Virus record (IMG/VR): IMGVR_UViG_3300036860_000563
Coordinates: 64,001-94,290 of that record
Reading direction: 5' to 3' (one strand)
Source of the DNA: a virus
Lineage: Duplodnaviria > Heunggongvirae > Uroviricota > Caudoviricetes
Length of the DNA: 30,290 bases
Shown here: positions 1 to 30,290 of the stretch, piece by piece
Layout of the letters: each line of letters begins with the position of its first letter
Numbering within the stretch: position 1 is the stretch's first letter
Position numbers and translations under genes: made by a program
Notes under the pieces: model-generated
Told to the model about the DNA's origin: nothing
The model's input: the letters and a program-made list of their open reading frames with translations, nothing else
Databases searched by the model: none

Positions 1-606
1 GTCTCACCGAGCGCCGGCGTCGGAGCCGTCTCACTCACCGTCAACGGAGCGACGACTAAGTCCTCGCCGAGTGCCGGGGTGGCCCCCGTCGCGCTCACAG
101 TGAGTGGCGCCACCGCGACCGTGGCCGCACACGCCCAGAACGTTACGCTCGCGGTGGTCGGCCAGAGCGCGACACCGACGATCGCACCACACGCTGACTC
201 TGTGTCTGTGGTGTTCACCGCGCTCAACGCCACCGTCAACGCGTCCACACCTGGCACAGCGTTCGCCGATCTCGTAACGCTCACCCTGGTGGCCCAGCCG
301 GCCGCAACTACCGTCGTCACCAGCGGGGGAGTCACGGCCGTCACCGTCGCTGGACAACCGGCAACGGTGACGACGACTGTGACGAGCAGCGCCGGTGCCG
401 CGAGCGTCGCGCTGAGCGCGCAACCCGCCACCGTCGTCACACTCGTGAGCGCGAGTGCGAGTGTCGCTACAATGAGTGTGGCTGGGTTAGTCGCCACGGC
501 CCGAACCGTGGTGAACCCCGGTGTCGCACCACTCACTCTCGTCGCGCTCGGCGCCTCCGGTTCCACGGGTGGTGCGGGTCGTCAACGGTGGGGAATCTCA
601 CTGTGA
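1..606 (+). CDS. 5'-truncated Thr/Val/Ala/Ser-rich repetitive virion protein (decoration or fibre-like)
   Basis: Frame 1 is open from base 1 (VSPSAGVGAVSLTVNGATT...) to TGA 604-606. It has a recurring 'V.LT(V/L).(G/A)Q.AT' beta-strand-like pattern and lies just upstream of the head-tail genes. Confidence 0.55.
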   Translation, partial: VSPSAGVGAVSLTVNGATTKSSPSAGVAPVALTVSGATATVAAHAQNVTLAVVGQSATPTIAPHADSVSVVFTALNATVNASTPGTAFADLVTLTLVAQPAATTVVTSGGVTAVTVAGQPATVTTTVTSSAGAASVALSAQPATVVTLVSASASVATMSVAGLVATARTVVNPGVAPLTLVALGASGSTGGAGRQRWGISL

Positions 607-664
607 TGTGTTGGTAGAATCTACGCAACCGCACCACGCACCGTGAAGGGGTGGTGATGACCCA

Positions 665-1771
665 GTGACAACGATCGTAAGTGGCACCACGGAGAACCTC
701 ATCGTCGAGTGGTTCGAGTTCGCCGGTGGCCCGGCCTCCAACGTCGTGGGCGTCACCGTGACGATCACTCCGATCGCCGGTGGTCTAGCGATCATCGGAC
801 CGACGAGCGTCGGCGTCACTAACCCAGCGATAGGCGTCGACGTATACCCGTGGGCGGTGCCGCTGGGTCAGGCCGCCGGCGACTACCTCGTCACGTGGGA
901 CGGTACCGACCCGGAGAGTGATCTCGTCACGGCGAGTGAGATCGTCACCGTCGTCTCTGGGTTAATGACCAGCCCGGTCGGCCCCTGCGGTGAGTGGACA
1001 CCGACGTGGACGTGTGCGCTGCCACTGGGAGCCACGGCCGTCACCGGCGCGGCGGTTCAGGTGGCCACCGAGGTACTCTACGCCCTCTCTGGTCGTCGTT
1101 TTGGGCTCTGTACGGTAACCCTACGACCGTGTCGTCGTGTGTGCTATGGGGACACCTGGCCGGGGATGTGGACGGAGTTCACGAGCGCGCTCGGTGGCCT
1201 GACGTCCGCGCTGATCGGGGGACTGTGGTACAACCTCTGTGGTGCGAGCTGCGCGAGTGGTTGCTCGTGTGCACCGATCTCTGAGGTGGTGTTTCCGAGG
1301 CCGATACATGATGTGATCAACGTCCGGGTCGACGGCGTGACGCTCGTGAAGGACGTAGACTACCGGCTCGACGACTTCCGACGACTCGTCCGGTTGGGTG
1401 GTCACACCTGGCCGTGGTGCAACGACCTCAACCTCGCGGACACCCAGGTAGGTACGTGGTCTGTGACCGCACGGCTCGGTGAGGACGTGCCGCCGCTGGG
1501 TAGTGTGGCACTGGGTGTGCTCGCGACCGAGCTCACGAAGTTACTTATGTGTGACGTGACGTGTGCGTTGCCACAGCCGGTGCAGTCGATCGCACGGCAG
1601 GGTGTCAACATCACCTTCCTCGATCCTAACGAGGTGTTCGCGAGTGGACGCACCGGGCTCTACGTGCCCGACCTGTTCATCCAGACGTACAACCCAGCGG
1701 GACTCGCACGCTCTGCACGGGTGTATGACGTCGACGCTTATGACATGATACGCTCCCTCGGGACTGGGTGA
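665..1771 (+). CDS. Head-to-tail adaptor with N-terminal Ig-like domain
   Basis: The Cys-rich segment 'EVLYALSGRRFGLCTVTLRPCRRVC', 'GQVSITRQGV'-like 'QSIARQGVNITFLD' and the terminal 'TG...DLFIQTYNP' are typical of actinophage adaptors. The first ~100 aa are an all-beta 'YxWxVP...GDYLVTW' domain. Confidence 0.7.
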   Translation: MTTIVSGTTENLIVEWFEFAGGPASNVVGVTVTITPIAGGLAIIGPTSVGVTNPAIGVDVYPWAVPLGQAAGDYLVTWDGTDPESDLVTASEIVTVVSGLMTSPVGPCGEWTPTWTCALPLGATAVTGAAVQVATEVLYALSGRRFGLCTVTLRPCRRVCYGDTWPGMWTEFTSALGGLTSALIGGLWYNLCGASCASGCSCAPISEVVFPRPIHDVINVRVDGVTLVKDVDYRLDDFRRLVRLGGHTWPWCNDLNLADTQVGTWSVTARLGEDVPPLGSVALGVLATELTKLLMCDVTCALPQPVQSIARQGVNITFLDPNEVFASGRTGLYVPDLFIQTYNPAGLARSARVYDVDAYDMIRSLGTG

Positions 1772-1786
1772 GGAGGGCGACACACC

Positions 1787-2320
1787 GTGTCGATGCTGAC
1801 GTTCTCACCGATCGCGCTCGGTGTCGTCGTGACGGGTGTGGGTCAAGCGGTGCGTGACGAGCTCATCACGAGTGGCGGTGGTGACGTTAACCGCGTGTGT
1901 CTCGCGGTACCGGGAGAGATCGCGTGGGACGCGTGTGAGTGCGGGCAGCTCGCACAGAGCATCACGGCCACCACCCCGTCCATCATCTTTCCCACACCGG
2001 CCACGGACCAGCGAGTCACGGCGTGTGGACCGGCACTCGTCGTCGTCAACGTCATCCTGTCGGTGACGCGCTGTGTCACCGTGATGACGCCGAACAGCGC
2101 GCAGTCACCAGCGTGTGACGTCCTGCTAGGTGAGGCTCTCACGCTCGAGCGTGATCGATACGCCGTCGCCAGGGGTGTGACGTGTTACCTGCGCCAGCTC
2201 AAGGAGAACTTTGTCATCACGGACTACGCGGTTGGTGGCACGACGAGCGTTGGTCCAGCGGGCGGTTGTGCGGGCGTTCAACTTACGTATCAGTTCGGGG
2301 TGCTCAACGTCTGCTGTTAG
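1787..2320 (+). CDS. Putative head-tail joining / tail terminator-like protein
   Basis: An SD (GAGGAGG) lies upstream. It has the 'PGEIAWDACECGQLA' motif seen in actinophage neck proteins and sits between the adaptor and the gp10-like gene. Confidence 0.45.
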   Translation: MSMLTFSPIALGVVVTGVGQAVRDELITSGGGDVNRVCLAVPGEIAWDACECGQLAQSITATTPSIIFPTPATDQRVTACGPALVVVNVILSVTRCVTVMTPNSAQSPACDVLLGEALTLERDRYAVARGVTCYLRQLKENFVITDYAVGGTTSVGPAGGCAGVQLTYQFGVLNVCC

Positions 2321-2330
2321 GTGATCTTAA

Positions 2331-2735
2331 GTGATCGATGAAACCGGACTTCACGCACGGCTCGTCGCTAAGCAGGCAAAGGACCTGCTAAAGCGGGGTT
2401 ATCACGTGCAAGCGCGAGCGCGACAACTTCTCGGTGGTGGAACACCGGGACATCCACGGCGTGTTGACACGGGTGATCTACGTTCGAGTGTGCAGGTGCA
2501 GCTCACCACGTACCGCGGTCAACCCGCCGTTCGCGTGGGATCCAACCGACAGAAGGCCCGCTGGGTTCACGAGGGGACCGGGATCTACGGTCCGCGTCGC
2601 GCGCTCATCAAGCCAAAGCGCGCGAGAGCACTCGCGTTTACGACGAGGTCGGGTAAGAAGATCGTCGTACGCTCGGTGAGAGGCATGAGGCCGAATCACT
2701 TTCTCACCGACGCGCTACCGGCGGCGAGGAACTAA
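2331..2735 (+). CDS. HK97 gp10-like neck/tail-completion protein
   Basis: Motifs 'VDTGDLRSS', 'VGSN..KARWVHEGT' and 'V..MRPNHFLTDAL'; basic, 134 aa. Confidence 0.7.
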   Translation: MIDETGLHARLVAKQAKDLLKRGYHVQARARQLLGGGTPGHPRRVDTGDLRSSVQVQLTTYRGQPAVRVGSNRQKARWVHEGTGIYGPRRALIKPKRARALAFTTRSGKKIVVRSVRGMRPNHFLTDALPAARN

Positions 2736-2849
2736 GTGACATCACTCCCACCTCACCCTAAAGATCATGTTGACAACGTTGAGTGTCGATATGATGTTGG
2801 TGTGGTGTAGCGTAGACACCGGTAGGATAACACCGGGAGATGACGCACT

Positions 2850-3341
2850 ATGACGACAGTGTACAACTACCCCACGACCGGGGCGGCAACTGTTTCCTCG
2901 TCGGTGACGCTCTCGAGCGCGGATGACGAAGTTGATCTCGTTGACTTCTCGCTCGACGTTAAGCCCATCAAGTTCGCCGCGGACGGTGAGCGCTACGAGT
3001 GTCACCCCGCCCTGTCCGTTCCGATGATGCAGCAGATCGTGCAGCTCACCCGTGACGGCGTCGTTAAGATCGATGAGGCGAACATCGAGCACAGCGTGCG
3101 CGTGCTCACCGCGCTGTTCGGTGCGATCATGCTGCCTGACTCGGCCGAGCGCTTCAACGCACGGCTGACCGGTGAAGCGGGTAAGCCGCTCGACCTTCGA
3201 CGTCAGGTCGTACCGATCCTACAGCACATACTGGAGCGCTACGGTCTCCGCCCTACCGAGCCGTCGTCGGACTCTTCACCTGGGTCGGACGACGAGACAA
3301 CTGGCACCGCTTCGACGGTTGGTGCCTCCACCGAAGTGTAG
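2850..3341 (+). CDS. Tail assembly chaperone (gpG-like)
   Basis: It lies upstream of the tape measure gene and ends 'YGLRPT' followed by a Ser/Thr/Asp/Gly-rich tail, the usual actinophage TAC pattern. Confidence 0.75.
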   Translation: MTTVYNYPTTGAATVSSSVTLSSADDEVDLVDFSLDVKPIKFAADGERYECHPALSVPMMQQIVQLTRDGVVKIDEANIEHSVRVLTALFGAIMLPDSAERFNARLTGEAGKPLDLRRQVVPILQHILERYGLRPTEPSSDSSPGSDDETTGTASTVGASTEV

Positions 3342-3601
3342 ACCCACTGTCACTTCAGCCGGCACGCTTCCTTAACCTCGTGCATCACTACGTCCTACTG
3401 ACGTCGGAACTCGAGACGCACGACCAGCTCAACCGGGAGCTACTCGGCGCACCGACCGTGCGAGGCACCGCACCGGCGATCGTAGGTACGAGCGCCGTAA
3501 CACGCGGCGTGATGGAGGTTCGACCACCGTCGTGGTGGCGCGGTGATGAGCTCGCCGCGCGTGATAGTCTCGCGGCGTTTGCGGCGATGAAGCGTAGGTG
3601 A
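3251..3601 (+). CDS. -1 frameshifted extension of tail assembly chaperone (gpGT-like)
   Basis: The -1 frame is open from 3185 to TGA 3599-3601 and reads PYRAVVGLFTWVGRRDNWHRFDGWCLHRSVDPLSLQPARFLNLVHHY.... The candidate slip site is CGC-CCT-ACC (3249-3257) shifting to CCC-TAC. Confidence 0.7.
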   Translation, partial: PYRAVVGLFTWVGRRDNWHRFDGWCLHRSVDPLSLQPARFLNLVHHYVLLTSELETHDQLNRELLGAPTVRGTAPAIVGTSAVTRGVMEVRPPSWWRGDELAARDSLAAFAAMKRR

Positions 3602-3605
3602 TCGT

Positions 3606-6600
3606 GTGACGGAACCGCTCGACGTCGAGTACGTGGAGCTGCGCGCCAGCGGCACGCAGGACACGGTCGGTGACGTCAACGCGGCACTTAAGATCATTAT
3701 ACGTGAGATTAAGAAGGCCGCGCGCACCATCGAGCGGGAGCTGTCGAGCGCTGCGCGTGACGCCGGTGCGGCGCTGGCCGAGGACGTCGGTGCGGGTGCG
3801 CAGGTCGCGCAGTCCGAGGTTGACGACATGGCCGATCACATCGTCCGCGACATGAAGCGCGTTGAGCGTGAGGCACACGACGCGGCGCGTGCCGTCGCCG
3901 GCGTCGGGCTCGCGGCGAAACTGACCACCACGTTACGTGGTCTGGTGTCGCTCGGCGCCGGCTTCACGTCGATCGCACTCGTGAGTGTTAAGTTCACGGT
4001 GATACTGGCGGGACTCGCTGCGATCGTAGGCGCCGTGGCGGTGGCGGTGGTCGGGCTCACGTCCGCGGTGGCCGGTCTCGTGCCACTCGTGGGTGGACTC
4101 GTCGCCGCGCTCGGAACCGCGAGCGGTGTTCTCGTGGTGCTTCCCGGTGTTATCGCGACGCTCATCGGCGTCATCGCGACGCTGAAGGTGGGCCTACACG
4201 GCGTCGGTGACGCGCTCAAGGCGGTCGCATCCGGTGACGTGAACAAGCTCAATGAGGCGATCAAGGACCTCGCACCGAGCGCCCAGCAGTTCGTCCGGGT
4301 CGTCGCGTCATTGCAGGATGAGCTTAAGGCGCTGCGACTCGACGTACAGAACCGACTCTTCCGTGACGTCGGTGTGACGCTTAAGCTGCTGGCCGAGACG
4401 ACGTTGCCGTCCGTGCGAGAGGGCCTTGATCACATCGCTGACGCGCTCAACACCGTCGTCATCGAGGCCATCAACGAGCTAAACGTCGCGGTCAACCGGA
4501 CGCGACTTGATGAGATCTTCGTCAACATCGCGAAGACGGTGCGCAGCCTCGGTGTGGTGCTCGCCCCACTGGGTCGCGCGCTCATCGCCGTCATCGGTGT
4601 CGGCACGGGTGTCCTGGCCGACCTGACACTCGGGCTAGGCGAGAGCATCAGTAGCCTCGCGGATAAGATCACCGTGCTCGCCGAGACCGGCGAGCTGCGA
4701 CGGATCTTCGAGGACGGTCTGGTCGCGGCGGGGCAGTTCTTACACCTCGCCACCGACGTTCTCGGCATCATTCACGGCATCTTCACGGCGGCCGGTGGTG
4801 GCAACTCCGGCATCTTCTCGTTCTTTACGAGACTCAACGAACTCGTCAACCGACCCGACGTCCAGGCGTCGCTCAACCGCATCTTCGTCGCGCTCTCACA
4901 GCTCGGGCGAGAGCTGACGCCGGTGCTCGTCGCACTCGCGCGAGCGCTCGGCCCCGTCGCGCGTGCTCTCGTGGACGTCGCCGAGGCGTTCGCGCCAACT
5001 CTCATCACGTTAGTTACCGCGCTGGGCGACGCGCTCGCGTCACTCGCACCGGCGTTCATCGCGCTAGCACCGCTGGTGACGGTGCTCGCGAGCGGGTTGG
5101 TGCCACTCGCCGACGTTCTCGTCGGGTTGGTGACCGGCGCCGCACCCGGGTTGGCGGCGCTGCTCAACGGCATCGTCAGCGCGTTGCAGGTGCTCGCACC
5201 GGTCGCGTTCACGGTAGGCAGCGCGCTGGGTGAGGTCGCCGCGAGCATCGGACAGGCGCTCATACCCGTCGCACACATCATCGCCGACCTGCTCGTCGCG
5301 ATCGCGCCGAGCGCGGTGATACTCTTCGCCGCTCTCGCCGACGGGCTCGAACGGCTCGCACCCGTCGCACCGATCGTGGGTCAGGCGCTCGGAGCTTTAC
5401 TGAACGCACTCGCACCGTTGCTACCCGCCCTCGGCACAGCGCTCGCGAACGCGCTGACGATCGCGGCTGGGTTGCTCGCCGAGGTGTCCGACGTGCTCGG
5501 ACCGCTCGTCGGCCTGGTCTTCGACGCGTGGCGAGCGTTCGGAGAGCAACTCACACCGGTGTTGCTTAAGTTAATCAGCACCGCGCTGCCGGGTCTCGCG
5601 CAGCTCGCCGTGGACATCACGCAAGCGTTCGCACCGCTCATCCCGGTGCTGAGTGAGATCGCCCAGCAGTTCACGCAGGCGCTGCTGCCGGTCCTGCCAG
5701 GACTCGTCGTCATCGTGCAGGGAGCGCTGCTGCCCGCCGTGAAGTTACTCGCCGAGTCACTCGGGCGAGAGCTGCTGGACGCGTTAAGAGCGATCATGCC
5801 GTTCTTACCCACGCTCATCGACGCCGGTGTGCAGCTCGCGGTGACGTTCGCTCGGTTCTTCGTCGCGATCGCACCGCTGCTACCGCCGCTGATCCAGCTG
5901 TCCGCGCTGTTCACCGAGGTGCTGCTACACACCGGTGCGCTGCAGGCGGGCATGTTGATCCTCATCGGTGGGGTGGTGCTGCTGACGCTCGGGTTACGCC
6001 TGATAACGATCGTCATCTCCGCCGTCGTCACCAGTCTCAAGGTCATTGGTGGTGCCGTCGCGACGTTCGCGAGCGCGATCAGCGGCAGCTTCACCAACGC
6101 GGTGACGTTCATCGAGAACCTACCGGGAAAGATCGTCTCTGCGGTGGGCAACCTCGGTCACATCTTGTTCGACGCGGGTAAGTCCGTCGTGCGGGGGTTG
6201 ATCGACGGCATCAAGGACTCGCTTGGTGCGCTCAAGGACACGCTCGGCAACGTCGGCAAGTTCATCACCGATCACAAGGGTCCACGTGACGTCGACCGGC
6301 AGCTACTCACCCCGGCGGGTCACAGCATCATTGGTGGGCTCATCACCGGTATTCGTGACGCGCTACCCGGGTTACGGGATGAGCTGACGGGACTTACGGC
6401 GAGTGTGCCACTACTACTCAACGCCACCGGTGTAGGAAACGGCGTTGGAAGCGGTGGCGCGAGTACGGGTGGTGGGCAGACGATAACGGTCAACGTCGGT
6501 AACGTCTCGTTTGGTGGAGCACCAACACCGCAAGAAGCGCTCAAGGCCGGTGAGGCCGTGGGTCGTGGCATCGCGGCGGCACTCACCCAGCGGACACCAC

Positions 6601-6623
6601 CGACGCGGCTACGAACGATCTAA
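3606..6623 (+). CDS. Tape measure protein
   Basis: 1005 aa, Ala/Leu-rich amphipathic repeats (APL..ALG.AL), N-terminal 'VEYVELRA' and C-terminal 'TITVNVGNV'; follows the TAC. Confidence 0.9.
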   Translation: MTEPLDVEYVELRASGTQDTVGDVNAALKIIIREIKKAARTIERELSSAARDAGAALAEDVGAGAQVAQSEVDDMADHIVRDMKRVEREAHDAARAVAGVGLAAKLTTTLRGLVSLGAGFTSIALVSVKFTVILAGLAAIVGAVAVAVVGLTSAVAGLVPLVGGLVAALGTASGVLVVLPGVIATLIGVIATLKVGLHGVGDALKAVASGDVNKLNEAIKDLAPSAQQFVRVVASLQDELKALRLDVQNRLFRDVGVTLKLLAETTLPSVREGLDHIADALNTVVIEAINELNVAVNRTRLDEIFVNIAKTVRSLGVVLAPLGRALIAVIGVGTGVLADLTLGLGESISSLADKITVLAETGELRRIFEDGLVAAGQFLHLATDVLGIIHGIFTAAGGGNSGIFSFFTRLNELVNRPDVQASLNRIFVALSQLGRELTPVLVALARALGPVARALVDVAEAFAPTLITLVTALGDALASLAPAFIALAPLVTVLASGLVPLADVLVGLVTGAAPGLAALLNGIVSALQVLAPVAFTVGSALGEVAASIGQALIPVAHIIADLLVAIAPSAVILFAALADGLERLAPVAPIVGQALGALLNALAPLLPALGTALANALTIAAGLLAEVSDVLGPLVGLVFDAWRAFGEQLTPVLLKLISTALPGLAQLAVDITQAFAPLIPVLSEIAQQFTQALLPVLPGLVVIVQGALLPAVKLLAESLGRELLDALRAIMPFLPTLIDAGVQLAVTFARFFVAIAPLLPPLIQLSALFTEVLLHTGALQAGMLILIGGVVLLTLGLRLITIVISAVVTSLKVIGGAVATFASAISGSFTNAVTFIENLPGKIVSAVGNLGHILFDAGKSVVRGLIDGIKDSLGALKDTLGNVGKFITDHKGPRDVDRQLLTPAGHSIIGGLITGIRDALPGLRDELTGLTASVPLLLNATGVGNGVGSGGASTGGGQTITVNVGNVSFGGAPTPQEALKAGEAVGRGIAAALTQRTPPTRLRTI

Positions 6624-6654
6624 TCACTCAAGTGACCGACGACCGGAGGAACTC

Positions 6655-7371
6655 GTGAGCCTCACCGCCGACCAGGGACTGATCATACCTAACTCGTCCG
6701 ACAACGACAACGTGCCGCTCTCCGTGTCGGATTACAACACCGGCGTTGAGTCACGGTTGGTGAAGCGATACGCGTCTGTGGCCGACCGAACGGCGCGCAA
6801 CGCGACGCCCACCGAGGGTGAGCTGTCGTACCTGCTGGACCTGAACCGGTTTGACTTCTACTCCGGTGCGGCGTGGACGACGCTGCAGTCATCACTCGTA
6901 GCGCAACCCATCACCGTCACGGTGAAGACGGCGACCGAGTCGGTCGTCAGCAGCACGACGATGCAGAACGACAACGACTTCTTCTTCTCGGCGGCCGCCA
7001 GCTCGACGTACAAGGTCGAGCTGGACCTGTTCATCAGCGGTCCCAACGGGTCATCCGTCGGTGAGATCCTGTGTCAGTGGACCGTGCCGACGAGCACCAC
7101 GTCCGACTTTGGAATCATGTCACAGGACTGGGGGCTGGCCAGCGGTGCGATCGGTTCCGTCAACCTGCAGGCCGGACACTCGACGGGCACCACCACGGCC
7201 ACGGTGCTACTGGGCACCTCGGTCTTTCAGTGCTACGCCCGGGTAAGCGCTGTGTTCCGCGTCGGTGGCACGGCCGGTACGATTCAGTTCCAGTGGGCAC
7301 AGAACACCAGCAACGCGACGGCGAGCAACATCCTGGAGGGTTCGAGTATGACGATCATCAAGGTCTCGTGA
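6655..7371 (+). CDS. Minor tail protein
   Basis: The start was re-called to GTG 6655 (SD GGAGGA at 6645-6650). It has the motif 'RYASVADRTARNATPTEGELSYL' and a C-terminal beta-sandwich ('QNDNDFFF...TYKVELDL...QFQWAQN'). Confidence 0.7.
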   Translation: MSLTADQGLIIPNSSDNDNVPLSVSDYNTGVESRLVKRYASVADRTARNATPTEGELSYLLDLNRFDFYSGAAWTTLQSSLVAQPITVTVKTATESVVSSTTMQNDNDFFFSAAASSTYKVELDLFISGPNGSSVGEILCQWTVPTSTTSDFGIMSQDWGLASGAIGSVNLQAGHSTGTTTATVLLGTSVFQCYARVSAVFRVGGTAGTIQFQWAQNTSNATASNILEGSSMTIIKVS

Positions 7372-7375
7372 CGAG

Positions 7376-8866
7376 ATGTCATCACTCGTAGCAACACCCG
7401 ACCTCGACAACGCCGCCGTCGCCGTCGTCATCGACGACGTCTACGCGCGTGACACGTTCACTCGCACGGTCTCCAACGGGTGGGGCACCGCCGACACCGG
7501 ACAGACCTGGACGATCATTGAAGGCACCGCGGCCGACTTCGCCGTCAACGGCACACTGGGCACGATGACACACAGCGCGACGAACGCGTCGCACAGCATC
7601 ATCCTCCCCCCGAGCCGGGTGGACGTGGACGTTCGCATCAACGTAGAGCACAACATCGGGAGTGTGGCCGGTGGTAACTTAGTCGCCTTCTTCGACTTCC
7701 GGATGATCGACATCAACAACCTGTATCGGTTGTACGTTCGGTGGAAGCCGGCGGGCGTCGCCACCGTCGAGCTGATAAAGTTGATCGCAGGCACCTCTAC
7801 GACGATCGCCGGTGAGACGGTGATCCCCGGTGTCACCGCTACGAGCTCACTCACAGTTCGAGTGCGGGTGACTGGGACCGTCATCACCGGTGTGCGACTG
7901 TTGGCGAACGCGTGGCTCTCAACACAGCCCGAGCCAGCGTGGCTGTTGAGTGCCGTTGACTTCACCTTCGGCGCTCTCGGTGACCTTCGAGTCGCGTCGT
8001 TCCGCGACACCGGCAACACCAACAACCCAACTGTGTTTCGGTTCGACAACCTCACCGTGGCGATACCGGAGCCGGTGCACGTGTCACGGGTATACCCGAA
8101 CGCCACCGAGGCCGAGGTGCTCGGTTCACCGTTTTACACCTCGGGTGGTCTCGCCGTGCTGTGGGACACGGTCATGCCACTCGACGTACCGGTGTTCTAC
8201 GTGGCTCGCGCGGACGGCTCAACTGTGATCAGCCTAACGTCAAACACGGTCACTGTGACCGGGCAGGGCGACGGTTGGTTGAGAGATCCTGAGCAACCCA
8301 TCTACGACGTGCACCTCGTGGACTGCTCACGCAGTTGTCCCATCACCGTCTCACTAGGTGTCGTCAGCCGGCAGGCCGAGCTTCAGGCACTCGACCCAGC
8401 GGCGCTCAGCTCGGCCAATGGCACGTTCCCGATCATCGACGCGGCGCGCTCTCGGACGGTGTCACAGACGCGCAAGGCGAGAAGTCTCGCGCTTCACATA
8501 CTTACGATGACACTCGCACAGGAGCAAGGTGTTGTGAACGTGCTCGCGTCGGGCCGTGTGTTGTTCTTGCAACTTGCTCACCTCTACGGTTGGGCGTACG
8601 ACAACTGGGCGTCGGACTACGTCGACGTCGGAGACGTGGTGGACGCACGAGTGGGAACACAGAACATGCTCTTACCGCAGCGAACGTGGTCACTACCACT
8701 GAGACTCGCGCGAGCACCCACCGTCACGTCCGGTCACCTAGCCGGTAACGGGATCGGAGTGAGTGGCACCACGTACGGCGACGGCACGGCGTCCGGTCGC
8801 ACGTATCAAGATCGCATTAACCTACCCAACACGTACCTAGACACGTCGCTCGGGGTGGGTCTCTAG
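7376..8866 (+). CDS. Distal-tail (Dit)-like minor tail protein with inserted lectin-like domain
   Basis: The segment 'DTFTRTVSNGWGTADTGQTW' ... 'FRFDNLTV' (ConA-like) is followed by 'LWDTVMPLDVPVFY', 'DGWLRDP' and 'R...WSLPL', characteristic of actinophage Dit-like proteins. Confidence 0.55.
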   Translation: MSSLVATPDLDNAAVAVVIDDVYARDTFTRTVSNGWGTADTGQTWTIIEGTAADFAVNGTLGTMTHSATNASHSIILPPSRVDVDVRINVEHNIGSVAGGNLVAFFDFRMIDINNLYRLYVRWKPAGVATVELIKLIAGTSTTIAGETVIPGVTATSSLTVRVRVTGTVITGVRLLANAWLSTQPEPAWLLSAVDFTFGALGDLRVASFRDTGNTNNPTVFRFDNLTVAIPEPVHVSRVYPNATEAEVLGSPFYTSGGLAVLWDTVMPLDVPVFYVARADGSTVISLTSNTVTVTGQGDGWLRDPEQPIYDVHLVDCSRSCPITVSLGVVSRQAELQALDPAALSSANGTFPIIDAARSRTVSQTRKARSLALHILTMTLAQEQGVVNVLASGRVLFLQLAHLYGWAYDNWASDYVDVGDVVDARVGTQNMLLPQRTWSLPLRLARAPTVTSGHLAGNGIGVSGTTYGDGTASGRTYQDRINLPNTYLDTSLGVGL

Positions 8867-9942
8867 TGTGGCCCACGTCCCAGGCACTGCTCAACGCACT
8901 GATCACCGATCACGAGATGGACGTCACCGTCAACGTCATACGAGGTGAGCAATCACTCGGTCAGGTGCCGATCGTGGCGTGTAGCGTGGACGCGACACTA
9001 CTTACCCAAGATGGGCGCACCGCATCACTCGTCGTGGACCAAGGAGTGATCGACGACGGGTTGCTCGATCCGCTCTCGGACACCGTGGTTATTCGTACCG
9101 GTGTTTCCGACGTCGAACTGGTGCCGATCTTCACCGGCCGTGTCGACGCACACGCGGCCGGGAGCGACGGTGACGTCACCGTCGCGTGCGTCTCCCGTGC
9201 GGTTGAGCTGACGCGAGCTCGGTTTGAGACACCTATGTCGGCGCGACCCGGTGCACTCATCCGGGATGAGATTCAACGTCTCGTGCAGGACGTCGACCCG
9301 GCGTGGTCGGTGGACGTGAGTGTGGCGCGTCCTGACCGCGTACCAGACTCACTACTCTGGGAAGAAGATCGCAGTGGCGCCGTCGATGAGCTCGCTACGT
9401 CGCTCAACTGCATCTTAATGCCCAACCGCGTTGGTGGGTTCATACTCGTGCCGTCTCGCTTTGCGGAGGGCGCGAACGTCACACCGGTGGCGACACTCCG
9501 TGACGGCGAGAACGGGGTGCTCGTCAAGATCGACTCAGTTAAGTCACGGCGTGACATCGCCAACTCAGTCACAGTTGTCGTAGAGCGCACCGACGGAACG
9601 TCACCGATTCGCATCACGGTGCGAGACACCAACCCGGCCAGTCCGACGTTCTGGGGCGGTGTGTTTGGTAAGCAGAACGTCGTGCTCAAGCTCGACTCAC
9701 CGAGCTCGACGTTGGAGGCGAGTGTCATCGCATCACGGGTTCTACGACAGTCACTCGCCGTGGCACGGACGTGGCGCATCACGCTACCCCACTACCCGGT
9801 GCTCGACCCGGGTGACGTCATCGTCATCTGGCACCGTGGTGAACCGTTCACACAGGTTATCGAGTCGGTGCGGTACTCGGGAGGTGCGAGTGAACCCACG
9901 GTGCTCGCGGCGCGTGAGCTCATCGTCGCACCCACTCCCTAG
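8866..9942 (+). CDS. Baseplate hub / Tal-like minor tail protein (DUF5047-like)
   Basis: Starts 'MWPTSQALLNAL...H'; has 'PIFTGRV', 'LWEEDRSGAVDELATS', 'NSVTVVVE', 'FWGGVFG' and 'P.LDPGDVI'. The start overlaps the upstream stop by one base. Confidence 0.7.
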   Translation: MWPTSQALLNALITDHEMDVTVNVIRGEQSLGQVPIVACSVDATLLTQDGRTASLVVDQGVIDDGLLDPLSDTVVIRTGVSDVELVPIFTGRVDAHAAGSDGDVTVACVSRAVELTRARFETPMSARPGALIRDEIQRLVQDVDPAWSVDVSVARPDRVPDSLLWEEDRSGAVDELATSLNCILMPNRVGGFILVPSRFAEGANVTPVATLRDGENGVLVKIDSVKSRRDIANSVTVVVERTDGTSPIRITVRDTNPASPTFWGGVFGKQNVVLKLDSPSSTLEASVIASRVLRQSLAVARTWRITLPHYPVLDPGDVIVIWHRGEPFTQVIESVRYSGGASEPTVLAARELIVAPTP

Positions 9943-9960
9943 GTGATGAGGCAGCGGTGT

Positions 9961-9977
9961 GATGATGATGATGATGA
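9961..9977. repeat. (GAT)5 microsatellite in intergenic spacer
   Basis: gatgatgatgatgatga lies between the tail gene and the first glycosyltransferase. Confidence 0.85.
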
Positions 9978-10006
9978 AGTGCTGCACCTCCTAGTAGAGT
10001 AACACT

Positions 10007-10702
10007 GTGAGTGATCACACACAATCATACGCGATCGTGTTGACGCACAACAGACCGACGGAGCTGGCGTGGTGTGTTGCCGCACTCGTCGACCAGGTTG
10101 ATCACATCATCATCGTGGACAACGCGTCACAGCCGGCCGTCGTCACCGGTGATGTGACGTTTCTCGACCGGGTGAGAGCGTGGACGATCATTTGCGATGA
10201 GGAGCAACCACCTAACCTCGCGCGGCTGATGAACGTTGGTCTCGAGCGGGCGAGTGAGCTCGCCAAGGCGCGAGATCAAGGCACGTACGACGTGGCGATC
10301 GTCTGTGATGATGTGTTCGTGCCCTCCGGCTGGTTCGACGCGGTCGCGACGTGCGTGCGCGCGCACAACGTCGTCGCGGGCAGCACGCACCAGGTGACGC
10401 CCGTCACCCAGCCGATCGTTAAAACGGCACCGGACTCCGACATCCACAACCGAATGCAGGGTTCGGCGTTTGTGACACGTGGTGAGGTGGGCCTACGCGC
10501 CGACGAGCGCATGCACTGGTGGTGGCAGGACACGGACCTGGACTGGCAGGCTCGACTCACCGGCGGCATGGTCATCGCACCGGGACCCGTCGCGCTCAAC
10601 ACTCGTCCCAACGACTTCACGTACTCGGTGCCGGGACTCGCCGAGCGCGCGGGTGTCGACCAGAGAGAGTTTAAGGAGAAGTGGGGTTGGGTACCGTGGT
10701 AG
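10007..10702 (+). CDS. Glycosyltransferase, GT-A/GT2-like
   Basis: 'AIVLTHNRP..L..CVAAL..Q...IIIVDNAS', 'N.GL', 'IVCDDV' and 'WQDTDL' are GT2 motifs. Confidence 0.75.
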   Translation: MSDHTQSYAIVLTHNRPTELAWCVAALVDQVDHIIIVDNASQPAVVTGDVTFLDRVRAWTIICDEEQPPNLARLMNVGLERASELAKARDQGTYDVAIVCDDVFVPSGWFDAVATCVRAHNVVAGSTHQVTPVTQPIVKTAPDSDIHNRMQGSAFVTRGEVGLRADERMHWWWQDTDLDWQARLTGGMVIAPGPVALNTRPNDFTYSVPGLAERAGVDQREFKEKWGWVPW

Positions 10703-10758
10703 ACGTCAGACGCACCACGACGCGCACCACCTTCATTAGGAGCACCGAGACCGATCGT

Positions 10759-10899
10759 ATGACGGTCTTTCACCTTCGAGAGTTCATCAAGGCACTCGAT
10801 GACTCCGGCATACCTGATGACGTCTACGTGACATCACGCCGGGAGAACGCGCACCTCAGCACTCTCTCGGTTCAGTGGAACGAGGACCTCGAACCGTGA
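10759..10899 (+). CDS. Small hypothetical protein (alternative start GTG 10696)
   Basis: It fills the gap between two GT genes, and its stop overlaps the next GTG (GTGA). No family was recognised. Confidence 0.4.
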   Translation: MTVFHLREFIKALDDSGIPDDVYVTSRRENAHLSTLSVQWNEDLEP

Positions 10900-11525
10900 G
10901 CCGCGTCGCGTACGGTGTCTGCGTCGGCTCGTGGGATAAGTTCACGCGTAACGTCGTCCCGCGCGTCGGCGACCGACCGGTGTACGCCCTCGCCGGGCAC
11001 ACCAGCATCGCCGTCGCGTACAACCAGATCCTCCGCACCGTGTGTGACCGACACGCCCTCCCACCCGACGTGCTCGTCCTCCAACACGACGACCTAGAGA
11101 TCACCGATCCCGACGGGGAGGCAAAGCTTCTGACCGCCGTGTCGCAGCCGGGAGTCGCGCTCGCCGGGGTGGCCGGTGCCGCGACCTGTCCCACTCTCGC
11201 GTGGTGGAACACCGACCCGGTCGGGCACCAGGTTACCGATGTGATGAACATTGACTTCGGACAGCGAACCGGAGACGTGATCTTGCTCGAGGGCAGTGTC
11301 CTCGCGTTCTCGCCGTGGGCGATTGCCACTCTTCGGTTTGACGTCCGGTTCCCCGGGTTTCACGGTTACGATGAGATCGGTATGCAGGCCCACCATCACG
11401 GAAAGCGCAACGTCGTGGTGGACGTTGACACTCATCATCACACCGCGATGGGCTTCAAGACGACCGCCAGTCACGAGCAGTGGCTACACGCCGACCGACT
11501 CTTTCGAGAAAAGTGGAAGTTGTGA
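10896..11525 (+). CDS. Glycosyltransferase-like protein (GT-A, 'Glyco_tranf_2_5'-like)
   Basis: The start was re-called to GTG 10896 (GTGA overlap). Motifs 'SIAVAYN', 'LVLQHDDLEI', 'GVAGA', 'FDVRFPGFHGYD' and 'HH'. Confidence 0.72.
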   Translation: MSRVAYGVCVGSWDKFTRNVVPRVGDRPVYALAGHTSIAVAYNQILRTVCDRHALPPDVLVLQHDDLEITDPDGEAKLLTAVSQPGVALAGVAGAATCPTLAWWNTDPVGHQVTDVMNIDFGQRTGDVILLEGSVLAFSPWAIATLRFDVRFPGFHGYDEIGMQAHHHGKRNVVVDVDTHHHTAMGFKTTASHEQWLHADRLFREKWKL

Positions 11526-12736
11526 GACGAACGACGTGTAGCGCGTGTGGTTATGACGACCTGCGGACGTTCCTCGACCTAGGTTCCTCGCCCATCGCCG
11601 ACGCGTACACCAGCTCGCCCGATGAGCTGAGTGACGTGTACCCTCTGCAACTCGCCGTGTGCGCCGGTTGCTGGCTGGTGCAGCTCTTAGAGGTCGTCGA
11701 TCAAGAGACACTATTCGGCACCGGTTACTCGTTCTACTCGTCCGCGTCGGCGCCGCTGTCCAACTATCACGCCACGTACGCCGCGAGTGTTCTCGGGGGC
11801 TACGGTGACCTGGCGCAGCGGTTGACGGTGGAGGTCGGCTGCAACGACGGGGACATGCTTCGTCACTTTCAACGCGCCGGATGCCCCGTGGTGGGTGTGG
11901 ACCCGGCGAGCGGACCGGTCGGCGCCGCGCGCGAGCGTGGGCTCGACGTGCTCGACGTCGCGTTCACGCCTACGGTCGCCGGTGAGCTGCTGGAGGCGCG
12001 AGGTCCCGCCGGGTTGATCATTGCCAACCACGTACTCGCCCACGTCGAGGACGTCTCACACGTGCTCTCGGGCGTCAGCACCCTGCTGGCGGCCGACGGT
12101 GTGGCGTTCGTCGAGGTGCAGTACCTGCCCGACCTGCTCGTGAACAACGCGTTCGACCTGGTGTACCACGAGCACCGCAACTTCTTCTCACTCACCAGCC
12201 TGGAGTGCGCCGCGAGACGCTGGGGACTCTACGTCGCCGACTGGGAGCTCACCCAGCGGCAGGGAGGATCACTTCGTGTCACACTGTCGAAGCAGCGTCA
12301 GCGCACTAGTTCGTCACACACGATCACACGTGAACGTGAAGAGTGGTTGCGTCACACGAGTGCGTATGACGGTCTACAGGGACGAGTAGAGCGCGTTCGC
12401 ACTCGCTTACGTGACCTGCTGTTCGACGAGACGATGAACGGACGCTCAGTCGCGGGCTACGGCGCACCCGCCAAGGCGACGACCCTCCTCAACTTCTGTG
12501 GTATCGACCACCACACGATCGAGTTCATCACCGACACCACACCCGCGAAGTGTGAACGATACGTACCCGGCACCGGAATCCCCATCATGGCTCCGTCCGA
12601 CGCGTTGCGTCACGACGTCGACACGTTCATCATACTCGCGTGGAACTACGCGGCACAGATCATACGAAACAACGTGAAGTTCATGGACGACGGCGGACGC
12701 TGGATCATACCCATCCCGGCACCGGTGCTGCTGTGA
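11522..12736 (+). CDS. NDP-hexose C-methyltransferase (TcaB9/TylC3/EryBIII-like)
   Basis: The start was re-called to GTG 11522 (GTGA overlap). It has the N-terminal Zn site 'CSACG...LDLGSSP...YPL.LAVCAGCWLVQL', then 'VEVGCNDG', 'GVDPA', 'NHVLAHV', 'YHEH..FF', 'GYGAPAKATTLLN', 'GTGIPI' and 'LAWNY'. Confidence 0.9.
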   Translation: MRRTTCSACGYDDLRTFLDLGSSPIADAYTSSPDELSDVYPLQLAVCAGCWLVQLLEVVDQETLFGTGYSFYSSASAPLSNYHATYAASVLGGYGDLAQRLTVEVGCNDGDMLRHFQRAGCPVVGVDPASGPVGAARERGLDVLDVAFTPTVAGELLEARGPAGLIIANHVLAHVEDVSHVLSGVSTLLAADGVAFVEVQYLPDLLVNNAFDLVYHEHRNFFSLTSLECAARRWGLYVADWELTQRQGGSLRVTLSKQRQRTSSSHTITREREEWLRHTSAYDGLQGRVERVRTRLRDLLFDETMNGRSVAGYGAPAKATTLLNFCGIDHHTIEFITDTTPAKCERYVPGTGIPIMAPSDALRHDVDTFIILAWNYAAQIIRNNVKFMDDGGRWIIPIPAPVLL

Positions 12737-13305
12737 TGAGCTTACGCGGTGTTAACGTCGCACGAGAGGCCCATCACGTGAGAGTAAACTTGGGCTGCGG
12801 TGACCGGTACGCCGACGGTTGGCTCAACGTTGACCACGGCGGTTCACCACATCGTAAAGATCTAGAGGTGGACCTTCGCGCGCCGCTTCCGTGGCCACGA
12901 GACTCGATCGCGTACGCGTACGCCGGGCACCTGCTGGAGCACCTGCGCGTTCACGAGGTCGTGGTGTTTCTCGGACGCCTACGTTCGTGCATGCGTGATG
13001 ACGGTGTGCTCACCGTCGTCGGACCCGACCTGGACATCGCCGAGGGCATGGCCGCGGCGGGTACACTCGACGTAACGCTCGACTCACTCCGGTGCGGCGC
13101 CGACCGCTGGGTCGGTGATCGTCACCGCTGGGAGTGTAGCGCACCCGCTGTCGTCACGTTCTTGCGATTGACCGGCTGGGTAGACATACGTGAGTCGAAC
13201 GTTGATGAGCTGCCCGAGCTGTGGCCGGTGGCCGACCGAGGACCGCGGTGGCAGTGCGTCGTGCTCGCCACTCGCGGTTCCGATCCCCCGGGCGACGCCG
13301 CGTGA
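12736..13305 (+). CDS. Class I SAM-dependent methyltransferase (small-molecule/sugar type)
   Basis: The start was re-called to ATG 12736 (TGATG overlap). Motifs 'VNLGCG....GWLNVD', 'DL..PLPW...S....YAGHLLEHL'. Confidence 0.8.
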   Translation: MSLRGVNVAREAHHVRVNLGCGDRYADGWLNVDHGGSPHRKDLEVDLRAPLPWPRDSIAYAYAGHLLEHLRVHEVVVFLGRLRSCMRDDGVLTVVGPDLDIAEGMAAAGTLDVTLDSLRCGADRWVGDRHRWECSAPAVVTFLRLTGWVDIRESNVDELPELWPVADRGPRWQCVVLATRGSDPPGDAA

Positions 13306-13904
13306 TCGACATCACCGTGGCGATACCGACGATCGCACCTCGTGCCGCGCCGGGTGGGTTGTTAGAGCGAGCGCTACGAAGCGTAAGCGCCCAGACGTCA
13401 CCACCTAGTGGTGGAACGTCGTGTGCGCTCGACGTCGACAAGGTCGGCGCCGCTGGGACGCGACAGCGAGCGCTCGACGCGGTGCGCACCGAGTGGGTAG
13501 CCTTCTTAGATGATGACGACACGTGGTACCCGCACCACCTTAGTGCGCTCTCACAGCTCGCCGAAGACACCGGGGCCGCGTACTTATTCACGTGGTTTGA
13601 CGGCAACAACCCGTTTCCCGCACACCGTGGCCGGGCGTTCGACGTGACGCAACCTCATCACACCACGATGACGGTGATGGTAAAGACCGAGCTCGCGCGA
13701 GTCGCGGGCTTCATCCAACCGGACGGACCGATGCACCAGGACTGGGCCGGTGAGGACTGGCAGTTCACGCTACGCTGCGCGGCTGAGCTGGTGCGGCGGC
13801 ACGGGGTGACCGGGGCTAACGCACGCTTTGCCGGCACGGGTGACGTTACGTGGACGTACCACGTGCACGGCGGTAACACCAGTGGCCTACCGACGAGATG
13901 GTGA
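13302..13904 (+). CDS. Glycosyltransferase, GT2-like
   Basis: The start was re-called to GTG 13302 (GTGA overlap). Motifs 'ITVAIPTI', 'RALRSV.AQ', 'EWVAFLDDDD', 'EDW' and 'YHVHGGNTSG'. Confidence 0.82.
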   Translation: MIDITVAIPTIAPRAAPGGLLERALRSVSAQTSPPSGGTSCALDVDKVGAAGTRQRALDAVRTEWVAFLDDDDTWYPHHLSALSQLAEDTGAAYLFTWFDGNNPFPAHRGRAFDVTQPHHTTMTVMVKTELARVAGFIQPDGPMHQDWAGEDWQFTLRCAAELVRRHGVTGANARFAGTGDVTWTYHVHGGNTSGLPTRW

Positions 13905-14551
13905 GCGTGAGTGATGAGAGCACGAGTGACGAGAGCGCGAGTGACGAGAGCGTGAAGAGCTGCGCGTGCGACGTCACCGTCGTGATTCCACACATCCCCC
14001 CGCGTGCCGAGTGGTGTGCCCGTGCCGTGCGCTCGGCGCTGACGCAGACCCAGCGACCGAGTGAGATCATCATCGAGGTCGACGTTCATCACGAGGGTTC
14101 GGCGACGACGCGCAACCGGGCCCTAGAGCGAGTGTCGACGAGCTGGGTGGCGTTTCTCGACGACGATGACGAGCTGCTACCACCACACCTCGACGCGCTA
14201 CTCACTCACGCGTGCACCACTGGCGCGGACGTCATCTACCCGGGCTGCATCGTACTAGATCCCGCGGGGCGAGAGGTACCACGCCGCGACGAGTGGGGTC
14301 GGTTCGGACGAGAGTTCGACGCGGAGCTGCTGCGTAAGCGATCGTACGTTCCGGTGACGTCACTCGCTCGTACGTCACTCGCGCGGCTGGCGGGCTTCGG
14401 CGCGCCGACGGGCTCGAACTACGATGACTGGGGCTTCTACCTGCGCATGCTCGACCTAGGCGCGATGTTCTCACACCTGCCCGAGATCACATGGTACTGG
14501 CATCATCACGGAAAAAATTCTAGCGGACAGCCTGGAAAAGGTGATGCTTAG
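13898..14551 (+). CDS. Glycosyltransferase, GT2-like (paralog of upstream gene)
   Basis: Motifs 'VTVVIPHIP', 'TRNRAL', 'WVAFLDDDD', 'YDDW' and 'WHHHGKNSSG'. Confidence 0.85.
   Translation: MVSVSDESTSDESASDESVKSCACDVTVVIPHIPPRAEWCARAVRSALTQTQRPSEIIIEVDVHHEGSATTRNRALERVSTSWVAFLDDDDELLPPHLDALLTHACTTGADVIYPGCIVLDPAGREVPRRDEWGRFGREFDAELLRKRSYVPVTSLARTSLARLAGFGAPTGSNYDDWGFYLRMLDLGAMFSHLPEITWYWHHHGKNSSGQPGKGDA
13909..13953 (+). repeat. 3 x 15-bp imperfect tandem repeat encoding SDES(T/A/V)
   Basis: gagtgatgagagcac / gagtgacgagagcgc / gagtgacgagagcgt. Confidence 0.85.
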
Positions 14552-14562
14552 TATCACTTTAC

Positions 14563-14568
14563 TATAAT
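14563..14568 (+). promoter_or_regulatory. Candidate -10 element (TATAAT) for leaderless HNH transcript
   Basis: A perfect TATAAT lies 6 nt before ATG 14575, with no SD between them. No consensus -35 was seen. Confidence 0.5.
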
Positions 14569-14574
14569 ACATTC

Positions 14575-15057
14575 ATGACACATGTGCGACGTCCGGTAGA
14601 TGAGAGATTTTGGGAAAAAGTTGAAAAAACTGACACTTGCTGGCTATGGCGTGCGGGACCACACAAAGATAATTTAAGCATTCCCGGTGTGTTTCAACTA
14701 GGTCGAGATGGTGGTACAATCTTAGCGTCACATTATGTATGGATGAGCGTAGGAAACTTACGTCCACAATTTAATCATGGTGAAATGATTTGTCACACAT
14801 GTGACGTGTCAAAGTGTGTAAGACCTGATCACTTATATCTCGGAACAAATAACACTAATATGCGTGATATGTCGCAAAGATGTCGATCACGCGGGCACAA
14901 AATAACACACTGTCCGCAAGGTCATTCATATGATGAATATGGATTCATTAGCAGCGGTGGTTCACGAAGATGTAAGATTTGCTCAAGAAGAATAAAGCAT
15001 GAAAGTTACCTACGAAAAAAGATGAAAAGTCAACTAGAGCGGGGTGATCGCTGGTGA
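14575..15057 (+). CDS. Free-standing HNH homing endonuclease
   Basis: Motifs 'RFWEKVEKTDTCWLW', 'ICHTCDVSKCVRPDHLYLGTNNTNMRDM' and 'THCPQGH...RRCKIC'. It is visibly more A+T-rich than its neighbours. Confidence 0.85.
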   Translation: MTHVRRPVDERFWEKVEKTDTCWLWRAGPHKDNLSIPGVFQLGRDGGTILASHYVWMSVGNLRPQFNHGEMICHTCDVSKCVRPDHLYLGTNNTNMRDMSQRCRSRGHKITHCPQGHSYDEYGFISSGGSRRCKICSRRIKHESYLRKKMKSQLERGDRW

Positions 15058-15061
15058 GTGA

Positions 15062-16129
15062 GTGAAGGTCTACGTCTACCCAGCGGATGAGACGGGCTGT
15101 GGTTACTACCGGCTGATCTGGCCCGCGCGAGCGCTGCGTGAACGTGGACACGACGTCGTCGTCGTCATGCCGCGTGACCGCGGTGACAGCATCCAGGGTG
15201 TGATCCGTGGTGACCAGCTCGTCGACGTGCACCACCCACCGGACGCCGACGTCATGGTGCTGCAGCGCGTTACACATCGTCACATAGTCGAGGGCGTTAA
15301 GATCCTAAGAGATAAGGGCGTCACCGTCGTCGTGGACATCGATGATGACCTGGCCACCATTCACCCGACGAACCCAGCGTTCATCGCGATGCACCCGCAA
15401 CACGGGCGCACCGGTGATCACAGCTGGCAGAACACCCAGCGGGCCTGTGAGAACGCCACACACGTAACCGTGTCCACCAGCGCGCTGCTAACGCGCTACG
15501 CCTCACACGGACGCAGCACGGTACTGCGCAACTGCGTTCCCGCTCGGTACCTGAGCGTCCCGCACACCGACTCAACGGTGATCGGCTGGGGTGGCTCCAC
15601 GCACTCTCATCCAGATGATCTGCAGATGATGGGAACCGCGATCACGCAGCTCACTCGTGACGGTCACACGTTTCGCGTCGTCGGGCCACTCGCGGGCGTT
15701 CGGTCGGCACTTCACTTAGACGCTGAGCCGAGCTTCACCGGGTCCGTGGATCTGCTCTCGGCCTGGCCCGAGACGCTGGGTCAGCTCGGGATCGGGGTCG
15801 CACCACTCGCGGACAGCCGGTTCAACGAGAGTAAGAGTCACCTTAAACCGCTGGAGCTGGCGGCGCTCGGAGTGCCCTGCGTGATGTCTCCCCGGGCGGA
15901 GTACCGGAGACTCCACGAGCTCGGTGTTGGACTACTGGCCGAACGGCCCCGCGAGTGGCTACGCGTGCTACGCCGCCTGGTTGGGAGCGCTGAGCTACGC
16001 TCCGAGCTGTCCGAACGGGGCCGAGACGTCGCGCGTGAGTGGACCATCGAGGGCAACGCCGAGCGCTGGCTCGCCGCGTGGTCGACGGCGTACGAACGAT
16101 CGTCATTGTCACCGTTAGATCGTCCATGA
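15062..16129 (+). CDS. Glycosyltransferase, GT-B (GT4-like)
   Basis: Motifs 'GCGYYRL.WP..AL...GHDV', 'VVVDIDDDL', 'VTVST..L', 'IGWGGS..H' and 'IGVAPL....FNESKSHLKPLELAALGVPCVMS'. Confidence 0.8.
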   Translation: MKVYVYPADETGCGYYRLIWPARALRERGHDVVVVMPRDRGDSIQGVIRGDQLVDVHHPPDADVMVLQRVTHRHIVEGVKILRDKGVTVVVDIDDDLATIHPTNPAFIAMHPQHGRTGDHSWQNTQRACENATHVTVSTSALLTRYASHGRSTVLRNCVPARYLSVPHTDSTVIGWGGSTHSHPDDLQMMGTAITQLTRDGHTFRVVGPLAGVRSALHLDAEPSFTGSVDLLSAWPETLGQLGIGVAPLADSRFNESKSHLKPLELAALGVPCVMSPRAEYRRLHELGVGLLAERPREWLRVLRRLVGSAELRSELSERGRDVAREWTIEGNAERWLAAWSTAYERSSLSPLDRP

Positions 16130-16435
16130 GACGCCGCACGCCTCACAGACCTCATGATGTGGAGATAACCGCATCACCGTGAAACTCTCACACCCCGGAC
16201 ACTTAACACGGTGACGTGGTGTTCTGATCTTGTATCGCTGACGCTCCGTTAGGCCACCCCAGACGCCGTACTTCTCGGGAAGTGTGAGCGCGTGGTGCAG
16301 GCAGTCCAGCCGGATCGGACACGGTGTTAAGCAGATCGTCACCGCGTCATCCTCGAGAGCGGGTTCAAAGAACAGGTCGCGATCACGTCCTTGGCACGCT
16401 GCCCGCGACCAGTCTACGATGCGAGTGTGCGTCAC
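16115..16435 (-). CDS. whiB: WhiB-family Fe-S transcription factor with C-terminal Zn-ribbon-like extension
   Basis: 'W..RAAC....LFF....A..IC...CPIR..CL..AL......GVWGGLTERQR' followed by CxxC...CxxC. Confidence 0.9.
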   Translation of the reverse strand: MTHTRIVDWSRAACQGRDRDLFFEPALEDDAVTICLTPCPIRLDCLHHALTLPEKYGVWGGLTERQRYKIRTPRHRVKCPGCESFTVMRLSPHHEVCEACGVSWTI

Positions 16436-16480
16436 TATGATCTCTCTTACACGCCTAAGTCTTAACGCAACATCGTGTGA

Positions 16481-16506
16481 ACGTGCTCACCTTGAGGTGA
16501 GCACGT
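16481..16506 (-). terminator. Perfect 11-bp inverted repeat, probable intrinsic terminator after DUF932 gene
   Basis: acgtgctcacc-ttga-ggtgagcacgt lies 7 nt past the stop at 16514 and has only a weak U-tract. Confidence 0.55.
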
Positions 16507-16513
16507 CCGTCAC

Positions 16514-17482
16514 TCACGAGACTCTACTGAGCAGCCGAGCCGTGATCCTATTGATCGTGCTGTGAGTCTGGCCCTGGAGCGCACCGACGAAGCGTGACTC
16601 CGGTGAGCCACCCGAGCGACCCCAGTCGAAGTACTCGGACGCCGCGTTGATGAGACCCCAGCCGGTGAAGTCAAAGCCGACGGTCGGTGACGTGTGCCAC
16701 GCGGTGAGGATGGTCTCGATCTTCTCGGCGCGCTTAGGACGGTCGGGCAACACGGCCTCGAGTGTGTTGCGCGCGACCGCGTCGGTGACCTTCAACCCGG
16801 CGAGCCGCTGGGCGTTGTCCGCGAAGCGCTTCGCGTAGGCGCCGAGGTTGCCCAGGGACGTCTTCGCCTCGGCGAGCTTGGCGTGCATGGAGCCGGTGTG
16901 AGTGATGCGCCACCGGTGAGGCACACCCGTGGAGAACGACTGGAGGGTCAGTTGGTTCATGCACCGGTGACGAAGTGGCATCGCGGACACCTCGACGGCG
17001 CGCGTGCAATCGTGTGACGTACGCATGACGAAGAACAACTCGTGTGGGTCGGTGTCGCCCAGCACAGTCATCTTCTCGGGTGCGCGCACCACCATGAAGC
17101 CCTGCTTGCCGCCCTTCAACGCACCGGCGGCCACGTACGTTGGTGAGATCCCGTCCATGAAGTCGAACGCCTCACCGTACTGAAGCACCGGGTAGGCCTG
17201 TGACACGATGCCCAGTGGAAGGCCTGTGTCATCACGCACGACGGCGCGCCGGTTGGCGACGCGCGTCATGACCGGTGTGGCGCCGGGTTCCGTCGACGTC
17301 TTCACCCCGTAGAAGATCGGATGCAGACTAACAGTGAAGTTGAGCCCACCGGCCTCGGCGGCCTCGGCGGCCGTCAACGGCTCATCTACGAGCTTGCCGA
17401 GCTTCATCCACGGGACCTCCCGCTGGGAGACCATCGTCGCGGACTGGTCGTTGGTGTCGAGTGTAACCACGGGTGTGGTCAT
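16514..17482 (-). CDS. DUF932-family (phage/plasmid TIGR03299-like) protein
   Basis: SD GAGGAG (17491-17496). Motifs 'VPW..LG....LTA.EA....GLNF.V', 'LGIVS..Y..LQY.EAF.F.D', 'TSHDCT', 'R..C.NQL' and 'WGL.NA..EY.DW'. Confidence 0.8.
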   Translation of the reverse strand: MTTPVVTLDTNDQSATMVSQREVPWMKLGKLVDEPLTAAEAAEAGGLNFTVSLHPIFYGVKTSTEPGATPVMTRVANRRAVVRDDTGLPLGIVSQAYPVLQYGEAFDFMDGISPTYVAAGALKGGKQGFMVVRAPEKMTVLGDTDPHELFFVMRTSHDCTRAVEVSAMPLRHRCMNQLTLQSFSTGVPHRWRITHTGSMHAKLAEAKTSLGNLGAYAKRFADNAQRLAGLKVTDAVARNTLEAVLPDRPKRAEKIETILTAWHTSPTVGFDFTGWGLINAASEYFDWGRSGGSPESRFVGALQGQTHSTINRITARLLSRVS

Positions 17483-17525
17483 TGATCGCTCTCCTCATCA
17501 CTAGGTCACTTTAGCTTCTATCGCT

Positions 17526-17536
17526 ATCATATCATA
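17526..17536 (-). promoter_or_regulatory. Candidate sigma-A promoter (overlapping TATGAT hexamers, one TGn-extended) for DUF932 gene
   Basis: The minus strand reads ...TTGCCG-19nt-TATGATATGAT... within an AT-rich intergenic stretch. Confidence 0.4.
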
Positions 17537-17589
17537 CTTGCATCACCGAGTACACCGGCAACCACAAGATTTTTTGAACGAGATGAACC

Positions 17590-17937
17590 CTAGTCGGTGA
17601 TCCCGGAGCTGTGGATCATCTTCTGGATCTTAGAGCCACGGAGCAGCCCAAAGTACAGTCCAACGGCTACGATGAAGTTCATGATCGTGGTGTAGAGCGC
17701 GCGTGTGACGTCAAAGTTCGGATCACCGTGACCGGCGATCACGGCCTCCACGAACGTCTTCACGAACGCGAGACCGAGCAACACCCACCCCTTGGTGGCG
17801 GAGCTCCAGCTCTGCTTAGAGAGAAAACCAGCGGCGAGTGGTAAGAGTACGAGCAACGTGAAGCTGAGCAGCCCGCGCGGGCTCGGCTCGAAGAGGTACG
17901 TCGGGAGCGTTGGAACGTCGATCACAGCGATCATCAC
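17590..17937 (-). CDS. Putative holin (3 hydrophobic segments)
   Basis: Hydrophobic stretches, a 'WSSATKGWVLLGL' motif and a basic C-terminus; last gene of the lysis cassette. Confidence 0.55.
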   Translation of the reverse strand: MMIAVIDVPTLPTYLFEPSPRGLLSFTLLVLLPLAAGFLSKQSWSSATKGWVLLGLAFVKTFVEAVIAGHGDPNFDVTRALYTTIMNFIVAVGLYFGLLRGSKIQKMIHSSGITD

Positions 17938-17957
17938 CTCGTGGTCCGCAACTCTTC

Positions 17958-18242
17958 TTACGTTCTAGGCGGTGTGCGACGTGCGTGCCAGAGCAGCACT
18001 AGCCGGTGCAGCACGACCACGTCGATGAGCCCGTAGCCAACGGCGAACGCCCACAGTGGCACACGAACTCCGGCTCCCACCGCCAGCAGCGTGCCAGCCT
18101 CAGCGGCCATGACCAGGGATACGGCCATCATGTGACGTCCGGCGGGAGTTCGTAACCACGGTGAGCGAACGTAGACACCGACGAACGCAACACCGGCGAG
18201 CGCGGCCACGGCGAGTTCAACGAGAATCAAGTTCAGCATCAC
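17958..18242 (-). CDS. Small multi-TM membrane protein of lysis cassette
   Basis: Three hydrophobic segments and 'PW.RTPAGRHMM', common beside actinophage lysins. Confidence 0.55.
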   Translation of the reverse strand: MMLNLILVELAVAALAGVAFVGVYVRSPWLRTPAGRHMMAVSLVMAAEAGTLLAVGAGVRVPLWAFAVGYGLIDVVVLHRLVLLWHARRTPPRT

Positions 18243-18448
18243 TAACCCGCTCCTGGACGTGACTGATGATGCCTACGCAGTGCCTCGTCGATCCACGTCG
18301 CAAGTTGATCGGTGGCCTCGTTGACCGCGCGCTGCTGACGTCGAGTTTCTTCCAGCCGGTGGTGAGCTGCCACTCGTGCTCTCGCGGCGACGTCTTCGTC
18401 GTGCTGAGCTGTGCTACGGCGCCGCCACGGTCGCCACGACCACTTCAT
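18242..18448 (-). CDS. Small basic helical protein of lysis cassette
   Basis: Tightly packed between its neighbours, with a one-base overlap at 18242. Starts MKWSWRPWRRR. Confidence 0.5.
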   Translation of the reverse strand: MKWSWRPWRRRSTAQHDEDVAARARVAAHHRLEETRRQQRAVNEATDQLATWIDEALRRHHQSRPGAG

Positions 18449-18449
18449 C

Positions 18450-18683
18450 TTATCTGGACACCTCTCTCGGTATCGCCGCTAAGATCTTGCTGATCTGCTC
18501 GTCGCGGATCCGGCCGCGTTCCACCTCCGCCACGTACGCGCCGTGCCAGTCACTACAGATTCGTTCGATGCGATTCAGCGTCGCGCGGGGTACGAGTCGC
18601 CCGGTGTACACCATCATGGCGACCGCGGCGAGCACGGCGACGGCACCACCCTGCAGCCACGACCACGGCACCACCAGGTTCAT
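18450..18683 (-). CDS. Single-TM membrane protein of lysis cassette
   Basis: An N-terminal TM helix is followed by 'TGRLVPR.T....WH.AY', typical of actinophage lysin-adjacent proteins. Confidence 0.6.
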   Translation of the reverse strand: MNLVVPWSWLQGGAVAVLAAVAMMVYTGRLVPRATLNRIERICSDWHGAYVAEVERGRIRDEQISKILAAIPREVSR

Positions 18684-18692
18684 CGTAAGCTC

Positions 18693-19763
18693 TCACCCAC
18701 TGGGCGTGTTGTCGAGTCCACCGAGCACGGTGCGAATCGCTGTGGTGGCCGCCGCCTCGACGTCAACCCGCGTCAGCGTGCCCTCGGGTAGGTGAGTCAA
18801 GATCGCCGCGACCAGGTCGTCGGACGCGGCGAGCACCCCGGACTCGGCACCGGTGTGCGCCGCCTCGGTGATCGCGGCCAGCTCGGTGGGGCTGACGTCA
18901 ACCTTCGCGGCGATCGCTCGCAGCATGTCCCACAGCGGGTTGCCGACGTCCACCCGAGCGCCGGGCTGCTCGTTGGGGTACAGTGCGGCACGCGCACCGG
19001 TCAGCACTGACCAACCAAACATAAGATCGTTCGCGGTCTGCTCGGCGGTCATGTCGTCTCCTCCGGTGAGTTGTGAGATCAGTCGTGAGAGCGTCCCACG
19101 GTACGCGTTGCAGTCGGTGGCACCGGTGGCGCCGGGCACGTAGCCGTGAGATGTGAACTGCCAGAGTGTGGGAGTGACGTTACCGTACCCAGCCCAACCC
19201 GCCCCGGCGTCGCCGCCGCTGAGAGAGTAGAGCGACGCGTAGTCGGCGGTGGTGTCGCCGAGTGGGTACCTCGATGAGACGAGTGGGCCACGTAGGACGC
19301 GCAGGTCGGGTTTCCCCAGGTAGTCCGACCAGTTCCAGTGGGGTAGGTACACGGCGAGTGGTCGGTCGTCGACCGCGGCCCAGTGGTCGTCGAACTCACG
19401 TACGTCATCCCAGCGGGGCCACAGGCCCGCGGTCACCAGCTCCGAGTAGCGTTCGACGTCGAGCATCGCCCACTCGGCGCCGACGGCGTCGAGCTCACGC
19501 TTAAACCAGCCCACCTGGCGCACGATGGACGGGCCGTCACCACGGGTGAGGTTGTGGTACCCACCGACCGTGAGGCCCGCGACGCGCGCCGAGCCGGCCA
19601 TGTCGGCGAAGTGACGAGTTGACCGGTACCAGCCGGCCGGGTCACCGTACGTCGCGCGTACACACGCCACCTGAACTCCGGCGGCCCTCACCGCGCGCCA
19701 GTCGAGGTTACCGCCACGTCGGTCCCAGTCATGGTGACTAACGTCGACCGTGAACACCGTCAC
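18693..19763 (-). CDS. Endolysin, GH25 muramidase
   Basis: The start was re-called to GTG 19763 (GAGGAA 9 nt upstream). Motifs 'VDVSHH', 'RATYG', 'GGYH', 'MLDVE', 'VYL', 'WQFTS' and 'DCNAY', followed by a ~120-aa C-terminal domain. Confidence 0.85.
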   Translation of the reverse strand: MTVFTVDVSHHDWDRRGGNLDWRAVRAAGVQVACVRATYGDPAGWYRSTRHFADMAGSARVAGLTVGGYHNLTRGDGPSIVRQVGWFKRELDAVGAEWAMLDVERYSELVTAGLWPRWDDVREFDDHWAAVDDRPLAVYLPHWNWSDYLGKPDLRVLRGPLVSSRYPLGDTTADYASLYSLSGGDAGAGWAGYGNVTPTLWQFTSHGYVPGATGATDCNAYRGTLSRLISQLTGGDDMTAEQTANDLMFGWSVLTGARAALYPNEQPGARVDVGNPLWDMLRAIAAKVDVSPTELAAITEAAHTGAESGVLAASDDLVAAILTHLPEGTLTRVDVEAAATTAIRTVLGGLDNTPSG

Positions 19764-19863
19764 ACTCTCACGTTCCTCTCGCCTAACCACGACACCGACC
19801 TCACACCATACTGCGTGAAGCCGGTGCCGTGACTCGATCTGTGACGTAAAGAGAGTGGTGACC

Positions 19864-20109
19864 TCAGCCCGTCAAGACCTGCGCCCAGATGTGGCCGTTG
19901 AGACCCTCACCGCTCTGGCGAGTTACACGGCCGTCACGCTTCAGCCGGTAGAGTGACAGGTACACCTGGTTCGCTGTGAGCTGCGTGGCCTCGACGAGTC
20001 CCGGTTTGGTCTTCGGCTCGGCGAGCGCACCGTACACGAGCTCGTCGCGGTCGATGGTCTCTTGCGGTCGCGGCCGGCCCTTACGTCCCTCTACCGCCGT
20101 CTCCGTCAT
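19864..20109 (-). CDS. Small winged-HTH-like DNA-binding protein
   Basis: 'RPRP..TI.RD..V...L......L......T..QVY.SL.RL...GRV'; SD GAGGGAG upstream. Confidence 0.55.
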   Translation of the reverse strand: MTETAVEGRKGRPRPQETIDRDELVYGALAEPKTKPGLVEATQLTANQVYLSLYRLKRDGRVTRQSGEGLNGHIWAQVLTG

Positions 20110-20168
20110 GGTGAACTTTCTCCCTCGTTTGACTACGTGTGTATGTGTTCAGTGATGCAGCGCCGTGT

Positions 20169-21428
20169 TCATTGTATCATAAACTTTCGCCAGGCGTTTG
20201 TGACGTTGACGCACCACTCCCGCTCACCGATCGCGTCACCACGCCACGCACCGGGCTCACCGTCGAGCGCCCGGTAAACCCACTCACCGATCCAGCGACC
20301 GCACTGCACGGAGATTCCCTTGCCCCAGGTCGCCGACAGTCCCGACACCCCGCGCAGTGGTGCGATCTTCCAGTCATCTGGAAAGCCGAGCACGCGGGCG
20401 GCCTCACGGTGAGTGATCATTCGGTCGAGCCAGGGGTGAACCACCGTCACGAGTGAGCCACCCGTGATGACGCGCGCCGCACACTCGCCGTCCCAGCGCA
20501 CGGGAGTGGTGAAACCCATGCGAAACTCGTTCTTTACGATCTTCTCCTCGGTGGCCTGGAACGAGTCCGGCAGCCGGGCGTTGTCATCGTAGAACCGATG
20601 TGCGACGGTGGAGATGGACTCACCGGGGCGCCACTCCACACCACGGAGCAGGTCACCGACGCGACGCGTTAGGGGGGTGTGCAGCCCGACGTGACCGTCC
20701 ACCACACCACTAGGTGACCGCAGCGGCTCGGCCCAGCGGCTCGCGGGCGCGCGGTACGACTGGGCACCCCACGACTCACCCAGCGGTGCTAGGTCACTAA
20801 TGACGTCGTTGAGCGCCGGCAGACGCCGAGGCTCGGGTGGTTCGATCCCGAACGGCACACGTGAGATGAGCCAGAAGTAGCGTCGCCGCTGGGCGGCACC
20901 GCCCACCGAGTACGCGTTGTGAAGCACGTGATGTAGGTCCCACCGGTGACCGGTGCGCTCCTCGACGCGCGCGCGCAGCCGGCGCATGAGCTCGAGACCG
21001 TCCGGTTTGGTGAACGCTTGTTGGACGCTTTCAAATGCTATGATGTACGGATCGCATTTGATGGCGTAGTCGACGAACGCCCACGTGCAACCGAGGATGC
21101 TGGACTCAGCACCACGAAAGTCTTTTGCGCTCATTACACTCCACGCACTGCAGGGCGGGTTTCCCACAACTACATCGGCTCGTACCGGTGTCCACGCCTC
21201 GTGTGGAACTGCCTCGTAGGTCCAGTTTTTACCGAGCACGTGTCGGTTAGTGAGACAGCTGGATAGTCCGAACCCACCCTTCATCTCGGCACGGTGAATG
21301 AGACGAAATCCGGCCTGCACCATGCCGGTGTCGAAGCCACCGGCGAACGTCTGACATCCTACGTAAGTATACAACGTTATCGCCGCTTTTAGCTCTGCGT
21401 AACGCCGCACTTGTGACGACTTACCCAC
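20169..21428 (-). CDS. DNA cytosine-C5 methyltransferase-fold protein with divergent motif I (start uncertain)
   Basis: Motif IV 'VVVGNPPCSAWS', VI 'FESV', VIII 'AQRRRRYF', IX 'RMITHREAARVLGFPDDW' and X 'WGKGIS'. Motif I reads GCQTFAGGFDTG rather than DLFxGxGG. Confidence 0.85.
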   Translation of the reverse strand: MGKSSQVRRYAELKAAITLYTYVGCQTFAGGFDTGMVQAGFRLIHRAEMKGGFGLSSCLTNRHVLGKNWTYEAVPHEAWTPVRADVVVGNPPCSAWSVMSAKDFRGAESSILGCTWAFVDYAIKCDPYIIAFESVQQAFTKPDGLELMRRLRARVEERTGHRWDLHHVLHNAYSVGGAAQRRRYFWLISRVPFGIEPPEPRRLPALNDVISDLAPLGESWGAQSYRAPASRWAEPLRSPSGVVDGHVGLHTPLTRRVGDLLRGVEWRPGESISTVAHRFYDDNARLPDSFQATEEKIVKNEFRMGFTTPVRWDGECAARVITGGSLVTVVHPWLDRMITHREAARVLGFPDDWKIAPLRGVSGLSATWGKGISVQCGRWIGEWVYRALDGEPGAWRGDAIGEREWCVNVTNAWRKFMIQ

Positions 21429-21865
21429 GTGGGGCTTGACGTAAATTCACACCATTGACACGTCTTACGTGTGAGTTGTGCTACACGAACCGCGTCTCTT
21501 ACGCGCTGTGGTCTCTGTTTGCCGTACATAGGATTAAGTACGCCGGGACTCCCCTTCTTTGCGTTAACTTCTTGAGAGAACTTCATACCGTTTGTCGGAG
21601 ATGGTCGATCCTTATAATTTACATGACGACGTCGAAGTTCGTCAGCGTCAGGTGCGTGATGTCGTTGATGACACCTAACATGTGTCATCACTACATTGCT
21701 AGGTGCGTCGTTCACCGCGTTATCATCTACGTGATGAACGTTACCGTCCCACTTTTCATGACCTATGACGGTAACTTTATCACCACAGAAAAAGCAAGAC
21801 CATGGTCCACTGTCGTGTGTCTCGTAGAACACATTCATCGTTCGTCGATGATTACGCGAACCCAT
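21389..21865 (-). CDS. HNH endonuclease with NUMOD3-like motif
   Basis: 'CFFCG...VHHVDDNAVNDAPSNVVMTHVRCHQRHH' and 'NPMYGKQRP'. It is more A+T-rich than its neighbours. Confidence 0.75.
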   Translation of the reverse strand: MGSRNHRRTMNVFYETHDSGPWSCFFCGDKVTVIGHEKWDGNVHHVDDNAVNDAPSNVVMTHVRCHQRHHAPDADELRRRHVNYKDRPSPTNGMKFSQEVNAKKGSPGVLNPMYGKQRPQRVRDAVRVAQLTRKTCQWCEFTSSPTWVSRHKCGVTQS

Positions 21866-21901
21866 GGTTAAATCTACTAGGATCTAAGACTGAGGGTCAG
21901 G

Positions 21902-22219
21902 TCAGTCTCTAAGGTATGGCCACACAACGTCGAACGAAAGACTCACACCACACGGACCACAGAACACCTTCTCGATACCACCGTGCGGTGAGTTGGCCTC
22001 GAGATCCGCGCTCTCAATGTCCGCGAGACAGCTAACAGTGTGTAAGACACCGAGCGCCGGATCGGCCGTTAGAGTGACAGCGTCGAGAACCGATGTGCTG
22101 AACGGCTCGAACAACTAGCGTGACGTTACGTCACAGTCAAGTGAGATGAGTGAGTACACCAGCTCATCAACTACTCGTTCACGCGCATCAAAACGCGTGG
22201 CGACGTAGGTGCGTATCAT
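21902..22219 (-). pseudogene. 105-codon ORF interrupted by a single in-frame TAG (22115-22117)
   Basis: ATG 22219 overlaps the dUTPase stop (ATGA). There are 34 codons, then TAG, then in the same frame the 70-aa ORF 21902-22114, whose TTG start lacks an SD. Confidence 0.45.
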
Positions 22220-22755
22220 ATCTTTGAATCACCGTTCAGCGAGTTGACGACGTCAAGCTCGAGCGGATGTGAGCACGGGCCGCACCACGCACCGACGAGT
22301 ACACCACTGAGCGATGACCGGGTCTTGATGACGTTGACGTCGTCGAGGGCGCGGCCACAGCCCGGGCACTTCGTCGAGTGACCGTCATAACCGTGACGCT
22401 GCCGAGCGACGTTAGCAGCGCGCTTCGCGTAGTACGTGTCGACGAACCTCACCGCGAGCTCGTCGGCTGTGTCACCTGGGTACGCCGCCCACGCGACGTT
22501 CATGATGAAGTGCCACGCGTCCACGAGCTCGTGAAGTAACCGGTCCGAGTGAACCGCACGCTCACCGATCGTCCACGACTTCCACGTCGTCTCGTCGAGC
22601 GCCTCGTGCAGCTCGTGAACCGCGGCGAGCACCATCTCTTTCACGTACGAGACGCGCTGATCGATCGTCATACTCGCAAACTCGTAGCCGAGTGTGTTTT
22701 CCTGCAGCTCCCGCTGGGCGGCCAACATCTCGGTGAGCTCACCAGGCCAAGGCAC
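22216..22755 (-). CDS. All-alpha dimeric dUTPase/MazG-like NTP pyrophosphatase with C-terminal CxxC..CxxC (alternative start 22773)
   Basis: 'ML..QRELQ', 'ELHEALDETTWKSW', 'ELVDAWHF' and 'Y.AK...N.ARQ..GY', followed by CPGC...CGPC. Confidence 0.8.
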   Translation of the reverse strand: MPWPGELTEMLAAQRELQENTLGYEFASMTIDQRVSYVKEMVLAAVHELHEALDETTWKSWTIGERAVHSDRLLHELVDAWHFIMNVAWAAYPGDTADELAVRFVDTYYAKRAANVARQRHGYDGHSTKCPGCGRALDDVNVIKTRSSLSGVLVGAWCGPCSHPLELDVVNSLNGDSKI

Positions 22756-23686
22756 GACGCACGCCCTTCTCAATCGAGATCTTCGCGGTGTGAAGCTCGT
22801 TCATGATCGTCGGGTCACCAACGCGGTGGGTTACACCCAGTGGTTGATCGGGGTCGACGAGCGTCACCGGCGCGTAGTCGACCTCCCGCTGGACGAGCAG
22901 TGCGAGGTCAAGTAGTGACGTACCGACCCCGGTGCACAGGTTGACCGGGCGACACTCATCGGCGTCGACGACCGCGAGCGCACCGTTCACCAGGTCAGAG
23001 ACGTGAATAAAGTCACGGGTCTGGTCAGCGCGTCCCCAGATCGTAAACGGATCTTCACGTCGGCGCGCTCGCTCCACGAACGCGCGAAACGGAAAGTTCT
23101 CCGACTGATCCTCACCGTAGCCGGAGAACGGTCGTACGATGTGAACCGGTAACCCGTTCCGCTGGGCGATGACCGCCTGCAACTCACCTACGTACTTCGT
23201 CCACCCGTACGTCCGGTCGGGCACCCGCACCGGTGAGTCATCGAGCGCGTCGGCGAGGTCGACGTACGCGTCAACCTCATGCAGCCTGGTGTCGATGAAC
23301 TCGTCGGTCTGCAGCGCCACCGGGTAGATCGCCGATGACGAGACGTAGAGTAGTCGCCGCTGGTGTGTGTACATCGCCCAGGAGAAGATCGCCGCGTCCA
23401 GTGCGACGTTGTATGAGAAGTTAGCGTTCACGGCGTCGATCGCGGCCCGGTGCGGCTCGCGTGCGGCGCAGTGAACGACGAGATCGAACACGGTGCTGGT
23501 GTTTACACGGCAGAAGTTGTGAGCATCCTGCATCACGTGAATTCGACTCACGTGGTTGGGAAACCAAGAAACGTCAACCCGTTCGAGGTCCACCGAGGTG
23601 ACGAACCAACCACGACGCTCTAGCTCGTCACTAAAGTGTCGACCGAGGAAACCGGCACCACCGGTAACGAGTGCGGTCTTAGTCAT
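22739..23686 (-). CDS. NAD-dependent NDP-sugar epimerase/dehydratase (extended SDR)
   Basis: The start was re-called to ATG 23686. Motifs 'ALVTGGAGFLG', 'VVHCAA', 'YVSSSAIY', 'YGWTK', 'RPFSGYG' and 'QTRDFIHVSD'. Confidence 0.9.
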   Translation of the reverse strand: MTKTALVTGGAGFLGRHFSDELERRGWFVTSVDLERVDVSWFPNHVSRIHVMQDAHNFCRVNTSTVFDLVVHCAAREPHRAAIDAVNANFSYNVALDAAIFSWAMYTHQRRLLYVSSSAIYPVALQTDEFIDTRLHEVDAYVDLADALDDSPVRVPDRTYGWTKYVGELQAVIAQRNGLPVHIVRPFSGYGEDQSENFPFRAFVERARRREDPFTIWGRADQTRDFIHVSDLVNGALAVVDADECRPVNLCTGVGTSLLDLALLVQREVDYAPVTLVDPDQPLGVTHRVGDPTIMNELHTAKISIEKGVRRALAW

Positions 23687-23687
23687 G

Positions 23688-24749
23688 TCACAGAGCTCCC
23701 AGCGCCTGCAGGTCGGTGAGCCACGCCTCAAAGCCGTCACGCGTCTGATCGGGAAGCCACGGGAGTTCGTCCAGCGCCGAGTAGCACCGGGTGATGAAGT
23801 CACCGAGCTCGGCGCTGGACCAGTCCTCATTCGTACTTTCATCACCGAACGTGACGTCACGCAGGACAGCGCAGAGTTCCTCGGTGTGACGCATACCGAA
23901 CAGCTCCGCGTCGAGGTCCGCGAAGATGTCGTGCTCGTTGCGCGTCTGCGTCACGAGAGGCTCACCGTACCACACGAGGTAACCCAGGTGGTCCATGACG
24001 CACCGCGCGAGGTACGATGCCCAGACGTCGTCATAGCGACCAACTCCCGGCCAGACCATCATCAACGGCGCGAGTTCCGCCCGGTACGCGACGGCCTGTG
24101 AGTTGAACGGCGCCCACGTGCCGGGTGCCAGTGCGGCACCCGGGTGCCAGTGCGACGACATGCGGTCGGTGGCTACACGACCGAGCGCGAGACGCGTCGC
24201 CGCGTCGACGTCCGGGTCACCACGCCACAGGGACGCGTGTACCCCGACCGGCAGAGCGTCGTGCACCTCGGTGAACACGTGAATCTCATCTCGCTGGGTG
24301 ATGGGAAAACCTCGGTGAAACGTCGAGGCGCCGAACATCACCAGCGGGTTGAACCAGCCCGACGAGCTGTCGATGATCACCGTCGCGTCGGTGGTGGCCT
24401 CCGACAGCGCTCGGTGAACCATCCCCCACTGGTCGGCCTCATCCGGCCAGTTGTCGTCGTCCACCGTCATGATCCACTCGGGTTTGAGCGCGATCGCCTC
24501 GAGCAGCGCGACGTTACGCCGCTGAACCGAGTTCCACCCGACGGCCTCACTCGTCTTCCACCCAAGCTGCGCGCTGGGCGCGAGGTAGCGGTTGTCGCCG
24601 GGCAGCTCGGCGAGCAGGTCGGTGACGGCCTCGTGCGGTGTGTTGCGGTCACCGGCGACGATGATGACGTCATCATCCATCATACCCGCCGCGCGCCACA
24701 TGCGTAGGTTCTTAGGAACGTTGATCGTGGTTGTGATGAGAGCGCGCAC
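23688..24749 (-). CDS. RGP/STELLO-like (GT75-related) nucleotide-sugar mutase or glycosyltransferase
   Basis: The start was re-called to GTG 24749 (AGGAG 8 nt upstream). Motifs 'ITTTIN', 'VAGDRNTP', 'RRNVALLEA', 'TVDDDN', 'RGFP', 'LWRGDPDVDA..RL', 'PFNSQ', 'GRYDDVW' and 'Q.RNEH...DL..E'. Confidence 0.75.
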   Translation of the reverse strand: MRALITTTINVPKNLRMWRAAGMMDDDVIIVAGDRNTPHEAVTDLLAELPGDNRYLAPSAQLGWKTSEAVGWNSVQRRNVALLEAIALKPEWIMTVDDDNWPDEADQWGMVHRALSEATTDATVIIDSSSGWFNPLVMFGASTFHRGFPITQRDEIHVFTEVHDALPVGVHASLWRGDPDVDAATRLALGRVATDRMSSHWHPGAALAPGTWAPFNSQAVAYRAELAPLMMVWPGVGRYDDVWASYLARCVMDHLGYLVWYGEPLVTQTRNEHDIFADLDAELFGMRHTEELCAVLRDVTFGDESTNEDWSSAELGDFITRCYSALDELPWLPDQTRDGFEAWLTDLQALGAL

Positions 24750-24760
24750 GTGCGTGGCTC

Positions 24761-24919
24761 CTAGTCGTAGAGAGTGTGATCGAGTATGATGAGACCGACA
24801 CCGATGACGATCGCGATGAGTGCGAGATACCACCTGTCCGGAGCGAAGCAGAGCATGCCGCCACCGCCGGCGATGAACACGCCACCTACGGCGTTAAGGT
24901 CTATGACGTCACGGGCCAC
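24761..24919 (-). CDS. Small 52-aa membrane protein (not in ORF track)
   Basis: GTG 24919 has GAGGAG upstream and TAG at 24761-24763. It reads VARDVIDLNAVGGVFIAGGGGMLCFAPDRWYLALIAIVIGVGLIILDHTLYD and exactly fills the gap between two operon genes. Confidence 0.5.
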   Translation of the reverse strand: MARDVIDLNAVGGVFIAGGGGMLCFAPDRWYLALIAIVIGVGLIILDHTLYD

Positions 24920-26250
24920 ACTCGCTCCTCGATGAGTCGTACGTAGCGTAGCTCGGTGAGTGCGTTGCCAAAGTGAACGCGCTGCGCACGCACCAAGTGA
25001 AGCCAGTCGTGACGACCGGCGTCGGAGTTGAGGTGAGTAACGCGCCGGTGTAGATCACCCGGTGAGTCGGCGCGAAGCCAGTCGCGAAGGTACGGCGCAG
25101 CGTCGCCGAGAACGTTGTTCTGCGTGTCGTAGAGCGGGTGAAAGAAGCACACCGTACCGGCCGCGAACGCCTCCCAGGGCTTCGCGGTGGCCCAGCCGGA
25201 GCCGCTGGACGGCGTCGTGAACGTGGACCGTACAGAGTGAAGTAGTGGGTAGTACTCAGCCCAGGGTGCCGGCGTGATCCGTCGGTTGAGGTGCGTCTGT
25301 GACACGTCGGACCACGTGCCGTGAACCCACTTAGGTGCGAGTGGCAGCACCCAGTCACGTACGATGTCTCTCCGACGCGTCGCGTCGGACGTGCGTGGTG
25401 ACGCCTCGTTGATGAACATGCCGAAGCTGTCCCGGTGATCCCACTCTTCGTCGTACGAGATGAGATCACCGAACGGTGTCCCGGGCAGCAGGCCGTTGAC
25501 CTCGAGGCGTGAGTACACGTTGTGCACCGTCGAGCGCCACACCGTGGCGTCGTCGTGAGCGTCCCAGAGCGGCTCCACCTCGTTCTTCGTCTCACGTTCC
25601 CAGTCACTCCAGCCGCCCGTGTCATCGTAGCGCTCGTGCTTGAGCGGGTGGTGAAACGTGAACTGGGTGAGCACCGGGTGCCGAAGTGGCCACTTTAGGT
25701 CTCGCATCTTGTGACGGTTGCGAGAGTCCGCGTTGAGGTAGACCTCCTCACGCTTCCACGGGTCGACGTCACGCCACAGGTTGACGCCCCGGAAGAGGTA
25801 CGAGCAGTAGTAGGCACACCAGTCGTAGGGCTTGGTGAGCTGGTCTCGGTCGTCGACTCGTGGTATCGGTGTGTTCGTCGTGCCGTGCTGACCCACCCAG
25901 AGTATGATCGCGTCGAGGTCGAGGATCGTCGGTAGTGTGAGTGCGTCGAAGATGTCCTGCAGTGAGAGCTGCTCCACGGACGACAGGTTGGCGTGATTGA
26001 GCTGTGCGTCATTGATCTCACGTCGTAGCCGGGGTGCCCACTCGATCCACGGGTTCTCGACGTTGTCGGGTAACCCGACGTCGGTGGGCCGCGAGCCGTC
26101 GTTGCGACCGATGAGCACGAAGGTGTCAGCTGGGTGTCGCTGGGCGAGTGTCTTTACGACCGCGGCCATCTCCACGTCACCGCCGAGCGTTCCACAGCGT
26201 CCCAGTGATAGGGGCATCGACCGGCCGATCTTTCCATACCCGACTCTCAA
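24901..26250 (-). CDS. T4 beta-glucosyltransferase-like (GT-B) DNA glycosyltransferase
   Basis: By-eye colinear match to T4 BGT recalled from memory: GGDVEM~PSSETI, YLNADSRN~YLFTDIRL, YSRLEVNGL~YFPIEQYKI, TAKPWEAFAAG..FFHPLYDTQNNV~TLRVWETMASD..LIDEEFDTKHRI, SPGDLHRRVTHL~NRAELIDRVNEL. Confidence 0.75.
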   Translation of the reverse strand: MRVGYGKIGRSMPLSLGRCGTLGGDVEMAAVVKTLAQRHPADTFVLIGRNDGSRPTDVGLPDNVENPWIEWAPRLRREINDAQLNHANLSSVEQLSLQDIFDALTLPTILDLDAIILWVGQHGTTNTPIPRVDDRDQLTKPYDWCAYYCSYLFRGVNLWRDVDPWKREEVYLNADSRNRHKMRDLKWPLRHPVLTQFTFHHPLKHERYDDTGGWSDWERETKNEVEPLWDAHDDATVWRSTVHNVYSRLEVNGLLPGTPFGDLISYDEEWDHRDSFGMFINEASPRTSDATRRRDIVRDWVLPLAPKWVHGTWSDVSQTHLNRRITPAPWAEYYPLLHSVRSTFTTPSSGSGWATAKPWEAFAAGTVCFFHPLYDTQNNVLGDAAPYLRDWLRADSPGDLHRRVTHLNSDAGRHDWLHLVRAQRVHFGNALTELRYVRLIEERVWPVTS

Positions 26251-26415
26251 CTCACGTCTCTCCGTTCTTAAGACTCACCGTCTCTTCGCTCTCTCGTGTG
26301 AAGCTTCACCCCGTAGCCTCACAGGTGCCGTCCCCGAGCGACGATCACCGCACAACTCGTCCGCTCGTCTGTGCATCAGCACCTCTCCCTGAGTGAGATC
26401 GTACCAACACCTCCG

Positions 26416-27045
26416 TTAGAACGGCGGCTCCGGTGGCGCCGATGACGGTGTCGCCGGTGGTCCGGGCACCGACGCCGGTGACGTTGGCATCGCCGGCGAC
26501 GTCGGCATCGGTGATGACGGTGACGTCACTCCGGCCACCGGCCAACCGCTCAGCGACGGTACTGGAGCCGGCGAGCCACCCACCGGCGGAGTCGGTAGCG
26601 CCGGACCAGCAACGCCACCGGGGAGAGCCGCACCGGCGACTCCGCTGGGCGCCAGCAGCTTGATCTCGTTGCGTGGAACTCCCTGCCACTCGCGCACCCC
26701 GGTCTGGGCTCGCGCGCGCCGGTTGAGCAGCGCCGTCGCGACGTGTGCTAGTCCCTGGCCACCGAGCTGTGAGAAGAACACGCCGTCGAGTCCGAACGCC
26801 GCCATGTGACGGAAGAAGATGCTGAGCGCGAAGCCGTTGTCCGGCGACAGCACGAACTGGTTGAAGAGCTGCCGGCCCGCGAAGGGACCCGACTTCACCT
26901 CCATGACGACCTTGATCATCTCCGAGCCGGTGGACGCGAACGTCGCGTCCGCCTTGATGATCTCGACGTCGTACCAGTCGTCGGGCAGTGGCTTCGTCGC
27001 GTCCTCGGCGGTCTTACGCAGGCTGCTCCAGTCGATCTCACTCAT
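26416..27045 (-). CDS. DUF669-like ssDNA-binding protein
   Basis: SD GGAGG. Motifs 'PLPDDWYDVEI..A....STGSEMIK...EV..GPFAGRQLF', then a Pro-rich tail ending PPF. Confidence 0.7.
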   Translation of the reverse strand: MSEIDWSSLRKTAEDATKPLPDDWYDVEIIKADATFASTGSEMIKVVMEVKSGPFAGRQLFNQFVLSPDNGFALSIFFRHMAAFGLDGVFFSQLGGQGLAHVATALLNRRARAQTGVREWQGVPRNEIKLLAPSGVAGAALPGGVAGPALPTPPVGGSPAPVPSLSGWPVAGVTSPSSPMPTSPAMPTSPASVPGPPATPSSAPPEPPF

Positions 27046-27079
27046 GCGGTGAGAACCTCCCTAGTCGTGGTGAAGATGA

Positions 27080-27865
27080 TCATTTTAGGGACGAGGGTGA
27101 CGACGGTGACTCGCCGAACACCTGCGTCATCATACGTGTGATGTGTGGGTCATCGATGACGTCGGGCAACGCTCCCTGAACGCGCTCACCCGCGATGATG
27201 GACGGCACCACACCCTCGCCGATGAGGAGCTTCTTCAGCTTACCGGTCGACTGGCCGTTCGCGTCCTGGGTGAGCTCGGTGTACAGGTAACCGCAGATGT
27301 CGACCCAGTAGGGTAGCGCGCGACCGATCTGGCCCTGCATCGCGGGACGCCACGCGCCGTCCTTGAACTCGGTCTCGGCGATGAACACAACGCAGCGTAG
27401 TGGGTTGGGCTCCGGCAGCAGCACCAGGTCACGCATGCTCCTGATGAGCATGTCCATGTGTACGAGCAGGTCGCCCCAGTCTTGGATCCGGAGCTGCTCG
27501 GTGCCGCGAAGCTGCATCTTCAACTTTCGCTGTGACTCGGTGACGGAGTCGAGCACCAGCGAGTGAAAGTCGTGCGCGTCGACGTGTGAGAGCCACTGGT
27601 AGGCCTGCGTGAGTGTGCTCCACTTTCTCACCATGACGTGACAGAAGTCCCACGTGCCGTCGTAGCGCGGTGGCGGTCCCTGGAGTGGGTCCCACTCGAT
27701 GCGCCGAAGTGGCACGCCGGACCGGTAGCCGGCCTCTCTCACGTACTTCCAGCCACCCTCCGCGTCGAGAACGCAGATGGGTGGTGGCGCGGTCGTGCTG
27801 AGAGTGGACTTACCGACCTTGGCGGACGAGTGAATGAGTAGTGACGTCGTCTCGTATGAGCTCAA
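27080..27865 (-). CDS. AAA_24 / Sak4-like ATPase
   Basis: Walker A variant 'SSAKVGKST', 'VLDAEGG', Walker B 'LVLDSVT', 'DWG' and 'FIAE'; sits between the exonuclease and the SSB. Confidence 0.8.
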   Translation of the reverse strand: MSSYETTSLLIHSSAKVGKSTLSTTAPPPICVLDAEGGWKYVREAGYRSGVPLRRIEWDPLQGPPPRYDGTWDFCHVMVRKWSTLTQAYQWLSHVDAHDFHSLVLDSVTESQRKLKMQLRGTEQLRIQDWGDLLVHMDMLIRSMRDLVLLPEPNPLRCVVFIAETEFKDGAWRPAMQGQIGRALPYWVDICGYLYTELTQDANGQSTGKLKKLLIGEGVVPSIIAGERVQGALPDVIDDPHITRMMTQVFGESPSSPSSLK

Positions 27866-29433
27866 GTAGCTGCCCCGTCTTCACCGTCGCTCGTGATTAA
27901 GTCACGTGTGTAGTAGCTAAGTGGGTCATCTTTCACGTAGAGCCGCGACATGGCGTCCTCGACTCTCGAGTTATCATCCATCATACCACAAGTCGCGAAG
28001 AACGGACACTTCCACGCGCAGTCACGCGTGGGTCGCGGGTACGCGACGTTGAGGTGATGCTCGCCGTCGTCGAGACGATGACGAACCGCCGCGACGTCAC
28101 GTACGGTCGCGGTGAGTCTCCGACGAAACGACGCAACCTCGTGCGCGTTGTGGTGCACCTCAACTCGCTGGTAGAAGGGTGGTTGGGCCGTCGGACCTCG
28201 CTTAACACGTCGGAGCATGTTGTAGAGCGCGCCGACGACTCGTGGTTCTCCACGAGCTTGAAGATCCTCTACGAGCGTCTGGTGCAGCACCTGCTCATCG
28301 AGGTGCAACGTGCGAACCGCGGCCGCGAGGCTCATAACGGTTTTATGCTCAAGCCAGAGGCGCACGCCGTCGTAAGAGCGTCGTACTCGCGCGTCCAGCT
28401 TAGCGATGATCTTCGTGGGTTCATCGACGCCGGGCAGCTCAGCCTCGAGGTACGCCTCCGGCTCGACGATGACGTACTCGGCGTCCGCACCGGTCTCGGC
28501 GAGCCACTCGACGTACCCAGCCAACACGGCGCGCTCGAGGTTGGCGTCGCTCTCAAACCGCTTAACCAACTCGCGGTCGAGGAACACCTCGTCGGCGTCA
28601 CGCTCGGCCACGAGAGCGGTCCAGTCCTCGACGATGAGACGCTCCAGCGCGTCACGGGGATCGGTTCGCTGGGTAACACCGTCATCGGGAACGTACCACC
28701 GCCGCAGTACCCGGTGAACTCGGTCTCCGACGGCGCGTGGGCCGACGGGTGACTCTCTCACGGGCCTCAGCCCCCGGTACCAACCGAGGTACCAGCGGCG
28801 ACGGCAGTCCTTGAACGTCTGCACCTCGCTGTTCGCGTACCGCCGGTAACCGTCGATCGCCGAGAGTGCTGTGGGCGACACACCGGTGTACGACACCGGT
28901 GCACGAACCGACTCGGACGAGTCATCGTCAAGCATAGGTGTGAACGGTGTGTCGTCGTCGACGGCGGTGATGACACTCACGGGCTGAGTGGTAGCCGACT
29001 CAGAGAAGATGGCGTGAACGCCGACGTCTGGGTTGGCGTCCACCACCGCGTGTCGTTCGTCGACATCACTCAGCCCGTGAGTGTCGTCTTCACTACCGTT
29101 CCTACCGTCCACATCATCCACTGGTCGTGGTGCTGGACTCGCCGTTGCATCTGCTTCTACTGCTACTGCTACTGCTACTGCTACTGCTACTACCCGTTCT
29201 TCGGCGCTCTGTGATATCCCCGGTACCGGCTCGGCCGGCGTCGGATGTGCCACAGCGGCAGCGACCTGGCGAATCGCCGCAGCTTCTTCGTCACTTACTA
29301 CCCTACCCTTCTCGATGTTGAACACCTTGGCCGGTGTGAGACCCGTGAGTGAAGCGAGGCGCGCTCGTGAGTGCGTCTCACGAAGCCGTGTGATGATCTC
29401 GTGGGGAGTTTCGGCGTGAGAGAGCTCGGTCAC
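27862..29433 (-). CDS. Cas4/RecB-like PD-(D/E)XK exonuclease with N-terminal HTH and low-complexity linker
   Basis: 'SEVQTFKDCRRRWY', 'GDRVH..L', 'KLDA', 'LEHKT' and 'CAWKCPFFATC' (4-Cys Fe-S staple). The N-terminus 'SRARLASLTGLTPAKVFNIEKG' is XRE-like. Confidence 0.8.
   Translation of the reverse strand: MTELSHAETPHEIITRLRETHSRARLASLTGLTPAKVFNIEKGRVVSDEEAAAIRQVAAAVAHPTPAEPVPGISQSAEERVVAVAVAVAVAVEADATASPAPRPVDDVDGRNGSEDDTHGLSDVDERHAVVDANPDVGVHAIFSESATTQPVSVITAVDDDTPFTPMLDDDSSESVRAPVSYTGVSPTALSAIDGYRRYANSEVQTFKDCRRRWYLGWYRGLRPVRESPVGPRAVGDRVHRVLRRWYVPDDGVTQRTDPRDALERLIVEDWTALVAERDADEVFLDRELVKRFESDANLERAVLAGYVEWLAETGADAEYVIVEPEAYLEAELPGVDEPTKIIAKLDARVRRSYDGVRLWLEHKTVMSLAAAVRTLHLDEQVLHQTLVEDLQARGEPRVVGALYNMLRRVKRGPTAQPPFYQRVEVHHNAHEVASFRRRLTATVRDVAAVRHRLDDGEHHLNVAYPRPTRDCAWKCPFFATCGMMDDNSRVEDAMSRLYVKDDPLSYYTRDLITSDGEDGAAT
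29161..29190. repeat. (TGCTAC)5 perfect hexamer repeat encoding (Val-Ala)n in the exonuclease linker
   Basis: tgctac x5 at 29161-29190, with degenerate flanking copies. Confidence 0.9.
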
Positions 29434-30290
29434 GGCGCTCCTAGGTTACTCATCATGATGCGAGACTCCTCGTCGAGCAGCGGTGCTGGATCACTCGTAA
29501 CTCCCGCGGCCGCGAGTCGTGCGCGATCTCGGTTGATCTCTTCGAGTCGACCCAGCTTCTCGGTGAGTCGTGGAAAGAGCACCGTCTCCTCGATGGTACC
29601 CTGCGCGACGATATCGATGACGTTGATCGAGTCGTGACGCTCGGAGCCGATCCGGTTGACGCGGCCCTCCAGTTGAACGTTTGAGATCATCTTCCACGAG
29701 CGCTGCAGCACGACGAGGGTGTCGGCCACCTGCAGGCCGTCCACACCCGTGCCACCGGCGTCGATCGTCAACAGTACCGCGCCGAGGTCACCCGCGTTGA
29801 ACCGGTCCACGGTGCGCTGACGTTCATACTCACTCACCGGGCCGGTGATGTACCCAAACGGCAGTCCACGCTTCTCCAACCGGCGACCCGCGAGCTCGAT
29901 GAGCTGGCGCGACTGGGCCGCGACGACGACGGGACGCGGGCCGAGCTCATCGAGCACGTCCTCGAGTGCGTCGAGCTTCGATGACGGCTCGGTCAGAGTG
30001 ACGACGATCTTGAGAGCGTCTTGACACGCCGGGTCGTGCCGATCGAGGCCACGACCACAGCACTCGCACCTCGACTGAGCGGTTAGTGGCTGCTCGACGT
30101 GCTCGACGGTGGCGTACGACGCCGCGAGCTGGAGCAACCGCGTGGCGCGAACGAGGTTATTTGGTGAGATCAAGATCGTTCCGTCGTCCAACTGGGTGAT
30201 GAGCTGCCGCTCGAGCTCGCGGTAGGCGCGCTCCTGCTTCGGAACCAGCTCGACCCAGCGGGTCGCTCATACGACCCTCGGTAGTTGGTC
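29430..30290 (-). CDS. SNF2/superfamily-2 helicase, C-terminal part (5'-truncated; in-frame TGA at 30267-30269)
   Basis: 'SKLDAL', 'GYITG', 'ER...VDRFN', 'LLTIDAGGTGVD.L..AD.LV.LQRSW....Q.EGRVNRIG'. The same frame upstream reads DQLPRVV*ATRWVELVPKQERAYREL. Confidence 0.8.

Follow-up and report, generated by a model that had tools for sequence, protein, structure and literature searches.

A seven-enzyme glycosyltransferase and methyltransferase cassette in the virion operon of an uncultured actinophage, a candidate locus for glycosylation of particle proteins

According to the work of Freeman et al. (2023, Cell Host Microbe 31:1216) as relayed in PMC12363180 and PMC13313380, mycobacteriophage capsid and tail-tube subunits are glycosylated by phage glycosyltransferases (GTs) encoded in or near the virion genes. 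The cases of virion glycosylation described there and in PMC4351075 include Che8 gp108-110, Corndog gp35-38 and Myrna. No statement on glycans was found in the Jabs preprint.

The locus analysed here belongs to an uncultured phage genome of 94 kb, rated 100% complete by CheckV, whose host is a high-GC actinobacterium; the window is a stretch of 30,290 nucleotides of that genome. The original prediction placed four GT-A genes, one GT-B gene, a C-methyltransferase gene and a second SAM methyltransferase gene on the virion strand right behind the tail and baseplate genes. Our analysis located all seven enzyme genes on the + strand between positions 10007 and 16129, directly behind a tail gene that ends at 9942; besides the five glycosyltransferases they encode a sugar C-methyltransferase and a class I SAM methyltransferase of small size. 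The inventory of seven enzymes was thus correct, but an HNH gene between F and G and an ORF of 72 codons between A and B had been overlooked. The features of the locus are the following:

8866-9942, + strand: last tail gene before the cassette, 358 aa, phrog_1887 tail protein
10007-10702, + strand: gene A, small GT-A glycosyltransferase, 231 aa (AF2 fold, invariant DD at 101-102)
10681-10899, + strand: small ORF between A and B, at most 72 codons, unique to this phage, weak phrog_20777 match
10896-11525, + strand: gene B, small GT-A of the majastridin/Glyco_tranf_2_5 type, 209 aa (AF2 fold, motifs)
11522-12736, + strand: gene C, predicted NDP-4-keto-sugar C3-methyltransferase of the TcaB9/TylC3/MtmC family, 404 aa (full-length homology)
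12736-13305, + strand: gene D, small class I SAM methyltransferase, 189 aa (motif I, homologs)
13302-13904, + strand: gene E, GT2 (GT-A) glycosyltransferase (FLDDDD motif, phrog_14775)
13898-14551, + strand: gene F, GT2 (GT-A) glycosyltransferase, paralog of E (phrog_14775)
14575-15057, + strand: HNH homing endonuclease gene between F and G, GC 42%
15062-16129, + strand: gene G, predicted GT-B glycosyltransferase, CgeB/Glyco_trans_1_2-like, 355 aa (phrog_7162, E 1e-38)
16115-16435, - strand: WhiB gene, convergent with G, their 3' ends overlapping by 15 nt

The cassette shares with Che8 and Corndog the presence of soluble GT-A enzymes together with a methyltransferase within or beside an actinophage virion operon, and the product proposed in both cases is an O-glycan on structural proteins. 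As predicted, it is more elaborate than the known examples, with five GTs versus three in Che8 and an O-methyltransferase plus three GTs in Corndog. It further differs from both in its TcaB9-type C3-methyltransferase, an enzyme type associated with branched-chain sugars, and in its hypervariability. E and F resembled the N-terminal GT2 domain of Che8 gp108 at the superfamily level only (HMM E 1e-10 to 1e-12), BLAST and HMM searches revealed no similarity to Che8 gp109, gp110 or Corndog gp35-38, and hhalign against Che8 gp110 gave probabilities of 6% for A and 0.1% for B. By sequence comparison, homology between the cassette enzymes and the proven mycobacteriophage enzymes does not reach the family level.

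The genes 5' of the cassette code for a tape measure, a Dit-like, a Tal-like and finally the 358-aa tail protein, which is separated from gene A by a 64-nt spacer containing (GATGAT)n; no terminator-like element was seen between them. That most genes are joined by GTGA or TGATG overlaps could be read directly in the sequence: start/stop overlaps link genes B through F, with GTGA at B/C and D/E, TGATG at C/D and ATGGTGA at E/F, and the stop of the small ORF likewise overlaps the start of B (GTGA). The starts in the ORF list (first ATG/GTG) were too far upstream for B, C, D and E; the N-terminal 23 residues of F (SDES repeats) may be untranslated, and the small ORF possibly comprises 46 codons if started at ATG 10759. 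The HNH gene, with a GC content of 42% against approximately 63-65% around it and an AT-rich leader carrying TATAAT, is a mobile insertion outside the sugar pathway. In relatives, the WhiB gene marks the cassette's fixed right border. No membrane-spanning segment was found in any cassette protein (Kyte-Doolittle, 19-residue windows, none above ~1.7), and the proteins are therefore predicted to be soluble. The gene position suggests that the cassette is expressed late.

Pfam matches of A to GT2 (E 9e-4) and of B to Glyco_tranf_2_5 were weak. The AF2 models (pLDDT 93 for A and 94 for B) showed a GT-A fold, with Foldseek probability 1.00 against GT-A structures for both; the top PDB matches of A were ppGalNAc-T2, AvpGT and heparosan synthase, and the best match of B was majastridin (2nxv, E 3e-11). 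A is a distant paralog of B. Residues D101 and D102, a DxD-type acidic motif, are invariant in the A family, and the motifs HDD (H71, D72, D73) and DTHHH are invariant in B. Both families were mostly viral in the ESM Atlas, and no homologs of B were found in deposited phage genomes. E and F each exceeded the PF00535 (GT2) cut-off and are paralogs, 37% identical and both containing FLDDDD. G scored barely above the cut-off of PF13524 (25.7 bits, cut-off 25) and 26.6 bits against PF13692 (cut-off 27); no PDB sequence match was found for it, and it shared 39% identity with gp165 of Arthrobacter phage Atuin and 30% with KimJongPhill gp6.

Analysis of gene C revealed the Pfam domains Methyltransf_13/23/14 and end-to-end matches to TcaB9, MtmC and KijD1 (E ~1e-77). 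The N-terminal four-Cys zinc-binding domain (PF08421, E 2e-17) carries two CxxC pairs that both align with TcaB9, the SAM motif VEVGCNDG aligns to VEIGCNDG of TcaB9, and the C-terminal PF08484 domain was detected with E 4e-44. Equivalents of TcaB9 H181, Y222, E224 and H225 are retained, YHEH aligning to YDEH and the His in NHVLAHV corresponding to H181; the TcaB9 numbering was fixed by the E224Q mutant chain 4e2y. C thus resembles TcaB9/TylC3/MtmC/KijD1 (PDB 3ndi, 4rv9, 5t64) in full-length alignment, Zn-ribbon Cys, SAM motif and Tyr/Glu/His residues, and its predicted activity is most likely that of a C3-methyltransferase for an NDP-4-keto sugar. Gene D has no Pfam match itself and, as a profile, gave only marginal methyltransferase matches against PDB; it carries motif I as LNLGCGD, shares 33% identity with gp5 of Streptomyces phage KimJongPhill, a protein annotated as a methyltransferase, and 4 of 16 of its homologs match Methyltransf_11. 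D is likely a sugar O-methyltransferase.

The TcaB9-type enzymes of known structure belong to antibiotic pathways, where their substrates are dTDP-2,6-dideoxy or 3-amino sugars; unlike these pathways, the cassette contains no 2,3-dehydratase or aminotransferase genes. Another parallel in gene content is the GDP-virenose route of Coxiella burnetii LPS, an in silico proposal in which the GDP-mannose 4,6-dehydratase Gmd, the TylC3-like CBU_0691 and a reductase yield a 3-C-methyl-6-deoxyhexose for a surface glycan (PMC3539893). That route and the sister-lineage loci described below both pair Gmd with a TylC3-type C3-methyltransferase, although the Coxiella route is a bacterial LPS pathway with export machinery and the present phage has no Gmd of its own.

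The cassette was found in at least 48 IMG/VR contigs, in every case within the virion operon. Homologs of C (53-66% identity) occurred in 48 contigs, together with A in 37, B in 40, E/F in 40 and G in 21, and all seven gene kinds were present together in 13 of the 48. Since the same genes recur in the same order in dozens of contigs, the arrangement is not due to chance. The association with virion genes was upheld by this survey, the cassette lying in the tail or head operons of two backbones unrelated to each other. In the first, the order is tape measure, tail genes, cassette and WhiB, while in the second it is portal, protease, capsid (phrog_10), cassette with Gmd, head-tail adaptor, tail terminator, a CgeB-like GT-B, whose profile gave no PDB match, and major tail. 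In 15 loci the Gmd homolog (PDB 1rpn, E 2e-46) stood directly behind C. Twelve further relatives, anchored on DUF932, all retained G and E/F at the same site, with B, C and D replaced by other methyltransferases, an SDR and a TOD1-like GT; the retention of E/F and G with exchange of the tailoring genes indicates that the locus is hypervariable. Searches of the cassette DNA against 50,697 deposited phages gave no match in near or distant modes, and in Microbacterium phage Leaf, whose backbone is the closest among cultured relatives, the virion region contains no GT genes. Among deposited phages, homologs of D, E/F and G (30-42% identity) were confined to the Streptomyces phages Zuko and KimJongPhill (Zukovirus) and the Arthrobacter phage Atuin group; these lack a B homolog and a close C homolog, the best deposited phage match to C being 31% identical. 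Of these homologs in cultured phages only KimJongPhill gp4-6, a UDP-glucose dehydrogenase, a D-like methyltransferase and a G-like GT, adjoin a virion gene, being located directly before the terminase gene.

With confidence a little better than even, we favour the reading that the seven enzymes put a branched, methylated hetero-oligosaccharide on proteins of the phage particle. Enzyme identities, coupling, conservation, virion-operon position and independence from the DNA-modification genes were observed; the acceptor, the sequence of the reactions, the nucleotide carrier and D's role we infer as follows. The cassette would act as one late, translationally coupled extension of the operon, and the glycan would be made in the cytoplasm of the infected cell. 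C would methylate C3 of an NDP-4-keto-6-deoxyhexose to give a branched-chain 6-deoxy sugar. The Gmd neighbouring C in the sister lineage points to a GDP-6-deoxyhexose; the substrate would most likely be GDP-4-keto-6-deoxymannose, supplied by a host dehydratase in this phage and by the phage's own GDP-mannose 4,6-dehydratase in the second lineage. Initiation of the chain at a structural protein's Ser/Thr would fall to either A or B, both small GT-A enzymes of the phage type, and its extension to E, F and G, while D may O-methylate or cap it. No 4-ketoreductase was found in the cassette, so the encoded sugar pathway is incomplete and needs the host or a bifunctional C. The SDR gene on the other arm of the genome was considered as the missing 4-ketoreductase and rejected as a general partner, being absent in five cassette genomes and present in relatives without C. 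The locus would be O-antigen-like, with E/F and G as a fixed core and tailoring genes exchanged between relatives, and we propose that the glycan therefore differs from phage to phage.

The original prediction spoke of a methylated, branched virion glycan. As far as the enzymes are concerned, branching and methylation have a good basis, since the catalytic residues of TcaB9 are retained in C; the genomic context in two unrelated backbones suggests that the acceptor may be a virion protein. No Ser/Thr extension specific to the cassette was found at the capsid and major-tail C-termini, where O-glycans would be expected in a system of the Che8/Corndog type. The Thr/Pro-rich C-end of the major tail protein (ITT..APP..C) is shared by its cultured homologs in Ashertheman, Ariadne and BayC and is therefore not a cassette-specific tag. 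Upstream of the cassette this phage encodes an S/T/A-rich protein of 641 aa, which is absent in the closest cassette-bearing relatives. The block coding for a 160-aa protein and this 641-aa protein was rejected as an obligate acceptor module, as it is missing in three genomes with the full cassette (G006, G010 and G009). Members of the 160-aa family were also seen in some 20 contigs that lack a cassette GT within 10 kb of them. Neither protein has a Pfam family or a homolog in deposited phages, and Tandem Repeats Finder detected no DNA-level repeat in the 641-aa gene.

That the enzymes glycosylate another soluble target, such as a non-virion phage protein, a host protein during takeover, a small molecule or a free oligosaccharide, is in our opinion unlikely. 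C-type methyltransferases are best known from antibiotic deoxysugar pathways, PHROGs files the cassette GTs under 'moron, auxiliary metabolic gene and host takeover', and some homologs have non-structural surroundings, Atuin gp165/169/170 lying near RNA ligase and Mre11 and KimJongPhill gp107-109 on the right arm outside the structural operon. Genes for aglycone formation, export or resistance are, however, absent nearby, a set of five GTs implies that a polymer is built on an acceptor macromolecule, and the placement within head or tail gene blocks is repeated on two unrelated backbones.

We regard it as distinctly improbable that the target is a glycan of the host envelope (arabinogalactan/linker, teichoic-acid-like polymer, glycolipid or S-layer glycan), modified by the cassette enzymes from the cytoplasmic side, and we think just as little of the corollary that the receptor would be masked so that progeny or competing phages no longer adsorb to infected cells or debris. 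The hypervariable cassette does adjoin the most variable tail (receptor-binding) genes, as expected if it tracked receptor chemistry, the GT-A matches include the cell-wall polymer enzymes TarS, RmlT, GlfT2 and heparosan synthase, and weak NCBIfam matches are to polysaccharide GTs. Yet the cassette codes for no membrane protein, flippase, polyprenyl-phosphate GT or GT-C, and its coupling to late tail genes would place it at a time when wall synthesis hardly alters the cell surface. The site between capsid and connector genes, before the major tail gene, in the second backbone is a poor one for a host-conversion module, and lysogenic conversion, as in surface glycosylation of the Gtr/TarP type, is unlikely since no tyrosine or serine integrase was found in the whole genome (PF00589 and PF00239 searched).

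The other arm carries a gene for a 449-aa BGT-like protein with RGP-like and SDR genes, and the predicted separation of the cassette from this sugar cluster was supported, the SDR/RGP-like/449-aa module being conserved in relatives without C in the late cassette. It is very improbable that the cassette extends or diversifies sugars on phage hydroxymethylcytosine DNA together with these glucosyltransferase-like genes, as the cassette lies in the late virion operon whereas the genes for DNA modification are grouped with those for replication on the other arm, PF00303 (ThyA-type hydroxymethylase, expected in T4-type hmC DNA glycosylation) is absent in 8 of 9 cassette genomes (5 of those at least 90% complete), SDR and RGP are absent from all five near-complete cassette genomes, of which two have the 449-aa gene, and we know of no case of branched C-methyl sugars or O-methylation on DNA. 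The cassette is not tied to hmC or other DNA-modification genes.

Returning to glycosylation of particle proteins, we suggest more tentatively, and with considerable doubt, that soil actinophages carry in their virion operons a horizontally exchanged, hypervariable O-antigen-like locus which here would place a chain containing a 3-C-methyl branched 6-deoxyhexose on particle proteins, possibly with the 641-aa protein among them, and that the gene swapping is driven by diversifying selection for escape from host recognition or for tuning of adsorption. To our knowledge, phage virion glycosylation has so far been demonstrated only for a few mycobacteriophages with three-GT sets, and we know of no virus with a 3-C-methyl branched 6-deoxyhexose. 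We are also aware of no glycan test on virions of Zukovirus or the Atuin group; these phages are in culture, which makes the virion-glycan idea directly testable. If it is true, particle glycans would be far commoner among soil actinophages and phage glycans chemically richer, including branched C-methyl and O-methyl sugars, and phage glycan loci would be swappable and organised like bacterial O-antigen clusters. This would be relevant to how phage and host recognise each other, to the antigenicity of actinophages used in therapy and to where rare-sugar enzymes may be sourced.

The window forms the final 30,290 nt of a 94,290-nt IMG/VR contig that is complete according to CheckV. The GC content is ~63% and a WhiB gene is present, so the phage probably infects an actinobacterium. 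Its capsid belongs to the Rosebush / 'major capsid hexamer' type, and the nearest cultured relative, from Microbacterium phage Leaf, is only 30% identical; glycosyltransferases (GTs) are absent from the Leaf virion region, and DNA searches with the cassette gave no match among deposited phages. On the + strand 5' of the cassette are found genes for a head-tail adaptor, a tail completion protein, a chaperone pair, the tape measure, a Dit-like protein, a Tal-like protein and a 358-aa tail protein. The last of these stops at 9942, and the 64-nt spacer separating it from gene A harbors a (GATGAT)n microsatellite at 9955-9975. The original prediction had placed five GTs and two methyltransferases after the tail genes; coordinates, domain, fold and PHROG evidence confirmed this arrangement, and two further genes that had been overlooked, an HNH gene and a small ORF, were identified.

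Genes of the cassette region (window coordinates, strand, assignment)
10007-10702, +, gene A: GT-A glycosyltransferase; weak Pfam match, supported by the predicted fold
10681-10899, +, small ORF of 72 codons between A and B; weak phrog_20777 match
10896-11525, +, gene B: GT-A glycosyltransferase; weak Pfam match, supported by the predicted fold
11522-12736, +, gene C: predicted NDP-sugar C3-methyltransferase; end-to-end alignment with TcaB9, MtmC and KijD1, E about 1e-77
12736-13305, +, gene D: small class I SAM methyltransferase; LNLGCGD motif I, no Pfam match to D itself
13302-13904, +, gene E: GT2 (GT-A), exceeding the Pfam cut-off; FLDDDD motif
13898-14551, +, gene F: GT2 (GT-A), exceeding the Pfam cut-off; FLDDDD motif
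14575-15057, +, HNH homing endonuclease between F and G
15062-16129, +, gene G: probable GT-B; phrog_7162 (E 1e-38), PF13524 barely over the cut-off

The AF2 model of gene A (15 homologs, pLDDT 93) gave ppGalNAc-T2, AvpGT, heparosan synthase and TarS as best PDB matches, while the model of gene B (21 homologs, pLDDT 94) gave majastridin 2nxv on top (E 3e-11), followed by ppGalNAc-Ts and STIV A197. A and B are distant paralogs (hhalign 80%) with acidic pairs invariant in each, and E and F are paralogs with 37% identity. Gene C retains the zinc-ribbon cysteines, the SAM motif and the equivalents of H181/Y222/E224/H225. Methyltransf_11 was matched by 4 of 16 gene D homologs, and D showed 33% identity to methyltransferase gp5 of Streptomyces phage KimJongPhill. 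The predicted overlap junctions were seen in the sequence as GTGA at 10896, 11522 and 13302 and as TGATG at 12736, with ATGGTGA at 13898. The annotated 5' end of gene F (13898-13966) would encode MVSVSDESTSDESASDES, a putative short acidic Ser-rich repeat that precedes the conserved GT2 start CDVTVVIP. The enzymology of the cassette is solid and points to soluble enzymes that build a hetero-oligosaccharide with branches and methyl groups.

The HNH gene has a GC content of 42%, against about 64% in its neighbours, and an AT-rich leader with TATAAT; it is clearly a mobile insertion. HNH-like matches were also present inside the cassettes of two related loci, L017 and L029, which argues for repeated invasion of the locus. 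No counterpart of the 72-codon ORF was found in the relatives, where A and B adjoin or overlap.

An IMG/VR search with gene C recovered 48 contigs, many of them incomplete, with C identities of 53-66%. A was present in 37 of these, B in 40, E/F in 40, D in 18 and G in 21, and all seven gene kinds occurred in 13, with the order kept. Clustering of the neighbouring genes and annotation of representatives revealed two unrelated backbones. In Group 1, to which the window belongs, the cassette stands behind the tape measure and three tail genes, and convergent WhiB and DUF932 genes come after it. In Group 2, portal, protease, phrog_10 capsid and small genes precede A-B-C, a 321-aa SDR gene, E/F and a few genes of unknown function; next come the genes for the head-tail adaptor, the tail terminator, a CgeB-like GT-B and the major tail protein. 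The survey for tail-gene synteny proposed in the original prediction thus found the cassette in the virion gene blocks of both backbones, and since the same enzymes occur on two unrelated backbones, they were placed within such blocks at least twice.

The CgeB-like GT-B (PF13524; Atlas score 0.99 to PF13524 clusters) lies apart from the main cassette, in the tail terminator/major tail interval, at L016:17375-18418 and in 11 other Group 2 loci. The SDR of Group 2 is homologous to GDP-mannose 4,6-dehydratase (Gmd; 1rpn, E 2e-46); paired with C, it mirrors the Gmd and TylC3-type combination proposed as a route to the 3-C-methyl sugar virenose (PMC3539893). Two contigs additionally carry another SDR and a 2OG-Fe(II) oxygenase of the prolyl-hydroxylase family (PF13640, E 1e-13) adjoining GT genes (L009:6972-7781 and L011), a position which hints that the sugar acceptors could be hydroxylated protein residues.

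The enzymes and their virion-operon context on two backbones favor the predicted virion glycan, and we lean towards virion proteins as the acceptor of the cassette. Against this, no cassette-specific Ser/Thr tail that might serve as an acceptor tag was found at the C-termini of the capsid and major tail proteins; cultured homologs of the major tail protein share its Thr/Pro-rich end. Between its major tail and adaptor genes the window phage carries an additional 7.5 kb (genome 57.1-64.6 kb), a block of eight genes that include those for 739-, 266-, 160- and 641-aa proteins, and neither a Pfam family nor a homolog in deposited phages was found for the block proteins. The 641-aa gene is the last of the block (L007:7681-9606, its C-terminal end being window 1-606), and the last ~430 residues of its product are S/T/A/V-rich quasi-repeats. 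The 160-aa protein encoded directly before it (L007:7155-7637) shares 79% identity with a Group 2 protein, and its family (L007 and loci L084-L116) shows 63-83% identity across different phage backbones. The gene after the 160-aa gene has a conserved N-terminus, MPLF.PD..Y.R.RRR, and a hypervariable C-half, which is richer in S/T/A at loci with cassette GTs no more than 10 kb away (18 loci; one-sided Mann-Whitney p = 0.0013, uncorrected for relatedness). Since the closest relatives G006, G010 and G009 lack the block but have a complete cassette, and the 160-aa family is widespread without cassette GTs nearby, the 641-aa protein is at most one candidate acceptor in the window phage.

Comparison with the mycobacteriophage virion-glycosylation proteins Che8 gp108-110 and Corndog gp35-38 revealed that only E/F matched the N-terminal GT2 domain of Che8 gp108, at the superfamily level, while A and B did not match Che8 gp110. 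The cassette may work like the Che8/Corndog system, to which it is not homologous. Among deposited phages, homologs of D, E/F and G were found only in Zukovirus (Zuko, KimJongPhill) and the Arthrobacter phage Atuin group; no gene B homolog was found, and the best match of gene C was 31% identical. KimJongPhill carries a trio of UDP-glucose dehydrogenase, D-like methyltransferase and G-like GT immediately 5' of terminase and a second trio, GT-methyltransferase-GT, on its non-structural right arm, while the Atuin homologs are located among RNA-repair genes. This mixed context is the chief argument against a purely virion role.

Another soluble acceptor seems rather unlikely, and action on the host envelope, which had been put forward as an alternative, is somewhat more doubtful. 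In all seven enzymes, hydrophobic segments strong enough to span a membrane are lacking, the cassette carries no flippase, polyprenyl-phosphate transferase or GT-C, its genes are coupled to late genes, and the genome yielded neither a tyrosine nor a serine integrase. These findings are compatible with cytoplasmic action on lipid-linked precursors but make lysogenic conversion by the cassette unlikely.

It is highly improbable that phage DNA is the acceptor of the cassette sugars: the other arm of the genome does carry an SDR, an RGP-like gene and a 449-aa BGT-like gene, but PF00303 is absent in eight of nine cassette genomes (five of the eight at least 90% complete), five near-complete cassette genomes lack both the SDR and the RGP-like gene, only two of these five have the 449-aa gene, and the SDR/RGP/449-aa/dUTPase/C5-MTase-like block is kept in relatives with a late cassette without C. 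G006 and G010 are without the SDR and RGP-like genes and retain the 449-aa gene. The module (22739-26250, -; SDR, RGP-like, 449-aa BGT-like, dUTPase_2, C5-MTase-like) is conserved in 10 of 12 further relatives recovered with the DUF932 gene as anchor. This distribution supports the predicted separation of the late cassette from the other-arm sugar cluster; it did not support the other-arm SDR as the missing ketoreductase for C.

All DUF932-anchored relatives covering the cassette site keep G and E/F beside WhiB, while B/C/D are replaced by a TOD1/MUCI70-like GT, an SDR, Methyltransf_24 or two Methyltransf_23 genes. The locus therefore combines a fixed core in a fixed position with exchangeable tailoring genes, and in this it resembles bacterial O-antigen loci.

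Follow-up and report, generated by a model that had tools for sequence, protein, structure and literature searches.

What does a phage do with a glycosyltransferase (GT), two nucleotide-sugar enzymes, a nucleotide pyrophosphatase and a C5-MTase-fold protein that are encoded together beside its replication genes? Such a set is found in the window analyzed here, a stretch of 30,290 nucleotides from an uncultured siphovirus-like phage with a high-GC, probably actinobacterial host, and the initial annotation read it as a candidate novel operon for the sugar hypermodification of DNA, one in which the acceptor hydroxyl had no obvious source. From sequence, fold and gene context we infer that this DNA encodes the post-replicative half of a T4-style system for cytosine hypermodification, and we consider it likely that the phage DNA contains glycosylated 5-hydroxymethylcytosine (5hmC) made with a furanose donor, which is probably GDP-linked. 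In the proposed pathway, a gp56-like d(C/U)TPase would take dCTP (and dUTP) to the monophosphate, the sole thymidylate synthase (TS) homolog of the genome would hydroxymethylate dCMP, and the adjacent thymidylate-kinase-like kinase together with host enzymes would generate 5hm-dCTP for incorporation by the phage PolA. A host NDP-hexose, most likely GDP-linked and originating from GDP-mannose or GDP-fucose, would then be converted to an NDP-furanose by the SDR and the GT75 mutase, and the BGT-like GT-B enzyme would place this sugar on the hydroxymethyl group of 5hmC in DNA as a shield against host nucleases.

An ORF check of the window agreed with the initial annotation on the identity, coordinates and common (minus) strand of the five named genes (Table 1), as well as on their position downstream of the SSB/ATPase/exonuclease/helicase genes. 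Their description as abutting or overlapping is correct for GT75 and SDR (1 nt apart) and for SDR and dUTPase (overlap of 35 nt) but not for GT and GT75, which are 151 nt apart. Two ORFs between the dUTPase and MTase genes had been left unmentioned. The 70-aa ORF has no family match in profile searches, nor did tblastn find it in any of 71 related loci, while the HNH ORF, which is present in only four of these loci and lies within an island of 45-51% GC with flanks of 62-68% GC, is an insertion and is outside the pathway. Outside the window, on the minus strand at genome 1971-6662, the operon runs on across the record ends to include PolA, dCMP deaminase, the gp42-type TS homolog and a dNMP kinase, and relatives keep the same gene order as this upstream segment.

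Table 1. Features of the module and its operon context (window positions unless marked as genome positions).
Feature	Position	Strand	Remarks
C5-MTase-fold protein	20169..21428	-	PF00145 at 51 bits
HNH homing-endonuclease-like ORF	21389..21865	-	phrog_15471, E 3.5e-4
70-aa ORF	21902..22114	-	no family match; probably part of low-GC insertion
dUTPase_2 / all-alpha dimeric d(C/U)TPase	22216..22773	-	PF08761
Extended SDR	22739..23686	-	PF01370; maximal ORF to 23860, probable start 23686
GT75/RGP mutase, MtdL type	23688..24833	-	PF03214; probable start GTG at 24749
BGT-like GT-B glycosyltransferase	24901..26250	-	predicted DNA (5hmC) glycosyltransferase
DUF669/SSB-like	26416..27045	-	upstream context, same operon
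AAA_24 ATPase	27080..27865	-	upstream context, same operon
PD-(D/E)XK exonuclease	27862..29433	-	upstream context, same operon
Helicase_C piece	29430..30191	-	upstream context, same operon
gp42-signature TS homolog	genome 4736-5572	-	PF00303 at 76 bits

The gene arrangement is far beyond chance. Related viral contigs show it again, with the genes in one orientation, at 71 IMG/VR loci, and the co-occurrence that had been proposed as a check on the module is found across this set. The transferase, pyrophosphatase, MTase-like and gp42-type genes are together almost without exception, and the sugar-activation cassette is the only part that is swapped. Where at least 4.5 kb of downstream sequence is available (n = 49), the pyrophosphatase is found in 45 loci, the MTase-like gene in 47 and a sugar-activation gene in 43, and where at least 9.9 kb is available upstream (n = 40), the TS homolog is found in 33; six of the seven loci without an upstream copy have one elsewhere on the contig. 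Even distant GT homologs with other gene orders (28-38% identity; L077, L083 and L085) have a TS homolog within 1.6-3.8 kb, and in L083 and L085 the kinase is also nearby.

The suggestion that the phage makes its own nucleotide sugar by means of an SDR and a mutase, and that this sugar is a furanose, gains support from the presence in the module of both the SDR and a pyranose-to-furanose mutase that retains the GT75 catalytic residues. The mutase is placed in GT75 by its PF03214 score (38.8 bits, cut-off 23.8), the DDD motif and the nucleophilic Arg159. Across 39 homologs the DDD motif is kept along with the equivalents of Arg159, Asp195, Ser228-Gln229, Arg257, Asp260, Arg289 and His292, and DDDN and RGFP are invariant. 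Its best solved relatives are MtdL/Hyg20, the bacterial GT75 mutases that interconvert the pyranose and furanose forms of GDP-L-galactose/GDP-L-fucose (PDB 7XPR and related; PMC9937993), which share with it the catalytic set and the GDP-selectivity residues but function in antibiotic biosynthesis rather than in a DNA-modification module. They also differ at the Mn-coordinating His287 (MtdL numbering), which is Gln in the window's mutase and in 36 of the 39 phage homologs, and mutase activity is therefore predicted rather than assured. MtdL is matched in the PDB with an E value of 1e-29 by the single protein and 4.6e-60 by the family profile, and the plant UAM 8cid with 1e-6. The initial reading of this protein as an RGP agrees with its Pfam match, but the enzyme is MtdL-like (206 bits with the family profile) rather than plant RGP/UAM-like (31 bits for 8cid).

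It is on this point that one of the alternatives turns, namely that the pathway is the same but its donor is UDP-L-arabinofuranose (or UDP-galactofuranose) formed by the plant route, which was the earlier RGP/arabinose reading. The Pfam match is indeed to RGP, plant GT75 enzymes yield both UDP-Araf and UDP-Galf (PMC9937993), a UDP-galactopyranose mutase occupies the same slot in Actinomycetia phage DSL-LC01, and the Thr13 position is Pro in 11 of the 39 phage homologs, as in the plant UDP-using enzymes. Such a donor is nevertheless unlikely given the difference in profile scores, the identity of the window's mutase to MtdL at Thr13, Asp40, Asn42 and Ser86, which are the residues tied to GDP selectivity, and the partner SDR, which is nearest to GDP-sugar enzymes. 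Because these selectivity residues are kept, GDP-L-hexofuranose would be a more likely product than UDP-arabinofuranose.

The SDR (PF01370, E 1.5e-30), in which GxxGxxG, the SSS motif and YxxxK are all conserved, is, as judged by sequence, an NDP-sugar extended SDR related to the GDP-mannose 3,5-epimerase / GDP-fucose synthase clade, and the profile of its own subgroup gives 112 bits with GME and 104 bits with GDP-fucose synthase. The window's enzyme lacks Cys145 and Lys217, the acid/base pair of GDP-mannose 3,5-epimerase: its own subgroup has Ala where Cys145 would be, although 6 of 24 homologs do have Cys there, and its alignment does not include the segment with Lys217. Without the Cys/Lys pair for 3,5-epimerization, the donor pathway therefore cannot be written out, which, like the Gln at His287 of the mutase, weighs against the proposed pathway. 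In its favor, sister phages have other donor-making genes in the same slot, namely an APH-like kinase plus nucleotidyltransferase, a domain pair that serves UDP-arabinose in RB69/DLP3 (PMC13326640), and, in DSL-LC01, the UDP-galactopyranose mutase.

The closest solved structure to the GT, by two methods, is T4 BGT, with a match 2.5 Z units ahead of the next fold, and the protein has the two-Rossmann GT-B fold that is closest to BGT. This is in keeping with the initial description of a BGT-like transferase beside an NDP-sugar SDR and mutase within a replication/nucleotide module. Its sequence has no match in Pfam, PHROG or NCBIfam, and in hhalign it gives only a 53-column local match to T4 BGT at 39% probability, which does not place it in the T4 BGT sequence family. 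The GT family comprises more than 700 proteins, all from metagenomes, and its predicted activity, sugar transfer to 5hmC in duplex DNA, is based on co-occurrence with gp42-type TS homologs. If 5hmC is present, the GT and the SDR/mutase pair might instead glycosylate a polymer of the host envelope or, as certain mycobacteriophages do, proteins of the virion, and the NDP-sugar could really be meant for the GT2 transferases and sugar C-methyltransferase set encoded in the late operon of the phage. The late-operon set counts against glycosylated 5hmC, as does the fact that GT sequence tracks cassette type only loosely. A different acceptor is, however, quite improbable, since in related loci the GT gene is always inside the replication/nucleotide module, between SSB-like and dCTPase-like genes, and never within the virion operon, gp42-type TS homologs accompany it even in distant, rearranged loci, and BGT stands well clear of other folds in the structural comparison. 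The idea that a disaccharide is transferred finds nothing in its favor because the module has only one transferase.

The suspicion that a hydroxymethylase gene lies outside the window proved correct. A TS homolog is located just upstream, transcribed in the direction of the module as part of the same operon, beside the thymidylate-kinase-like dNMP kinase and the dCMP deaminase. The recommended search of the genome for a dCMP hydroxymethylase or TET gene found this gene as the only PF00303 match, and neither TET/JBP nor ThyX. It retains the catalytic Cys146, and its top PDB match is the CMP hydroxymethylase MilA. When aligned with E. coli ThyA, T4 gp42, SPO1 gp29 and OLIVR5, with the controls as published (N177 in SPO1, N169 in OLIVR5), it has the gp42 pattern D143/C146/D169/D177, that is, L143D and N177D in ThyA numbering with C146 and D169 kept. 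The Asn177 change is unambiguous (MRSQDVWLGSPYD vs QRSCDVFLGLPFN), and the whole pattern is found in 35 of 35 TS homologs adjoining the GT family. Asp in place of Asn177 marks a cytosine substrate, Asp or Glu in place of Leu143 a non-methyl product, and Asn at position 169 the TS homologs that make 5-hydroxycytosine (PMC13326640). The last of these changes, seen in 5-hydroxy-dCMP synthases of the RB69 gp48 type, is not found here, as Asp is kept at 169. The pyrophosphatase, which had been proposed as a pool-editing dUTPase, fits this role as a dimeric all-alpha d(C/U)TPase (PF08761, E 2e-11, 44.8 bits, cut-off 22.9) and is predicted to clean the dCTP/dUTP pool. It matches the phrog_18650 dUTPase (E 7e-26) and C. 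jejuni dUTPase 1w2y (E 1e-9), its family profile matches the T4 gp56 dCTPase (hhalign probability 97.9%, E 5e-13), and its C-terminal tail is Cys-rich and zinc-ribbon-like. It could be argued that no base is replaced at all, the kinase, TS and dCMP deaminase being an ordinary dTTP set (they are also the textbook dTMP route, and depositors label the homologs thymidylate synthase and kinase), with the MTase making 5mC at some sites and the sugar genes as unrelated passengers. This is very hard to reconcile with Asp at both 143 and 177 in all 36 sequences, a PF00303 score of only 76 bits, and how tightly the whole set co-occurs with a gp56 homolog and a BGT-like enzyme.

The C5-MTase-fold protein, a constant component of the module, has the fold, the Pro-Cys nucleophile, the motif VI Glu, the motif VIII Arg residues and motif IX, so that the catalytic Cys and Glu are intact, but the canonical SAM-side motifs (F-x-G-x-G in motif I, ENV, and Gly-Asn in motif X) are altered: the positions of HhaI F18 and G20 are replaced, ENV is ESV and GN is GK, all invariant in the family. 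The earlier fallback, in which this protein itself puts the acceptor hydroxyl on DNA cytosine, has the intact Cys/Glu pair and the altered cofactor-side motifs in its favor but is exceedingly improbable. A gp42-signature hydroxymethylase, encoded here and in all the related genomes checked that are reasonably complete, makes it unneeded, and a precedent was not found in the literature searched. The invariant Lys in place of the motif X Asn is also found in Cx-SAM carboxymethyltransferases, and known comparisons are the engineered M.MpeI N374K and CmoX, a phage DNA cytosine C5-carboxymethyltransferase most contigs of which encode CmoA (PMC12783734). Identity with CmoX was rejected, since the family here has NPPC rather than SPPC and Lys rather than Arg at HhaI-Asn304, and CmoA (TIGR00740) has no match in the window's genome or five complete relatives; the protein also scores ordinary MTases above CmoX. 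In a genome where C5 is already substituted there is little obvious place for a conserved enzyme of this fold, and this counts against glycosylated 5hmC. One joint reading, which we hold only tentatively and think rather doubtful, is that the virion base is 5-(L-hexofuranosyl-oxymethyl)cytosine, a base not described so far, made from a GDP-furanose via GT75, and that the MTase-fold protein is a non-methyltransferase that would make a second cytosine adduct, either with an anionic SAM analogue as cofactor or with 5hmC itself as substrate. The family, with Lys for Asn, is a definite candidate for novel chemistry at C5 of cytosine.

To call the operon novel was an overstatement, as its pathway logic is that already known from T4 and RB69, and what is new is most likely the sugar and the host group, in an anti-restriction strategy that is itself known. 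The T4 system (gp56 dCTPase, gp42 dCMP hydroxymethylase, gp1 kinase, Cd deaminase and beta-glucosyltransferase) has the same set of roles, with a TS homolog carrying the gp42 residues, a gp56-homologous pyrophosphatase and BGT as nearest solved structure linking it to the module. Unlike T4, the module has high-GC, probably actinobacterial hosts, PolA-based replication, a transferase lacking a detectable sequence-family link to BGT, a thymidylate-kinase-like rather than gp1-like kinase, an extra C5-MTase-fold gene, and a predicted donor that is a phage-made NDP-furanose rather than host UDP-glucose. In RB69, DLP3 and Rhizobium phage RL38J1 (Lee et al., NAR 2026, PMC13326640) the TS homolog, thymidylate-kinase-like kinase and GT-B likewise adjoin, NDP-sugar (furanose) synthesis is phage-encoded, and the kinase plus nucleotidyltransferase pair is the one seen on sister contigs here. 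Those phages, however, have Asn169 and glycosylated 5-hydroxycytosine rather than Asp169 of the hydroxymethylase type, and obtain the furanose by an arabinose-5-P route or a flavin UDP-Galp mutase rather than a GT75 mutase (PMC13326640).

No paper describing the module was found in the literature search. If the proposal is correct, a large uncultured group of actinophages from soil and freshwater, with more than 700 transferase homologs on contigs of 60-104 kb, also has T4-type sugar-coated cytosine DNA, and phage DNA chemistry gains a new donor route through a metal-dependent GT75 mutase, probably acting on GDP-sugars. With a fixed core and an exchangeable sugar cassette, the module therefore looks like a natural means of varying the glycans on DNA to counter type IV restriction and glycosylase defenses. 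The same logic is seen in Actinomycetia phage DSL-LC01, Micrococcus phage Kurnik, Gordonia phages GodonK and GMA2 and six relatives, on whose DNA chemistry no paper was found. These encode one or more transferases and an NTP pyrophosphatase alongside a gp42-signature TS homolog, and their MTase-like protein is of the same subfamily (34-38% identity), but their transferases are not detectably related to the GT family and none has a GT75 mutase. Kurnik, GodonK, GMA2 and others are cultured relatives in which the core prediction can be directly tested.

The five ORFs that the initial annotation had named as a candidate sugar-hypermodification operon are all present on the minus strand, four of them with Pfam matches over the cut-off (table), and lie downstream of Helicase_C, PD-(D/E)XK, AAA_24 and DUF669 genes. 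The module genes all run in one direction, the closest pair overlapping by 35 nt and the widest gap being 151 nt. The gene string described earlier therefore holds as to co-orientation and the genes named, but two further ORFs, one of 70 aa and one for an HNH endonuclease, lie between the pyrophosphatase and methyltransferase (MTase)-like genes and were left out of it. This island has a low GC content (45-51%; window, 60-67%) and is missing from almost all relatives, which suggests the recent insertion of a homing endonuclease.

Positions and strands of the module genes and other features (window coordinates, or those of the whole record where marked "genome")
Feature	Position	Strand	Remarks
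Transferase (449 aa)	24901-26250	-	no match, and hence no family-level annotation, in Pfam, PHROGs or NCBIfam
Mutase (RGP)	23688-24833	-	PF03214 above curated cut-off; start 24749 suggested by conserved homolog N-termini
SDR (Epimerase)	22739-23860	-	PF01370 above curated cut-off; start 23686 suggested by conserved homolog N-termini
Pyrophosphatase (dUTPase_2)	22216-22773	-	PF08761 above curated cut-off
MTase-fold gene (DNA_methylase)	20169-21428	-	PF00145 above curated cut-off
Island (70-aa ORF, HNH endonuclease ORF)	21389-22114	-	
Late operon glycan genes	10007-13904	+	GT2-type glycosyltransferases; NDP-hexose C-methyltransferase (Methyltransf_14, E 4e-44)
SNF2 helicase piece (Helicase_C)	29430-30191	-	253 aa
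PolA	genome 1971-3881	-	same strand as module, other record end
dCMP deaminase	genome 4003-4476	-	same strand as module, other record end
Thymidylate synthase (TS) homolog (PF00303)	genome 4736-5572	-	76 bits; other record end
P-loop kinase	genome 5706-6662	-	same strand as module, other record end

Contigs with homologs of the transferase share a fixed gene order, in which a thymidylate-kinase-like kinase, a Thymidylat_synt homolog, dCMP deaminase and PolA are followed by SNF2 helicase, PD-(D/E)XK, AAA_24 and DUF669 genes, and then by the transferase, a variable sugar cassette, dUTPase_2 and DNA_methylase. In this record the operon spans the record ends, and a candidate for the hydroxymethylase gene that had been suggested to lie outside the window is found there: the TS homolog, which carries the residue pattern of the T4 dCMP hydroxymethylase gp42 and, among solved structures, is closest to the CMP hydroxymethylase MilA. 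According to Lee et al. (PMC13326640), in E. coli ThyA numbering N177D indicates a cytosine substrate, L143D/E a non-methyl product and D169N the 5-hydroxycytosine synthases. In an alignment built from annotated records of E. coli ThyA, T4 gp42, SPO1 gp29 and the Pootjesviridae enzyme of OLIVR5, where the controls behaved as expected (N177 in SPO1, N169 in OLIVR5), the residues D143, C146, D169 and D177 of the TS homolog are identical to those of gp42. Given this identity, and the same pattern in 35/35 TS homologs beside the transferase family, its predicted product is 5-hydroxymethyl-dCMP rather than dTMP or 5-hydroxy-dCMP. The search of the genome for dCMP hydroxymethylase and TET genes that the initial annotation had proposed thus yielded a predicted version of the former, as the one PF00303 match. 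As PF12851 had no match, TET/JBP was rejected as a source of 5hmC. The single PF00303 match, together with the lack of any ThyX over the cut-off in the genome, likewise rules out a second thymidylate synthase.

The transferase belongs to a well conserved family found only in metagenomes, with 713 homologs at E < 0.001, the best 120 of which share 56-69% identity; an exhaustive search for relatives gave 216 clusters at 50% identity, and tblastn gave a single weak match, to a Pseudoalteromonas phage. Its earlier description as BGT-like is upheld at the level of the fold by an AlphaFold2 model (pLDDT 85, built on 40 homologs), whose second match in a viral structure library is annotated as DNA beta-glucosyltransferase (TM 0.72). 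The sequence alignment with BGT, however, extends over only 53 columns, a stretch that falls within the C-terminal half of each protein. Hence the transferase is BGT-like in fold and context, yet outside the BGT sequence family, and its role as a DNA glycosyltransferase is a predicted one. Homology of its profile to the transferases of phages DSL-LC01, Kurnik and GodonK was undetectable.

Neighborhood analysis, also proposed earlier, showed that the module genes co-occur across 71 IMG/VR loci, all co-oriented. Where at least 4.5 kb of downstream sequence was available (n = 49), the pyrophosphatase was present in 45/49 loci, the MTase-like gene in 47/49 and at least one recognized sugar-activation gene in 43/49. 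Of the loci whose upstream sequence reaches 9.9 kb or more, 33/40 have the TS homolog inside the flank and 6/7 of those remaining carry it elsewhere on the contig, the exception being a 16-kb fragment. Three distant transferase homologs (28-38% identity; loci L077, L083, and L085) have different gene orders and a TS homolog within 1.6-3.8 kb, with a kinase also nearby in two of them. Since the TS homolog still lies near the transferase in these rearranged loci, more than a shared phage backbone alone links this family to cytosine modification.

According to the main rival explanation, the sugar cassette and the transferase act on an acceptor other than DNA; the genome's late operon does hold GT2 genes and an NDP-hexose C-methyltransferase. 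This rival is made less likely by the position of the transferase, its likeness to BGT and its link to gp42-type genes. The late-operon set forms a second glycan system, which probably glycosylates the virion and might instead be what consumes the NDP-sugars made by the phage. Asp177 and Asp143 in the TS homolog make an ordinary dTTP pathway in place of base replacement unlikely.

As to the sugar donor, the mutase matches MtdL, the GT75 GDP-L-galactose/L-fucose pyranose-furanose mutase of an actinomycete (PMC9937993), with an E value of 1e-29 as a single protein and 4.6e-60 as a family profile, compared with 1e-6 for the plant UDP-arabinopyranose mutase. On the profile comparison, the plant type was set aside in favor of the MtdL type. 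Among the MtdL residues that Du et al. identified as binding Mn, diphosphate and sugar (PMC9937993), the DDD motif, Arg159, Asp195, Ser228-Gln229, Arg257, Asp260, Arg289 and His292 are kept in 39 phage homologs, with the exception of His287, which is Gln in 36/39. Like MtdL, the window's mutase has Thr13, Asp40, Asn42 and Ser86 at the positions for GDP- rather than UDP-selectivity. The SDR has an intact NAD motif and a Ser/Tyr/Lys triad, and a profile restricted to its own subgroup scores best against GDP-mannose 3,5-epimerase (GME, 112 bits), followed by GDP-fucose synthase (104 bits). A mixed profile including sister SDRs scored 274 bits against GME, which is misleadingly strong for the window's SDR, as it is driven by the 6/24 sister SDRs with Cys at the GME Cys145 position. 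This Cys is one of the two epimerization acid/base residues of GME, and because the window's SDR has Ala there it cannot be called a 3,5-epimerase, a role ruled out by the missing Cys/Lys. The suggested furanose donor gains support from the predicted activity of a GT75 mutase with the MtdL residues, and the cassette would probably make a GDP-linked NDP-furanose of the L-galacto- or L-fuco-type.

In sister phages the cassette slot holds the GT75 mutase alone, an APH-like kinase with a nucleotidyltransferase (the two domains with which RB69 and DLP3 make UDP-arabinose), or the nucleotidyltransferase alone, while in DSL-LC01, a named Actinomycetia phage, it holds a UDP-galactopyranose mutase beside an unrelated transferase. 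Cassette types cluster on the transferase tree (10 changes vs 32 when shuffled) but changed several times, the kinase/nucleotidyltransferase cassette having at least three origins, and the tree does not tell donor specificity. In the alternative cassette of one sister locus (L006), ORFs of 203 aa and 372 aa matched no family and no PDB entry. Among deposited cultured phages, homologs of the GT75 mutase (33-35% identity; H61-H64) occur only in T4-like cyanophages, namely the Synechococcus phages S-T4, Sf-CH5 and Sf-CH8, and the Sf-CH8 match also overlaps a gene annotated as phosphoheptose isomerase.

The pyrophosphatase family profile aligns with T4 gp56 dCTPase/dUTPase (hhalign probability 97.9%) and also with the Campylobacter dimeric dUTPase, and by analogy we infer that the enzyme would hydrolyze dCTP. 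Unlike gp56, this family has a zinc-ribbon-like C-terminal tail with three invariant cysteines (C136, C139, and C167 in the window's protein).

The MTase-fold family (55 members) keeps the Pro-Cys nucleophile, the motif VI Glu, motif VIII and motif IX, but has ESV instead of ENV in 55/55, G-K-G as motif X and a motif I that has lost the HhaI F18 and G20 positions. In a profile alignment to M.HhaI and M.HaeIII, an invariant Lys falls exactly on HhaI Asn304, the position at which an Arg binds the Cx-SAM carboxylate in the natural carboxymethyltransferase CmoX, as does the engineered M.MpeI N374K noted by the same authors (Yang et al., PMC12783734). A role as a Cx-SAM carboxymethyltransferase, raised by this Lys, was not adopted because searches of this genome and of five complete relatives gave no CmoA; the family motif is NPPC, compared with SPPC in CmoX. 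A genome predicted to carry 5hmC in place of C offers no obvious substrate for methylation or for carboxymethylation. Close homologs (E < 1e-70) among deposited phages are confined to eight Gordonia phages, Micrococcus phage Kurnik and DSL-LC01, and it is these phages that also have the TS homolog. In Kurnik, GodonK and DSL-LC01 the latter has the gp42 signature, and the order transferase(s), NTP pyrophosphatase, MTase-like is kept. Since homologs, TS homolog and gene order are shared by these three phages, the MTase-fold enzyme is part of the module. No study of the chemistry of their DNA turned up in the literature. Kurnik (L096) and GodonK (L097/L099) were isolated on hosts, and these cultured phages are ready test beds for the module, while DSL-LC01 (L013) was assembled from a lake metagenome. 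In DSL-LC01 the motif I region of the MTase-like protein is fully degenerate, and a small class I SAM-dependent methyltransferase is encoded just upstream (L013:27435-27947).

The logic of the module is that of T4, and also of the RB69/DLP3/RL38J1 systems described in 2026. It differs from these systems in its host group, its unannotated transferase family, its GT75, probably GDP-sugar, furanose route and its constant MTase-fold partner, and no paper describing it was found in the literature on actinophage hmC, GT75 in phages and phage Kurnik. An actinobacterial host is indicated by WhiB, DUF932 and GH25-endolysin genes and by relatives that are either binned with Actinomycetia or named for them. 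Megablast of the window against 50,697 deposited phage genomes gave no match, leaving the record without a close relative there. The window makes up the final 30,290 bases of the 94,290-bp record, which CheckV rates as complete. Despite this, the SNF2 helicase, which is one ORF of 630-670 aa in relatives, is present only as a Helicase_C piece before the record end, and its gene seems to be split by the record boundary or by an insertion.

Follow-up and report, generated by a model that had tools for sequence, protein, structure and literature searches.

Genes of the modification block

The window analysed here is a stretch of 30,290 nucleotides from a Caudoviricetes genome (IMG/VR record IMGVR_UViG_3300036860_000563, positions 64,001 to 94,290), and the features that concern us are collected in Table 1. 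At the locus lies an ORF translating to 419 aa, hereafter the MT-like gene, in which all the motif strings named by a sequence-only reading of this DNA are present. Two points were absent from that reading, namely that motif IV is PCS and not PCQ, and that the gene probably starts at the TTG at 21374, which gives 401 aa, rather than at the GTG at 21428. This TTG lies 14 nt past the stop of an HNH-type ORF that returned no Pfam match at E<=0.01 and sits in a segment (21001-22000) with a GC content of 0.516 against about 0.63 elsewhere. Most of the 80 related loci have MazG directly adjoining the MT-like gene, without an intervening full-size gene, and the HNH ORF is probably a mobile insertion that stands outside the pathway.

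Table 1. Features of the modification block, in positions of the window
Feature	Position	Strand	Basis
C5-cytosine MTase-fold enzyme (P0001) with remodelled cofactor pocket	20169..21428	-	PF00145, fold model, motif census
HNH-type endonuclease ORF, between MazG and MT-like genes	21389..21865	-	Cys/His-rich HNH-like motifs in translation
All-alpha NTP pyrophosphohydrolase (dUTPase_2/MazG type)	22216..22773	-	PF08761 E=2.2e-11; phrog_18650 dUTPase E=7e-26
NAD-dependent NDP-sugar epimerase/dehydratase	22739..23860	-	PF01370 E=1.5e-30; phrog_540 nucleotide-sugar epimerase
RGP-like protein (UDP-arabinopyranose mutase family)	23688..24833	-	PF03214 E=8.2e-10
T4 beta-glucosyltransferase-like (BGT-like) GT-B enzyme, 449 aa	24901..26250	-	fold model
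DUF669, AAA_24 (RecA-like) and PD-(D/E)XK exonuclease genes	26416..29433	-	Pfam

By analogy with T4 gp56, the MazG-type protein is a candidate dCTPase, and in all 78 loci that could be scored among 80 from IMG/VR the MT-like gene is immediately preceded by a MazG/dUTPase_2 homolog. The block further upstream holds variable DNA-tailoring genes, which are here the epimerase (whose true start is probably internal, near MTKTALVTGGAGFLG), the RGP-like protein, a candidate sugar-nucleotide mutase whose gene also neighbours the BGT-like gene in many related loci, and the BGT-like GT-B enzyme. The last of these matches nothing in Pfam or PHROG; the six best PDB matches of its AF2 model (pLDDT 86.8) in Foldseek are all T4 BGT (E 3e-8 to 3e-7), which agrees with the earlier description of the 449-aa neighbour as BGT-like and makes it, on the strength of the model, a candidate DNA glycosyltransferase. 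The DUF669/AAA_24/exonuclease recombination genes keep the same order in related loci and mark the upstream border of the variable block.

The association of the MT-like gene with glycosyltransferases, which the sequence-only reading had proposed, is borne out. A glycosyltransferase gene lies between DUF669 and the MazG-MT pair in most of the 80 loci, so that homologs do not mostly occur without one. The BGT-like protein has 713 homologs, many of which share contigs with the MT-like family, and searches begun with the BGT-like gene reach the MT-like gene wherever the flank suffices. Pairwise comparison of the BGT-like protein with the glycosyltransferases of Kurnik, GodonK, DSL-LC01 and L011 gave no similarity, which indicates that the glycosyltransferase component is interchangeable, and the MT-like gene stays constant while the tailoring genes vary or are missing (L062, L069-L073). 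In locus L062 the variable block encodes an amino acid:DNA transferase homolog (PF18724), an inositol-1-phosphate synthase and a HAD phosphatase, with no glycosyltransferase. Such constancy amid changing neighbours points to a core role of the MT-like gene and not to a dedicated partnership with BGT; adjacency within a compact phage operon is, for its part, no proof of a shared pathway.

The MT-like family is phage-only and comprises at least 169 clusters at 50% identity, spread over hundreds of metagenomic contigs. Among the cultured phages that carry it are Gordonia phages GodonK, Phendrix, GMA2, Forza and Sixama and Micrococcus phage Kurnik, and its members are uniformly annotated 'methyltransferase'. 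A scan of 185,579 species genomes returned one member, on a short binned contig. Megablast found no near-identical phage records, and a full-text literature search returned no paper on the family or on the bases that make up the DNA of its carriers.

Fold and cofactor pocket of the MT-like protein

The assignment of the MT-like protein to the C5-methyltransferase fold is made with high confidence: it matches PF00145 (E=1.9e-13, 51 bits against a cut-off of 22 bits), its AF2 model has a pLDDT of 95.7, and the best Foldseek matches are DNMT1/MET1/ZMET2, 3g7u, HaeIII and HhaI, with a probability of 1.00 against DNMT1, HaeIII and HhaI. Structurally the closest are the catalytic domains of DNMT1/MET1/ZMET2 (E about 1e-18), and the family profile aligns to the TRD and the motif IX-X region of MET1 with 59.5 bits; what they share is the architecture of the TRD, which is no evidence of CpG specificity. 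Unlike these enzymes, the MT-like protein has no regulatory domains and its cofactor motifs are altered. By sequence the best PDB matches are M.HaeIII and M.HhaI (1dct, 3ubt, 6mht and others), with which it shares the fold, the motif order, the Pro-Cys nucleophile, the motif VI Glu, the RxR of motif VIII and motif IX, and from which it differs by an identity of about 16-25%, a phage-only distribution, the absence of a partner endonuclease and four pocket switches.

The motifs read ...VGCQTFAGGFDTG... (motif I), VVGNPPCSAWS (IV), AFESVQQ (VI), AQRRRYFW (VIII), REAARVLGFPDDW (IX) and TWGKGISV (X), so that the catalytic PC is intact and motifs VIII and IX are canonical, as had been stated. In the HMMER alignment to M.HaeIII the FAGG of the MT-like protein falls on GAGG and CQTFAGG aligns to LFSGAGG, which places Gln26 at the canonical Phe and Phe28 at the first Gly, in keeping with the replacements the sequence-only reading had described. 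The alignments to HaeIII and MET1/DNMT1 likewise uphold its account of motifs VI and X: ESV aligns with the canonical ENV, and Lys370 with the Asn of GN (GNAVP in MET1 and HaeIII). Altogether four positions are switched, with FxGxGG becoming QTFAGG, PCQ becoming PCS, ENV becoming ESV and GN becoming GK. The loss of motif III carries little weight, since this motif is poorly conserved even in true methyltransferases.

Whether the variant is conserved among homologs was one check that the sequence-only reading had called for, and the switches proved to be a property of the family, extending over at least 170 phage-only clusters at 50% identity and carried by 72 diverse representatives and 78 IMG/VR members. 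Among the representatives the canonical FxG of motif I becomes x-x-Phe/Leu, with Phe or Leu at residue 28 in 68 of 72; Ser94 replaces the Gln of PCQ in 64 and Ser134 the Asn of ENV in 67 (Cys is also seen), while position 370 is Lys in 68/72 and Arg in 3/72. The catalytic residues are kept, namely the nucleophile Cys93 of GNPPCS (71/72), Glu133 of motif VI (71/72), and R181 (69/72) and R183 (72/72) of the motif VIII RxR (QRRRYFW). The 23 nearest cellular C5-methyltransferases, aligned with the identical pipeline and scored for the Gln and for ENV where motifs IV and VI were aligned, read PPCQ and ENV at these places, F(S/C)GxxG in motif I and GNAV in every case. As judged from these alignments, the pocket switches are neither chance nor one-off degeneracy.

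A subgroup resembling DSL-LC01 goes further: its motif I reads NGLA(G/A)FMS, motif II has lost its Glu through a deletion, and motifs VI and X are ECV and GKA, so that the glycine loop is absent, yet PPCS and RxR are kept. These losses indicate that SAM-binding features are not under constraint across the family and that catalytic features are. Three degenerate members (P0194, P0225 and P0239) are without ESV, and P0194 has Ile in place of the Cys; the genes of P0194 and P0225 come directly after DUF669, with MazG and glycosyltransferase absent, and IMG/VR searches with these two proteins gave no matches.

The switched positions of motifs I, IV and X line the pocket of SAM or of the transferable group, and the Asn of motif VI probably lies near it. 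In M.HhaI, Gln82 (motif IV) and Asn304 (motif X) adjoin the transferable group; methylation falls about 16-fold in Q82A, and Y254S/N304A binds AdoMet and AdoHcy more weakly (PMC3526304); the MT-like family is naturally changed at the first two of these positions, to Ser and Lys respectively. In M.MpeI N374K, which may be altered at the motif X Asn, a cationic pocket side chain allows the use of carboxy-SAM (PMC13288465). These engineered HhaI and MpeI variants keep motif I and still bind SAM analogues, whereas the MT-like family has an altered motif I.

One has to consider that the MT-like protein is nevertheless an ordinary SAM-dependent 5mC methyltransferase with an unusual functional SAM site, which methylates leftover phage or host cytosines in a short motif. 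This is the default function of the fold, and PF00145 membership, the complete set of catalytic motifs and a DNMT1-like TRD are all compatible with it. The MT-like protein also retains Glu48, the acidic residue of motif II that contacts the ribose of SAM in this enzyme class, present in 49 of the 72 representatives, and the two glycines of motif I (FAGG), so that a non-canonical mode of SAM binding remains compatible with the sequence, and engineered HhaI Q82A/N304A variants still methylate, although more slowly. Against this, the four pocket switches occur jointly throughout the family and in none of the 23 cellular enzymes, the DSL-LC01-like subgroup lacks both the Gly loop and the acidic residue of motif II, the family is absent from cellular R-M contexts, and the co-occurring replacement of cytosine removes most of the enzyme's self-substrate. 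A parallel is provided by TET-linked phage C5-MT clades III to VI, which differ in motifs IX and X and among which clades III and IV, with divergent motif X, have no detectable methylation (PMC8256090). Taking both sides together, we regard ordinary methylation as rather unlikely.

A predicted nucleotide-level route to the modified cytosine

The sequence-only reading had suggested that the MT-like enzyme installs the hydroxyl that the BGT-like enzyme then glycosylates. As worded, this part of the proposal finds no support in the rest of the genome, while its premise, altered SAM-pocket motifs beside kept catalytic ones, stands. The genome encodes a TS homolog (G000:C1:4736-5572) that reads DYPC...SPYDWF and whose best PDB match is the MilA CMP hydroxymethylase. 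Specificity of the dCMP type is marked by the catalytic Cys together with Asp where ThyA has N177 and an acidic residue where it has L143 (PMC13326640), and all 34 TS homologs from carrier genomes have Asp at both positions together with the Cys. Such an Asp/Asp/Cys homolog is present in this genome, in 20/20 near-complete carriers (30/35 overall) and in three cultured phages. Conversely, a search that starts from the TS-like gene finds the MT-like gene in 18 of 23 long records; against the linkage stands a related group of phages, 117-121 kb in size, whose genomes encode the TS homolog and lack the MT-like gene.

The same genome encodes a dNMP kinase (phrog_761), the MazG-type NTPase (PF08761) and the BGT-like glycosyltransferase, their substrate specificities being putative, and also a dCMP deaminase. 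As predicted from sequence, the TS homolog, the kinase and the MazG-type NTPase would form the classical nucleotide-level route to 5-hydroxymethyl- or 5-hydroxy-cytosine. With this route in place, the glycosyltransferase need not obtain its hydroxyl from the MT-like enzyme, and a second source at the level of DNA becomes redundant, which counts against DNA-level hydroxymethylation. A Pfam scan of 40 of about 119 ORFs, which left out structural genes and most small ORFs, found no SAM-, folate-, formaldehyde- or alternative-donor genes; no CmoA-like CxSAM synthase was seen in the genome, and carboxy-SAM (CxSAM) is a minor possibility as the donor.

Oxidation of 5mC to 5hmC by a TET enzyme was considered as another source of the hydroxyl and rejected as unlikely. 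PF12851 (TET/JBP) has no match in the 94-kb genome, a result that is uninformative by itself because the control search likewise matched nowhere, and the sole 2OG oxygenase (G000:C1:9880-10731) is a weak match of the generic PF03171 type, unlike TET and far from the cluster.

The system has relatives on two sides. The phage C5-MTs paired with TET/5mYOX enzymes (Burke et al. 2021, PMC8256090; Pyle et al. 2023, 10.1101/2023.12.21.572611) likewise reside in cytosine hypermodification clusters with glycosyltransferases, and differ in that the hydroxyl handle here would come from a TS homolog. The T-even glucosyl-hmC and RB69/DLP3 arabinosyl-5hoC pathways have in common with it a TS homolog of the N177D, L143D/E type, a dNMP kinase, a dCMP deaminase, an all-alpha NTPase, a BGT-like GT-B enzyme and NDP-sugar genes. 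No enzyme of the C5-MTase fold belongs to these pathways (PMC13326640 does not use the word methyltransferase at all), whereas here the MT-like gene is, with MazG, the most constant member of the cluster.

Predicted function and its meaning for the phages

The best reading is that the MT-like gene encodes a catalytically competent enzyme and is a core, phage-only component of a T4-like system of cytosine replacement and decoration, which would consist of a TS-like dCMP hydroxymethylase or hydroxylase, a dNMP kinase, a candidate MazG-type dCTPase and variable DNA transferases. Within it, we predict that the MT-like protein is a pathway-linked cytosine-C5 enzyme and not a canonical SAM methyltransferase, to which we assign a probability of about 55%. 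Cys93 would attack C6 of a flipped cytosine while Glu133 protonates N3, and the activated C5 would react in an enlarged pocket bearing Lys370 in which SAM is no longer held in the canonical way. It is possible, although less likely than not, that this is the first natural family that uses the covalent mechanism of C5-methyltransferases without SAM methyl transfer, be it as a hydroxymethylase or alkylase, as an enzyme that derivatises 5hmC or as one that deaminates cytosine.

The first of these is not without precedent, since C5-MTases are capable of atypical reactions in which cytosine is hydroxymethylated and 5hmC derivatised (PMC7176277). Our best single guess, a tentative one with the odds against it, is that a group other than methyl, of one-carbon or aldehyde type, is added after replication (hydroxymethylation) to cytosines that escaped replacement. 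Such a step would work alongside the neighbouring candidate dCTPase and supply substrate to the same glycosyltransferase.

Alternatively, the Cys may attack 5hmC already in DNA, with the enlarged pocket and Lys370 housing the C5 substituent and protonating its leaving hydroxyl; a nucleophile would then capture the exocyclic methylene intermediate, yielding a 5-(X-methyl)cytosine. Thiols are joined to 5hmC by M.SssI through such a reaction (PMC7176277). Around C5 the Q-to-S and N-to-S replacements leave more room, Lys could plausibly serve as general acid, and the make-up of the L062 block implies substitution chemistry at the 5-CH2 carbon. We nonetheless judge this very improbable: glycosylation of the BGT type needs no such activation, yet the MT-like gene stands in BGT clusters too, no nucleophile donor was identified, and the reaction is inapplicable if the TS homolog is a hydroxylase that yields 5hoC.

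The target could also be the host. The Cys-C6 adduct, formed without SAM on unmodified host cytosine, would lead to hydrolytic C-to-U deamination or covalent DNA-protein adducts and mark host DNA to be broken down; phage DNA, substituted at C5, would be chemically protected. A passage of PMC3804486 describes deamination of C to U by C5-MTases without SAM; C5-substituted bases are unable to undergo the addition step, so that the enzyme would discriminate host from phage DNA, the linkage of the MT-like gene to cytosine replacement is strict, and in the DSL-LC01-like group the next gene after the MT-like one encodes a pyrimidine-dimer DNA glycosylase. As a side reaction, however, deamination is known to be slow, no residue placed to activate water at C4 was identified, and phages usually break down host DNA with nucleases, so that such a weapon seems improbable to us.

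What the predicted pathway-linked enzyme means depends on its chemistry. Were it to be a divergent 5mC methylase, it would show how far the SAM site of the fold can drift, and one would have to ask why phages that replace cytosine retain a cytosine methylase. If the chemistry is new, the family would add an enzyme class to DNA hypermodification and offer a natural scaffold for sequence-directed, SAM-independent labelling of DNA, which to our knowledge has so far been achieved only with engineered methyltransferases. A mechanism without SAM would also mean that phages in nature make real use of the reactions called 'atypical' in in-vitro work on M.HhaI and M.SssI, and that cytosine hypermodification includes a new post-replicative step. 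Finally, new chemistry would also account for a so far unassigned core gene of the cytosine-replacement systems of actinophages.

The MT-like protein and its altered motifs

The source IMG/VR record (94,290 bp, GC ~63%, CheckV completeness 100%), of which the window takes up bases 64001-94290, has an actinophage-type gene content, with WhiB, lysin A-type lysis genes and a replication block resembling those of Gordonia/Micrococcus phages. The MT-like protein matches PF00145 in Pfam (E=1.9e-13), and its AlphaFold2 model, built on an alignment of 72 diverse homologs (mean pLDDT 95.7), resembles DNMT1, MET1, ZMET2, prophage MTase 3g7u, M.HaeIII and M.HhaI; its fold and catalytic motifs place it in this family. 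Homolog N-termini and a TTG lying 14 nt past the point where the HNH gene upstream stops make the start listed in the table the likely one. Most relatives have no full-size gene separating MazG, the candidate dCTPase, from the MT-like gene, and together with the low GC this suggests that window 21389-22114 is a recent insertion of a homing-type element.

In the C5-MTase fold, SAM is gripped at its methionine part by motifs I and X and at its ribose and adenine by motifs II and III. Every motif string proposed by the sequence-only reading was found in the translation. Aligned by sequence and by profile to M.HaeIII and MET1, the protein departs from the canonical SAM site at motif I, the motif VI Asn and the motif X Asn; motif IV is PPCS instead of PPCQ, a switch that had escaped the earlier reading. 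In M.HhaI, Gln82 (motif IV) and Asn304 (motif X) adjoin the transferable group; Q82A lowers methylation ~16-fold, and Y254S/N304A weakens binding 4-fold for AdoMet and 60-fold for AdoHcy (PMC3526304). For the MT-like enzyme, SAM-dependent methylation of the ordinary kind at a non-canonical site is a serious rival, about as probable as the favoured role given below.

Features of the window, the full record (G000:C1) and loci of related phages (L)
Feature	Location	Strand	Description
MT-like gene	window 20169-21428	minus	419-aa ORF
Likely MT-like start	window 21374		TTG
HNH-type ORF	window 21389-21865		between MazG and MT-like genes
Small ORF	window 21902-22114		between MazG and MT-like genes
Low-GC stretch	window 21001-22000		GC 0.516 vs ~0.63 for the genome
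GT-B (Glyco_trans_1_4) gene	window 15062-16129	plus	ends tail-gene operon
Motif I			V-G-C-Q-T-F-A-G-G vs canonical I-S-L-F-S-G-A-G-G; Phe to Gln, first Gly to Phe
Motif VI			FESVQ vs canonical AENVK; Asn to Ser
Motif X			WGKGI vs canonical IGNAV; Asn to Lys
Genes outside the window	G000:C1:9880-13768 and 25772-30491		generic 2OG-Fe(II) oxygenase; TROVE/Ro60-like protein with vWA domain; polynucleotide kinase-phosphatase (PNKP); RlaP-type nucleotidyltransferase; ribosomal L7/L12-like protein with collagen-like repeats
Split MT-like gene	L124:12738-14032; L165:11071-12311		~85-90 aa + ~325-337 aa, split just ahead of Pro-Cys motif
Replaced GT block	L062:4928-9978		inositol-1-phosphate synthase, HAD phosphatase, amino acid:DNA transferase homolog (PF18724), FkbM-type methyltransferase
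377-aa protein	L069:5785-6918		weak ThyX (PF02511) match; between MazG and MT-like genes
Pyrimidine-dimer DNA glycosylase (T4 endonuclease V family)	L003:10326-10832; L075:5032-5544		directly after MT-like gene; DSL-LC01-like subgroup

Conservation across the family

An exhaustive HMMER search with the MT-like protein gave at least 169 clusters (50% identity) at E<=1e-30, and a word-index search 649 relatives. In a census of 72 representatives, reaching down to 30% identity, Pro-Pro-Cys and Glu133 are each kept in 71, Arg181 in 69, and Arg183 and the motif IX R-E-x-x-R in all 72. The switched residues are about as conserved: Phe/Leu replaces the first Gly of motif I in 68, Ser94 (motif IV) is found in 64, Ser134 (motif VI) in 67, and Lys370 (motif X) in 68, with Arg in 3 more. 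ESV and the Lys-Gly signature persist in the most distant members (L187 and L177). As a control, the 23 nearest C5-MTases from 185,579 species genomes were aligned to the same profile, and all 23 read F(S/C)GxxG, PPCQ, ENV and GNAV wherever the motif aligned; the single true family member among these genomes comes from a 17.5-kb contig that had been assigned to a MAG by binning. The motif switches thus read as a family signature rather than decay. A subgroup resembling phage DSL-LC01 goes further, with NGLA(G/A)FMS at motif I, the motif II Glu deleted, ECV at motif VI and GKA at motif X, and retains PPCS and RxR. Taken together, near-invariant catalytic residues, conserved switches and these losses argue that selection preserves attack on cytosine C6, not the canonical SAM site.

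Two relatives, P0194 and P0225, are without ESV and stand directly after DUF669 with neither MazG nor GT; P0194 has Ile at the catalytic Cys position. The split genes of L124 and L165 could reflect a frameshift, a homopolymer sequencing error or programmed recoding.

The modification block and the source of the modified base

On the minus strand the window carries, in order, helicase, PD-(D/E)XK nuclease, AAA_24, DUF669, a 449-aa protein lacking a Pfam match, RGP-like (PF03214), NAD epimerase, dUTPase_2/MazG, a small ORF and HNH, the MT-like gene, a small HTH protein and lysis genes. The 449-aa protein had been labelled BGT-like, and its predicted fold bears this out (pLDDT 86.8; T4 beta-glucosyltransferase accounts for each of its six top PDB matches). 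Three cultured or assembled phages, Kurnik, GodonK and DSL-LC01, show the same arrangement of GT(s), MazG, small ORFs and MT-like gene at an MT-like identity of only 36-39%. Of 80 IMG/VR loci, 78 could be scored, and every one of these has a MazG homolog immediately upstream of its MT-like gene. Searching from the BGT-like gene recovered the MT-like gene at every locus with enough downstream sequence. No other part of the module is as constant as the MT-like gene and MazG. The DUF669-to-MazG interval varies, some loci carrying a BGT-like gene, alone or accompanied by RGP-like, epimerase or nucleotidyltransferase genes, and others different GT types, and the GT families of different lineages have no detectable relatedness to one another. 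In L062 (complete, 88 kb) the GT block is replaced by genes preceding MazG and the MT-like gene, which may serve non-sugar cytosine hypermodification. No recognisable GT was found in the variable block of L069-L073, nor a ThyA-type homolog in two partial records of this group (~53-55% complete). Outside this block, the window GT-B gene fits virion-protein glycosylation rather than DNA modification; in L010, further GT-A genes come after the equivalent gene, along with an epimerase and a C-methyltransferase.

Elsewhere the genome encodes a family A DNA polymerase, a dCMP deaminase, a P-loop nucleotide kinase and a thymidylate synthase (TS) homolog of divergent sequence. Among solved structures, the CMP hydroxymethylase MilA is the best relative of this TS homolog, which carries Asp at ThyA N177 (SPYDWF), Asp at L143 (DYPC) and the catalytic Cys. 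These residues are the ones by which PMC13326640 identifies dCMP hydroxymethylases as well as a newly described kind of enzyme, the 5-hydroxy-dCMP synthases of RB69 and DLP3; in those two phages the 5hoC is afterwards arabinosylated. Such homologs also occur in Kurnik, GodonK and DSL-LC01, and in 30 of 35 long IMG/VR records with the MT-like gene (20/20 of those at least 90% complete); Asp, Asp and Cys occupy the diagnostic positions in 34 of 34 examined. Conversely, the MT-like gene is present in 18 of the 23 long records that have this TS clade, and a distinct group of 117-121 kb phages is among those without it. From this gene content, the phage very probably swaps cytosine at the nucleotide level for 5hmC or 5hoC, which would then be decorated, in the manner of T4 and RB69. 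The RGP-like mutase and epimerase genes point to an arabinose- or furanose-type sugar as a possible decoration. The PNKP, RlaP and Ro60-like genes together resemble a set for RNA repair.

Possible roles of the MT-like enzyme

With a TS-type route, the GT would have no need of the MT-like enzyme for its hydroxyl. The sequence-only reading, in which a non-methyl donor feeds the BGT-like enzyme, is therefore only partly supported: the conserved pocket switches and the BGT-like linkage speak for it, but the hydroxyl need not come from there. The tailoring genes vary but the MT-like gene does not, a pattern suggesting that its product acts at a step before tailoring or alongside it. At a probability of about 25-30%, we favour addition of a non-methyl group, hydroxymethyl being the simplest, to cytosines escaping replacement, which would complement the adjoining dCTPase candidate; cytosine hydroxymethylation is documented for M.HhaI (PMC7176277). 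A scan of 40 of ~119 genome ORFs against Pfam gave no donor-synthesis gene. It is rather unlikely that the enzyme acts on host cytosine, by SAM-less C-to-U deamination or covalent trapping, to which modified phage DNA would be immune; deamination without SAM is described for C5-MTases (PMC3804486). A reaction that derivatises 5hmC by way of an exocyclic methylene intermediate seems very improbable, and the remaining probability falls to non-catalytic or unforeseen roles.

The family resembles the TET-linked phage C5-MT clades III-VI, which differ in motifs IX and X and of which clades III and IV gave undetectable methylation (Burke et al., PMC8256090); a TET (PF12851) search of this genome gave no match, its control search being uninformative. 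Unlike the phage studied here, T-even and RB69-type pathways have no C5-MTase-fold enzyme (PMC13326640). Our literature search returned no publication on the MT-like family. It is a phage-only enzyme that, judged from its residues, has kept its catalytic centre and remodelled its cofactor site, and whose chemistry is potentially novel and, since cultured carrier phages exist, readily testable.

Follow-up and report, generated by a model that had tools for sequence, protein, structure and literature searches.

The beta-glucosyltransferase (BGT) of phage T4 flips 5-hydroxymethylcytosine (5hmC) out of DNA and glucosylates it. Phages classically use glycosylated cytosines to protect their DNA from restriction enzymes and CRISPR. 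These bases are in turn attacked by type IV restriction systems and by DNA glycosylases such as Brig1, and tools for mapping 5hmC are directed at them as well. In T2/T6-like phages, a further transferase of the GT-A fold, TAGT, acts after the alpha- or beta-glucosyltransferase. BGT represents the CAZy family GT63 (Pfam PF09198; PDB 1bgt, 1j39, and 1nzd). The BGT family proper is small (42 clusters in a set of 5.8 billion proteins) and is nearly confined to T-even-like phages. Other phages glycosylate 5-hydroxycytosine (5hoC): RB69, DLP3, and HY126 place arabinose on this base, and Rhizobium phage RL38J1 uses galactofuranose via UDP-galactopyranose mutase (PMC13326640).

The window analysed here is a stretch of 30,290 nucleotides of viral DNA. 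An earlier note, made from the letters alone, had read one of its ORFs as a T4 BGT-like enzyme of an actinophage. The actinophage label agrees with a WhiB gene in the genome, a GC content of about 62%, and the closest relatives among phages, which are an Actinomycetia phage and Gordonia phages. The ORF encoding the glycosyltransferase (GT) lies in a minus-strand gene module (Table 1).

Table 1. Features of the GT module, with positions in the window
Feature	Position	Strand	Remarks
C5-cytosine-methyltransferase-fold gene	20169..21428	minus	travels with the module; present in 47 of the 49 related loci with enough downstream flank
dUTPase_2 / MazG-type NTP pyrophosphatase, likely counterpart of T4 gp56 dCTPase	22216..22773	minus	BLASTP vs T4 gp56 E 3e-6 over 48 aa
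Extended-SDR NDP-sugar epimerase/reductase	22739..23686	minus	TGGAGF Rossmann motif; 1 nt separates its ATG from the stop codon of GT75
GT75-family NDP-pyranose mutase homologue (MtdL-like), predicted supplier of a furanose NDP-sugar	23688..24833	minus	Pfam RGP E 8e-10; PDB MtdL
BGT-like GT-B DNA glycosyltransferase (predicted)	24901..26250	minus	449 aa, TTG start
Shine-Dalgarno-like GGAG	26260..26263	minus	read directly from the sequence; 9 nt 5' of the TTG of GT
DUF669 single-strand DNA-binding protein	26416..27045	minus	conserved upstream neighbour of GT; present in 67 of 72 related loci

The public gene call for GT is a protein of 438 residues that starts with the ATG at residue 12. This call was rejected. 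It would cut away the first beta-strand, which is conserved, aligns with residues 1-11 of BGT, and carries a Lys (K7) found in 69 of 76 family members; moreover, the GGAG precedes the TTG. Thus, the longer ORF, as drawn in the earlier note, is the better one. The DUF669 gene on the upstream side marks a replication/recombination module. Promoter and terminator scans of positions 22000-27200 gave nothing beyond chance.

How close is GT to BGT? The GT protein has no match in scans of Pfam (E<=10), PHROGs, and NCBIfam, and its gene has no megablast match among 50,697 phage records. By tblastn against the phage records, the sole match is Pseudoalteromonas phage vB_Psh_XG4, a cultured phage. In the PDB, BGT is the only match of the single sequence (E 1.4), and it is again the only match in an hmmsearch with the GT family profile (E 6.5e-8). 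When the GT family was aligned by hhalign with a 24-member alignment of the BGT family, the match covered the full length (327 columns) with a probability of 98.4% and an E-value of 4.3e-15. The colinear match described in the earlier note is therefore real and far above chance. The AlphaFold2 model of GT (pLDDT 93.1, pTM 0.92) has a GT-B fold. BGT makes up the top six Foldseek matches in the PDB and is the nearest solved structure across both domains of the model, while T4 alpha-glucosyltransferase (AGT, GT72) is not the closest by structure or by sequence. The earlier note had called for such a comparison with T4 BGT, and the sequence-profile, profile-profile, and Foldseek results all give BGT as the closest characterised relative. 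Judged from the profiles and the model, GT shares ancestry with T4 BGT of family GT63 and is a two-domain GT-B enzyme.

The relationship is nevertheless distant, as the identity between GT and BGT is only about 10-12%. The BGT model PF09198 is absent among the best 25 of the 28 Pfam families matched by 76 GT-family members (E<=1), whereas all true BGT homologues carry it. Thus, the GT family stands beside PF09198 as a sister family, outside the current bounds of that model. It is much larger than the BGT family, comprising over 710 clusters when grouped at 90% identity and 249 when grouped at 50%, and Pfam, PHROGs, and NCBIfam hold no annotation for it. Its members are found in siphovirus genomes that are actinophage-like, rich in GC, and equipped with PolA, and not in T-even phages; these phages encode WhiB.

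The active-site residues were compared in the profile-profile alignment, and their conservation was counted in the 76-member family alignment. D175 corresponds to BGT D100 (75/76), an equivalence that follows from the alignment and from the matching secondary-structure position. R177 corresponds to R102 (71/76), E27 to E22 (acidic in 73/76), R293 to R195 (75/76), E360 to E272 (73/76), W359 to W271, and D375 to D287 (76/76). K357, invariant in the family, stands for R269 with Lys in place of Arg. The equivalences proposed earlier, DSR for DIR and the shared WE motif, are recovered here as D175-S-R177 against D100-I-R102 and W359-E360 against W271-E272. Of the residues with which BGT contacts the phosphates and ribose of UDP, R195, R269, and E272 thus have counterparts, whereas R191 appears not to be conserved in the GT family; it aligns with D289 of GT in a low-confidence loop and has no clear counterpart. 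D175 is the predicted catalytic base, and R293, K357, and E360 are the predicted contacts of the nucleotide-sugar.

GT is 98 residues longer than BGT (449 vs 351). This agrees with the earlier figure of about 100 extra residues. GT is also rich in Trp overall (21 W, 4.7%). The supposed Trp-rich insertions hold up less well: the largest insertion (~54-112) is a two-helix element with 2 W only, and a Trp-containing one (~205-236) is a variable, poorly conserved loop that is missing from more than half of the family. The latter was rejected as a conserved specificity element because it is variable and often absent. The suggestion that GT has an altered sugar specificity finds support in the neighbouring sugar-nucleotide genes, not in the insertions.

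The minus-strand module contains, besides GT, a thymidylate synthase (TS) homologue with the dCMP-hydroxymethylase signature, the adjoining genes for a kinase, a dCMP deaminase, and PolA, and the dCTPase-like gene. The TS homologue keeps C146 and D169 and has the N177->D and L143->D replacements of T4 gp42. The TS homologues of three other GT-family contexts have the same signature residues and likewise keep D169. Like T4, this phage thus encodes a dNMP kinase and a dCMP deaminase along with a predicted dCMP hydroxymethylase and a dCTPase-like enzyme. A search of the genome for Tet/JBP dioxygenases gave no match; control genomes were equally without a match, so that this result carries little weight. 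The genome appears to carry a T4-like 5hmC precursor pathway, which should replace cytosine with 5hmC. The earlier reading of GT as a DNA glycosyltransferase is supported by this pathway together with the BGT homology, the conserved catalytic Asp, and the conserved UDP-contact Arg and Glu.

Is this gene arrangement common among related viruses? With a closer, 16-member GT alignment, 72 related viral loci were found, and the synteny of the GT module is near-universal among them. GT is flanked in nearly all of them by the SSB/recombinase genes on one side and the dCTPase-like gene on the other. The TS homologue is present in 38 of the 44 loci with enough upstream flank, and dUTPase_2 in 45 of the 49 with enough downstream flank. 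GT-family members with 28-58% identity have the same gene linkage. The syntenic module of Actinomycetia phage DSL-LC01 has an unrelated glycosyltransferase and a UDP-galactopyranose mutase in the slot of GT. The DSL-LC01 transferase was considered as a member of the GT family and was rejected (hhalign probability 0.3%).

A predicted donor-supply gene always accompanies GT, which is a difference from T4 BGT. Within 4.5 kb of GT, all of the 68 loci with enough flank have either a GT75 gene (44 loci) or an NTP_transferase (sugar nucleotidyltransferase) gene (24 loci), and none has both. When these two labels are placed on the GT tree, at least three changes are needed, while shuffled labels require 19 on average. 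Since the donor-supply gene is always present, the sugar is probably not glucose taken from host UDP-glucose.

In the window, the donor gene is of the GT75 type. It matches MtdL in the PDB with E 1.1e-29 as a single protein and 6.4e-60 with a profile. Its closest known relatives are MtdL and Hyg20, actinomycete GT75 mutases that interconvert the pyranose and furanose forms of GDP-L-galactose or GDP-L-fucose (PDB 7xpr, 7yua; PMC9937993). MtdL and the phage GT75 proteins share the DDD motif, Arg159, D195, S228/Q229, R257, D260, R289, and H292. Among 41 phage homologues, Arg159, D195, R257, D260, and the DDD motif are invariant, except for the first Asp of the motif (40/41). As in GDP-specific enzymes, Thr13 is kept and position 86 lacks Asp. 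Unlike in MtdL, Asp87, which contacts a sugar hydroxyl, is replaced with Ile, Thr, or Val. The position of the Mn ligand His287 is also changed, being Gln296 here, Gln in 38 of the 41 homologues, and Ser in the other 3. His287 coordinates Mn2+, and a plant paralogue that is inactive does not conserve it (PMC9937993). Thus, the GT75 neighbour may not be a standard mutase. In further contrast to MtdL and Hyg20, the phage gene resides in a DNA-modification module and not in an antibiotic gene cluster. The SDR protein encoded next to it matches UDP-glucuronate decarboxylase (2e-14), GDP-mannose 3,5-epimerase (1e-11), and GDP-fucose synthase at similar levels that do not discriminate between them.

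One may ask whether GT is simply an equivalent of BGT that transfers glucose from host UDP-glucose to 5hmC, with the GT75-like neighbour as a second, GT-A-fold transferase extending the first sugar. GT75 proteins do have a GT-A fold, a DXD motif, and an autoglycosylating transferase activity (PMC9937993), most phages with an alpha- or beta-glucosyltransferase also have the GT-A-fold TAGT (PMC13216743), and the exchange of the Mn-ligand His for Gln in the phage GT75 proteins hints at altered chemistry. Nevertheless, I consider this unlikely. The mutual exclusivity of the GT75 and nucleotidyltransferase genes fits alternative donor supply better than an optional second transferase. The residues assigned to the mutase mechanism are all invariant in the phage GT75 proteins, the stop codon of GT75 is followed directly by the SDR sugar-nucleotide gene, and the Pfam scan gave no hit to PF20691, the TAGT family.

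It is less likely still that GT glycosylates DNA at another base, either 5-hydroxymethyluracil, giving a product like base J, or 5hoC as in RB69, DLP3, and RL38J1. A dCMP deaminase gene adjoins that of the TS homologue, although T4 has this enzyme too. The closest annotated phage relatives of the TS homologue include dUMP hydroxymethylases such as SPO1 gp29 and PW916; however, the specificity position N177, which is Asp here as in T4 gp42, is Asn in SPO1 gp29. The phages with glycosylated 5hoC use similar gene sets (PMC13326640), and the likeness to the GT cluster extends to a TS homologue, a thymidylate-kinase-like kinase, a GT-B transferase, and phage-encoded sugar-nucleotide synthesis with sugar-activation genes. 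In contrast to the TS homologue of this phage, which retains D169, all tested 5hodCMP synthases, including the partners in RB69, DLP3, and HY126, have the D169N signature (PMC13326640). As for the donor, RL38J1 and DSL-LC01 also have an NDP-sugar mutase to make a furanose, but the mutase here is of the metal-dependent GT75 type and not the flavin-dependent UGM. The GT relatives with an NTP_transferase/APH-kinase cassette resemble the kinase-plus-uridylyltransferase route of RB69.

A virion protein, a host cell-envelope polymer, or a small molecule as the acceptor, with an incidental position of GT in the replication module, is very improbable: virion glycosylation is known in actinophages and the generic Glyco_trans_1_2 domain is matched by 33 of the 76 family members, but the slot of GT is kept in nearly all of the loci, the linkage with a dCMP-hydroxymethylase-type TS holds even at 28% identity, and BGT is the one solved structure to which the family is related by sequence.

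I therefore favour, with good though not full confidence, the reading of GT as an inverting, BGT-like glycosyltransferase whose target is 5hmC in DNA and whose donor, probably something other than plain UDP-glucose, is likely a furanose provided by the adjacent genes. The dUTPase_2/MazG-type enzyme would clear dCTP from the pool, and the TS homologue would make 5-hydroxymethyl-dCMP. The adjacent kinase would phosphorylate this nucleotide, and PolA would incorporate it into DNA. After replication, GT would take up the DNA in its interdomain cleft, formed by two Rossmann-like domains, and may flip the base out. D175 would serve as the general base on the 5-CH2OH group, as D100 does in BGT. R293, K357, and E360 would hold the NDP-sugar, and its sugar would be passed on with inversion. 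The two genes directly downstream, encoding the GT75 NDP-pyranose mutase and the SDR epimerase/reductase, would supply or remodel the donor. Since they would do so, a furanose of the L-galacto-, L-fuco-, or arabino-type is more probable than glucose. Should the mutase share the GDP specificity of MtdL, the transferase would have to accept a GDP-sugar, a kind of donor that BGT is not known to use.

A more detailed scheme can be put forward only tentatively. In this scheme, 5hmC would be decorated with an L-galactofuranose-, L-fucofuranose-, or arabinofuranose-type sugar by way of the phage-specific Gln-for-His GT75 clade, GT may take a GDP-sugar and not a UDP-sugar, and the transferases of the sister clades would have adapted at least three times to a change between donors made by a mutase and donors made by a nucleotidyltransferase.

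In the literature searched, no relevant paper was found on the GT family, on GT75 in phage DNA modification, or on hmC glycosylation in actinophages or high-GC WhiB-encoding phages. If the furanose-5hmC reading is true, this would be the first role of GT75 in nucleic-acid modification, and the product would be a new DNA hypermodification. Pseudoalteromonas phage vB_Psh_XG4, as a cultured carrier of a family member, is open to direct analysis. The fixed module with its swappable donor cassette constitutes a natural enzyme panel, which likely places different sugars on 5hmC, and the family may yield reagents for selective 5hmC labelling. Because GT belongs to an hmC gene set and lies beside sugar-remodelling enzymes, the DNA of this phage probably bears a coat of an unusual sugar, which may be a furanose. 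Such a coat would probably serve the escape from host nucleases, and the GT family should be useful for understanding the counter-defence of actinobacterial phages.

The glycosyltransferase-like protein (GT) has no match in Pfam, PHROGs or NCBIfam. When it was searched with phmmer against all PDB sequences, the DNA beta-glucosyltransferase of phage T4 (BGT; CAZy family GT63) was the only protein returned, at a non-significant E-value of 1.4. GT has many relatives, in more than 710 clusters at 90% identity (none of them named) and in 249 at 50% identity. With a profile built from 76 diverse members, BGT was again the sole match in the PDB, at an E-value of 6.5e-8 over the C-terminal domain. For BGT, the b-gt gene of the annotated T4 record led to 42 clusters, all with PF09198, of which 24 were aligned. 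The two families matched over their whole length in a profile-profile comparison (98.4% probability, E-value 4.3e-15, 327 columns). An AlphaFold2 model of GT built on the 76-member alignment is of high confidence (pLDDT 93.1, pTM 0.92), and its best six Foldseek matches in the PDB are BGT entries. Thus, the relationship is real and specific despite an identity of only about 10-12% to T4 BGT, and the likeness proposed in the earlier note is borne out in profile and structure searches alike. The second-best structural match in BFVD is a 463-aa protein of an uncultured siphovirus with the automated label "DNA beta-glucosyltransferase"; thus, the remote likeness had already been picked up at the annotation level. 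The most fitting description of GT is as the founding example, within the present analysis, of a large sister family of GT63.

In the profile-profile alignment, D175-S-R177 of GT lies on D100-I-R102 of BGT and W359-E360 on W271-E272, as the earlier note had suggested for both motifs. D100 is the general base of BGT, as established from its structures. Further equivalent pairs (GT/BGT) are E27/E22, R293/R195, T355/T267, K357/R269, and D375/D287. Among the 76 aligned members, K357 and D375 are invariant, D175 and R293 are each kept in 75, E360 in 73, and R177 in 71, while position 27 is acidic in 73. In contrast, BGT R191 has no clear partner in GT. GT is 98 residues longer than BGT, mainly through a two-helix insertion (about 54-112) and a loop (about 205-236) which has a low pLDDT and is absent from more than half of the family. 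An excess of about 100 residues and Trp-rich insertions had been claimed; the length is right and Trp is abundant in the protein as a whole (4.7%), but those Trp residues that are conserved lie in the core, not in the insertions.

A public gene call of the identical protein has 438 aa and starts at an ATG corresponding to residue 12, so that the conserved first beta-strand of the fold is lost (26217-26250, minus strand). Residues 1-11 align with BGT residues 1-11, and K7 is kept in 69 of the 76 members. Since this strand is conserved and the TTG at 26250 is preceded, at a distance of 9 nt, by a GGAG, this TTG is the likelier start, and the longer frame first reported is better than the public call.

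Coordinates of the features discussed (window positions unless a locus prefix is given; L003 is the same phage genome in genome coordinates)
Feature	Position	Strand	Remark
WhiB-family gene	16229-16408	minus	
C5-cytosine-methyltransferase-fold gene	20169-21428	minus	
GT75 gene	23688-24833	minus	directly 3' of GT
GT ORF	24901-26250	minus	449 codons, TTG start
2OG-Fe(II) oxygenase-like gene	L003:9880-10731	minus	outside the window
TROVE-domain gene	L003:12113-13768	minus	outside the window; 551 aa
TS homologue and ThyX in one GT-family context	L010:6643-7428 and 12898-13551		
Syntenic module of phage DSL-LC01	L006:19912-22048		OQ999401
GT-family locus of phage vB_Psh_XG4	L085:1341-6511		PP712099, unannotated
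Most distant IMG/VR family member and neighbours	L082:603-2827		29% identity

Starting with a helicase at the end of the window, every gene as far back as about 20.1 kb is on the minus strand. The helicase is followed by a PD-(D/E)XK exonuclease, a Sak4-like recombinase, and a DUF669 single-stranded DNA-binding protein (SSB). Next come GT, a protein of the GT75/RGP family, an extended SDR, and a pyrophosphatase of the dUTPase_2/MazG type; after two small ORFs, one of 70 aa and the other of 158 aa and weakly matching HNH, comes the C5-methyltransferase-fold protein. The window is the final 30 kb of a 94,290-bp IMG/VR virus record rated complete by CheckV, and the module continues past the record ends, where genome positions 1-7 kb encode PolA, a dCMP deaminase, a thymidylate-synthase (TS) homologue, and a thymidylate-kinase-like P-loop protein. 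The oxygenase-like gene, whose match is weak (E-value 5e-4, below the Pfam cut-off), sits in the same minus-strand early region. The TROVE (Ro60-like) protein matches phrog_850 "RNA-binding protein" and, below the cut-off, a VWA domain. WhiB is a marker of phages of Actinobacteria; its presence, a GC content of about 62%, and the fact that the TS homologue is closest, among phages, to an Actinomycetia phage and Gordonia phages support an actinobacterial host.

The TS homologue was aligned with E. coli ThyA, T4 gp42, SPO1 gp29, and RB69 gp48. C146 is kept, and L143 is replaced by Asp as in both hydroxymethylases compared (gp42 and gp29). N177 is replaced by Asp as in gp42, whereas gp29 has Asn; this Asp would give cytosine specificity as in gp42. 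D169 is also kept, and thus the protein lacks the D169N signature of 5-hydroxy-dCMP synthases (PMC13326640). The dUTPase_2 protein and the T4 gp56 dCTPase have a motif in common (E-value 3e-6). This gene set corresponds to the scheme by which T4 exchanges C for 5hmC. One GT-family context has both a TS homologue of the dCMP-hydroxymethylase type and ThyX, which fits separate routes for 5hm-dCMP and dTMP.

Which sugar might be transferred? The GT75 gene matches MtdL, an actinomycete GT75 GDP-L-galactose/GDP-L-fucose pyranose-furanose mutase with assigned catalytic residues (PMC9937993), at E-values of 1.1e-29 as a single sequence and 6.4e-60 with a 20-member profile, but plant UDP-arabinopyranose mutase only at 1e-6. 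Of these assigned residues, Arg159, D195, R257, D260, R289, and the last two Asp of the DDD motif are invariant in 41 phage sequences (this one and 40 homologues from related loci), and the first Asp, Q229, and H292 are kept in 40. As in GDP-specific enzymes, Thr13 is present and Asp never occurs at position 86. In contrast to MtdL, 38 of the 41 have Gln at the position of the Mn ligand His287, and in place of Asp87, which contacts the sugar, there is Ile, Thr, or Val. This clade appears to be a distinct subfamily of predicted NDP-pyranose mutases. The ATG of the SDR lies 1 nt past the GT75 stop codon (4 nt past the last sense codon). The SDR has a TGGAGF motif, and its matches to UDP-glucuronate decarboxylase, GDP-mannose 3,5-epimerase, and GDP-fucose synthase are of similar strength.

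Is this linkage common in the GT family? For five members (28-58% identity), the neighbours in every case include a TS homologue, a dUTPase-type enzyme, a DNA_methylase-like gene and/or an NTP_transferase, and the TS homologues have the same N177D, L143D, and D169 pattern. A scan of IMG/VR gave 72 related loci. With at least 9.5 kb upstream (44 loci), a TS homologue was found in 38, a deaminase in 40, and PolA in 42; with at least 5 kb downstream (49 loci), dUTPase_2 was found in 45 and the C5-methyltransferase-like gene in 47. In all 68 loci with enough flank, one of two genes lies within 4.5 kb of GT: a GT75 homologue in 44 and, in the other 24, a sugar-1-phosphate nucleotidyltransferase, which an APH-like kinase sometimes accompanies. 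None has both. On a maximum-likelihood GT tree, the cassette labels need at least 3 changes, versus an average of 19 with shuffled labels. Since close kin share labels, this shows clustering with a few swaps and does not prove co-evolution. In Actinomycetia phage DSL-LC01, which has a syntenic replication and hmC module, the GT slot holds another glycosyltransferase followed by a UDP-galactopyranose mutase. The former is not a GT-family member (hhalign 0.3%), and the pair is a non-orthologous "GT plus furanose-donor" cassette. Thus, what lies between the SSB and the dCTPase-like gene is a cassette of the type "transferase plus donor supply".

Among 50,697 phage records, from which the present or a near-identical genome was possibly left out, the sole match was Pseudoalteromonas phage vB_Psh_XG4, with an NTP_transferase homologue, a GT-family member (23% identity), and a C5-methyltransferase-like gene in a row. 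In the phage studied here, this last gene occurs in a genome predicted to lack unmodified cytosine. The genes after the most distant IMG/VR member encode a radical-SAM/SPASM protein and an NTP_transferase, a hint that the sugar or base of this lineage may undergo further processing.

BGT, AGT, and TAGT have been described as essentially restricted to T-even-like phages (PMC13216743), and a 2026 publication covers arabinosyl- and hexosyl-5hoC systems in which the phage makes the NDP-sugars, among them a furanose donor made by UGM (PMC13326640). In the library searched, no paper was found on the GT family, on a part of GT75 enzymes in modifying phage DNA, or on actinophages that glycosylate hmC. 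BGT homology, conserved active-site positions, and the hmC-type gene context support the DNA-glycosyltransferase reading of the earlier note, within which I infer acceptor, stereochemistry, sugar, and base flipping. The likely acceptor to which GT transfers a sugar is 5hmC in phage DNA, with Asp175 probably serving as the base. Its neighbours point to an unusual donor, which is probably not the UDP-glucose of the host; for this phage, a furanose NDP-sugar produced by the predicted GT75 mutase together with the SDR is likely. The cultured marine phage vB_Psh_XG4 may offer an experimental handle on the GT family.
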